Source of the DNA: a virus
Lineage: Duplodnaviria > Caudoviricetes
Length of the DNA: 47,288 nt
Reading direction: 5' to 3' (one strand)
Virus record (IMG/VR): IMGVR_UViG_3300030372_000565
Span: 1 to 47,288 of that record
A model generated the notes under the pieces. That model saw only the letters and a list, made by a program, of their open reading frames with translations. It made no database searches and was not told where the DNA came from. Positions 1 through 47,288 of the stretch are shown one piece after another (position 1 is the stretch's first letter; each line of letters opens with the position of its first letter). The translations under genes and the position numbers were made by a program.

Positions 1-1782
1 ATAGCTGATGATGCAATTAATTCAGAACACTACACAGATGGCTCTATTGATACTGCCCACATAGCTGATGACCAAGTTACACAGGCAAAGATAGCAGATG
101 ATGCCGTAGGAGCAGACCAATTAGCTGCAAGTGCAGTAGTAACAGCTTCCATAGTAGATGACAACGTAACCACAGCTAAAATTGCTGATGGGAATATATC
201 CACTGCTTTATTAGCCGATACTGCAGTAACCTCTGCGAAATTAGCCAACAACATAGACATAGCAGGAACTTTTGATGTAACAGGTGCTACTACGTTGGAC
301 GCAGCTTTAACTGTGGACACAACAACGCTAGTGGTAGATGCTTCTAATAATAGAGTTGGTATAGGAACTGCGAGTCCTACTAGAACATTAGATATTAACC
401 ATGCTTCAACTGCACCAGACTTGAGATTGGGTTGTGATGGTAATGATAGGTCATTAATTATACTTGATGCAGATAGAAGCACAGAAGCAGACCCTTTAGG
501 CACTATAGTTTGGAGATGGAATAATACTGATACTGCAGTAATAGAGTCTCGTGCAGGTGCTGATACCACAAATAAAGATGATGGTGGTTTAACCTTTATG
601 ACAAGAACATCAGGTAGTGCATTAGCAGACGCTATGACTATTACTTCAGATGGAAACGTAGGAATAGGTATTACAACTCCAAATGAAAGTGGTTTTGGAG
701 CAACTTCAAATGTGCTTTCAATAGCAGGAACTGCTCAAGATGCTTTTGGTGTATTAGAACTAATAAGCACTGATGTAACAAGCAGTAATAGAATTGGTGA
801 AATTAGATTTGGTAATTTAGATGCAGGAAGTTCTTTTGCTTCAAATGCAGGTATTCGTGCAACTAGAGATGGAGCAGATAATTCAAGTGCTTTATCTTTG
901 TGGTATAGCAATGCAGGTACTTTTGCAGAAGGAATAACTCTTAAATCTGATGGAAACGTAGGTATAGGAAATAGTAATCCCAAACATCCTTTTATTGTTC
1001 ATTTAACAGATGGTGAAATAGCCATGTTTGGTAGTAACGGAATGAACTCAGTAGGTGCTTATTGTGGTATTGGGATAGGACAAGTTTTAGCTAATAACAC
1101 TACTTACCAAAAAATACAAATAGTTGCAGAAGGCAGAGATAATGGAAACTATGTGCAGGATTTACATTTCTTAGTAGATATAGCAGCAGATGCTAATAGT
1201 GCAGCTTTAGCTGATGCTAAAATGACAATTTCAGGAGCAAATGGATTTGTAGGTATAGGAACTACGACTCCTACATATAGACAATTAACAATTAATTCAT
1301 CAAGCGGAGATTCAGGACATACTTTTGAAGTAGGAGGTACTAGATATTGGAATACAACTGTAGATACAGCAGGGAGTCCAGGCTCAAATTCATATTGGAT
1401 AGGAGATGCAGAAGATGATAATGGTGTTTACGTTGGACAGGGTGGTTCTTCATGGTCAGGTATTTCAGATGAAAGACTAAAAAGAAATTGGACAAATATA
1501 GTAAACGCTACAGATAAAATTAAAACACTTACAAAAGTAGGAACTTTTCAAAGACGAGGTAAATCCACTGGAAAATGGTCTGATAATAGAGAAGTAGGTT
1601 TATCAGCACAAGAAGTAGAAGCAATACTACCTGAAGTTGTAACAACAGGTGGGGATATAGAATTTGCATCTGACGATAAGGTAACAGGTGTTAAGGGGTT
1701 GTCTTATGAAAAGCTAGTTCCTTTATTAGTGAAATCAATTCAAGAACTAGAAGCAAGAATTAAAACACTAGAAGATAGCTAA
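1..1782 (+). CDS. Fibre/tailspike protein, 5'-truncated, with C-terminal peptidase S74 intramolecular chaperone
   Basis: Frame is open from base 1 (IADDAINSEHYTDGSIDTAHIADD..., ~10-aa repeats) into the listed 295..1782 ORF; GNVGIG repeats; SDERLKRN...GLSAQEV...YEKLVPLLVKSIQELEARI. Confidence 0.85.
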   Translation: MADDAINSEHYTDGSIDTAHIADDQVTQAKIADDAVGADQLAASAVVTASIVDDNVTTAKIADGNISTALLADTAVTSAKLANNIDIAGTFDVTGATTLDAALTVDTTTLVVDASNNRVGIGTASPTRTLDINHASTAPDLRLGCDGNDRSLIILDADRSTEADPLGTIVWRWNNTDTAVIESRAGADTTNKDDGGLTFMTRTSGSALADAMTITSDGNVGIGITTPNESGFGATSNVLSIAGTAQDAFGVLELISTDVTSSNRIGEIRFGNLDAGSSFASNAGIRATRDGADNSSALSLWYSNAGTFAEGITLKSDGNVGIGNSNPKHPFIVHLTDGEIAMFGSNGMNSVGAYCGIGIGQVLANNTTYQKIQIVAEGRDNGNYVQDLHFLVDIAADANSAALADAKMTISGANGFVGIGTTTPTYRQLTINSSSGDSGHTFEVGGTRYWNTTVDTAGSPGSNSYWIGDAEDDNGVYVGQGGSSWSGISDERLKRNWTNIVNATDKIKTLTKVGTFQRRGKSTGKWSDNREVGLSAQEVEAILPEVVTTGGDIEFASDDKVTGVKGLSYEKLVPLLVKSIQELEARIKTLEDS

Positions 1783-1823
1783 TGTATGATGCTAAACTAT
1801 ATTTTTAACTTAGGAGAAAAGAC

Positions 1824-2159
1824 ATGGTAGATACCAAAGACAATTCAAAAGAAGAACCTAAATTTACGTTTAGTTATGACAAAGATGGTGAGATATTAGA
1901 AGTAGATGCAAATACTTTTTCACCTGAAGGTCAGCAAATTTATCTTGACCTCATTGATGACCAAGAAGATGAAAAACAAATAGCTAAAAATTTACGCAGG
2001 ACTAATACAAAGCTAAATGATTTAAGAAATGGCATGAAACTTAGAACTGCATGGATTATGGAAAATGAAATCAATAAAACTGAAGAACCTAACATAGAAG
2101 ATATTGAAGGAGTAGAAGTTATAGATGAATCAGGAGACGACACAAAAACCAAGCAGTGA
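1824..2159 (+). CDS. Hypothetical acidic coiled-coil protein following the fibre gene
   Basis: ORF with AGGAG RBS. Confidence 0.6.
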   Translation: MVDTKDNSKEEPKFTFSYDKDGEILEVDANTFSPEGQQIYLDLIDDQEDEKQIAKNLRRTNTKLNDLRNGMKLRTAWIMENEINKTEEPNIEDIEGVEVIDESGDDTKTKQ

Positions 2160-2322
2160 TGTAAGTGCATTAGAATTGCACGAACAAATATGTGCTATAA
2201 GGTATGAAAACCTAGAAAAAAGGCTTGAATCAGGCTCGGCTAGGTTTATAAGAATGGAGTACCTTATATGGGGTTTGTATGGGGTAGCTATAACATCAGG
2301 TATATTTGGAGCATTAGTATAA
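2125..2322 (+). CDS. Small coiled-coil protein with C-terminal TM helix
   Basis: HEQICAIRY, coiled coil, hydrophobic C-terminus; stop overlaps next ATG. Confidence 0.6.
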   Translation: MNQETTQKPSSDVSALELHEQICAIRYENLEKRLESGSARFIRMEYLIWGLYGVAITSGIFGALV

Positions 2323-2975
2323 TGGCAGGATTAGTAGTAACCACAGAACCAACAGCAGAACCTTTATCCTTACAAGAGGTAAAAGAATATTTAAGGGTAG
2401 ATGATGCTACTGATGAAAGGGTAGTACAACCTATGATTGTAGCTGCAAGGCAATTTGCAGAGTCCTACATGAACAGAGCCATAATGCAACAAACATTAAC
2501 GCTTACTGTAGATACAGCCTTAGATACAGAAAACCCACTATGGGAAGGCATGAGAACTGCACCTGATATTAACTACTACAAGAATTACGTTATATTGCCT
2601 AAATCACCAGTGCAAAGTGTAACGTCTTTAAAAACATACAACGACAGTGATACAGCAACCACAATGGCTGCAACCAAATACTACGTTGATACAGCAAGAG
2701 AGCCTTCAAGAATAGTTTTAAGAACAGGCGAAACCTTCCCTACAGCTTTACGAGTGGCTAACGCTATTGAAGTTGTTTATGTAGCAGGCTATACAAATGC
2801 CTATACTGTTCCTGAGCCTATTCGTTTAGGTATGTTGCAACACATAGCCTATATGTATGAGCATAGAGGGGATATGTATGAATCGCAAGGTGCTCCAACA
2901 TTAATGAAAAATCTATACGCTCCTTACGTTGTGCATGGTGGTCTAGGTTCAAGTACATTAATGGCAGTTGGGTAA
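2322..2975 (+). CDS. Head-tail connector/adaptor (HK97 gp6 / SPP1 gp15-like)
   Basis: EPLSLQEVKEYLRVD, YVAGY, VPEPIRLGMLQHIAYMYEHR; start moved to ATG 2322 (TAATG coupling). Confidence 0.88.
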   Translation: MAGLVVTTEPTAEPLSLQEVKEYLRVDDATDERVVQPMIVAARQFAESYMNRAIMQQTLTLTVDTALDTENPLWEGMRTAPDINYYKNYVILPKSPVQSVTSLKTYNDSDTATTMAATKYYVDTAREPSRIVLRTGETFPTALRVANAIEVVYVAGYTNAYTVPEPIRLGMLQHIAYMYEHRGDMYESQGAPTLMKNLYAPYVVHGGLGSSTLMAVG

Positions 2976-3298
2976 TGAGCATAGGAAAGATGCGATTTGA
3001 AATACAGTTGCAAAAACCCACAAATACTAGAGATGCAGGTGGTGGATTAACTGAAGCATGGACTACCCTCACTAATTTATGGGCTGATATAAAGCCCCTT
3101 AGAGGAGCAGAAACCTATAGGCAGGGTCAAGTACAAGAAAAGACAACTCATTTAATTACGATACGTTATAGGCGAGATATAGGCACTAATTATCGCATAC
3201 TGTACGATAGTGATAACTACAACATAAAAAACATTAAAAATCTTGATAACAGAGACAGATTCTTAGAGTTAGAGTGTGAATTAGGAGTTGCAATCTAA
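2975..3298 (+). CDS. Head closure/stopper (SPP1 gp16-like)
   Basis: IGKMRFEIQLQ, DAGGG, WADIKPLRGAE, ITIRYR; position. Confidence 0.88.
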   Translation: MSIGKMRFEIQLQKPTNTRDAGGGLTEAWTTLTNLWADIKPLRGAETYRQGQVQEKTTHLITIRYRRDIGTNYRILYDSDNYNIKNIKNLDNRDRFLELECELGVAI

Positions 3299-3738
3299 TG
3301 GCTAAAAGTGGAATAAAGAATTTAAAGGCTTTTCAAAATAAACTAAAGAAAAGAATGGTTACTAATCCTGAGAAACATTTAAAAGGGTTAGTGCAAAGAA
3401 GTACATCATTAGTTGAAGGCACAGCCAAAGAAAGTATTGCAAGTGGCAGTCCGTCAGGAAGAACTTACGAAAAATACAATCCTAGAAGAACACATACAGC
3501 TTCTGCATCAGGTCAACCGCCTGCTAGTGATACAGGTTTTTTAGTACAGAACATAACCAGTCAAGTTAAATCAGAAGGCACTAAAGTTATAGGTCAAATT
3601 GTTGCTTCTGCTCCTTATGCCAAACCTTTAGAGTTTGGAACTTCACAAATGTCAGCAAGACCATTTATGCAACCTGCACTTAATAAGAATAGAGCAAAAA
3701 TAAATAGAATATTTGAAGCAGGAGGTTATCTTAAATAA
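3298..3738 (+). CDS. HK97 gp10-like neck/tail completion protein
   Basis: SASGQPPASDTGFL, YAKPLEFGTSQMSARPFMQPA. Confidence 0.88.
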   Translation: MAKSGIKNLKAFQNKLKKRMVTNPEKHLKGLVQRSTSLVEGTAKESIASGSPSGRTYEKYNPRRTHTASASGQPPASDTGFLVQNITSQVKSEGTKVIGQIVASAPYAKPLEFGTSQMSARPFMQPALNKNRAKINRIFEAGGYLK

Positions 3739-4142
3739 TGGCTATAGGTCAATTTGCATTACAGTCAGCTATTTATAGTAGATTAAATGGCGATAATACT
3801 CTTACCTCTACACACGGAGCAGGGGTATATGATGAAGTGCAAGAAGGAAACAGCTATCCTTTTATAACTATAGGTGAAGAAACAGCCATAGATTACAGCA
3901 CCAAAGACGTAGATGGTGGGGAACTAACAATCAATATTCATGTTTGGTCTCAATACAAAGGGAGCAAAGAAACTAAAACAATCATGGACAGGATTCATGA
4001 TTTGTTGCATGATTACAGTCTTACTGTTACTGGATATAACCTAATTAATAGCAGGTTTGAATACAGCGACATTATGAGAGACCCTGATGGGGTCACTAGG
4101 CACGGAGTTATGCGATTCCGTGCAGTTATATTAGGTACTTAA
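3738..4142 (+). CDS. Tail terminator (DUF3168-like)
   Basis: LQSAIYSRL, VYD, YPFITIG, IHVWS, RHGVMRFR. Confidence 0.85.
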   Translation: MAIGQFALQSAIYSRLNGDNTLTSTHGAGVYDEVQEGNSYPFITIGEETAIDYSTKDVDGGELTINIHVWSQYKGSKETKTIMDRIHDLLHDYSLTVTGYNLINSRFEYSDIMRDPDGVTRHGVMRFRAVILGT

Positions 4143-4235
4143 TTAACTACTAACTACCGAAGTAACAAGGTTGGCAGATGCCTTTTTTATTAATTAGAAG
4201 GTAATTAAATACTACCTTCATAATTGGAGCATAAT

Positions 4236-4649
4236 ATGGCAGCACAGAAAGGTAGTGCTATGTTAATGAAAGTAGGGAACGCAGGTTCTCCTGAAACTTT
4301 CACAACAATAGCAGGTTTAAGGTCAACAAGTCTTACAGTTAATAATGAATCCGTAGATGTTACTAATAAGGACAGTTCTAACAAAAGAACTTTATTAGCA
4401 GCAGCAGGAGTTCAATCTATTAGTGTTTCAGGCAGTGGTGTATTCACTGATGGAGCAAGTGAAGCAACTTTAAAGACAAACGCTTTAGCAGACACACAGA
4501 ACAATTACCAATTCTTAGTTCCTGATTTCGGTACATTTACAGGTGCTTTCCAAGTTACTTCCCTAGAATATGCAGGTGAGTACAACGGAGAGGTAACTTA
4601 CAGTGTATCTTTTGAAAGTGCAGGTACTATTACATTCGCTACAGTCTAA
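4236..4649 (+). CDS. Major tail tube protein (TP901-1/GTA family)
   Basis: MAAQKG, IAGLRS, VDVT, SVSGSGVF, PDFGTFTGAFQVTSLEYAG. Confidence 0.92.
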   Translation: MAAQKGSAMLMKVGNAGSPETFTTIAGLRSTSLTVNNESVDVTNKDSSNKRTLLAAAGVQSISVSGSGVFTDGASEATLKTNALADTQNNYQFLVPDFGTFTGAFQVTSLEYAGEYNGEVTYSVSFESAGTITFATV

Positions 4650-4651
4650 TC

Positions 4652-4897
4652 ATGGCTTGGGAGCAGGTAAAAGTTAAAGGCAGTAAAGGTGACATCCCTG
4701 CTATGATTAATGGGGATGTCCTTGAAGTAGCCAATCAGTTAGGAAAAGACCCATCTGAAGTTAAGGTAGATGGTAAGTCCTATAAGGTGTTATCTAGTTC
4801 AGTAGATGAAAGAGATGACATTATTACAATCAAACTTGCAATGGCAAGTACAAATAAGGAGAAGTCAGATGACAAACCCACTAAAGGGCGAGATTGA
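4652..4897 (+). CDS. Small hypothetical protein in tail operon
   Basis: ORF packed between tube and chaperone genes. Confidence 0.55.
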   Translation: MAWEQVKVKGSKGDIPAMINGDVLEVANQLGKDPSEVKVDGKSYKVLSSSVDERDDIITIKLAMASTNKEKSDDKPTKGRD

Positions 4898-5225
4898 AGT
4901 AACTTTAGGTGAAGAAACCTATAAGGCTAGATTAACTATAGATGCAATTATGAGCATAGAGCAGTCTGTTGGCTGTGGAATCATAAAACTTGCAACTAAA
5001 ATGTCAGAAGGAGATATATCTGTTACAGATATGATAGCAGTATTGCTACCTGCTTTAAGAGGTGGGGGTAATGATTTTGACCAAAGAAAAGTATCTAAAA
5101 TAATACAAGATGCAGGCATAGTGGCTGCTACTTCAGTAGTGGCTAATTTAATTACTACTGTATTAACAGTAGATGATGTAGAGGAAGATTCCGAAAAAAA
5201 GCCACAAGAAGAAGTGAAGGAATAA
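4869..5225 (+). CDS. Tail assembly chaperone G (GTA gp10-like)
   Basis: MTNPLKGEIEVTLG...LRGGG; AAGGAG RBS before ATG 4869. Confidence 0.85.
   Translation: MTNPLKGEIEVTLGEETYKARLTIDAIMSIEQSVGCGIIKLATKMSEGDISVTDMIAVLLPALRGGGNDFDQRKVSKIIQDAGIVAATSVVANLITTVLTVDDVEEDSEKKPQEEVKE
5195..5201 (+). promoter_or_regulatory. Programmed -1 ribosomal frameshift site A AAA AAG producing G-T fusion
   Basis: Slippery heptamer in the chaperone frame; -1 frame is open from 5198 into ORF 5243..5428. Confidence 0.85.
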
Positions 5226-5242
5226 AAGAGGACAGTTTACCA

Positions 5243-5428
5243 GTGAAAAGATTCATGGAAATATGTTTAGGAATGATAGGTTGGACACCTTCAGTCTTTT
5301 GGAACTCCACACTTCAAGAAATATATCCTGCTATAGAAGGTTTTATGGAATTTAATGGTGGGAAACAAGAGAAGCCTATGACAAAAGGTGAACTTGACGA
5401 TTTAATGGAACTATACCCTGACGAATAA
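5243..5428 (+). CDS. Tail assembly chaperone T part, probably made by frameshift
   Basis: GWTPSVFWNST...LMELYPD; directly before tape measure. Confidence 0.8.
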   Translation: MKRFMEICLGMIGWTPSVFWNSTLQEIYPAIEGFMEFNGGKQEKPMTKGELDDLMELYPDE

Positions 5429-7236
5429 TGGCTACAGTAGACGAACTAAAAATACTCATAACGACAGAAACAAAGGGTCTTAAAAAAGGTCTTGCAGATG
5501 TTAATAAAGCCTTAGAAAGAACAGAACAAAAAACAAAAAAAATGAGTGTTGCCTTTGGTGGCATCGGTAAATTAGCTGCTGCTTTAGGTTTAGGCTTAGT
5601 GGCAAAACAAATAGTCAATACGTCAAGAACATTTGAAGATTTAGAAGCAACATTGAGAGCAGTTACAGGTGGTGCGGAAAGTGCTGCCGTATCAATGGAA
5701 CTTGTTAGAAAATTTACTTCAGGTACAACATTTCAACTTCAAAATGTAGCAAGTGCATTTACAACATTAGTTAATGCAGGCATTGCTCCTACAAGTGAAG
5801 TTTTAACAGATTTTGGTAACTTAGCTGCAGGAGCAGGTAAAGACATAACACAACTATCACAAGCTGTTTTTAATGCTACAACAGGCGAAATGGAGATGTT
5901 AAAACAGTTTGGTGTCGTAGCAAGAGTAGAAGGAGATCAGTTAGCGGTCACTTTCAGGGGTAATACAGAAAGAATAGGTAGAGATGCAGATTCAATAGTT
6001 GAGCACTTGAGAGGAATATCAAAAGAAGCCTTTTCTACAGCATTAGAAGAAAGATTAAAAACAGTATCAGGTGTATTCGGAAATTTAAAAGATGAAGTGT
6101 CAGAGTTTTTTGTTGCTATAGGTGAAGGAGGATTGAATGATGTTCTTGTAGAATTAGGTAAAAGCCTTATAGATTTGCTTAAATCATTAAGACCAGTTGC
6201 AAGTTTTATAGGTCAAACATTAAAACTAGCGTTTACCGTTATGGGCACAGCTATTTCATTTGTAATAAGCCAATTAAATACATTGTTGGTAGTTATGGCA
6301 ATATTTGCTGCCAGACAGGCACCAATAATAGCTACTGTAGTTTTAACCAATGCTATGTACGCTTTATCTGTATCAATAAGAACGGTGCGTATAGCTATGT
6401 CTCTATTATCTAAAAACCCTATTACTTTATTCTTTTTAGCTACGGCATTTGGTGTTAGTTGGGCAGCTACCCAATTTGACGCTGTTGCGGAAAAGATTGA
6501 TAAGGTAAAAGATGCTCTAGGTAAATTAGGTGAAAAACTATTTCCAAGCGTAAAAGAAGAAACACAAGATATAACCGAACTTGATAAAGCTATTGAAGAA
6601 TTTATGAGTAAATTAAAAGCAGATATGCCAGTTGCAGTAGAAGAAACAAACGTTGCTTTAGGTGAAATGAAACAAGCTGTTATACAATCATCTAATGCTT
6701 TTACTACAGATTTTGTTAATTCATTATTAGAAGGAGAAAGTGCCTTAGAATCATTTAAAAACTTTGCTAAGAATATAGTTTCTCAAATAATATCTATATT
6801 TTTACAAATGGCTGTAGTGAATAAAATACTGAATAGTATATTTAACGCAGGACTACCTGAAATAAATTTTGGTGGTAACAGAATGTCAAATGCAGAAGCT
6901 ATGCAGATAGATGCTTCGTTAAACACAGGTGTTCATGCAGCAGGTGGTGGAACAATACAGAGAAATACTCCTACACTTGTAGGAGAACGAGGAGCAGAGA
7001 TATTTGTACCTAACACTGGAGGTACTATTATGAACAACATGAACAGTAAGAACGCTATGGGTGGTGGTACTGTCGTTGTTAATCAATCTATAAACTTTGC
7101 AACAGGTGTTGTACCAACAGTAAGAGCAGAAGTTACAAAAATGTTACCTCAAATATCAGATGTAACTAAGGGAGCAGTATTAGAAGCTGCAGTGCGTGGT
7201 GGTTCATTTAGAAAAGGATTAATGGGCGGTGGCTAA
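5428..7236 (+). CDS. Tape measure protein
   Basis: Ala/Gly-rich helical 602 aa; central hydrophobic stretch; C-terminal AAGG...LVGERGAEIFVP. Confidence 0.93.
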   Translation: MATVDELKILITTETKGLKKGLADVNKALERTEQKTKKMSVAFGGIGKLAAALGLGLVAKQIVNTSRTFEDLEATLRAVTGGAESAAVSMELVRKFTSGTTFQLQNVASAFTTLVNAGIAPTSEVLTDFGNLAAGAGKDITQLSQAVFNATTGEMEMLKQFGVVARVEGDQLAVTFRGNTERIGRDADSIVEHLRGISKEAFSTALEERLKTVSGVFGNLKDEVSEFFVAIGEGGLNDVLVELGKSLIDLLKSLRPVASFIGQTLKLAFTVMGTAISFVISQLNTLLVVMAIFAARQAPIIATVVLTNAMYALSVSIRTVRIAMSLLSKNPITLFFLATAFGVSWAATQFDAVAEKIDKVKDALGKLGEKLFPSVKEETQDITELDKAIEEFMSKLKADMPVAVEETNVALGEMKQAVIQSSNAFTTDFVNSLLEGESALESFKNFAKNIVSQIISIFLQMAVVNKILNSIFNAGLPEINFGGNRMSNAEAMQIDASLNTGVHAAGGGTIQRNTPTLVGERGAEIFVPNTGGTIMNNMNSKNAMGGGTVVVNQSINFATGVVPTVRAEVTKMLPQISDVTKGAVLEAAVRGGSFRKGLMGGG

Positions 7237-8095
7237 GTTAGTAGCAATGCCAAGTTCTCCTAATTTTGTTAGGAGTAATTTCAGTTTGTTTAGAGCAATA
7301 GGACAAACAGCATCTCCGTTTACTGGAAAACAACAAACACAAGAATACGATGCAGTGTATTGGACTGCGGATTTAACTTTGCCTGCCATGAACAGAACAC
7401 AGGCTAAAGAATGGCAATCTTTCCTATTGCAATTAAAGGGCACTACAAACCATTTTAAGTTTTGTGACCCTGATGCCCTAACCAACACAGGAGACTTCAA
7501 CCACACGCACCTAATTGGCGAGAATAGGGTGTCTAACACCAACGTAGCCTTAACTGTTACAAATACGAACACATTTACAGCAGGAGCAAGTACATTTGGA
7601 AGTGCAATAGTTGGAGACTTTATTCACGTTACTGGAATGGCTAATGAAGAAAATAACGGAACACATAAAATAACTACAGTAACCAGTGCCACTGTAGTTG
7701 TAGTAGATAGCACATTAACTAATGTAAGTTCTACCAGTGGTTGTAAAGTTCAAATGAATGTTAAAGGTTCAACAGGTTTAAACCTAAAAACATCAGGTAG
7801 TTATACTGGAACTATTAAAAAAGGAGATTATCTAGGAGTTTTGGGTGCAGCTTCAGCTACAGCAGACCCAGTTCAATTAGTTATGGCAGTAGAAGATGCA
7901 GTAGTAACTGATGCTAGTCCTGACCAATTCTCAGTACAAACAGAGCCTAAGTTAAGGTCAACATTAAGTAGTGGTCATTTTGTTCTGTTTCAAGCACCTA
8001 AAGGAAAGTTTAGATTACAAGCTAATACTGTGGATTGGGACGCAGACAGAGCGTCATTATATGGAATAAGTTTTTCTTGTGTTGAGGTAGTGTAA
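7229..8095 (+). CDS. Distal tail (Dit-like) protein with probable inserted beta domain
   Basis: Follows TMP; SPFTGKQQ, W...LTLPAM; Thr-rich internal segment. Confidence 0.65.
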   Translation: MAKLVAMPSSPNFVRSNFSLFRAIGQTASPFTGKQQTQEYDAVYWTADLTLPAMNRTQAKEWQSFLLQLKGTTNHFKFCDPDALTNTGDFNHTHLIGENRVSNTNVALTVTNTNTFTAGASTFGSAIVGDFIHVTGMANEENNGTHKITTVTSATVVVVDSTLTNVSSTSGCKVQMNVKGSTGLNLKTSGSYTGTIKKGDYLGVLGAASATADPVQLVMAVEDAVVTDASPDQFSVQTEPKLRSTLSSGHFVLFQAPKGKFRLQANTVDWDADRASLYGISFSCVEVV

Positions 8096-8733
8096 TGGCT
8101 ACAAGACAAGGTATAGACACAGGAATATCATCAAGACTTGGTGCTGACGAACAAACAATATTTTTTGCAGTAAAAGCTGAATTTGATACTGATGATATAA
8201 GAGTGTGGTCAGGCACAGATGATATTACAGTTGATTCTGAAACATACACAGGGGCAGGCTCTCTGCTTTCAATTAGTGGAGTAGAAGAAGATTTAGAAAT
8301 GAAATCAAGTGGATTGACTATAGCTTTATCAGGCATGGATGCAACAGTGCTTGATTATGCTTTGACAGAAAATTATCAAAATAGACCAATAACTTTATTA
8401 ATGGGTTTTCAAATGGGTGGTTCAAATGAAAGTGCAGGTGAGATGACTTTATTTAAAGGTCGTATGACTGCTTTAACTATAAACGATACCCCTGATGGAG
8501 CAACTATATCTATAGACTGTGAAAATAGATTAGTAGATTTAGAAAGACCTTCTAACCTGAGATACACTATTGAATCACAACATTTTTTACACAGTGGTGA
8601 TACAGGTTTTAACCGAGTACAAGGTTTGCAAGATAAACAAATAGCTTGGGGACAAAAACAAAACTATGATTCTAATGCAGGTGGTGGTAATTATGATTAT
8701 GGTGGTGGACACGATTATCCAAGTATGAGGTAA
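8095..8733 (+). CDS. Baseplate hub / minor tail protein
   Basis: TYTGAGSLLSISGVEE, LFKGRM, RYT..SQ...HSGDTGF..V..LQDKQIAWG. Confidence 0.75.
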   Translation: MATRQGIDTGISSRLGADEQTIFFAVKAEFDTDDIRVWSGTDDITVDSETYTGAGSLLSISGVEEDLEMKSSGLTIALSGMDATVLDYALTENYQNRPITLLMGFQMGGSNESAGEMTLFKGRMTALTINDTPDGATISIDCENRLVDLERPSNLRYTIESQHFLHSGDTGFNRVQGLQDKQIAWGQKQNYDSNAGGGNYDYGGGHDYPSMR

Positions 8734-8736
8734 GTC

Positions 8737-9162
8737 ATGAAGAAAATACCTGACTGGGAAATTGCTTTTGATACCTTCTTAGAAAAACATCTACATACTC
8801 CTTTTCAATGGGGCAAGTGGGACTGCATTATTTTTACAAATGAATTTGTTAAAGCCATGACAAAGGAAAGTGTATTGCCTAAAAGTTGGACATGGAAAAA
8901 CGAAATTGAAGCATTGAAAAAAATAGACAAGTATGGAAAAGGTAAAGGTTTAGTTGCAGGAATAGAAAACGCTATAAAAAAAACAACTGGAATAAAAGAA
9001 GTAAAACCTGCCTTTATCAGAAAAGGAGATTTTGGAGTTTACAAAGAGCAGAGTGAACTGTGTTGTATGTTTGATGGCATGAATGCACTAGGTATAGACA
9101 AAGACGGAATAGTAGTTAAGGACAACGTAAATGTCTTAAAGGCTTGGAGAATAGATGGCTGA
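8737..9162 (+). CDS. NlpC/P60-like tail-associated protein
   Basis: PFQWGKWDC motif; position between hub and tail tip. Confidence 0.75.
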   Translation: MKKIPDWEIAFDTFLEKHLHTPFQWGKWDCIIFTNEFVKAMTKESVLPKSWTWKNEIEALKKIDKYGKGKGLVAGIENAIKKTTGIKEVKPAFIRKGDFGVYKEQSELCCMFDGMNALGIDKDGIVVKDNVNVLKAWRIDG

Positions 9163-11836
9163 CCATATTAAAAACGCTTTAACGGCAGCATTTGTTATAT
9201 TCTTAGCCGCAGGTGCGGTCATTGGGTTTGGATTAGGAGGAGCAACTTTCGGTACGGCTGCATTTGCAGGAACAGCCGCAGGCATGGCAGCTATTACTTT
9301 TGGTACTACACTTTTATCAAGTGTTATAGGAGGTATGACTTCCAAAGGTATTAACGCAACATCAGGAAACTTTGGTTCTAAATTTGCAGCAAGGGCAGCA
9401 ACAGCACATAGACAACTTATATATGGAAAATGCCGTGTAGGTGGAACAATAGTGCATTTAGAAACTACTGGTGTTGATAATTATATGTTACACGCTATAG
9501 TTGTATTGGCAGGTCATGAAATAGAAAGTTTAGAAAGTGTACGACTAAATGATATAGATTTGACAACTTCTTCTAGCACTATAAGCGGAAGCACAGTATT
9601 TACTGTAACTAATACAGACTTTACAAATACTGAAAACGATAACAAGTTTGATAGCAATGGAAGATTAATTAGGTTTACTTTTCAAGATGGTTCACAAACA
9701 GCAGTTGATGGTTACATGGATGCACAACTTTCTTCTATTACAACATCTGATAAGTTTTTAGATTGTGCCTATGTATATATACAAATGGTGTTTGACCCTG
9801 AAAAGTTTGGTGGTGGTATGCCACAAATGTCATTTGTAGTAAAAGGCAAAAAAGTTTATGACCCTAGAAATAGTAGTACAGCTTGGAGCGAAAATCCTGC
9901 TCTTTGTGTGAGGGATTATTTATCTAACACTACATACGGATTAAAGGCTTTAAGTTCTGAAATAAACGATACAACTAACGCAGGTGGCATAGCTGCAGCA
10001 GCAAATGCTTGTGAAGTTGATGTAACTCTAGCTGACAACAGCACAACTGAAGATAAATATACTGCTAATGGTTTTACTAACTTTGGTGCAAGTGGAAGCG
10101 GTGTATTGGAAGGCTTGCTTAGTGCTATGGCAGGAAAACTCAGCTACACAAATGGTCAATTCAATGTCTTTGCAGGCACTACACAAACTCCTTCATTAAC
10201 TATCACTGATGATAATTTATTAGCACCAGTCAATATATCAACCAATACTAATACAGGAGAATTATATAATACTGTAAAACCAGTTTTTATTGATGCAGCT
10301 AACAACTATGTAGCTACAGATGCACCAGTCTATCAAGACTCAACATTCTTAACAGAAGATACACCTAATGGAACGGCTAACGATAAACCTAATTACGTCA
10401 AACAAATGGAAAAACAATTACCATTTACGACTACACATACAATGGCTCAAAGGATAGGAAGGTTAGCTTTAAAAAACCAAAGATTAGTCACTACTATCAG
10501 TTGTTTAGTTGATCTTTCATTTATGAAATTGCAACCTGCAGATTGGGTTTATGTAACTAACGAAAGACTCGGTTATTCTCAAAAAATATTTGAAGTTGTG
10601 TCAACAAATATGGAAATTATGACAGACGGAGATGTGCCAGTTTTAGGTGTAAGACTTGCTTTAAAAGAAACAGCATCTTCAATCTTTGCATTTGCAACAA
10701 GTGATTATGCAGCAGCTATAGCACAAGGAAGCGATTTGGCTTTAGGCAGTTATGCAATGGCAGCACCTTCAAACCTTTCAGTAGCAACAGACAGCACAAC
10801 TGTAGATGCCTATAACATGACATCTGTAACTATTTCTTGGACTAATAGTGTTTCTTCTATTGTTACAGGAACAGAAGTCCAATACAAAAAGAACGCAGGG
10901 TCTACTTATTTTACTCATTCAACAGCAGGTAAAGGTGTAACCAGTGTAAACATAGCAGGCGGTATGGAAATGGGAGTCCAATATAACTTTAGGTTAAGGC
11001 ACGTTGGAGCAGTAGGAACATTCTCTACTTATACTTCTGTCGTTAATCATACAGTAGGTGGAACTGCAGTAGCTAGAAGCACTATAACAAACTCAACTGT
11101 CAATTATGGTTCTGACGGAACAGGAACATTGCCTGCTAACAGAGGTGGTACAGCAATAACAGATTTTTCAAACTCCACGCACTTAAACAGTAACACCACT
11201 TCTTCTGATGTAGGTTTAGGTAATGTACCTAACGTAGACATGAGAGATATAGGCAATGTAACTAGCGGTACATTAGCAACAGGAAGAGGAGGAACAGGAT
11301 TAACAAGTATATCTACTTTATTAAATTCTAATGTTGATGCAGAGCACGTTGGATTAGAAAACGTACCAAATGTTGATATGAGGGATATGGGTAATGCAAC
11401 TTCAGGCACATTAGCACCTGCAAGGGGTGGAACAGGTTTAACAAGCATTAGTTCCTTACAAAACAACGCTATATCTTATGCAAGTATATTATCAGCCAGT
11501 CCTGCATCTGCAGTTCAATGGATTACAAGCGATGGAGCAAGCTACTCACCAACAGGAACTACACAAAACATAACTGTAACTTTTGATGGTGGCACTTCTA
11601 CTGCAACTTGTACTGTTCAGTGGCAATACGTTAATGTATCTTCAAGCAATAATGACTATATAAGTGCTTGTGCATTTACAGGTTCTTCAACTGGATTTAC
11701 ATTAGGTAGCATCACTGACCTTTCAGGAAACAATGTTAAGTATGCAACCTGTGTAGTTACTCATACAGCAAGCAGTACAACCATTACGCTTTCAGCATTG
11801 CTTTCTTTATTAAATGTAAGTGGGGGTGGCAAGTAA
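9155..11836 (+). CDS. Tail tip / host-specificity protein (lambda J-like) with FN3-like domain
   Basis: IYGKCRVGG, VKGKKVYDPR, WSENPALCVRDYL, FN3-like segment near C-terminal third. Confidence 0.9.
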   Translation: MADHIKNALTAAFVIFLAAGAVIGFGLGGATFGTAAFAGTAAGMAAITFGTTLLSSVIGGMTSKGINATSGNFGSKFAARAATAHRQLIYGKCRVGGTIVHLETTGVDNYMLHAIVVLAGHEIESLESVRLNDIDLTTSSSTISGSTVFTVTNTDFTNTENDNKFDSNGRLIRFTFQDGSQTAVDGYMDAQLSSITTSDKFLDCAYVYIQMVFDPEKFGGGMPQMSFVVKGKKVYDPRNSSTAWSENPALCVRDYLSNTTYGLKALSSEINDTTNAGGIAAAANACEVDVTLADNSTTEDKYTANGFTNFGASGSGVLEGLLSAMAGKLSYTNGQFNVFAGTTQTPSLTITDDNLLAPVNISTNTNTGELYNTVKPVFIDAANNYVATDAPVYQDSTFLTEDTPNGTANDKPNYVKQMEKQLPFTTTHTMAQRIGRLALKNQRLVTTISCLVDLSFMKLQPADWVYVTNERLGYSQKIFEVVSTNMEIMTDGDVPVLGVRLALKETASSIFAFATSDYAAAIAQGSDLALGSYAMAAPSNLSVATDSTTVDAYNMTSVTISWTNSVSSIVTGTEVQYKKNAGSTYFTHSTAGKGVTSVNIAGGMEMGVQYNFRLRHVGAVGTFSTYTSVVNHTVGGTAVARSTITNSTVNYGSDGTGTLPANRGGTAITDFSNSTHLNSNTTSSDVGLGNVPNVDMRDIGNVTSGTLATGRGGTGLTSISTLLNSNVDAEHVGLENVPNVDMRDMGNATSGTLAPARGGTGLTSISSLQNNAISYASILSASPASAVQWITSDGASYSPTGTTQNITVTFDGGTSTATCTVQWQYVNVSSSNNDYISACAFTGSSTGFTLGSITDLSGNNVKYATCVVTHTASSTTITLSALLSLLNVSGGGK
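11206..11458 (+). repeat. Two ~135-bp tandem coding repeats in tail tip gene
   Basis: VGLGNVPNVDMRDIGNVTSGTLATGRGGTGLTSIS and VGLENVPNVDMRDMGNATSGTLAPARGGTGLTSIS. Confidence 0.85.
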
Positions 11837-12435
11837 TGACAATAATAACTGCAAGCAATGGGTATAAATACAGACCTTTAGCGGAAACAGATGAAACTTT
11901 CATAATGGAATCTTTGAAAGATTACCCTATTGGAAGTAATACCTATCAACAAAGATTAAATGAATTTTCTAATTTCCTTTATGTGACTGAAGGATTTAAT
12001 GAAACTGCAGTTAAAAATAAAACAAGTCCACAATCAATTACTATGGTTACAGAAAAGTCAGGTGGAACTGCCGTAGGATTTCAACATATAACTATAGATA
12101 ATCTTGTAGTAAATTTGGCTATGGGTGCTACTCACCCTTCACATAAAAGGCAAGGACACTCTACGGCAAGGCTTATGCTTTTAGGAGAGTTTGCTTACAC
12201 TCATTTAGGTTGTTCAGGAACATGGCTTGAAATTGTAAACACAGATGAAGTAAAGCAAGTTGCTGATACATGGAGAGGAGATATTAGTGCTGATGAAACA
12301 CAAAGAGCAAATGAAAATAAATTTGGTGATTCACAAACTTATACATTGAATAAAATACAAATAACTGCAGCAGAACACGAAACCCATAGAGCAGCACATA
12401 GCACTTGGGGTTCAATAACTTATACAATTAGCTAA
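11836..12435 (+). CDS. GNAT-like acetyltransferase-fold protein
   Basis: YRPLAETD start, VGFQHI strand, motif-A-like HPSHKRQGHST. Confidence 0.55.
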   Translation: MTIITASNGYKYRPLAETDETFIMESLKDYPIGSNTYQQRLNEFSNFLYVTEGFNETAVKNKTSPQSITMVTEKSGGTAVGFQHITIDNLVVNLAMGATHPSHKRQGHSTARLMLLGEFAYTHLGCSGTWLEIVNTDEVKQVADTWRGDISADETQRANENKFGDSQTYTLNKIQITAAEHETHRAAHSTWGSITYTIS

Positions 12436-12446
12436 AGGAGAAAGAT

Positions 12447-12833
12447 ATGAATGATGGCTCAGGAAGGTTTGGAGGAGACATGGATAGAAATGAGGTTGAA
12501 ATTGACCTTAATAAATTCATGGCATTGTTACAAGAGAAAGCTGATTTAAAAGATAGAATCAGAGAGTTAGAAGATGAAGGAACTAAAAACCCTCATCAAA
12601 AATGGATATTCTTAGCACAAGCCGTAGACTCATGGAGAATTTTTCCAAGAGCCTTTTTAACTGTGTATATCTTTTTGCTTTATTACACTGTGATGTGGTT
12701 CATGGAACTGGAAGCACCTAGTTTTGAACAATCAGGTTTAATCTCTATTGTCGTGGGTGCAGGTGCAGCGTGGTTTGGATTGTATGCAGGTACTTCAGGT
12801 TCATCTAAAAGTTTCAAAGGTGAAGATAAATAG
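12447..12833 (+). CDS. Coiled-coil plus 2-TM membrane protein (holin-like)
   Basis: AAGGAG RBS; DSWRIFPR followed by two hydrophobic helices. Confidence 0.6.
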   Translation: MNDGSGRFGGDMDRNEVEIDLNKFMALLQEKADLKDRIRELEDEGTKNPHQKWIFLAQAVDSWRIFPRAFLTVYIFLLYYTVMWFMELEAPSFEQSGLISIVVGAGAAWFGLYAGTSGSSKSFKGEDK

Positions 12834-13126
12834 TGGAAGTATTTAACTTAATTGAAGATGTTGGTTTGCCCATAGCAGGCGGTTTAGTGATGGGATATTT
12901 TATATTTCTCATTATGAAACAACTTATGGGACAACTGGTAGCTGAAATTAAAACAGTACAAGGAATTACAACTATGCTCATAACAAGGGCATCAATAATG
13001 AATAACGACATGATTCGCATTGATACAAGTGTATCTAGTGCTTTAAATTTAGCACCTGACCTAGATAGGATAGCGAGAGCAGAAAACTTTGTAGAAGATG
13101 GGAAGATAGATGCTCGCAGAGATTAA
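12833..13126 (+). CDS. Small 1-TM coiled-coil protein (YvrJ/BhlA-like)
   Basis: LIEDVGLPIAGGLVMGYFIF; translationally coupled. Confidence 0.6.
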   Translation: MEVFNLIEDVGLPIAGGLVMGYFIFLIMKQLMGQLVAEIKTVQGITTMLITRASIMNNDMIRIDTSVSSALNLAPDLDRIARAENFVEDGKIDARRD

Positions 13127-13398
13127 TGGATATAGTTGCCTTAATAGAAAAGTTTGGGTTTTCAACAGTTATGGTGGTTGGTCTTGGTTATTTCGTTTAC
13201 TTTGTTTGGCAAACTATAACCAACAAAATAGACCCTGCTGTAGACCAAATGAAAAGCACAATCATACGTTTGACCGACCAGTTACGTTTGTTAGACCAAG
13301 ATATGATACGATTACAGCAGAAGGTTAATACTGTCTTGGAGTTGAAAGAAGATGAACGAAAACAAAAAGATAAAGAAAAAAGAAGAAAACAGACCTGA
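13126..13398 (+). CDS. Small 1-TM coiled-coil protein, apparent paralog of upstream gene
   Basis: LIEKFGFSTVMVVGLGYFVY; shared DMIR motif. Confidence 0.6.
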   Translation: MDIVALIEKFGFSTVMVVGLGYFVYFVWQTITNKIDPAVDQMKSTIIRLTDQLRLLDQDMIRLQQKVNTVLELKEDERKQKDKEKRRKQT

Positions 13399-13888
13399 CG
13401 AAATACTCGTTTTGTCATCTATGATTCTTACTTTGTTAGTTTTCTTTACGGCTATATTCTTTAGCGACAAAGCAGAAAGTTCTCCAATAGTACATGAGTT
13501 TAAAAACCCTAGTTTCAGTGGTGCTAATACATCTGCACATTATTTGACAATAGACGAGCAAGAAAAAAAGAGACGAGATGAACTTGCTGAGAAAATACAA
13601 TCAGAACTAGAAGAAATAGAAAGAGAAATAGAGAACAGCACACTTAATAAATTCTTAAACAACCTACAAAGCCGTATCTTCAGTAATCTCTCAAGGGATA
13701 TATCTGATATGTTATTTGATGAAGATGGTGGTACTGGTGGAACAATAGAATTAGAAGGCAATCAAATATCATTCTCTAATGATGGAGAATATATAACCTT
13801 AACTGTTATAGCAGAAGATGGCTCTATAACAGAGATTAAAATTCCGATAGGAATATTTGGGATATGCACATCAGACTGTGGAATATAA
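13352..13888 (+). CDS. csgF: Curli assembly component CsgF-like
   Basis: Signal/TM then HEFKNPSFSG (E. coli FQFRNPNFGG), LNKFLNNLQSRI, C-terminal beta strands. Confidence 0.85.
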   Translation: MNENKKIKKKEENRPDEILVLSSMILTLLVFFTAIFFSDKAESSPIVHEFKNPSFSGANTSAHYLTIDEQEKKRRDELAEKIQSELEEIEREIENSTLNKFLNNLQSRIFSNLSRDISDMLFDEDGGTGGTIELEGNQISFSNDGEYITLTVIAEDGSITEIKIPIGIFGICTSDCGI

Positions 13889-14712
13889 TCCTAATACTAG
13901 CCTTAACAGGTTGTGCTTCTTTTGCACCGCCTAGAGCAGAGGAGTGTAAGATATTTGGTTTAACTTGCCCTGAAGATGCAAGAGTAGAAAGAGTAACATT
14001 ACAAAAATTATTAGATTTACGTCCTCCTAATCAAAAAGCAGTTGTGGCTGTATATGCTTTTGATGACTTAACTGGACAACGTAAACCTTCTAATAAGATG
14101 GCATTATTCTCAACAGCAGTAACACAAGGAGCAGAAAACTATTTAATACAGGCACTAAGGAGTGCAGGTGATGGTGAATGGTTTGTGGTTGTAGAGAGAA
14201 AAGGACTCAATAATTTAACTAAAGAAAGACAATTAATTAAATCAACAAGGGAAACCTATGATGGAAAAGGTGCTAATAAACTGAAACCTATTCTATATGC
14301 AGGTATAATCTTGGAAGGTGGTATCGTTTCCTACGAGTCTGATATAAGGACTGGTGGAAATGGTGCAAGGTATTTGGGTATTGGGAACACAAACCAATAC
14401 CGAATAGATGATGTAACTGTGTCCATGAGGGCAGTACTCGTACAGACTGGCGAAGTTATATTGAATGTAACAGTAAGCAAGACGATACTGAGTGCAGGTG
14501 TAAGCAGAGATGTTTTTAGGTTTACCGAAGTAGGTGATACTGAATTGGTAGAAATAGAAACAGGCTATACACAGACAGAAGCCACAGGGTATGCAGTTAG
14601 GTCTGCCATTGAAACGGCAGTCTACGAGTTAGTAATGGAAGGCTTACAAAAAGAGTTGTGGGATTACAATTATATTGAAGTTCCAGACTCTTTAGATGGA
14701 GTAAGAGGATAA
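13864..14712 (+). CDS. csgG: Curli secretion channel lipoprotein CsgG-like
   Basis: Lipobox LTGC; VAVYAFDDLTGQRKP, FSTAVTQG, WFVVVERKGLNNLTKERQLI, GGNGARYLGIG. Confidence 0.93.
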   Translation: MHIRLWNIILILALTGCASFAPPRAEECKIFGLTCPEDARVERVTLQKLLDLRPPNQKAVVAVYAFDDLTGQRKPSNKMALFSTAVTQGAENYLIQALRSAGDGEWFVVVERKGLNNLTKERQLIKSTRETYDGKGANKLKPILYAGIILEGGIVSYESDIRTGGNGARYLGIGNTNQYRIDDVTVSMRAVLVQTGEVILNVTVSKTILSAGVSRDVFRFTEVGDTELVEIETGYTQTEATGYAVRSAIETAVYELVMEGLQKELWDYNYIEVPDSLDGVRG

Positions 14713-15398
14713 TGAAATATTTATTACAACTTTTATTAATACTAGCTATGTCTAATCTGTGGGCAGGGAACAATGACATTTATCTGACTCAATCAGGTGG
14801 TGGAGCATTTACCCTAACGATTGACCAAATAGGCTCAAATAATTCAGTGGGTACTTCAAGCACAAGGTCTACATTTGCAGGTGCAACTATAACTGCTGAT
14901 ATAAAGCAGCAAGGTAATTCCAACAGCCTTGCAAATGCTATAGCACAGGCTGCTAGTTCTAGTTGGACTATGTACCAAATTGGTGATTCCAACAGCAGTA
15001 CAATCACGGCAGGAGGTACAGGGGCTGTAACAAGTTCTGACTTTGACTATAGTGCTACAGGTAATACCAACGTATTGACTTGGTTGCAAGGTAGTTCAAG
15101 TGCTGCTACAGGCGGAAACTTTGACGCAGTTATAACTGGTAACACAAATGATTTAAACATCAGAAGTGAAGTTATAGGAGCAGTCAATAATTGGACTATT
15201 GATGGAAATTCCAACGACATTGATGTAACTCAGATTGGAACTGACGATAAATCAATAACGGCTAGCATAACTGGTGATAGTAACAATATAGACATTGACC
15301 AAACAACAAGTGCATCAGGTGTAACGGACACAATTAATATTGTCGCAGCTTCAACAAGCGGTACGATAAACATTGACCAATGCACAAGTGGTTGCTAA
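14712..15398 (+). CDS. Secreted curlin-repeat protein 1 (CsgA/CsgB-like)
   Basis: Sec signal (LWA/GNN); QxGxxN repeats such as DQIGSNN, QQGNSN, QIGDSN. Confidence 0.75.
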   Translation: MKYLLQLLLILAMSNLWAGNNDIYLTQSGGGAFTLTIDQIGSNNSVGTSSTRSTFAGATITADIKQQGNSNSLANAIAQAASSSWTMYQIGDSNSSTITAGGTGAVTSSDFDYSATGNTNVLTWLQGSSSAATGGNFDAVITGNTNDLNIRSEVIGAVNNWTIDGNSNDIDVTQIGTDDKSITASITGDSNNIDIDQTTSASGVTDTINIVAASTSGTINIDQCTSGC

Positions 15399-16444
15399 TA
15401 GGGTTAGTATCTAGTTCTTTATATGCAGATATAGGTTCTATATCTGAACTGCGTGGGAATGGAGAAGTCTTACGCAGTCAAAACGGAGATAAGCTATTAG
15501 CTGAACTATCTCTAGGCATACTCAGTAATGATGATGTGCGTACTGGCAATGGTCGTATGGCTATACAGTTCTTAGATGATTCTGTTATTAAATTGACTGA
15601 ACATTCTAAAATAGTTGTAGACGAATACATCTATGACCCTAATCCTAGTAAATCAAAGTTGGCTCTTAACATGGCTAGTGGCACTGCTAGATTTATTACA
15701 GGTAAGCTAGGCAAGATAGATAAAAAGAATATATCCATAAAAACTCCAAGTGCCGACATCTCTATTCGTGGCACGGACTTCACAACGACAGTAGACGAAA
15801 TAGGTCGCAGTTTAATTATTCTTTTGCCTGATGAAGATGGTACAAGTTCAGGAGAAATAACAGTAGAAACTGCAGCAGGTATAGAAATCCTAAATAAGCC
15901 CTTTCAAGCGACTATGGTGAGCGTATCTGAAGCACCCCCTACCAAACCAGTCACTTTAGTAAACATGACCTTAAACTTCATTAATAACCTTTTGATAGTT
16001 AATCCTCCTGATGAAGTACAAGAAGCCGTTGATGAACAAAACAGCAAAAGCACTAATGTATTAGATGTGGACTTCTTAGAAGAAAACTTTGATGAAGATG
16101 AACTAGAAGAAGATGAACTTGAAATAGATAGGCTCTCTATAGATTTATTGAATGTAGACTTCCTAATAGATTTATTGGCTTTTATAGAGGGTGAAGAAAG
16201 AGTATCTAAAATAGGAGATGTAACGATAGAAGGCATCACTGTAGGCTTTGACCCAAAAGCACAGGTGTATAGTTTTGTAGAAGGTGAGATGCTAAATTTC
16301 TTTAGAAGTGTAGAAAATACGATAGACTTACAAATAGAAAAGAGGAGTGCTTACAACATACAAATATTAGCAGGCGGTAAGTTTATAGATATAACAGTAA
16401 ATGGTGGTGGTGATGGTACGATTATTATTAATCAGTCTGATTAG
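15380..16444 (+). CDS. Secreted FecR-domain protein with acidic linker
   Basis: Signal peptide; DDVRTG.GRMAIQFLDDS.IKL..HS, GTARF, IKTPSADISIRGTDF. Confidence 0.85.
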   Translation: MHKWLLIGLVSSSLYADIGSISELRGNGEVLRSQNGDKLLAELSLGILSNDDVRTGNGRMAIQFLDDSVIKLTEHSKIVVDEYIYDPNPSKSKLALNMASGTARFITGKLGKIDKKNISIKTPSADISIRGTDFTTTVDEIGRSLIILLPDEDGTSSGEITVETAAGIEILNKPFQATMVSVSEAPPTKPVTLVNMTLNFINNLLIVNPPDEVQEAVDEQNSKSTNVLDVDFLEENFDEDELEEDELEIDRLSIDLLNVDFLIDLLAFIEGEERVSKIGDVTIEGITVGFDPKAQVYSFVEGEMLNFFRSVENTIDLQIEKRSAYNIQILAGGKFIDITVNGGGDGTIIINQSD

Positions 16445-17195
16445 TTTTCCTCTTTTTGCAGGAAATAATGCGATTACTGTTCAGCAGAAAGGCAATGATT
16501 CTGTCATTAACATTAAGCAAGTAGGCTATACAAACAATGCCACAGTCTATTGTGGTTTAAGCAACGGAGTCTATTCAACCCATACTTGCACTAGGGCAAC
16601 AATCAATTTAAACACCACAGGTTCAGGAAATACGACTAAAGCATATTCTCAATGGTCTAATCACTCAGATAACACTTTCAATATAACTCAAGATGGTGAT
16701 AACAATTATGGGTATCTTGACCTAGATAAAGATGACAATACAGGCACTGTTACACAGACAGGCGACAGCAATCATGGTGAAATATTAATGGCAGGAGATG
16801 ACACAAACTATTCAATAACTCAAACTGGAAATAATAAATGGGCAAAGATATTGGCATTTGGAGATGATGCCACTACAACCATTACACAGTCAGGAACAGG
16901 TAATCACAACGCTTATGTCTATAACTACAACTACGCTGATGGCAATACAACGACCATAACTCAGTCAGGTAGTGGAGACCACGATGCAGATATATTTTGG
17001 TATTCAGACGCAGATGATGGAACAGCGTCTATAAATCAATCAGGCTCAGGAGACCATACAGCTAGGCTCAATTTCTATAAAGACGATTACAACGTGGCAG
17101 TAACACAAAGTGGAGCAACAGATAAATCTTTCACAGCGACCTATAACTGCGTAACAAACTGCACAAAGACTTTAACTATTACGCAATATGACTAA
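16413..17195 (+). CDS. Secreted curlin-repeat protein 2 (CsgA/CsgB-like)
   Basis: Sec signal (LFA/GNN); regular TQxGxxN repeats (TQDGDNN, TQTGDSN, TQTGNN, TQSGTGN). Confidence 0.82.
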   Translation: MVRLLLISLISFPLFAGNNAITVQQKGNDSVINIKQVGYTNNATVYCGLSNGVYSTHTCTRATINLNTTGSGNTTKAYSQWSNHSDNTFNITQDGDNNYGYLDLDKDDNTGTVTQTGDSNHGEILMAGDDTNYSITQTGNNKWAKILAFGDDATTTITQSGTGNHNAYVYNYNYADGNTTTITQSGSGDHDADIFWYSDADDGTASINQSGSGDHTARLNFYKDDYNVAVTQSGATDKSFTATYNCVTNCTKTLTITQYD

Positions 17196-17503
17196 GTTTC
17201 ATAATTCATATCGCCTTTGTTTACAAAATGCTCGCATAGCTTTTTTAGGTCTTGATAACCTTTGACTTCTAAACCGACTGGTTCTGTAATAGACCAATAC
17301 TGTCTTGTAGATAAATCACCTTTCTTTATTTTTTCATCTCCGAGACTATTGAGTTTGTCTATTTTTCTTTTGTGTTTTTTGTAAGCATTGAGACTTGCTT
17401 CAGGTGTTGTGAAAGTTTCAATTCTTTGTCCTTCTTCCATCATGTCATTGTCCCAGTCATGTTCCCACCAAGAAGTGCTCCAAGTGTAAAAATATATTTT
17501 CAT
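17192..17503 (-). CDS. Hypothetical protein, antisense gene within the curli-cyclase module
   Basis: ORF with its own sigma70-like promoter; start probably ATG 17503. Confidence 0.6.
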   Translation of the reverse strand: MKIYFYTWSTSWWEHDWDNDMMEEGQRIETFTTPEASLNAYKKHKRKIDKLNSLGDEKIKKGDLSTRQYWSITEPVGLEVKGYQDLKKLCEHFVNKGDMNYET

Positions 17504-17532
17504 AGTATGTATAATCAATTTATAAAAATGTA

Positions 17533-17561
17533 ATACTAATCCTTAATGGAATACTTGTCAA
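17533..17561 (-). promoter_or_regulatory. Sigma70-like promoter TTGACA-17-TAGTAT with operator AATCC-N5-GGAAT
   Basis: Read directly on the minus strand. Confidence 0.7.
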
Positions 17562-17564
17562 ACT

Positions 17565-19337
17565 ATGATTAAACACTTAATACCCTTAGTTCTTTTAGTT
17601 CTTTTGGGTATTCCTTTAGTTTATCAATCAACACCAACAGAAATATTAAAACTAAAAACTTTTGATGCTTTAGTTCCTGAACAAAAACCTTCAGGGTATT
17701 TTACTATTCTAAATATTACAGAAGATGATATAGCTAATGAAGGTGGTTATCCTTTATCAAGACAAACTCTTGCACAGATACAAATAAATTTATTACGCAA
17801 AGGTGCAATAGGTGTTGGTTGGGTAATAGCATTTCCACAACCTGATAGATTTGGTGGAGACCAAGAATTCGCACAGGCATTATCTTTTTCTCCAAGTGTC
17901 CTTGCTATGTTTGAAAACGATAATAATGATTATCCTCCTACTACTGGAACAGTCATTATGGGAGAAGATGTAGGTGGTATTGATGCACAAGGAGTTATAC
18001 AAAACATTGAAATACTTAAACAAAGTGCTAATCAAGGTATAGCCGTTGCTAGAGTAGAAGTTGATTCATTAATTAGACGATTACCTTTATTGCTTAGAAC
18101 TCCTGATGGTTGGGTTCCTGCTTATGGTACTGAAGTTCTAAAGATATTAACTGGTGCTGATACTTACGTTATAAAAACTAATGAAATAGGTATAGAAGAA
18201 ATAAGGGTCAAAGGTTTACCGCCTGTAAAAACAGATGCACTTGGTCGTAAATGGATAAGTTGGGTAGACACACCACAAACAGACCTAAGAGAAATGAATG
18301 TTGAAGGCAAGTTCGTGTTTGTTGGATTTACAGCAAAAGGAATAATGCCACAGTTAGGTGTACCTAATGGTCAACTTTTGGAACCGCATAAGATACAAGC
18401 TGCACTAGCAGAGTCTATTCTTATTGAAAACAGTCCTTACGTTCCTGACTACGCACTAGCAGTAGAGGTAGGCATATTTGCTCTTTCAGTACTATTTGCG
18501 TGGCTTATATTAAACGTATTTGGTATAACGCTTGGTGTTACCTTATTTACAACTTTATTGCTTACAACGGCTTATTTTGGCTTCTATACAATTCAACAAG
18601 GATTGTTAATAGACGTAACATGGACACTAATATCACAGTTTATTACAGGTTCAGTAGCTTTCTACGTTAGATTTAGGCAACAATTTAAACTCAGGCAGCA
18701 AATTAAAAAACAATTTGAGCATTATTTAGACCCAAGACAGGTTAAAGAACTGCAAAAGAATCCTGATAAGCTGAAGTTAGGTGGAGAGAAACGCTATGCC
18801 ACGTTCCTATTTACAGACGTTAGGGGATTCACCTCTCTTTCTGAGACCTTAGAGCCTGAGCAAGTAACTTACATAATGAATAAAGCACTCACAGCACAAC
18901 AGAAAGCCGTTCAGGTTCATGGTGGAATGGTAGACAAATACATTGGGGATGCAATGATGGCTATATTCTCAGCACCTTTAGATTTAGAACACCATGAAAA
19001 TAAGGCTATAGATTGTGCTTTAGATATTCAGAAAAACATGGAAGAACTAAATGAGGAACTACACCTTCAAGGGATTGAACCAGTAGCCATAGGTATAGGC
19101 ATCAATACTGGATATGCAGTTATAGGAAACATGGGAAGTGAAGAAAGGTTTGATTATACAGGAATTGGGGATGCAGTTAATACGGCAGCAAGGTTAGAAT
19201 CAGGCACTAAAGAAGCAGGAGTAGATTTGCTCATTGGGTACAATACTGCTATAAAGAGTGACTATAAGTTAAGATTGTTAGAACCATTAAAGGTTAAAGG
19301 CAAAGAAGAACCATTACAGGTGTATACATGGGAATGA
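17565..19337 (+). CDS. CHASE2-domain membrane class III adenylate cyclase
   Basis: N-terminal TM, CHASE2-like region (YPLSR, FPQPDRFGGD, DSLIRR), 3 TMs, FTDVRGFT, DKYIGDA, DYTGIGDAVNTAARLE. Confidence 0.92.
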   Translation: MIKHLIPLVLLVLLGIPLVYQSTPTEILKLKTFDALVPEQKPSGYFTILNITEDDIANEGGYPLSRQTLAQIQINLLRKGAIGVGWVIAFPQPDRFGGDQEFAQALSFSPSVLAMFENDNNDYPPTTGTVIMGEDVGGIDAQGVIQNIEILKQSANQGIAVARVEVDSLIRRLPLLLRTPDGWVPAYGTEVLKILTGADTYVIKTNEIGIEEIRVKGLPPVKTDALGRKWISWVDTPQTDLREMNVEGKFVFVGFTAKGIMPQLGVPNGQLLEPHKIQAALAESILIENSPYVPDYALAVEVGIFALSVLFAWLILNVFGITLGVTLFTTLLLTTAYFGFYTIQQGLLIDVTWTLISQFITGSVAFYVRFRQQFKLRQQIKKQFEHYLDPRQVKELQKNPDKLKLGGEKRYATFLFTDVRGFTSLSETLEPEQVTYIMNKALTAQQKAVQVHGGMVDKYIGDAMMAIFSAPLDLEHHENKAIDCALDIQKNMEELNEELHLQGIEPVAIGIGINTGYAVIGNMGSEERFDYTGIGDAVNTAARLESGTKEAGVDLLIGYNTAIKSDYKLRLLEPLKVKGKEEPLQVYTWE

Positions 19338-19732
19338 AAATATCTTTAATACTAGGGGGATTATTATTAGCCACAATAGCAAGTTCAGCTTGGTACATAG
19401 ATTATCTTAACGACCAGATAGCTACCCTGAAAGGGAATCAAATAGTGCTTGAAACACAAATACAAGAACAGAATGAAGCTATAGAAAAACACTTAGAACA
19501 AGCTAAGAAACAACAATTACAAATGAACACATTAGCTGAAGAAAACAGAAAAGCTATGGAAAATGTAAATAGATTGAGAAAAACATTTGCAAACTTAGAC
19601 TTAGATGAATCAGCATTAGCTAACCCTGCAGACTTGCAAAGAAGAATTAATAAAGCATCTGCAAGAGTGATGACCACTTTAGAAGAATTAAGTAACCCAA
19701 ACCAGTTTGATGAAGCACCTAGTAATAATTAG
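19334..19732 (+). CDS. i-spanin (Rz-like)
   Basis: N-terminal TM and long coiled coil; overlaps a lipoprotein gene. Confidence 0.7.
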   Translation: MKISLILGGLLLATIASSAWYIDYLNDQIATLKGNQIVLETQIQEQNEAIEKHLEQAKKQQLQMNTLAEENRKAMENVNRLRKTFANLDLDESALANPADLQRRINKASARVMTTLEELSNPNQFDEAPSNN

Positions 19733-20081
19733 TTTAAGTATTTTTATGGCAAGTTGCTCACTTATGCAACAAGCAGTCAAACCAGTACAGGTAAAAACTA
19801 TTGCCGAAAGGTCGCCTATCTATCACCCTCCTTTGCCCTATCCTATGAGTATGTCTAATGTTGATTGGGAAGTAATGACCCCTGAATTAATGCAAGAGTA
19901 TCTCAATAACCTAGCTAGTGGCAATGCTCCAAAACGTGCTTACTACTCATTATCCAGTAAAGAGTACGAAAATCTAAGTATGGATATGGCTGAAATAACT
20001 AGATATACAAAGGATATTTTAAGCATTATCAAGTATTACAGAAGTCTTGATAAAGACGAAGATGATACAAAAAAAGAATAA
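19710..20081 (+). CDS. o-spanin (Rz1-like lipoprotein)
   Basis: Lipobox MASC; Pro-rich HPPLPYP. Confidence 0.7.
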   Translation: MKHLVIISLSIFMASCSLMQQAVKPVQVKTIAERSPIYHPPLPYPMSMSNVDWEVMTPELMQEYLNNLASGNAPKRAYYSLSSKEYENLSMDMAEITRYTKDILSIIKYYRSLDKDEDDTKKE

Positions 20082-20125
20082 TCTGTTATAGAATCAAGTC
20101 TTACTAACTAAATGGAGAGTTAATT

Positions 20126-20314
20126 ATGTTAGAAATTGTAGAGTGGCTAATTAGATTAGCACAAGCTATTCCTTTCATTGTCATGGCTGCATCTCTTATC
20201 TGTGCCTTAACACCAACACCTAAAGATGACCAAATTGTAGGTAAGGTTTATAAGATACTAGATTGGTGTGCTTTGAACGTAGGAAAGGCTAAAGAAATAG
20301 CACCTAAAAAATGA
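20126..20314 (+). CDS. Small membrane protein, holin candidate
   Basis: One TM then TPTPKDD; in lysis region. Confidence 0.55.
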   Translation: MLEIVEWLIRLAQAIPFIVMAASLICALTPTPKDDQIVGKVYKILDWCALNVGKAKEIAPKK

Positions 20315-20706
20315 GTGAATCCCCTGATGCTTTTGTATACAGAGCAACTCTAGATAGGGTGGTTGATGGGGACACCCTTGATTGTACGTTGGACTTAGGC
20401 TTTGACGTACAGTTACACAAACAAAGGGTAAGGCTCGCAGGGATAGACACTCCTGAGAGCAGAACTAGGAACTTGGCAGAAAAGGCATTAGGTCTTAAAG
20501 CCAAAGAAAGATTAATAGAACTATGTGTAGGTTCATTTAAAGTAAAGTCTCTTGGAAAAGGCAAGTACGGCAGAATATTAGGAATACCCTATGATGCAGA
20601 AGGTAATGACATTTGTAAGACTCTTATTGATGAAGGTCATGCAGTGGAATATTGGGGTGGCACTAAGAAAGCCAAAGTCCGAGAAGATGGAACTTGGGGA
20701 GAATAA
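20311..20706 (+). CDS. Thermonuclease (SNase-fold) nuclease
   Basis: RVVDGDT, RLAGIDTPE, KYGRILG. Confidence 0.88.
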   Translation: MSESPDAFVYRATLDRVVDGDTLDCTLDLGFDVQLHKQRVRLAGIDTPESRTRNLAEKALGLKAKERLIELCVGSFKVKSLGKGKYGRILGIPYDAEGNDICKTLIDEGHAVEYWGGTKKAKVREDGTWGE

Positions 20707-20707
20707 T

Positions 20708-21154
20708 ATGCAAATAATAAGCGAAGAAGGAATCTCGTTAATTAAAAAATTTGAAGGCTGTGAATTAGAAGCCTATCAAGATAGCGTAGGTGTTTGGACA
20801 ATAGGTTATGGAACTATAAAAGGAGTTAGGGAAGGCGACAAAATTAACCAAGATGAAGCAGAACATCTATTGCAAGAGGAACTACCTGAATATGAAGGAT
20901 ATATAAATAACATGGTTAAAGTTCCTTTGAAACAATGTCAGTTTGATGCCTTAGTTGCATGGGTTTTTAACTTAGGCTCAGGAAACTTACAAGAAAGCAC
21001 AATGTTAAAAGTTTTGAATGAAGGTAAGTATGACGAAGTTCCTGCACAAATAAGAAGATGGAATAAAGCAGGCGGACAAGTATTAAATGGTTTAGTTAGA
21101 CGCAGAGAAGCGGAAGCTATTATGTTTCAGGGAGGAGATTGGTACGCTGTCTAA
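20708..21154 (+). CDS. Endolysin, GH24 lysozyme
   Basis: E-x8-D-x5-T triad (FEGCELEAYQDSVGVWTIGYG), GLVRRREAE; start ATG 20708. Confidence 0.95.
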   Translation: MQIISEEGISLIKKFEGCELEAYQDSVGVWTIGYGTIKGVREGDKINQDEAEHLLQEELPEYEGYINNMVKVPLKQCQFDALVAWVFNLGSGNLQESTMLKVLNEGKYDEVPAQIRRWNKAGGQVLNGLVRRREAEAIMFQGGDWYAV

Positions 21155-21378
21155 TGGCAAAGTATAAACAAAAAGATTTTAGGTCTGAATGGTATCGGAT
21201 AAATGCCAAAGAACTAGCTATAGTGTGCGAAGCCTTAGACTTGCTTTTAGAAACTGAAACTCTTAATGACTTAGAAACTTATGTAGCAGAAGAACTTAGA
21301 GCAGATTTAATAAATGCAAAAGCCGATAGTGTGGCTATGAAAAAATTGCTAAATGGATGGAAAAATGGCTCTATCTAA
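21154..21378 (+). CDS. Hypothetical protein
   Basis: TAATG-coupled to lysozyme gene. Confidence 0.55.
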   Translation: MAKYKQKDFRSEWYRINAKELAIVCEALDLLLETETLNDLETYVAEELRADLINAKADSVAMKKLLNGWKNGSI

Positions 21379-21598
21379 AAAACAAAACAAACGACTTGGA
21401 GCAATACTTTCTGTAATGTTTCAAGAAGAAACCCCACAAGAACATTTAAAAGATATAGTCAATGATGGTTTCGTAGCTAAAGAAGAAGAAGGCTTTGCTA
21501 TCACACCAAAAGGTCTTGATGAAAAAAATAGGCTCTGTACCCTAGCAGGACTGAACATCAAGTATCAAAGTGAGAAAGACGGAGAAAAAACAGGGTAG
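21365..21598 (+). CDS. Hypothetical protein (possible winged helix)
   Basis: GFV...FAITPKG pattern. Confidence 0.5.
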   Translation: MALSKKQNKRLGAILSVMFQEETPQEHLKDIVNDGFVAKEEEGFAITPKGLDEKNRLCTLAGLNIKYQSEKDGEKTG

Positions 21599-21615
21599 GA
21601 CATTCGTTCTGCCCT
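21592..21615. terminator. Hairpin at convergence of late (+) and (-) units
   Basis: AGGGTAGGA-cattcg-TTCTGCCCT. Confidence 0.55.
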
Positions 21616-21618
21616 TCT

Positions 21619-22179
21619 CTAAATCCAATCATTTCCCTCATACCAACCAACTAAAGAGTATCTAACTCCTTTAGTTACTGGCATTACTTGATGATATAAG
21701 AAAGAAGGAAATACTATTATTGTGCCTTTCTTTCTTATTAGTTCTGCATCAGGACTGGGTATATCTTTAGTGAATACAAAATCTCCACCCTCATATTCAT
21801 CACTATCACTTAGCTGCACAGTAATACTTAGCTTTCGTTGTGAGGTGGTGTTTGTAAGATTAGAGTCCATGTGTTCAGCATAGAAATCATCTTTTCCATA
21901 CTTGCCTATCTGAAACTCATACATTCCGTTTAGGTTAAAGCCAAAACATTCCCTATTAGCCATAACAATATACTTGTAGATAAGGTTGTTAATAAAGTCT
22001 GAATAAGGATTCGTATAGTCTATTCCTATAACGTCTGATGACCTTATCTTGGAATTAAGGCTACTATCTACTTGCCCAACTTTGCCTGATTTAAACTCAG
22101 TCTGTGTAGTTAATAACCTTAGTTCATCACAATCAGTAGAATCTAATTCATTGTCCCAAGCAAACCACCAAGCATTCAT
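21619..22179 (-). CDS. 2OG-Fe(II) oxygenase (prolyl-hydroxylase-like)
   Basis: HMD, RKLS, YEGG, FPSFLYHQV.PVTKG.RYSLVGW. Confidence 0.92.
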   Translation of the reverse strand: MNAWWFAWDNELDSTDCDELRLLTTQTEFKSGKVGQVDSSLNSKIRSSDVIGIDYTNPYSDFINNLIYKYIVMANRECFGFNLNGMYEFQIGKYGKDDFYAEHMDSNLTNTTSQRKLSITVQLSDSDEYEGGDFVFTKDIPSPDAELIRKKGTIIVFPSFLYHQVMPVTKGVRYSLVGWYEGNDWI

Positions 22180-22364
22180 ATTGGGTCGTCAAGAATAGTT
22201 ATAGTTTGTTTAGCAGGGTCTTTATATTTAATGACTATCCTGCCACTTCTGTACTTGATTCTTTTCATCTCACTATCATTGTAATAAGACTCTATTAGCC
22301 TATCTGCTTCTTCATAAGCTATACGTTTTCTTGCGTCTGCTATTCTATAATTATATTGCGTCAT
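22176..22364 (-). CDS. Hypothetical protein
   Basis: ATGA-coupled to oxygenase gene. Confidence 0.55.
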   Translation of the reverse strand: MTQYNYRIADARKRIAYEEADRLIESYYNDSEMKRIKYRSGRIVIKYKDPAKQTITILDDPI

Positions 22365-22404
22365 TGCATTACCCCCAAGAATAAGGGTTTATTTTATCAA
22401 CTGG

Positions 22405-22581
22405 TTAAAAATTGAACAGTTTTTTATAGTTATGATGTCCGTATAGTTCGTTAAACTTCTTAATAGCTTCTTCATCACCATAAGGCTTTTCACCAAATGC
22501 TCTTTTTTCATCTGTATTTATTGCCCACCAGTTATAAAAGTTATTGAAATAACTATTTTTTTTGTCGTACTTAAATTCCAT
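22405..22581 (-). CDS. 58-aa protein not in ORF track; paralog of 31467..31637
   Basis: MEFKYDKKNSYFNNFYNWWAIN...; GGGAG RBS. Confidence 0.65.
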   Translation of the reverse strand: MEFKYDKKNSYFNNFYNWWAINTDEKRAFGEKPYGDEEAIKKFNELYGHHNYKKLFNF

Positions 22582-22650
22582 ATTTCTCCCCTTTTAAGTA
22601 AAGCGAATACGAGCAGGAAATCATGAAACAAACCTACTCGTACTCTAATA

Positions 22651-22803
22651 TTATAAATATCTCCTTAATTGCCAATCTTCAAACTTCTCCCAAAGTGTTT
22701 TGCCTAAGTAATAAGGCAAACATATTAATAGTAATGACAATACAAAACCCCCAAACAGTAATCCTATCACTGTGTAAAATAAAATGTCTCTAAACTTTTT
22801 CAT
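22651..22803 (-). CDS. 50-aa single-TM protein not in ORF track
   Basis: MKKFRDILFYTVIGLLFGGFVLSLLLICL...; abuts upstream stop. Confidence 0.5.
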   Translation of the reverse strand: MKKFRDILFYTVIGLLFGGFVLSLLLICLPYYLGKTLWEKFEDWQLRRYL

Positions 22804-22962
22804 TTAATTTCTTCTATTGTTGTTGTAAGCAGCTATTTTTTTTGCCCAGTTCTTAGGCATTTTCCTTTTTTTGACAGGTCTGCCATATTCATCATGTGGC
22901 TCTGTAGGTGCTTGTCCATATTCTTCTTCTTTAGAATAATCTCCATAAGTATTATCTTTCAT
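22804..22962 (-). CDS. 52-aa protein not in ORF track
   Basis: MKDNTYGDYSKEEEYG...; ATGA overlap with 22959..23222. Confidence 0.5.
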   Translation of the reverse strand: MKDNTYGDYSKEEEYGQAPTEPHDEYGRPVKKRKMPKNWAKKIAAYNNNRRN

Positions 22963-23222
22963 TTATCTTCTCCAAATAATAAATCATTTTCTTTAGGGTC
23001 TAACTGGCTTCTTTTTTGCATAAGTTTATTAAGCCTATTCCTATGTATCTTTAAGTAATCATCTAATATGCCCTGTAAAACTATACTTTTAGAAAGTCCT
23101 GTAGCATTGGATATAAATTCCAAATGCTCCTTAGATTCTTTTTGTATTCTAAAATCTACAAATGTTACGTCAGACTTTATCTCATTTCTCCATTCATCTT
23201 TAAAATCTTCAATGTCTTTCAT
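22959..23222 (-). CDS. Possible ribbon-helix-helix DNA-binding protein
   Basis: FVDFRI...LEFISNATGLSKSIVLQGILDDYL. Confidence 0.55.
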   Translation of the reverse strand: MKDIEDFKDEWRNEIKSDVTFVDFRIQKESKEHLEFISNATGLSKSIVLQGILDDYLKIHRNRLNKLMQKRSQLDPKENDLLFGEDK

Positions 23223-23256
23223 TAGTTTTTCTCCCTACATTTTATGAGTATTGCTT

Positions 23257-23580
23257 TCATTTTATTATTTTTATCTGTTGGAAAAATCTAATTTTTGTAT
23301 CAAATTCTTCCTTATTTATAAGACCATAAGCAAGTTGCTCTTGTAAGTGTTCTTCTGAGTGTATGTATTCCCACTCTATTTCTTCTATCATTTTAAGAGC
23401 ATCTTTCTTGAATTGAAATGCCTGTATAAAATTAAAAGTACAATGTAGATCACCGCTATCTTGCTTTTGCAGGTAATTTTCATTGATGAACAATTCGTAC
23501 TTATCTATATGACCTTTAGAAATTAGATAAGTACCTTTAGAACCTCTGAAAGTTTCACCAAGTTTAATTAGTTTTTTCAT
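23257..23580 (-). CDS. Hypothetical early protein
   Basis: GAGGA RBS; promoter at 23606-23633. Confidence 0.6.
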   Translation of the reverse strand: MKKLIKLGETFRGSKGTYLISKGHIDKYELFINENYLQKQDSGDLHCTFNFIQAFQFKKDALKMIEEIEWEYIHSEEHLQEQLAYGLINKEEFDTKIRFFQQIKIIK

Positions 23581-23600
23581 GTTATTTTCCTCAATTAAAA

Positions 23601-23726
23601 ATTACATTATGGACTACTCAACCATAAAGTAAAGACTTTTTGGAATAATATTTTAATGTTTCACATGAAACATATTACGAAAGTTGTTGACCTGCCCTGT
23701 CAATTTGATATAATCCGATATGTACT
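23601..23726. promoter_or_regulatory. Divergent early promoters with three operator-like sites
   Basis: Minus TTTACT-16-CATAAT (23633-23606); plus TTGACC-16-TATAAT (23687-23714); motif copies at 23601, 23632, 23712. Confidence 0.65.
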
Positions 23727-23748
23727 ATTATAAATTGAAGGAGATACT

Positions 23749-23982
23749 ATGAAAGAAAACGAGTACAAGTCAGGTGACTTAATAAGAGCCAACGTAGATT
23801 TTTACGTTATGCAAAAAAGACTAAAAAGCAGAAGTTGGTATTCAGGTTATTATCACTACACAGTAAATACGATAGGTTACAAATGGGTGACACTCAAGGC
23901 TCACGGCAAGAATTATAAAATGCCTAGAGATGTTTGGGACTCACTTATTAAGACCAATCGCTTTCGTTTGGAGAAAGCCTAA
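23749..23982 (+). CDS. Hypothetical early protein
   Basis: AAGGAG RBS. Confidence 0.6.
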   Translation: MKENEYKSGDLIRANVDFYVMQKRLKSRSWYSGYYHYTVNTIGYKWVTLKAHGKNYKMPRDVWDSLIKTNRFRLEKA

Positions 23983-24215
23983 TGCCTAAGCCAAATAAAA
24001 GAGATGCCTTTGTCCGACTAGCAGAACACAGAGTAAGCATGACGATACATTACTTAGGACTTCTAGGTAAGTTAGCTAGTTCAAATGACTTTAGTCCTGC
24101 TGATGCAGACAAAATAAAAACTGCTATCCGTACAGAGTTGAACAAAACCATGAAAAGATTTGAAGAACCTGACGAGGAGCGTAAATCATTTTCCTTCAAG
24201 GAGGACATAAAATGA
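23982..24215 (+). CDS. Hypothetical helical-hairpin protein
   Basis: KRDAFVRLAEHRV; coupled ORF. Confidence 0.6.
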   Translation: MPKPNKRDAFVRLAEHRVSMTIHYLGLLGKLASSNDFSPADADKIKTAIRTELNKTMKRFEEPDEERKSFSFKEDIK

Positions 24216-25075
24216 AAACCTCACAAGAAGCTATAGAGTGGTATGACAAAATTAATATGCTGTGGGAGGACAACGGATTTCCAATTCGGTTTAGTTCGCA
24301 CTACAAAAATGAAAAGGTTGATTTTGAAATAGCTAAGAGAGTTGTCAGAACTTTTTGGAAAAAAGAAATGGGCAAAAACCTTCCTTACAAAATTAGGGAA
24401 GGCTCAGGCAATAGGAGGAACTCTGTACGCAGAGGAATCCTCACCATTAATACTGACAGTGGGTGGTCAAATATAGTTCATGATATTGGGCACACAATAG
24501 ACTTCAGAAAATATCCTGACTTGAGACCTCACAGTTCTCAACACGCAACTCTTGAGTATAGGTTTACAAAGCTAATCTTTGATGGGGGTTATATAGAAAA
24601 ATCTAGGCAGGCTTTAGCTGATAAACCAAAGAAGCAAACGCTCAACCCAGTTCATAAGAACTATAACCAACTCAAGTCAAGGCAAGACAATCTTCTAAAG
24701 AAACAGAAGCAGTATGAATCTAATCTTAAAAGAGTAGCTAATAGTTTGAAGAAGGTTCAGAAAAGCATTGCTCAATATGAGAAGAAATATGACCAAGAAA
24801 AGTTAAACAATAAATATAAATATTCAGAACCAGTTGAAAAGAAAAAAGTGCAAAGCTATAAACAAAAATGTGAACAGCTTATAAATGAGCACGACTGGTT
24901 GAAAATAGAAAGAGATGAAGGTTGGATAGGTGAATTCAAATTAGATGTTTGGGATAAAGATTATCTTGAAGCTAATCAAGATTACTTTGATGATGGCAGC
25001 AGTGGTGAACATTGCACTTGGACTTGGAAGCAGGCTTACAACCAAGCATTAGTATTAATTGAAAGAAGGAGTTGA
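24212..25075 (+). CDS. Protein with zincin-like HDxxH motif and coiled coil
   Basis: IVHDIGH...RPHS; Lys-rich coiled coil. Confidence 0.5.
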   Translation: MKTSQEAIEWYDKINMLWEDNGFPIRFSSHYKNEKVDFEIAKRVVRTFWKKEMGKNLPYKIREGSGNRRNSVRRGILTINTDSGWSNIVHDIGHTIDFRKYPDLRPHSSQHATLEYRFTKLIFDGGYIEKSRQALADKPKKQTLNPVHKNYNQLKSRQDNLLKKQKQYESNLKRVANSLKKVQKSIAQYEKKYDQEKLNNKYKYSEPVEKKKVQSYKQKCEQLINEHDWLKIERDEGWIGEFKLDVWDKDYLEANQDYFDDGSSGEHCTWTWKQAYNQALVLIERRS

Positions 25076-25100
25076 CCCAAGACCAAAACGGAATTAGTAT
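25072..25100 (+). promoter_or_regulatory. Promoter TTGACC-17-TAGTAT with operator-like site
   Basis: AGACC-aaaac-GGAAT in the spacer. Confidence 0.6.
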
Positions 25101-25127
25101 CATTCACCCACAAAAAAAGGAGGACAG

Positions 25128-25958
25128 ATGTCTATAGAATGTTTGAACGCAGCCTTACACGAAGTTAAAGGCTTAACACCAACCGCTAAATTCACCCTAG
25201 TAGTTCTAGCTAACTACGCAGACCAAAACAATACCTGTTATCCATCCCATCAACACATAGCTGACATAGTTGGAATTAAGAACGGAAAACATATTGGCAA
25301 GATAATTAAACAACTGGAACAGATGGGTTATATAAAGATTAAGTATAGATACAAAGAAGATGGGGGCAATAAAAGTAATGAATATTACTTAAATATAGGG
25401 GGGGGTGTCTCACAGAACCCCCTCCCACTAGAAACCACTAGGGGGGGAGTCTCCACTACTACCAATACTAAAGAAGATAAGAAAGATAATTATATTAACG
25501 AATGTTTTGAAAAGTTTTGGAAGAAGTACCCAAGAAAGGTTAAGAAATATAAAGCTAGGCAAAAGTATGAAGAAGCTATTACTAATTACGATGAAGAAAA
25601 GCTATACGAATTAGTACACAAGTTTTCTATGGAAATAGAATTAGAGAAAACACCTGAGACTTATATACCTCACTGCACCACTTGGTTATCACAGAAGCAG
25701 TATCTTGATTACGAGAACAAAACCATAGAGCAAATAGTTAAGTGTCACGAAAAGAGGGCAGGTGAGCAAGATAGGAAGCCACAATGGGCGAAAGATAAAG
25801 CCCTCCTAGACGAACAAACGCAAAAGAGGGTATCTTCCTCATGGTCAACGCAAAACGTGCCTAAGAAGTCACCTAAGCACGACCCAAAGGCAAGCACAAA
25901 GTTAGCTGAGATGGCAGCTAAACATAAAATAAAAAATGTTAAAGATAAAAGTCATTAG
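25128..25958 (+). CDS. Replication initiator (N-terminal wHTH, C-terminal DnaD-like domain)
   Basis: AKFTLVVLANYAD...CYPS...IA, L...GYI, SNEY, FEKFWKKYPRK. Confidence 0.82.
   Translation: MSIECLNAALHEVKGLTPTAKFTLVVLANYADQNNTCYPSHQHIADIVGIKNGKHIGKIIKQLEQMGYIKIKYRYKEDGGNKSNEYYLNIGGGVSQNPLPLETTRGGVSTTTNTKEDKKDNYINECFEKFWKKYPRKVKKYKARQKYEEAITNYDEEKLYELVHKFSMEIELEKTPETYIPHCTTWLSQKQYLDYENKTIEQIVKCHEKRAGEQDRKPQWAKDKALLDEQTQKRVSSSWSTQNVPKKSPKHDPKASTKLAEMAAKHKIKNVKDKSH
25394..25465. repeat. Probable replication origin/iterons inside initiator gene
   Basis: TAG8TGTCTC and TAG7AGTCTC direct repeats plus three CCACTA copies in the interdomain linker. Confidence 0.55.
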
Positions 25959-26142
25959 GAGAAACCTTGCCTTCAGTAGAATCATAGATGACTTTACATT
26001 CATCTGCTCTAGGTCTCCTTCTTTCAAGAACCCATTTACTAATACAACCTTGCGTAAAAGTATGCCCAGTTCTTTCTTTACACACCTCAATAAATTGGTG
26101 TTGAGTTAATGATTTGTCGTTTAAATATTCTGCTAATTTCAT
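25939..26142 (-). CDS. Cro/CI-like HTH repressor
   Basis: MKLAEYL...LTQHQF...TQGCISKW...RRP...TEGKVSPNDF. Confidence 0.85.
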   Translation of the reverse strand: MKLAEYLNDKSLTQHQFIEVCKERTGHTFTQGCISKWVLERRRPRADECKVIYDSTEGKVSPNDFYL

Positions 26143-26151
26143 GATAAATAT

Positions 26152-26193
26152 ATTCCTAAATGGTTTGCAAAAATTCCAAAGAGGAATTATACT
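26152..26193 (+). promoter_or_regulatory. Promoter TTGCAA-17-TATACT with tandem operators next to the HTH gene start
   Basis: ATTCC-taaat-GGTTT (26152) and perfect ATTCC-aaaga-GGAAT (26173). Confidence 0.72.
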
Positions 26194-26231
26194 ACTAAGT
26201 TATATTAAATGAAAACAAAAAAGGAGAAAAA

Positions 26232-27017
26232 ATGAATAGTAATAATCCATTTGAAACTTTTGGGATAGAACACCTATCTAATTACTCTACCACTTTATTC
26301 ATAGAAAACACCCCTAAGTGGGTTCTTAATTACCTCTATAAGATTAGAAGCAAGACAAACTCAGCCATGCTTAGAGGTACAGTGGTAGACCATGAGATAG
26401 GCAGGCAAGACAAAGAAGAACTACCGATTAACGAATCAATACAAAGGGCAATTCTTGAATATGACACAACCATCAAACAACTAAAAAAAGAAGATGCTTT
26501 TGATGTTGATAAGGACAAAGAACTAAAAGAGAAAGAGAACTTAGCTAAGTATCTTGAACTTGCGATACCTCACTACAAGAACTTAGGTAAGCCTGAATCT
26601 TATCAAAAGAAAATAGAATTACAGTTAGACGAACTTCCAGTACCGATTATTGGGTATTGCGACCTAACTTATAAAGAAGGCATAGTCAGGGACATAAAGA
26701 CGACTGGCAAGCTACCTTCTGAAATAACTGATTCAGTCAAAAGGCAACTGTCCATTTACAGTACCGCCTTAGACGGATATGTACCGCTAGTAGACTACGT
26801 TGTTGTTAATCGCTCAAGACAAGAAGTGATAACTATGCAGGTCAACGATGTGGATAAATGGATGTCACAAGTAAAGGGGGCTGCAATAGCAATTCAGAAC
26901 CTTTTGTCTTTGGGCGACTTAAATGAAATAACTTCAGTGATGTACCCTGACTTTTCCGATTGGAAGTGGTCAGAATATGAAATTGCTGAAGCAAAGAAAA
27001 TATGGAGTATAAAATGA
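26232..27017 (+). CDS. PD-(D/E)XK exonuclease (RecB/Cas4-like)
   Basis: HLS, RGTVVD, IIGYCD, RDIKTT, QLSIY. Confidence 0.85.
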   Translation: MNSNNPFETFGIEHLSNYSTTLFIENTPKWVLNYLYKIRSKTNSAMLRGTVVDHEIGRQDKEELPINESIQRAILEYDTTIKQLKKEDAFDVDKDKELKEKENLAKYLELAIPHYKNLGKPESYQKKIELQLDELPVPIIGYCDLTYKEGIVRDIKTTGKLPSEITDSVKRQLSIYSTALDGYVPLVDYVVVNRSRQEVITMQVNDVDKWMSQVKGAAIAIQNLLSLGDLNEITSVMYPDFSDWKWSEYEIAEAKKIWSIK

Positions 27018-27697
27018 ATGTTGAATTGACATACAAAGAAGTTTGGGCAACTTTAAATGCCTTAGACCTAAGCGAGCACCATGAAAAGAAAGGTAAGTAT
27101 ACTTATTTATCTTGGACTGATGCGTGGCAAATACTTATGGAGCAATATCCTTTTGCAGCCTATGAATTTAAGCCTGAAACTTATGAATCAAATGAAACTG
27201 TAATGACGCATTGCACTGTTAGGATTGGAAATTTAAGCAGGTATATGTGGCTACCTGTGATGGATAACAGGTTAGTATCAATCAAGAATCCTACGACTAG
27301 AGAGATACAAGATGCTCGTATGAGGTGTTTGGTTAAGTGTTTAGCTATGTATGGTTTAGCAAACTATATTTATAGGGGCGAAGATTTACCTGATGCAGCT
27401 AAAGACAAGGCGGAAGCAAAAGTGACAGAAGAAGCCGAGCAAGAAGTTGATACTTCTACAGGTTATAACATTAAAGGTCTTAATGGAAAAATTATGACTA
27501 ACTGTGCAACAGCACAAGACTTGTTAGTGTCTATGAGAGTAGAGTTCCAAAAAACAGTAGATGAAAAAATACCATTTAAAGGGCTATACATAATGAACAA
27601 GGACGAGATACAAAGAGCCTATGATAGTTTGGCTGATGATGACAAGGAAACCAAGAAGGGATTTCAGTCATTAATGGAACTAGGAGAGTCATCATGA
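27014..27697 (+). CDS. Sak3/DUF1071-like ssDNA annealing protein
   Basis: YLSWTDAW, MWLPVMD, RCLVKCLAMYGL..YIY.GEDLP. Confidence 0.85.
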   Translation: MNVELTYKEVWATLNALDLSEHHEKKGKYTYLSWTDAWQILMEQYPFAAYEFKPETYESNETVMTHCTVRIGNLSRYMWLPVMDNRLVSIKNPTTREIQDARMRCLVKCLAMYGLANYIYRGEDLPDAAKDKAEAKVTEEAEQEVDTSTGYNIKGLNGKIMTNCATAQDLLVSMRVEFQKTVDEKIPFKGLYIMNKDEIQRAYDSLADDDKETKKGFQSLMELGESS

Positions 27698-27972
27698 ATA
27701 AGATGACACTAGAAGATTGTCTTTATCAGGTTATGAAAGATGGGGGGTGGTATAGCTTTTGGCAACTACAAGAACTTATCTCAACTAAATTTGATAAATT
27801 CTATGGTGAGCCAACCATTTCTGCAGGGCTTAGGAGATTCAGGCATCAAGAAGAACGCTTAAAGTATAATCTTGAAACTTACGGAGAGGTTTTGCAGAAA
27901 AAAAGAAGGGCATCAGGTAAGGGCTATGAATACAAACTGGTTCTTAAACAACAACAACACGCTTTATTTTAG
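27694..27972 (+). CDS. Hypothetical winged-helix protein
   Basis: EPTISAGLR, YEYKL. Confidence 0.5.
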   Translation: MNKMTLEDCLYQVMKDGGWYSFWQLQELISTKFDKFYGEPTISAGLRRFRHQEERLKYNLETYGEVLQKKRRASGKGYEYKLVLKQQQHALF

Positions 27973-27981
27973 GAGGTAAAA

Positions 27982-28368
27982 GTGGAAAAACAACAATACG
28001 ATAATGAAAAGACTGGGTTTTTGTGGCATGAGACTAATTCAACAGTCATGAGAAAGGGCTCGCTTACTCTTAATGGCAAGAAGCACTATGTAGCAATCAT
28101 AGAATCATACAATGACAGGGGAGAGCCTAAGTATGAGTTCATGATGTCAACAGGTCTGCTTCATGTTAATCAACAACACGAAAAGGTATCTGAGAATAGT
28201 CCTGATATTGGAGGTGCTATAACTATCAACGAGCAAGTATTTAAACTTGGTGGATGGAAGAAAATGAGCAAGAACAATCAGGAGTACACCTCTATTAGCA
28301 TCAAGCCTAAAGAGGAACAAAAAGAGTATGTTCACAAAGAGGAAGATTTGTCTGACGTACCCTTTTAA
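27982..28368 (+). CDS. SSB-like OB-fold protein (DUF736-like)
   Basis: PDIGGAITI...KLGGWKK; acidic DVPF tail; follows annealase. Confidence 0.65.
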   Translation: MEKQQYDNEKTGFLWHETNSTVMRKGSLTLNGKKHYVAIIESYNDRGEPKYEFMMSTGLLHVNQQHEKVSENSPDIGGAITINEQVFKLGGWKKMSKNNQEYTSISIKPKEEQKEYVHKEEDLSDVPF

Positions 28369-28703
28369 TGGCTAAACGATTCGTAGATAAAGAACACCTG
28401 CAATGGATAAGGCAACAACAATGTCTAATTCAAAAAGCAGGGTTCTTATCTTGCGAAGGGTTGGTGGAAGCACACCACTTACTACAACCTAACACTGGCT
28501 TTAGGGGAGGAGTAAAAGCAGGGGACAATGATGTTGTCCCACTGTGCCGATACCATCACTCTTTGCTACACACCAAATACGGAAAAGAAAAAGCCTTTTT
28601 TGAGAACTATGGTCTATCAGAGGACTATGGCAGAGAACAAGCTAAGGCTTTGTATGAAAGTAAACAATTCTATTATGAAATTGATGATGATTTACCCTTC
28701 TAA
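28368..28703 (+). CDS. DUF968/Ref-like HNH-type zinc protein
   Basis: HLQWIRQQQC...C...EAHH...KAGD..VVPLCRYHH. Confidence 0.72.
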   Translation: MAKRFVDKEHLQWIRQQQCLIQKAGFLSCEGLVEAHHLLQPNTGFRGGVKAGDNDVVPLCRYHHSLLHTKYGKEKAFFENYGLSEDYGREQAKALYESKQFYYEIDDDLPF

Positions 28704-28721
28704 AATAATGGAAAATAATGC

Positions 28722-28754
28722 TTGCAATCATGACTAATTAGTCCATAATGTAAT
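28722..28754 (+). promoter_or_regulatory. Promoter TTGCAA-16-CATAAT with operator over the -10 box
   Basis: AGTCC-ataat-GTAAT; 16-mer identical to minus strand 23601-23616; spacer palindrome GACTAATTAGTC. Confidence 0.65.
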
Positions 28755-28771
28755 AGTTAATAACTTGAAAG

Positions 28772-29125
28772 GTGAATAATATGAAAAACACATACGAAAC
28801 TACAAAGACTATCAATCTAGCACCTGAGTCTAAAACTATTAGAAAGTTTTTAGATGAAATGTTAGAAGATAGACATATCAGCATTCAAAGACTCATGTCT
28901 TTACGCAACCTGACTAGAGAACAAGCATCTGACTTGTTTGACGATAATCACAGAGGTTACGAAGAACTTTGGGAATTAGGTTTTCAAAGAAAAGTTGAAG
29001 TTGAAGTTGATTGTGACAATGACTACAAAGAAACAAGAATTTATGGCTACCCTGCTGTAACTTGGAGAAAAAGTCATGGTTATCATCAAACAGACTTTGA
29101 TTCAGAAAATGAGGAGCAGGCATAA
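28772..29125 (+). CDS. Hypothetical protein
   Basis: ORF after promoter; start may be ATG 28781. Confidence 0.6.
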   Translation: MNNMKNTYETTKTINLAPESKTIRKFLDEMLEDRHISIQRLMSLRNLTREQASDLFDDNHRGYEELWELGFQRKVEVEVDCDNDYKETRIYGYPAVTWRKSHGYHQTDFDSENEEQA

Positions 29126-29138
29126 GCCTGCTTTCCTC
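29111..29138 (+). terminator. GC-rich hairpin at gene end
   Basis: AGCAGGC-ataa-GCCTGCT with short U run. Confidence 0.45.
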
Positions 29139-29151
29139 TATAGGAGATAAT

Positions 29152-29442
29152 ATGAAATTTGATATAGAAGGGGTTAGGACAACAACGATTGTTACAACTA
29201 TGGTGCAAACAGAAGAAATATCAGGAGAGATAAATATAACAAAAAAAGAGGTCATGCGAGTTACAGAATGTTTAGCAAGTGAAGATGGAGATTCTAAATC
29301 TTGGTATTCTTATGTCACACAAGCTATTGAAGAAGGAGCAAGGCATGAAGAAATAGATATTAAAAGAAATATTATATCAAGCGATTTCAAAGAAGAAGAA
29401 AACATTACTTGGGAAAGAGGGGTACAAGCAGATTGGTGGTAA
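29152..29442 (+). CDS. Hypothetical protein
   Basis: AGGAG RBS. Confidence 0.6.
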   Translation: MKFDIEGVRTTTIVTTMVQTEEISGEINITKKEVMRVTECLASEDGDSKSWYSYVTQAIEEGARHEEIDIKRNIISSDFKEEENITWERGVQADWW

Positions 29443-29451
29443 GGAGATAAT

Positions 29452-29577
29452 ATGAAAAGAATGGCAACTAGAACTAAACCAATATTTCCACAGTTAAATA
29501 ACTTCCTATATCAGTTGGCTTACTGCCTTCTGTTATTAGGATTTATGTTCTTATTTCTTTTTCAATTAGGGGGTTAA
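29452..29577 (+). CDS. 41-aa single-TM peptide not in ORF track
   Basis: Same AGGAGATAATATGAAA start context as 29152. Confidence 0.6.
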   Translation: MKRMATRTKPIFPQLNNFLYQLAYCLLLLGFMFLFLFQLGG

Positions 29578-29580
29578 AAA

Positions 29581-30972
29581 ATGGCTAAAGAAAAAAATAC
29601 ATTGAATCCTGCCTTTTATAAAATGATGGATAATTTTTTAGACCCTTTTAAAAGTTGGATTGCACTTTCTGATTCACAAATGACAGGTTATGACCTTGCA
29701 ACAACTCAAGACTTCATGCAAGAAGAACATAAATTACAAAGCAAGTACGGAAATAATTATCAACAAATGATTATGAATAATAAAATTCCTTATGAAGAAA
29801 TTTCTGTATTGAACCAACAACTTTATTATGAACAGGAATATCTCAAAGAAGAATATGACCTTTGGTTAGATTGTTTGAAAATGCAATTTGACGTACAAAC
29901 TCTACATAAATACCTGCCAAAAAAAACGGAACTGATAGAGTTTTTTTCTGATGTTCAACTGCGTATGCCACATGAAAAAACTTTGCTCATACAAGAGTAT
30001 GATAAAAATAGCTGTGCTTTAGTCAGTATAAAAGAAACAAAAGCAAAAGATTTTAAGAAAAAAATAAAACCAATAGCTTTAAATAATAGTGCAGGTGTTA
30101 TATCTAGGAGAAACAAGTTACACCCAAAAAGAATATTTAATTCTTGGAATTTAAAAAGAAATGAAAGTGTTTACGAAGCAAAAATAAGTGTTTTTACAAA
30201 CCTAACGCATGACAGTATATTGAATAAAGAAGAACATGATTTAAAAGATATTTCTTTTTTAACTAGACCCACTTGTTTTTCAGTTCCTGTATCTTTTTCT
30301 TTCCCTGCAGGTTTGTCACTTGACAAGTATCAATACTTTCACCCAACGAAAGATGAAGGAATAAAATCTTTAATAACAAGCTACGCACCTAATAAAACTG
30401 GTGGTTCAATGTTTAAGATGTCTGACCCTTACTTTGCACCTATATTCTTTCCTGATTCTTTCCGTTTTAAAAACAAAATACTCAACACAGAAAAACAACA
30501 GTATTATTTAACAAATACAGAGCCTTTTAATATACAAGCAAGTTATATGGAGATGAATGACGCTGCATATATGTTAGTAATGAATGCAATGACACACATG
30601 AGCATATACAGTCACCCTGATTTTAGAGAATTTTGTGTCCGCAAACTCAAAAAGCAAGGACAGCAACCACAACAAATAACTTTAAAAAAAGGAGAACCTT
30701 TTAAGAAACAAATAAACAAACCTAAGTTTGAACATTATTTGCTTGACCTAACTATACCTGCTGAAAGCGATGACCATACTGACGGAGAAGCAGGTAAAAA
30801 AAGGTATCACTTAGTGAGGGGTCATTTGATGCGAACCAATAAAGGTAAATTTACTTGGAGACAATCGCACTGGCGAGGTAACAAAAAACTAGGAGTAATT
30901 ACAAAAGATTACAACATAGAAGTAGATAGACGTATCAAAAACGATAATGAGGATAGTTTTAGAATTAACTAA
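29581..30972 (+). CDS. Large hypothetical protein with C-terminal HxVRGH...HWRG motif
   Basis: 463-aa ORF; RYHLVRGHLMR...WRQSHWRG. Confidence 0.7.
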   Translation: MAKEKNTLNPAFYKMMDNFLDPFKSWIALSDSQMTGYDLATTQDFMQEEHKLQSKYGNNYQQMIMNNKIPYEEISVLNQQLYYEQEYLKEEYDLWLDCLKMQFDVQTLHKYLPKKTELIEFFSDVQLRMPHEKTLLIQEYDKNSCALVSIKETKAKDFKKKIKPIALNNSAGVISRRNKLHPKRIFNSWNLKRNESVYEAKISVFTNLTHDSILNKEEHDLKDISFLTRPTCFSVPVSFSFPAGLSLDKYQYFHPTKDEGIKSLITSYAPNKTGGSMFKMSDPYFAPIFFPDSFRFKNKILNTEKQQYYLTNTEPFNIQASYMEMNDAAYMLVMNAMTHMSIYSHPDFREFCVRKLKKQGQQPQQITLKKGEPFKKQINKPKFEHYLLDLTIPAESDDHTDGEAGKKRYHLVRGHLMRTNKGKFTWRQSHWRGNKKLGVITKDYNIEVDRRIKNDNEDSFRIN

Positions 30973-30997
30973 GCAGTAAAAACAAAAGAGAGAAAAC

Positions 30998-31258
30998 ATG
31001 ATACAAGATTTTGATTTAGAATTTTATAGAGGTAAAACCTGTGTAGTTTATTATGAGAGTACAGATAAAGGTAAAGTCAAATACATACAAGCATTTGAAG
31101 ATTACGAAGAAGCACAAACCTTTAGGAAAATATTAGAAAAACAAAAGGATAAATTTTGCGTCAGTTTTATAAATATGGATTATTTTCAAGATGAAGGTAT
31201 TAGGGCTTTTTTAGACGTACATAAAAACGCAGTTACACCAACTAAGAGGTTGCACTAA
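30998..31258 (+). CDS. Hypothetical protein
   Basis: ORF coupled to the next. Confidence 0.55.
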   Translation: MIQDFDLEFYRGKTCVVYYESTDKGKVKYIQAFEDYEEAQTFRKILEKQKDKFCVSFINMDYFQDEGIRAFLDVHKNAVTPTKRLH

Positions 31259-31467
31259 TGAAAGAAGAAGATATAACACCCTGTCATGAATGCGGAACTT
31301 TGTCAGGAGAAGATGGCTACTGGTTAGCTAGAGATGGTAAGAACTACTGTAACTATTGTTATGGTTATGTTTTTTATCCTAGATATTATGGCTTTACTAA
31401 AGAAGATTTTGAGGAAGGCAAAGCAGGCTACACCATAGATGGAAAGCCTATTCACAAAGTTCACTAA
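31258..31467 (+). CDS. Small zinc-finger protein
   Basis: CHEC...CNYC. Confidence 0.6.
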   Translation: MKEEDITPCHECGTLSGEDGYWLARDGKNYCNYCYGYVFYPRYYGFTKEDFEEGKAGYTIDGKPIHKVH

Positions 31468-31637
31468 TGTCAGGATTTTTATACAGCAGAAACGAATCCT
31501 ACGAAGATAACTTCCAAAGGTGGTGGTTGGCTAATAGCCTGTTAGCAGAAATGCACAATCAAGAATCTTATGGTGAGGATTACGCTAGGAAATTATTTGA
31601 TTATTATTTTGGGAGCAAGAGAAGTGAAAAAAATTAA
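31467..31637 (+). CDS. 56-aa protein not in ORF track; paralog of 22405..22581
   Basis: MSGFLYSRNESYEDNFQRWWLAN...; TAATG coupling. Confidence 0.68.
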   Translation: MSGFLYSRNESYEDNFQRWWLANSLLAEMHNQESYGEDYARKLFDYYFGSKRSEKN

Positions 31638-31914
31638 GTTAATTGATGCTAATTCTTCAAGCAAAGAATATAGAGATAAATATAATAAAATGAGAAGCGA
31701 AAGATATGGAAATGTCTCAATCTCAAAAGAAACACATGAAGAATTACATGAAGCAAGAGAAATCCTAATAAAACTAAATGAATTACTGCCTTTTACTTAT
31801 AAAAAAATTACACAGCACAAAACTATTTTATACGCACTTGTGTTTTTTATTGAGGAGTATGAGGAAGTTATAAAAAGAAAAGGTATAAATTCTTTGTATT
31901 GCAAAAGGAAATAA
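31624..31914 (+). CDS. Hypothetical protein, possibly DNA-binding
   Basis: GTG 31624 preferred to 31570; NVSISKETHEEL. Confidence 0.5.
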   Translation: MKKIKLIDANSSSKEYRDKYNKMRSERYGNVSISKETHEELHEAREILIKLNELLPFTYKKITQHKTILYALVFFIEEYEEVIKRKGINSLYCKRK

Positions 31915-31925
31915 AGGAGTAAGGG

Positions 31926-32081
31926 GTGAGAAAAGCGACACTTAACAACATTGGCTTCCAATCCAACACTGGGTCTAGGGGAAAGAAAACAAGCATAGGC
32001 AGGAAGAACATCGGCACTTCCACCATGAACAAACACACCAAGCGTATGAGAAAGAAAAAATATAGAGGGCAGGGAAAATAA
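31926..32081 (+). CDS. 51-aa highly basic protein ending KKYRGQGK, not in ORF track
   Basis: GTG start after AAGGAG; stop overlaps next ATG. Confidence 0.65.
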   Translation: MRKATLNNIGFQSNTGSRGKKTSIGRKNIGTSTMNKHTKRMRKKKYRGQGK

Positions 32082-32374
32082 TGTTACCGAAAGAATACCA
32101 AGATTACTTTGACGATATGATGTCTAAAATGGATAACGCAAAAGTTCAGATATGTCCTGATTGCGGTGAAACTGATTGGGGTATAATTATAGAGCCAAAA
32201 GTCCTTTTGGTCTGTAATGAATGTGATTACTCTTATACAGATGAACTTCTGTTTCGTGTCATTGTTCCATATCTGCCAAAAACTCAGAAAGAAATGGATG
32301 AACAAAAGGAAAGCAATCCTTTTTATCAATTATCTGTATTAACTCATGTGTTTAGATGCTTGGGGAAAACTTAA
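32081..32374 (+). CDS. Zinc-ribbon protein
   Basis: CPDC...CNEC. Confidence 0.6.
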   Translation: MLPKEYQDYFDDMMSKMDNAKVQICPDCGETDWGIIIEPKVLLVCNECDYSYTDELLFRVIVPYLPKTQKEMDEQKESNPFYQLSVLTHVFRCLGKT

Positions 32375-32392
32375 AATAATTTTTTAAAACAC

Positions 32393-32421
32393 TTGCTATA
32401 TATTCCCACTTGGACTAATAT
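32393..32421 (+). promoter_or_regulatory. Promoter TTGCTA-17-TAATAT with operator ATTCC-cactt-GGACT
   Basis: Read directly. Confidence 0.65.
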
Positions 32422-32426
32422 AGGTA

Positions 32427-32612
32427 GGGTTAGTTACCTCAATACGTTGAGTGAGGAAGGAACAGGACGAACATGGAGACATCCAAACCTGTAAAAGATG
32501 GAGAACTAAGGAGATGTTCTTAGCAAAGCAGACCATCAGACTTCCAACCTGTTAAAAGGGTATTCCTCAAATAACAACTAAGTGAAGGGCGGAGAAATCT
32601 GCCCTTTTTTTT
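32427..32612 (+). ncRNA. Candidate ~185-nt structured ncRNA
   Basis: Own promoter and terminator; nested complementary segments; no long sense ORF. Confidence 0.6.
32585..32612 (+). terminator. Rho-independent terminator
   Basis: AAGGGCGGA-gaaa-TCTGCCCTT plus T8 run. Confidence 0.9.
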
Positions 32613-32637
32613 ATGAGAAATAAACAACCGAAAAGAG

Positions 32638-32665
32638 TTGCAATAAATCCAAAAGGGACTATAAT
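32638..32665 (+). promoter_or_regulatory. Promoter TTGCAA-16-TATAAT with operator AATCC-aaaag-GGACT
   Basis: Read directly. Confidence 0.7.
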
Positions 32666-32697
32666 AGATAGTGTTAATTAAATGAAAAGGAGATAAA

Positions 32698-33051
32698 ATG
32701 AAATACTTAATAATAGACCCACAAACATACAAGGTTGTAATCAATCAGTATGGCTCAACAAGATTCTTTGACTCAGTAAGAGGTGCAAAAACTTCTTTGA
32801 CATCTAAGATTAAAAAGGTTGCAGCGAGAAATGCTGAGTACATAAACGAATACGGTGTAGGTGGATTTGATAATAACACTGGCAAAGAGTTAGAGATTCT
32901 TCAAAGAGCAGTGGTCATAGAAGAAAACGAATTTAAAAGTAAAGAGCCTATGGTAATTAAAAAATGTTTTATGACTGGTGATACTTTTATAGAACCACTA
33001 AACACACCTTACTCTGCAAGCAGAAGTTCAGAAACTTTCTGGTCATCTTAA
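32698..33051 (+). CDS. Hypothetical monocistronic early protein
   Basis: AAGGAG RBS; flanked by promoter and terminator. Confidence 0.7.
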   Translation: MKYLIIDPQTYKVVINQYGSTRFFDSVRGAKTSLTSKIKKVAARNAEYINEYGVGGFDNNTGKELEILQRAVVIEENEFKSKEPMVIKKCFMTGDTFIEPLNTPYSASRSSETFWSS

Positions 33052-33057
33052 AACAGC

Positions 33058-33093
33058 AAAAGAAAGAGGGGGTCAATAGACTCCCTTTTTTTT
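33058..33093. terminator. Bidirectional terminator
   Basis: A-rich tract, AGGGGGTC-aata-GACTCCCT, T run; between convergent genes. Confidence 0.85.
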
Positions 33094-33096
33094 GTT

Positions 33097-33456
33097 TTAA
33101 ATATCCATCCACTGCCAAGTATTGACATTGGCTTTATTTTCACCAGTGTAATTAACTGAATAATATTTGTTTTTTTTTGCAAGTTTTTTGGTTGATTTTA
33201 TATATGTTTGTTCAAGTTCACACAAATTGACATAAGATATATTTTTTAGACTTTCTAAAATCTCTTTTTTGAATATTTCTTTGCCGTAAATTCTTTTGTA
33301 GTGATAAATAATTAGTGACGAGCCAAAGTAATTAGGATTATTTTTTGTATCTAATCCAATGTAGACGTAGTTTTTATTATCTATAGTAAAACTAATTTTA
33401 TATATCTCTGCTTTCTCTACTGTTTTAGCGGTTGATAATTCGTAGTCCATAAGCAC
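33097..33456 (-). CDS. GIY-YIG (Seg-like) endonuclease domain protein
   Basis: EIYKI...YIG...YFGSS...YGKEIFKKEIL...E. Confidence 0.72.
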   Translation of the reverse strand: MLMDYELSTAKTVEKAEIYKISFTIDNKNYVYIGLDTKNNPNYFGSSLIIYHYKRIYGKEIFKKEILESLKNISYVNLCELEQTYIKSTKKLAKKNKYYSVNYTGENKANVNTWQWMDI

Positions 33457-33520
33457 AGATTATAATACAAAGGGCTGTATATTTACGAATTGGACTTTAT
33501 TTGATAATATTTGATAAATA

Positions 33521-34090
33521 ATGACTAACAAATCTGTTAAATCTAAATTAACTGAAGAGTTAAGAACAATCATAAGAACTGAATTTGTGCAGGGCATTGA
33601 GTCTGAGACTGGTGAAAGAACCTTTTATACTTTAGAAGATTTGATCAAAAAATATAATTTAGCATCAGCAACGCTTTATAGATGTGCTAAAAAAGAAAAC
33701 TGGAAACAGTTGAGAGAACAATATAACTCAGAGTTTCAAGAAAAGTTAAATGAAATTAGGTCAAAGAAGTTAGCACAAAAATCTATAAATTGGGATGATG
33801 CAGTATTTGAATCTGCAAAAGAATTGCAAGGACAGGCAATGTACTACTTAAAATTAAATAAAAATGCAATGGAAAATGAAACCAAACCATTTCCTCCTAG
33901 TCAATTTTTAGCTATATCTAACGCATTTTTAATATCACAAAAACTAGGAAAAATTGCTCTTGGAGAAATAACAGAAAATATAAATGTCAACACAACAAGT
34001 AAAGAAGCAGATGCCTTCAGAGAAGCTATGGAACTGCTTGACACAGTTGCAGAGTCACGCAGAGAAGGAAACAATAAAGCTATACACTGA
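33521..34090 (+). CDS. terS: Terminase small subunit
   Basis: HTH-like TLEDLIKKYNL...KENW; directly upstream of terL. Confidence 0.7.
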   Translation: MTNKSVKSKLTEELRTIIRTEFVQGIESETGERTFYTLEDLIKKYNLASATLYRCAKKENWKQLREQYNSEFQEKLNEIRSKKLAQKSINWDDAVFESAKELQGQAMYYLKLNKNAMENETKPFPPSQFLAISNAFLISQKLGKIALGEITENINVNTTSKEADAFREAMELLDTVAESRREGNNKAIH

Positions 34091-35297
34091 CTGGCTAAAA
34101 ACAGCTAGACCCAAACAGTTACAACCAAAAAAGGAACACTATATATGGCTCATATTGGCAGGTAGAGGTTGGGGAAAGACTAGAACTGGTGCTCAAGACA
34201 TCGCACTATACGCTTTAAGAAACCCAAACAGCTTATGTGCGGTAGTTGCTCCTACTCATGGTGATTTAAGAAGAGTATGTTTTGGTGGTAATAGTGGACT
34301 GCTTTCAATAATACCTGATGAATGCTATTTAAAAAGCACAGATGCAAAAGGTTATTCCTCTAGTGTATCGGAGATAAGATTAGAAAATGGCTCAAAAATA
34401 ATAGGCTATGCAGCACAAGAACCTGAAAGGCTAAGGGGAAGTCAATTCCATAGAGCATGGGCTGACGAGTTAGCTGCTTGGAGATACCCTGAAGCCTTTG
34501 ACCAATTAATGTTTGGTTTAAGGCTAGGAGAGAATCCGCAGTGTGTTATCACGACTACACCCAAACCAAGCAAAATAATAAAAGATTTGATAGTGAGAGA
34601 AGATGTCCAAGTGACAACAGGGAACACATTTGAGAATGAAGAAAACCTAGCTGACACTGCTTTAGCCATGTTAAGAGAAAGATATGAAGGAACAACAATG
34701 GGTAGGCAAGAATTGTATGCTGAAATAATAGAAGATGTTGATGGGGCATTGTGGACGGCAAAAATGATAGAAGATACAAGACTAAGAGAAGATGAAGAAA
34801 GAGATTTAAAACAAATTATTGTAGCTATTGACCCTGCAGTTACAGCAAATGAAAACTCAGACGAAACTGGCATTATGGTTGTAGGTAAAGACTACAATGA
34901 AAGATACTATGTGTTAGAAGATGTATCAGGTAGATATAGTCCTGACCAATGGGGAAGAAAAGCTATTGATTGCTATTACGACTGGCAAGCTGATAGAATA
35001 GTTGCAGAAGTAAATAATGGTGGCGACTTGGTTGAAAGACTATTAAGAGGAATAGATAATAATGTTCCTTATAGGTCAGTAAGGGCTACAAGAGGTAAAC
35101 TCACAAGAGCAGAGCCTATAAGTGCCTTATACGAGCAGAAGCGAGTTCATCACGTTGGCTATTTCGCAGAATTAGAATCGCAGATGTGTTCTTATACTGG
35201 TGAAACAAAACCTTCCCCTGATAGGTTAGATGCTTTAGTATGGGGTCTAACTGAACTTAGCAGGTCAAGGGGTGATGTTAATTGGAGAATAAGCTAA
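33984..35297 (+). CDS. terL: Terminase large subunit (start uncertain)
   Basis: Walker A GRGWGKT, Walker B AWADE, nuclease IDPA, DETG, DRLDA. Confidence 0.96.
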   Translation: MSTQQVKKQMPSEKLWNCLTQLQSHAEKETIKLYTDWLKTARPKQLQPKKEHYIWLILAGRGWGKTRTGAQDIALYALRNPNSLCAVVAPTHGDLRRVCFGGNSGLLSIIPDECYLKSTDAKGYSSSVSEIRLENGSKIIGYAAQEPERLRGSQFHRAWADELAAWRYPEAFDQLMFGLRLGENPQCVITTTPKPSKIIKDLIVREDVQVTTGNTFENEENLADTALAMLRERYEGTTMGRQELYAEIIEDVDGALWTAKMIEDTRLREDEERDLKQIIVAIDPAVTANENSDETGIMVVGKDYNERYYVLEDVSGRYSPDQWGRKAIDCYYDWQADRIVAEVNNGGDLVERLLRGIDNNVPYRSVRATRGKLTRAEPISALYEQKRVHHVGYFAELESQMCSYTGETKPSPDRLDALVWGLTELSRSRGDVNWRIS

Positions 35298-37186
35298 TGG
35301 CAACAGTATTAGAAAACATAAAGAACGCATTCACAAGAACACCTGAAAAAAAAGACACAGGTAACATGGTAGGTTACTTTGGTGTAGGAACGTCTAAATC
35401 AAGGAATTACAAGTATGAAGAACTAGCCGAAGAAGGCTATATGAAGAACAGCATTGTCTATCGCTGTGTAAATGAGATTTCTAAAGGTGCTAGTTCAGTA
35501 CCATACATGGTTAAGTCAGGGGAGCAGGTGTTAGAGAGTCACCCATTATTATCTCTATTGTCTCGCCCTAATCCCCTGCAATCTCACAGTGAGTTCTTTA
35601 ATAGTATCTTTGGTTTCTTATTACTTAGCGGTAATGCTTATATATTAAAGGTAGGCTCAGAACTTGGTGCTCCTAAAGAATTGCATTTATTAAGACCTGA
35701 CAGAATGGTAATAAAAGGTGGGTCAAGACCTATCCCTGACAGATACGAATATGTAATTAACGGAAGAATACAAGCTACCTATGAAGTAGATGATTCTTCA
35801 GGGTACAGTGAAGTAAAGCATATAAAACTTTGGAATCCATTAGATGATTTTTATGGATTATCACCTATGTCTGCTGCAGCTATAGAAGTAGACCAACATA
35901 ACATGGCAGGCAAGCACAATATAAATCTATTAAGCAATGGAGCAAGACCCAGTGGGGCAGTAGTATTTAAACCACAAGATGATTCAGGTATATCTGTAAA
36001 TCTATCAGAATCACAAAGACAACAACTTCTCACAGACCTAAATAATAGATTTAGTGGTACTGCTAATGCAGGCAGACCTATGTTGTTAGAAGGAGACTTT
36101 GACTGGAAAGAAATGGGACTATCACCTAAAGATATGGACTTTATTAATTTAAAGCACATGGCAGCAACAGATATAGCTATGTGTTTTGGTGTGCCTAGTC
36201 AATTAGTAGGAGTGCCTGACGCACAAACTTATGCCAACGTAGCAGAAGCTAGACTTGCCTTGTATGAAGAAACAATCATTCCTCATTTAAGAAAAATAGA
36301 ATCAGACCTTAATGAGTGGCTTGTTCCTATGTTTGGTGAAAGTTTAAATTTCTGTTTTGATATAGATAAGATTCCTGCATTAGCCGAAAGAACAAAACGC
36401 ACTTATGAAAATATAACCAGTGCTGTTAGAGAAGGCATAATGACTAGAAATGAAGCAAGAGAACATATAGGTTTAAGTCCTATTGATGGTGCAGATGAAT
36501 TATATATATCAGCTAATCTATTCCCTATAGGAGAAGAACCAACACCACCTGCAGACAATCCACTTATTGAAGATGAACTTGATGCGTATGATGACGAAGA
36601 AACAGAAGAAGATGAAAAAGCAATATCAGATATAGACTTTAAACCAACAGCAGGTATGGCAACAGAAGCACAACGTGGTTTAGATTGGAGAAAAGAGTTT
36701 GGCAGAGGTGGAACTAATGTAGGCTCTACAAGAGCAAGTCAACTTATCAAAAGAGAGAACTTATCTCCTGATACAGTCAAAAGAATGTATAGCTTCTTTT
36801 CTAGGCACGAAATAGATAAACAAGCAGAAGGATTCAAACAAGGCGAAAAGGGTTATCCGTCTAATGGAAGAATAGCTTGGGCATTATGGGGTGGTGATGC
36901 AGGTTTTAGTTGGTCAAAAAAGAAAAGAGACCAAATAGAAAATGAAAGTAAAGCAGAAGCAGATGAACTTGAAGTTGGAGATATGGTTTCTTGGAACAGT
37001 TCAGGTGGCAGAGCAAGAGGTAAGATTAAAAGAATATTAAGAAGCGGAAGTGCAAAGATACCTAACTCAGATTTTAGTGTAAATGGTACTGAAGATAATC
37101 CTGCTGCAATAATAACTGTGTATCAAGGCGGAGAGCCTTCTGATGTGACAGTAGGGCATAGGTTTAGTGCATTAACAAAAATATAG
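35297..37186 (+). CDS. HK97-family portal protein with ~190-aa C-terminal extension
   Basis: RPNP, LLSGNAY, YGLSP, NGARPSG, FGVP, MTRNEAR; extra domains after an acidic linker. Confidence 0.95.
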   Translation: MATVLENIKNAFTRTPEKKDTGNMVGYFGVGTSKSRNYKYEELAEEGYMKNSIVYRCVNEISKGASSVPYMVKSGEQVLESHPLLSLLSRPNPLQSHSEFFNSIFGFLLLSGNAYILKVGSELGAPKELHLLRPDRMVIKGGSRPIPDRYEYVINGRIQATYEVDDSSGYSEVKHIKLWNPLDDFYGLSPMSAAAIEVDQHNMAGKHNINLLSNGARPSGAVVFKPQDDSGISVNLSESQRQQLLTDLNNRFSGTANAGRPMLLEGDFDWKEMGLSPKDMDFINLKHMAATDIAMCFGVPSQLVGVPDAQTYANVAEARLALYEETIIPHLRKIESDLNEWLVPMFGESLNFCFDIDKIPALAERTKRTYENITSAVREGIMTRNEAREHIGLSPIDGADELYISANLFPIGEEPTPPADNPLIEDELDAYDDEETEEDEKAISDIDFKPTAGMATEAQRGLDWRKEFGRGGTNVGSTRASQLIKRENLSPDTVKRMYSFFSRHEIDKQAEGFKQGEKGYPSNGRIAWALWGGDAGFSWSKKKRDQIENESKAEADELEVGDMVSWNSSGGRARGKIKRILRSGSAKIPNSDFSVNGTEDNPAAIITVYQGGEPSDVTVGHRFSALTKI

Positions 37187-38007
37187 TGGCTTTAGCTAAA
37201 AAGCAATTTAGAAATATAAGAAGGGGCAGAATTAGTGCCCTAAAAGAAGTACGCAGACAACAAAGATTACGGAATAACTTAGAAAAACAGTTATATAAAA
37301 GACTTACTTCTCTATTCAGAAAGTTCGTTAGGACTAAAGCATATCTTTATCAAGAGTTTGGTGTGTTTGATTTAAACACTGCTATACAAGACCTTAATGA
37401 AGAATTTCTTCCTACAATGTCTCAACATTATAGAAAAATATTTAGAACAATATATAACAATGCTAATGAGTTACATGATAAAGGCACAAAAGAGGACGAT
37501 GTTTTTGTTATGGGAACAAGCATTGATTTTGAAGCAGTAGTCACAAGTTATTACACAGGTAGAACTTTAGTGCTATCAGGTGTTTCACAACGTATAGCAA
37601 ACAGAGTCAATACAATAATTACACAAGGCAGAGAAGAAAACTTAACATTAGACCAAATAGCTAAAAACATAAGTAATAAAGTATTGCCTATAACTAGAGG
37701 TAGGGCAGCTACAATAGCAAGAACTGAAACTCACAGTGCTGCTAGTTTTGCTAATCACAGCTATTATCAAACAGCACAGACTGATTTAGGTATGTCTGTA
37801 GTCAAAAGGTGGGTATCAACAAGCGATTTAAGAACAAGGTCTGCACATTCTGCAGCTAATGGACAAACAAGAACAATGGAAGAAGATTTTATAGTAGGCG
37901 GTACACCTATGGCTCATGCAGGCGACCCTAAGGGTGGAGCAAAGAACGTAATTAACTGTAGATGTGTCATTATTTATGCAGATGAACAAGATGTTGTGCT
38001 AGAGTGA
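37186..38007 (+). CDS. Minor head protein (Mu gpF / SPP1 gp7-like)
   Basis: RAATIARTET, KRW, RTRSAH, INCRC. Confidence 0.92.
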   Translation: MALAKKQFRNIRRGRISALKEVRRQQRLRNNLEKQLYKRLTSLFRKFVRTKAYLYQEFGVFDLNTAIQDLNEEFLPTMSQHYRKIFRTIYNNANELHDKGTKEDDVFVMGTSIDFEAVVTSYYTGRTLVLSGVSQRIANRVNTIITQGREENLTLDQIAKNISNKVLPITRGRAATIARTETHSAASFANHSYYQTAQTDLGMSVVKRWVSTSDLRTRSAHSAANGQTRTMEEDFIVGGTPMAHAGDPKGGAKNVINCRCVIIYADEQDVVLE

Positions 38008-38050
38008 TGATTCAGATACTATATATAGGTATAAATTTGGAGATAGCACT

Positions 38051-38893
38051 ATGACCAGTGAATTTACACAAAATGAGCCAAAGTTAGCTGTCCGTACAGA
38101 GGAGTACGATTCCCAAGAAGATTCTACACAGAATGACGAGAAACATATAAGAGCAGTACAAGAAACAGATGACTCTTATATTATTGAGTTTGGCAAAGAT
38201 ATGACTGAGCCAACAGAAGAATCAGACTATGAAGAAGAAGAAAAGGAAGAAAAGTCTTACATAGAAGTAAAATCAGAAATTAAAGCTGATTCAGAAGATG
38301 GAGTTTTTGAAGGTTATGGTTCTGTATTCAACAACACAGATTTAGGTAATGACGTTATCAAAAGCGGTGCATTTACCAAGAGCCTAGACCAACGTGGTCA
38401 TAAAGGAGTAAAACTTCTCTACCAACACAAGTCAGATATGCCTATTGGTGTGTTTGATGAAATCAAAGAAGATTCACATGGTTTATATGTCAAAGGTAGA
38501 TTGGCACTTAAAACACAAGCAGGGCAAGAAGCCTACGAATTATTAAAGATGGGTGCTCTTGATGGTCTAAGTATAGGCTTTAGAGTAAACCCAAAAGCAG
38601 TTTCTTATGATAAGCGTAAAAATCAACGCATTATCAAAGAGGTAGATTTAATGGAGATTAGTCTCGTTACTTTTCCGATGAACCCAAAAGCTACAGTTCG
38701 TCAGATAAAGGGAGAAGAAATTTCTATTAGAGAATGGGAAAATGGAATGCGTGATGCTTTCAATTTATCTCGTTCAGAATCAAAGATTGCAGCAAAAGCT
38801 GTTAATCAAGCATTCAGTCAGCGAGATGTTGATGCTAATGCTGATATGGTAGCAGCCATAAAACAATTAACATTAACAATAACCAAACTCTAA
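38051..38893 (+). CDS. HK97-family prohead protease with acidic N-terminal extension
   Basis: FEGYGSVF, LLYQH, GLSIGF, EISLVTFPMN. Confidence 0.95.
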   Translation: MTSEFTQNEPKLAVRTEEYDSQEDSTQNDEKHIRAVQETDDSYIIEFGKDMTEPTEESDYEEEEKEEKSYIEVKSEIKADSEDGVFEGYGSVFNNTDLGNDVIKSGAFTKSLDQRGHKGVKLLYQHKSDMPIGVFDEIKEDSHGLYVKGRLALKTQAGQEAYELLKMGALDGLSIGFRVNPKAVSYDKRKNQRIIKEVDLMEISLVTFPMNPKATVRQIKGEEISIREWENGMRDAFNLSRSESKIAAKAVNQAFSQRDVDANADMVAAIKQLTLTITKL

Positions 38894-38902
38894 GGAGCAA
38901 TT

Positions 38903-40120
38903 ATGTCTGAAGATATAAAAGAAGCTGTTTCTGAAATTGGTCATGCTTTTGAAGAATTTAAAAAAGCTAATGACGAAAAATTAGAAGCACTTGAAAAAGG
39001 GCAAAATGTTGATACTTTGGTTGACTCAAAACTTGAAGCTATTGAAGAAAAGCTGAATGGTCTTGAAGATATTAACCAAGAAATCACACAAGCCAAACAG
39101 GCACAAGAAGGAATCAAAGAGCAGGTAGAGCAACTTGAAACAGTCATGAAAAGACCAAATTCAGGTTACGAAGCCAAGCAAGTTGATGAAACTCTTGTAG
39201 CATTTGATGCTTACTGCAGAAAAGGACTAGAAGGTCTTGATGATGCAGAGAAAAAAGCATTAACTGTCAGCAATGACAACACTGGTGGGTATCTAGCACC
39301 ACCTGAATATGTAAGAGAGTTACTCAAAGCAGTAACAGAAATCTCACCTATTCGTTCTCTAGCTAGAGTAAGAAGCACTGGACAAAGGTCAATCCAAGTG
39401 CCTAAACGTGATGGTCAATTCTCCGCAGCGTGGGTTGCAGAAAGTGGCACTAGGTCTGAAACTACTGGTTACACAGTAGGTCTTGAGGAACTACCTGCCC
39501 ACGAACTTTACGCTTTAGTAGATATTTCTGAGCAAAACTTAGAAGATACTGTCTTTGACTTAGAAGCTGAGATGCAATCAGAGTTTAGTGAACAATTCGC
39601 TAAAGCTGAAGGAACTGCTTTTGTTAGCGGTAACTCTGTTGGTAAGCCTGAAGGTTTATTAACTAATAGCAGTGTTGGCGAAGCAAACTCAGGTCATGCT
39701 AGTACATTACTAGCTGATGGTCTGATTACTTTGGTTCACAGCATTAAATCTGAGTACGGCAGAAATGGTACTTTTGTTTTTAACAGAAGCACACTTTCAG
39801 CTATCAGAAAGCTAAAAGATACTGCAGGACAGTATGTGTTCCAAGCAGGTATGTCTCTACAAGCAGGAGTTCCTAATACTATATTAGGTTATCCTTATGT
39901 AGAAGCTACCGATATGCCTGACGTAAGTGCAAACGCTTACCCAGTGCTATTTGGTGACTTCAGAAGGGCATACATGATTGTAGACAGAGTGGCTTTAGCC
40001 GTTACTAGAGACCCATTCACACAAGCTACTTCAGGTAATGTTAGATACATTGCTAGAAGAAGGGTTGGTGGACAGGTTATTCAGGCTGAAGCTGTTGTTA
40101 AACAAAAAGTATCAGCGTAA
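38903..40120 (+). CDS. Major capsid protein, HK97 fold with delta domain
   Basis: GGYLAPPE, WVAE, GKPEG, KLKD..GQY, FGDF, RRRVGG. Confidence 0.97.
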   Translation: MSEDIKEAVSEIGHAFEEFKKANDEKLEALEKGQNVDTLVDSKLEAIEEKLNGLEDINQEITQAKQAQEGIKEQVEQLETVMKRPNSGYEAKQVDETLVAFDAYCRKGLEGLDDAEKKALTVSNDNTGGYLAPPEYVRELLKAVTEISPIRSLARVRSTGQRSIQVPKRDGQFSAAWVAESGTRSETTGYTVGLEELPAHELYALVDISEQNLEDTVFDLEAEMQSEFSEQFAKAEGTAFVSGNSVGKPEGLLTNSSVGEANSGHASTLLADGLITLVHSIKSEYGRNGTFVFNRSTLSAIRKLKDTAGQYVFQAGMSLQAGVPNTILGYPYVEATDMPDVSANAYPVLFGDFRRAYMIVDRVALAVTRDPFTQATSGNVRYIARRRVGGQVIQAEAVVKQKVSA

Positions 40121-40134
40121 GCAAGGAGTAAATT

Positions 40135-40599
40135 ATGCAAGACTTATCAAATAACATTAATCCTGCTGTTTCCCTTATTAATGCAGTTAAAACTGCTGCA
40201 GGCAATGGTACTGGTGTTGACTTACAAGGCTACGAAAGAGCAACTGTTCTTGTAGACGTAGGTGCAGAAGGCGACACTTTATCAAGTTCAGTATATTTTG
40301 AAGTTTCATTAGAGGAATCTGATGATGACTCAACATACACTGACGTTGCACAGGCAAGCATTACTGATGGAACTATTGCTGCAGGTGGTATCTTCTTAAA
40401 ACTAGATGGTACTGCTAACGGCAATCCTGATTCAGCAGGCGGTGTATTCAGAGTTGAATATATCGGTAACAGCAGATATATAAGAGTTGTACTCGCTAAG
40501 ACTGGAACACACTCCAACGGAACACCTATTGGTGCGATGGTTGTGAGAAGTGGTGCTAGACATAGTGGCGACAACGCTTTTACAGCACATAACGCTTAA
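40135..40599 (+). CDS. Probable capsid decoration/cement protein
   Basis: GTGVDLQGY, LEESDD, YIGNSRYIR; strong RBS, follows capsid gene. Confidence 0.65.
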   Translation: MQDLSNNINPAVSLINAVKTAAGNGTGVDLQGYERATVLVDVGAEGDTLSSSVYFEVSLEESDDDSTYTDVAQASITDGTIAAGGIFLKLDGTANGNPDSAGGVFRVEYIGNSRYIRVVLAKTGTHSNGTPIGAMVVRSGARHSGDNAFTAHNA

Positions 40600-40613
40600 A
40601 TAAGCATAAGACT

Positions 40614-40640
40614 GTGGGGGTTTATGCCCCCACTATCTTT
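40614..40640 (+). terminator. Terminator-like hairpin after head genes
   Basis: GTGGGGG-tttatg-CCCCCAC with weak U tail. Confidence 0.65.
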
Positions 40641-40656
40641 AAACTTGGAGAAATAG

Positions 40657-41001
40657 ATGGCTAATAAAAAATTTAAGATGATAGTGCCAAAGGCAGGTTC
40701 ATCTAATGCTTTAGGGACAGACACTATGCTTTACAGTGTTGATGAAATATATGAAGCAAAAGAGGATTTTCAAAAAGAACTTATGGAAGTATTCGTAGCA
40801 AACGGACACGCAATGGAAGTTAAAGTAGAAGGTGATGCTGAAGAAACTGGTGAGCCAGTACGAGCAAGAAACAAAAAAGGTCAATTAGTAGGAGATGACC
40901 CTGATACACCTGATGTTAATGAAGCGTGGGAAGGTGGAGAAGCACCAAAGAAAACCACTAAGAAAACTACGAAAAAGAAAACCACTAAGAAAAAATCTTA
41001 G
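40657..41001 (+). CDS. Hypothetical protein with KKTT-repeat basic tail
   Basis: RARNKKGQLVGDDPDTPDVNEAW then KKTT x3. Confidence 0.7.
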   Translation: MANKKFKMIVPKAGSSNALGTDTMLYSVDEIYEAKEDFQKELMEVFVANGHAMEVKVEGDAEETGEPVRARNKKGQLVGDDPDTPDVNEAWEGGEAPKKTTKKTTKKKTTKKKS

Positions 41002-41110
41002 TAACTTGTACCCTAGTTCACTTCTAGGTGTCAAAGACATTTGAAAGTGATATTATTAATGAAGCAGACGCTAATGATGGTAGATACCATGCAATTTAAA
41101 GGGAAAGTAT

Positions 41111-41464
41111 ATGAGTGCAGGTTATCATCATTTTATAATAGAACAAGGGGCAACATTTGGTCAGACCCTAACGCTTAAAGATTCAAGCGACACAGTAATC
41201 AATTTATCAGGTTACGCATCAGCAGAAATGGACTTGAGGGAAACACCTGAAAGTTCTTCAACAGTAATAACACTCACAACAGCAAATAGCAGAATAGCAT
41301 TAGGCGGTGCTGCAGGCACAGTTACGTTAAGCATTACAGCAGCAGACACAGCTAATTTAACAGCAGGAGAAGGTGTTTTTGACCTTGAGATAGTAGATGG
41401 TTCATCAGGGGTTTATCGCATCTTAGAAGGCACTTACGCAATCAGAAGGAATATAAGTAGATAA
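41111..41464 (+). CDS. Small beta-sandwich virion protein (fibre anchor, BppU N-terminal-like)
   Basis: IEQGATF, INLSGY, GVFDLEI, RILEG; TAATG-coupled to giant fibre gene. Confidence 0.6.
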
Positions 41465-44400
41465 TGGCTATATCAAAGGTATCAACGGCTAATACTAGCA
41501 CCATAAATAAAGTAGTTGTTTCAGACACAGATGCAATAAGTGTAATAACAGTAGGAACGCAGGGATTAGCAGGAGCACAAACATTATTAGGAGCAACTAC
41601 TGCAGATGAATCCGTAGGTTCAGATGACATAGGCTCAACAGTAATATATGACCACGCTAATACAAGGTGGTTGGCAACAACTTCTAGCAATGCAAGTTCA
41701 TTAACTACTAAATTAGTAGGATTAACTTTTACTGCAGGTGGAGCATCAGTAACAGGTGTTTTAGATGAAGATAACTTAGGAACTAACAGTAATACTAAAT
41801 TAGCTACACAACAAAGTATCAAGGCATACGTTGATGCACAGGTAACAGCACAAGACTTAGACTTTCAAGGTGATTCAGGTGGTGCTTTATCAATAGACTT
41901 AGATTCAGAAGCGTTTACATTTACTGGTGGTACTGGAATAGATACCACAGGAAGCGGTAACACAATGACTTTTGCTATAGATAGCACTGTAGCAACACTA
42001 ACTGGTTCACAAACACTAACAAACAAAACTCTTACATCACCAGTATTCAATACAGCAGTTTCAGGCACAGCAATATTAGACGAAGATGATTTATCTTCTA
42101 ACAGTGCTACGAAGATAGCTACACAGCAATCTATCAAAGCCTATGTAGATGCTCAAGTAACTGCTCAAGATTTAGATGCCACTACGGATAGTGGAACAAT
42201 AGCAATAGATTTAGATAGCGAAACCTTAACAATAGCAGGTGGTGAAGGTATAGATACTTCAGCAACCTCTAATACGATAACCATAGCTGCAGAAGAAGCT
42301 ACCAGTAGCAATAAAGGTGTGGCTTCATTTGATGGCACGGACTTTACTGTTTCTTCAGGAGCAGTAACAGTTAATGCAGAAAGGGTACAAGATATAGTAG
42401 GTGCTATGTTCTCAAGCAATACAGAAACAGGTATTGCAGCTACATACGAGGACGGAGACGGAACAGTTGACTTAGTTATAGGTTCAGGGGTTATAACTAA
42501 TGCAATGTTGGCAGGCTCTATAGCTAATGCCAAACTAGCCAATTCATCTATTACAGTTTCAGATGGCAGTAATACCACAGATATAGCATTAGGCGGAACA
42601 GTAACTTATGCTGCAGGAGAAGGCTTAGACGTAGCAGAATCAAGCGGAACAGTTACTTTCAGTGCTGAAGATGCAACCTCTAGCAATAAAGGTATAGCTA
42701 GTTTTGATTCTACTGATTTTTCAGTAAGTTCAGGTGCAGTAACACTGGTAGCAGAAAGAATATCAGACATTGTTGGTGCAATGGTTACTTCCAATACGGA
42801 AAGTGGCATAGCAGTTACCTATCAAGATGCAGACAACACCTTAGACTTTGACGTAGGTGATTTTGATATTGCCCTAACAGGAGATGTTACAGGCTCAGGA
42901 ACAGTAACAAATTTAGGCAACGTATCTATATCAACAACAGTTGCAGCTAATTCAGTAGCACTAGGTACAGACACCACAGGTAACTACCTATTAGAAATAG
43001 CAGTAGGTGAAGGTTTAGACGTTTCACATACACAAGGAGAAGGAAGTACAGCTACATTATCAGCAGAACTTGCTACAGAAACTAATGCAGGGGTAGCCAC
43101 ATTTGACGGAACTGATTTTACAGTATCTTCAGGTGATGTAACGATTAATGCTGAAAGAGTCCAAGACATAGTAGGAGCAATGGTAGGCTCTAACACAGAG
43201 TCAGGAATATCAGTTACTTACGAAGATGGAGATGGCACTTTAGATTTCAATGTTAATGACCCTACTATAACTATTGATGGTGATATAGATGGTAGTGCCA
43301 CTATGACCAATCTTGGCAACACAACTATTTCTTTAACATTAGACACAGTAAACTCAAATGTAGGTTCTTTTGGTAGTTCAACTGCTATACCTGCCATAAC
43401 AGTAAATGCTAAAGGTCTAATTACAGCAGTAAGCACTAACAATATCTCAACAAGTTTCACATTAGCTGCAGATAGTGGCTCTAATGACACTTTTAATACA
43501 GGCGATACTTTAACTCTTAGTGGAACTTCAAATGAAATAGAAACCACAGTATCAGACAACGAAATAACAATAGGATTACCTGATAACGTAACTATAGGTG
43601 GCAACCTTACAGTAACAGGTAATTACACAGTCAACGGAACTACCACTACAGTTAATACTGCTACGCTTGAAGTTGAAGACCCTTTAATCAAGTTAGCCAA
43701 AGCAAACAATTCTTCTGATTCATTAGATATAGGTATCTATGGACTATACGACACTTCAGGTTCACAAGACTTATATGCAGGTCTATTTAGAGATGCTAAT
43801 GATAGTGGCAAATGGAAACTATTTAAAAGCCTACAAGCAGAGCCTACAACTACTGTAAATACAAGTGGAACTGGTTATGCCAAAGCAACTCTAGTAGCAG
43901 ATATAGAAGGAGATGTAACAGGAGATGTAACAGGTGCATTAACTGGTAATGCTGCAACAGCTACAGCACTTGCATCAGCTAGAACGATACACGGAGTAAG
44001 TTTTGATGGTACTGCCAATATAGACCTATCAGAAGTTATATCTGACACTGTAGGGGCTATGTTCAGTTCTAATACTGAGACTGGAATAGCAGCAACGTAT
44101 CAAGACAGCGACAACACAATAGACCTAGTAGTAGGAACTTTAAATCAGGACACAACTGGTAATGCAGCCACAGCCACAGCTTTAGAAACAGCAAGAACTA
44201 TTGGTGGTACAAGTTTTGACGGAACGGCAAATATAGCAGTAGCTTTAGCTGCAACTGCCACAGCATTAGCGAGTGCTCGTACAATTCATGGGGTTAGTTT
44301 TGACGGAACTGCAAACATTGACTTATCTGAGGTAATTCAAGACACAGTTGGTGCTATGTTTGGGTCAAACACCGAAACTGGTATCACTGTAACTTATGAA

Positions 44401-47288
44401 GATGGCGATGGAACTATAGACCTTGTTGTAGGTACTCTCAATCAAGATACTACTGGTTTAGCAGCAACGGCAACAGCATTGGCTACCGCAAGAACCATAC
44501 ATGGTGTGTCTTTTGACGGCACAGCCAACATAGATTTAAGTGAGGTTATATCCGATACTGTGGGTGCAATGTTCTCTAGTAACACAGAGACAGGTGTTAC
44601 TGTAACTTATCAAGATTCAGATAATACGATTGATGTTGTAGTAGATACTTCAGCACTTACAGAAACACTTACCAATAAGACATTAACGAGTCCAGTTCTA
44701 AACACTGGTGTATCAGGAACAGCCATAAAAGATGAAGATAACATGGCTTCTGATTCAGCTACTCATTTAGCTACACAACAGTCAATTAAGGCTTATGTAG
44801 ATTCACAAGTATCAACAACTGAAGGAATACAGGATATTGTTGGAGCAATGTTCAGTAGTAATACTGAAACAGGAGTAACTGTAACCTACGAAGATGGTGA
44901 CGGCACGATAGATTTAGTGGTTGGAACATTAAACCAAGACACTACAGGAAATGCTGCAACTGCAACTGCCTTAGAGACTGCGAGGACTATACATGGGGTA
45001 TCATTTGATGGGTCAGCTAATATAGATTTATCCGAAGTTATTTCTGACACAGTTGGGGCAATGTTTTCCAGTAATACGGAAACAGGGGTCACAGTTACCT
45101 ATCAAGATAGTGACAATACTATTGACGTAGTAGTAGGCACACTAAACCAAGATACAACTGGAACTGCTGATAACATTACAGTTTCAGCCAATAACTCTAC
45201 AGATGAAACTGTATATCCAGTATTTGTAGATGGTGCTACTGGTTCGCAAGGGGCAGAAACAGATACAGGACTTACCTACAATCCGTCTACAGGTTTATTA
45301 ACATCTACAGGGTTTTCAGGCAATTTAACAGGAACATTACAGACTGCAGCACAAGCAAACGTAACCAGTTTAGGCACACTTACCTCATTGACTGTTTCAG
45401 GTGATGTAACTGTAGATACCAACACATTAAAGGTTGATAGTTCTAATAATAGGGTAGGAATTAAACAGGCTTCACCAAGTGTAGGATTAGATGTAGGAAG
45501 TGTTACAGACGCTATTTTAATAGCCAAAGGAACAACAGCACAAAGACCAACAGGGGCAGCAGGACAATTTAGATACAACACAACCCTAAGTAAGTTTGAA
45601 GGATATACGGACTCTTGGGGAGAAATAGGTGGAGCAGGAACATCTACCTTCAGCACCAACACTTATACGGCAAATGGTTCAACAACAGCTTTCACATTAA
45701 GCCAAGCACCTGATAGCGAAGATAACATTATGGTATTCGTAGAGGGTGTCTTTATGAATCCTAATGACTATGCACTTAGTGGAACAACGCTTACATTAGA
45801 TGCAGCACCGCCAAATGGCAGGAAAATAGTAGTACATCACGTTTCAGCAGCAGTAGCAGGAACAGGAGTACATCAAAACAGTTTCACAGGCAATGGAAGC
45901 ACAACTGCCTTCACATTAGGAGTATCTGCTGATAGTGAGAACAATACACAAGTCTTTATAGATGGTGTTTATCAAAACAAGTCCACTTACGCAGTATCAG
46001 GCACTACATTAACTTTTGATGCTGCACCTGCAAGCAGTGCTGCCATAGAGGTAATGACATTAACTCAAACTGAGATTAATACTTTCCCTGCAAGTGGTAT
46101 ATCTAACTTAACAGAAGTTACACCAGTAGCAGGCGACCATGTGATGATTTACGATGCTACTGACAACGCACTTAAAAAATCAGATGTTGCGGACTTAATG
46201 GCATCATCAGTAAGTATTACTTCATCAGCAGATGCAGTAGCTATGACGTTTGATAGTAGTGAAAACGCAACCTTTACAGGAAATATAGTAACAACAGGAA
46301 CAAAACAAATTCAATTTGGTGATTCAGGAACTTACATACATCAATCAGCAGATGGAGTATTAGACCTAGTATCTGATACAGAAATAGAGATTAATGCCAC
46401 AACCATAGACATTAATGGTGCTGTTGCAATGGACGGAGCAATGACAGGTGGTACTAATATCACTATATCAGGAGAACTAGACGCAGCTACTTTAGATATA
46501 AGTGGTAATGCTGATATAGACGGAACATTAGAAACAGATGCACTATCTATAAATGGTACAGCAGTTACAAGCACAGCAGCAGAATTAAATATACTTGATG
46601 GAGCAACAGTTGTTGTTGGTGAAATAAACGCATTAGATTTAGGCTCAACTGCTGTAGGCACAGCTATTGCTTCTAAAGCAGTTATATTAGACTCTAACAA
46701 AGATTACACAGGTTTAAGAAACTTAACAATTACAGGTGAACTAAATGCAGCTACTTTAGACATAAGTGGCGACGTAGATATTGATGGAACACTAGAAACA
46801 GATAATTTAACAGTAGGTGGAGCACAAGGTAGTGATGGACAAGTATTAACTTCTACAGGAAGTGGAGTTGCGTGGGAAGATGCAGCAGGTGGTACTGACC
46901 CAGACGGAGCACAAACATTTAATGATAGCGGTGCTGCAGTAGATTTCAGAATAGAAGGAGATACTGATGCAAATTTATTCTTTTTAGATGGTAGTGAAGA
47001 TAAAATTGGTATAGGAACTAACGCTCCTACTTCAAAGCTACATTTAGAAAACTCTGCATCAAACGCTGTTGTGCAAATAGGTTTTGAAAATGATGCACAA
47101 GAATGGCGATTAGGAGTTCATGGTGGACTATCAGATGGCTTTCTTCTATATGATAATACCAATAGTGCTTCTCGCTTTTTTGTGGGAACGGACGGAAACG
47201 TAGGCATAGGAACTACGAGTCCAATGACTTTGCTTCATGTTTTTGAAGGAGATGGTTCTTATCCTGATGATGCTAATAATCATCTTGT
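41464..47288 (+). CDS. Giant repeat-rich fibre protein, >=1941 aa, 3'-truncated, absent from ORF track
   Basis: ATG 41464 [11 protein letters not shown]...; frame 1 reads open to window end; [48 protein letters not shown] repeats. Confidence 0.9.
43940..45170 (+). repeat. Degenerate ~180-bp tandem coding repeats in the fibre gene
   Basis: About four units of [39 protein letters not shown]...TY.D.D.TID.VV. Confidence 0.85.

Follow-up and report, generated by a model that had tools for sequence, protein, structure and literature searches.

A swappable, protein-free cassette in a marine siphovirus genome as a candidate orphan small RNA

The window, the whole 47,288-base stretch of DNA that was analysed, is a near-complete (93%) marine siphovirus genome encoding siphovirus tail, connector, terminase, portal and capsid proteins together with a lambda-O-like replication initiator and a Sak-like annealing protein, and the sequencing runs that cover it best are marine metagenomes. 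Scans of the whole window for tRNAs and for Rfam families above cut-off came back empty. The unit described here lies approximately 900 bases before the ORF preceding the large terminase gene, within an array of small promoter-gene-terminator cassettes (Table 1). Between this array and the terminase genes, the minus strand carries a 119-aa ORF resembling GIY-YIG homing endonucleases (33097-33456), which was not seen at the matching place in locus L001. Elsewhere in the window, a 463-aa ORF (29581-30972) is unusually long for the accessory region and has no PHROG or Pfam match, and no complete plus-strand ORF is listed over approximately 6 kb (41464-47288 plus 1-295), where the record appears to be cut within a long tail-fibre-like gene running off its end.

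Table 1. Features of the unit and of the cassettes on either side of it (window coordinates).
Feature	Position	Strand	Basis or remark
97-aa zinc-ribbon-like ORF	32081-32374	+	Upstream marker of the cassette slot; zinc-ribbon Pfam matches weak, below cut-off
Predicted sigma-70-type promoter of a repeated phage family	32393-32421	+	-35 at 32393-32398, -10 at 32416-32421
Operator-like inverted repeat, TCC-N5-GGA core	32401-32417		In the promoter spacer; middle five bases vary, rest kept across the family
Leader common to protein-coding cassettes	32422-32436	+	Similarity stops at 32436
Core without a sizeable ORF (147 bases, 41% G+C)	32437-32583	+	No known family and no divergent homologue found
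Closing helix of the predicted branched fold (32452-32458 with 32563-32569)	32452-32569	+	Pair probabilities 0.73-0.97
GGA cluster: six GGA, four ANGGA; resembles SD and CsrA sites	32455-32512	+	Predicted mostly paired
Direct repeat, copy 1 (imperfect, ~40 bases)	32458-32497	+	1/500 shuffles reach its score
Inner helices and hairpin	32462-66/32488-92, 32497-501/32533-37; hairpin 32506-32523	+	Predicted, inside the closing helix
16-codon ORF	32473-32523	+	AGGA 5 bases before ATG 32473
13-codon ORF, overlapping the 16-codon ORF	32514-32555	+	GGAG 10 bases before ATG 32514
Direct repeat, copy 2	32522-32558	+	Rivals copy 1 for the 5' arm 32461-32466
Intrinsic-terminator-like hairpin and U run	32584-32612	+	Terminator scan, pair probability
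Next cassette	32613-33093	+	Shared spacer, promoter 32638-32665, 117-aa ORF 32698-33051, terminator 33060-33093

The first-pass annotation had proposed a stand-alone structured RNA enclosed by a promoter with an operator and by a strong terminator, and every sequence string that it listed was located at its position. A generic sigma-70 scan misses the promoter, yet this is clearly a member of a promoter family that is repeated in these phages. A weight matrix built from 12 hand-picked seed copies, and hence partly circular, gave 28 matches in 83 loci and the window, comprising 14 distinct plus-strand copies in relatives, nine duplicates, one reverse reading and four matches in the window, which are its own two copies each counted twice. 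A separate pattern scan gave 28 loci, in which more copies before other small genes were mixed with chance matches. Transcription is predicted from the -10 spacing to start at about 32426-32428. The arms of the inverted repeat in the promoter spacer are kept across the family while its middle varies, as expected for the site of a dimeric protein, and the repeat is therefore a putative operator. The terminator is as strong as had been claimed, with a 10-pair stem (32584-32607) followed by a T run and a pair probability of 1.0. A motif resembling the cassette operator (TATTCC-AAAAAG) also occurs in a divergent promoter region of the window (23580-23749), which separates small genes read leftward from the replication operon read rightward, and this motif is present in more distant relatives too.

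Comparison with related loci indicated that the unit occupies a slot whose contents are exchanged. The 97-aa ORF has relatives in L014 (88%) and L018/L019 (69%), and the slot behind it holds 92-aa or 119-aa genes there under the same promoter family. In relatives, each of the 14 distinct promoter copies is followed by a Shine-Dalgarno (SD) sequence and then by an ORF of 38-144 aa. In runs X12 and X14, contigs agree with the promoter and leader as far as 32436 and then pass into an SD-ATG, which fixes the 5' junction of the core at 32436/32437. In run X6, the 3' part of the core is joined to the downstream promoter with seven listed differences, all of which correspond to the L001 allele, so the unit is present in more than one background. 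Similarly, the region of the neighbouring 117-aa ORF is identical at 373 of 378 positions in L083, a phage that is only 75% identical over the terminase region; an Atlas search with this ORF gave scores below 0.9 only. The unit is absent from all 49 related records, six of which are at least 90% complete, and is thus dispensable for the group. Contigs from six studies (X5, X6, X7, X11, X12 and X13) cover the core wholly or partly with no listed difference inside it, although these contigs are shallow (depth ~3-6) and a few unlisted single differences near their ends could not be placed. This identity across runs may reflect recent spread rather than selection.

On these comparisons, the unit is a real, cleanly bounded and protein-free cassette of the swappable promoter-gene-terminator type. 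The closest described systems are the PeSL cassettes of T4-type phages (PMC2839356, PMC4122927), in which repeated modules of a sigma-70-like promoter and a stem-loop are reported to flank small genes whose function is unknown and to serve as points of exchange from phage to phage. Like these, the unit has a repeated conserved promoter before variable cargo, with exchange of cargo between related phages, but its module does not end in an SD and start codon, as the module does in the 14 copies of its relatives. It further differs from PeSL cassettes in belonging to a 47-kb siphovirus, in having a separate terminator placed before the next promoter and in the operator-like inverted repeat of its spacer. 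Neither 'noncoding' nor 'small RNA' appears in the accessible text of PMC4122927. Three of 12 scanned cassette proteins resemble ArdC-N anti-restriction domains, one of them over the Pfam cut-off, and the others are unassigned; such ArdC-N-like proteins in sister cassettes fit a cargo used in host takeover.

Two further observations concern the early genes of these phages. Stand-alone ArdC-N-like proteins of 99 aa are the first genes of sister cassettes in L005 (3284-3583), L007 (4135-4434) and L010 (1282-1581) and are, from their sequences, candidate anti-restriction factors. A conserved hairpin of 8-9 pairs spans the stop codons of many early genes, immediately ahead of the SD that follows (17 matches, including window 29114-29132, L001 1353, L007 2782/4423/5187, L014 1000 and L018 3639), so that the encoded proteins are forced to end in 'EQA' or 'EAA'; the hairpin may serve in processing, coupling or recombination.

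Searches for divergent copies of the unit were uniformly negative. Neither blastn nor nhmmer identified a divergent copy in 82 loci, 80 of which are terminase relatives drawn from 442 found. In the 49 related records, DNA searching gave two short chance matches and a covariance model of the unit gave none. Exact-pattern scans of viral contigs returned one match in an unrelated context and none for a second pattern, neither result being homologous, while further patterns gave 15 and 67 matches with no homologue among them; one look-alike (X17) proved to be the tail of a different gene whose terminator is similar. Another viral-contig pattern, run over 12 of 64 parts, gave 123 loci, of which 112 lie in open frames or are duplicates and 11 are unrelated. 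Five matches in metagenome contigs comprised four chance matches and L084, which is identical over 3,020 bases and was left out as an independent copy. A pattern scan of GTDB genomes gave no match, phage, plasmid and E. coli collections contained no divergent copy, and the only match in 149 gammaproteobacterial-class genomes was a bare terminator. Judged from sequence, the unit is likely to be a new orphan phage small RNA.

Within the core, the 5' half is purine-rich and an internal duplication of approximately 40 bases is significant, with only four of 318 other genome windows reaching its score. The first-pass annotation had described the RNA as a rod with internal bubbles, and this did not hold. 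As drawn, the rod has a predicted energy of -26.4 kcal/mol, against -34.1 kcal/mol for the best fold, which is branched; the best structure that retains both long-range helices reaches -30.1 kcal/mol. Among the individual pairings that had been listed, TGAGGAA/TTCCTCA, GATGG/CCATC (0.94-0.95) and the apical hairpin (0.81-0.88) are well predicted, whereas the CTCAA hairpin (0.24-0.41), TTAGTT/AACTAA (~0.2), AACAGG/CCTGTT (0.06-0.07) and TGGAG/TTCCA (0.00) are not. The CCTGT at 32488, which had been offered as an alternative partner, is instead predicted to be the preferred one: the arm at 32461-32466 is predicted to choose repeat copy 1 over copy 2 (probabilities of 0.91 and 0.07, respectively), and does so at 37, 25 and 15 C. 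Two stretches are predicted to be open, 32467-32473 (0.95) and 32524-32532 (0.89). Compared with shuffled sequences, the unit folds with z = -2.3 when the terminator is included (4/200 shuffles) and with z = -1.0 when it is not (32426-32583, 71/500 shuffles; -1.65 for 32450-32572), so the folding signal comes mostly from the terminator. In a comparable test with terminators included, the unit gave z = -2.8, compared with -4.6 for CsrB, -6.8 for CsrC and -6.1 for E. coli 6S RNA.

The unit resembles no established RNA family. At E<=10, Rfam matched the stretch 32200-32800 weakly 12 times, mostly on the terminator and in every case far below cut-off, and genome-wide searches with single models for 6S, RsmY, RsmX, CsrB, C4, tracrRNA and ToxI gave no match at the unit. 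CRISPR-repeat families were not found at E<=10 and RF02348 gave no match, although Rfam covers only some repeat and tracrRNA types. The two imperfect repeats invited comparison with pseudo-ToxI RNAs, but no compact H-type pseudoknot and no RF02519 match were found at the unit; a test for C4 likewise gave no RF01695 match and no standout complementary target sites in the phage genome. Several specific likenesses were also considered and rejected. Mimicry of the tRNA-Tyr/Asn anticodon loop fails because the flanking bases cannot close an anticodon stem. A resemblance of the 3' end to an sgRNA or tracrRNA has no model match behind it and no U-rich partner for a lower stem, and likenesses to hammerhead, retron and preQ1 RNAs lacked Rfam support.

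A different non-coding element was noted in locus L074, where a leader of approximately 150 bases precedes the replication-initiator gene on the minus strand (4280-4108) and contains the same 25-base hairpin unit twice, at a distance of 87 bases. Rfam gave this leader no match over the cut-off, the weak matches being to DUF2815 and RAGATH-26, and it was found in one of 50 related records. Kinship between this leader and the unit was rejected, as they have a 10-base loop motif in common while their overall similarity is at chance (229/1000 shuffles).

The proposal of a stand-alone non-coding transcript is nevertheless backed by its comparative context, namely the shared promoter family, the slot and the switch point at 32436/32437. 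Given the family promoter, the strong terminator and the swappable slot, it is likely that the unit is transcribed as a discrete RNA, and we lean slightly towards this RNA being functional as such. Any more specific claim of function is weak for now, no divergent homologue having been found. Our preferred reading, which is tentative, is that the unit yields a stand-alone RNA of approximately 187 bases, presumably early in infection, and that the folded RNA would bind and tie up a host RNA-binding protein during takeover. In the predicted branched fold the two repeat copies would vie for a single 5' arm, leaving one copy out of the helix, and a duplicated motif of this kind may be favoured by multivalent protein binding; the partner would be a protein rather than another RNA. 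This reading draws on the cassette context, the lost translation leader, the duplicated motif and the precedent of other phage RNAs, and three helices with pair probabilities of 0.81-0.97 are in its favour. Against it, the core folds no better than shuffles and no known decoy family matches. Phage RNAs that act as protein decoys have been described, including the solitary repeats known as Racr (PMC10651486) and viral sgRNAs (vsgRNA; 10.64898/2026.06.01.729453). As far as these are described, Racr, viral sgRNAs and pseudo-ToxI are, like the unit, small phage RNAs with their own promoter among accessory or anti-defence genes, and they target host proteins; the unit differs in that it has no CRISPR-repeat, tracrRNA or ToxI match and no compact pseudoknot.

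The strongest competitor, although we consider it rather unlikely, is that the core is a functionless relic or filler, foreign or decayed DNA lodged between a family promoter and terminator and transcribed to no effect. Its unremarkable folding energy, the lack of homologues and its absence from close relatives are all consistent with this, and degraded cassettes are among those described in PeSL arrays (PMC4122927, in the accessible text). However, the promoter and terminator are intact, the junction at 32436/32437 is clean and the unit occurs in more than one background; the core also shows no listed change across the six studies and no trace of a decayed reading frame.

It is less likely that the unit is a base-pairing small RNA whose spare repeat copy or A-rich single strands pair with mRNAs of the host or of competing phages. 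A promoter, hairpins and a U-tailed terminator are typical of such RNAs, the two open stretches could provide pairing sites, and pairing phage sRNAs are known, according to the accessible part of PMC13501541. These stretches are short, though, no C4 match was found, and the phage's own genome offers no standout target, the longest perfect complement to the unit being 12 bases within a coding region.

A sponge for CsrA/RsmA is a sub-case of the preferred decoy reading, accounting for less than half of it, and CsrA/RsmA is the leading named candidate for the partner; taken by itself, we regard this role as doubtful. Host CsrA would be captured by the six GGA motifs, which would lift its repression of phage mRNAs, in whose SD sites AGGA occurs. 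The first-pass annotation had pointed to many GGA motifs; there are seven in the unit, and the cluster of six makes this the only 60-base stretch on either strand of the genome with at least six GGA or at least four ANGGA. The combination of promoter, GGA cluster and terminator is also that used in a screen for Csr RNAs in Pseudoalteromonas, as described in the accessible text of PMC11882849. Like CsrB, CsrC, RsmY and RsmZ, the unit is a stand-alone promoter-to-terminator unit of similar size with a GGA cluster, but it is phage-encoded, has 3.7 rather than 5.7-6.0 GGA per 100 bases and has these predicted in stems rather than loops. The mean predicted unpaired probability of its GGAs is 0.22, lower than the shuffle mean of 0.41 (143/150 shuffles higher) and than those of CsrB (0.85, 0/60 shuffles higher) and CsrC (0.66, 35/150), which leaves a Csr-type sponge weakly supported. 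The number of GGAs is likewise not above that of dinucleotide shuffles (p = 0.24, compared with 0.0025 for CsrB and 0.008 for CsrC). More favourably for a sponge, a fold only 1.6 kcal/mol above the best places one AAGGA in a loop, and nascent prefixes of 80-90 bases are predicted to expose the GGAs at 0.5-0.6.

Family models added little to the sponge proposal, the evidence for which is mixed. None of RF00018, RF00084, RF00166, RF00195 and RF02144 was above cut-off at the unit. The PrrB/RsmZ model (RF00166) has its sole match in the genome at 32502-32612, with 9.5 bits against a cut-off of 44, and this model gives below-cut-off matches in 13 of 14 control genomes too. A covariance model of the unit (R1) ranked E. 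coli CsrC first of 94 sources with 22.8 bits, but homology to CsrC was rejected as a terminator artefact, since unrelated terminators score 19.5-23.9 bits with the same model and, once the terminator is removed, the similarity disappears (407/1000 shuffles) and no match remains in 96 sources. We found no phage-encoded Csr or 6S RNA in the literature, a search mostly outside subscription journals and of main texts rather than supplements such as motif catalogues, and neither CsrA, RsmA nor 6S RNA is mentioned in the accessible text of a 2025 review of phage sRNAs (PMC12197685).

The plausibility of a CsrA sponge also depends on the host. Searches with the terminase, capsid and cyclase proteins gave no close named relative and did not pin the host; the best terminase matches were 51% in GTDB genomes and 49% in isolated phages. 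The window, from a siphovirus, carries a curli-secretion-type module (13352-19337) that encodes CsgG, FecR and a CHASE2 adenylate cyclase. The cyclase has more than 7,000 relatives, with best isolate matches of 32% in SAR11 and OM43 phages, and the accessible text of PMC9599517 describes the curli/FecR/cyclase module in podo- and myoviral pelagiphages and its movement between pelagiphage families. The module therefore only hints at a streamlined marine host, without naming one. When genomes sharing the class of an alphaproteobacterial genome were sampled, CsrA was over cut-off in just 18 of 101, which weighs against the sponge in view of the SAR11/OM43 phages from which the module is best known. 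The corresponding figure for unlabelled genomes sharing the class of a Cellvibrionaceae genome is 168 of 201, a tally that takes in two genomes marked unpublished (G094 and G196), on which nothing else here depends. None of 25 phage records encodes csrA. According to the accessible part of a study of phage RsmA proteins (PMC8450108), sequestering RsmA raises CRISPR-Cas expression in Serratia, an effect that would hurt the phage.

We consider it equally doubtful that the unit is an mRNA for a tiny peptide, either 16 aa long and starting at 32473 or 13 aa long and starting at 32514, comparable to the protein cargo carried by all sister cassettes. Both start codons are preceded by SD-like motifs and a crude SD-ATG test flagged the unit. 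Nevertheless, the absence of a substantial sense ORF, claimed in the first-pass annotation, was borne out: the longest frames inside the unit are 34 aa (GTG start, no SD), 16 aa and 13 aa, and a PHROG search with four short frames of 33-74 aa gave no match. The A/T-rich family leader with AAGGAGA (approximately -7.1 kcal/mol, 7/8 relatives tested) is replaced here, and the two SD sequences that remain score -5.5 and -6.4, are poorly spaced and are predicted to be paired (0.26 and 0.32 unpaired). A 16-codon product would also leave approximately 60 bases past its stop codon unexplained. The 6S-like RNA that had been suggested, which would bind host RNA polymerase, is very improbable: the length (187 versus 183 bases in E. 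coli) and a helix joining the ends are similar, but RF00013 matches nowhere in the genome at E<=10 and likeness to the 6S sequence is no better than chance (231/1000 shuffles). In place of a long rod with a central bubble, E. coli 6S RNA itself folding as a rod, a branched fold closed by a 7-bp helix is predicted, over which a rod would cost 4-8 kcal/mol, and the unit ends in a terminator of its own.

The preferred reading of an RNA decoy for a host protein also has a self-limiting version, which we consider an unlikely refinement. Here, the unit would be a sponge for CsrA/RsmA, a global regulator of translation in the host, or for an RNA-sensing defence protein, and would travel as exchangeable cargo of the early cassette array. 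Its binding sites would be open on the nascent RNA and would become inaccessible when the 3' half folds back on them.

Small proteins are the known cargo of shuffled early-gene cassettes, and this unit suggests that a stand-alone RNA can be carried there too. Cassette promoters that are not followed by the usual leader and start codon may therefore offer a search route for regulatory and anti-defence RNAs of phages. Should the unit turn out to sponge CsrA or to decoy a defence system, host takeover by abundant marine phages would have an RNA-based route as well.
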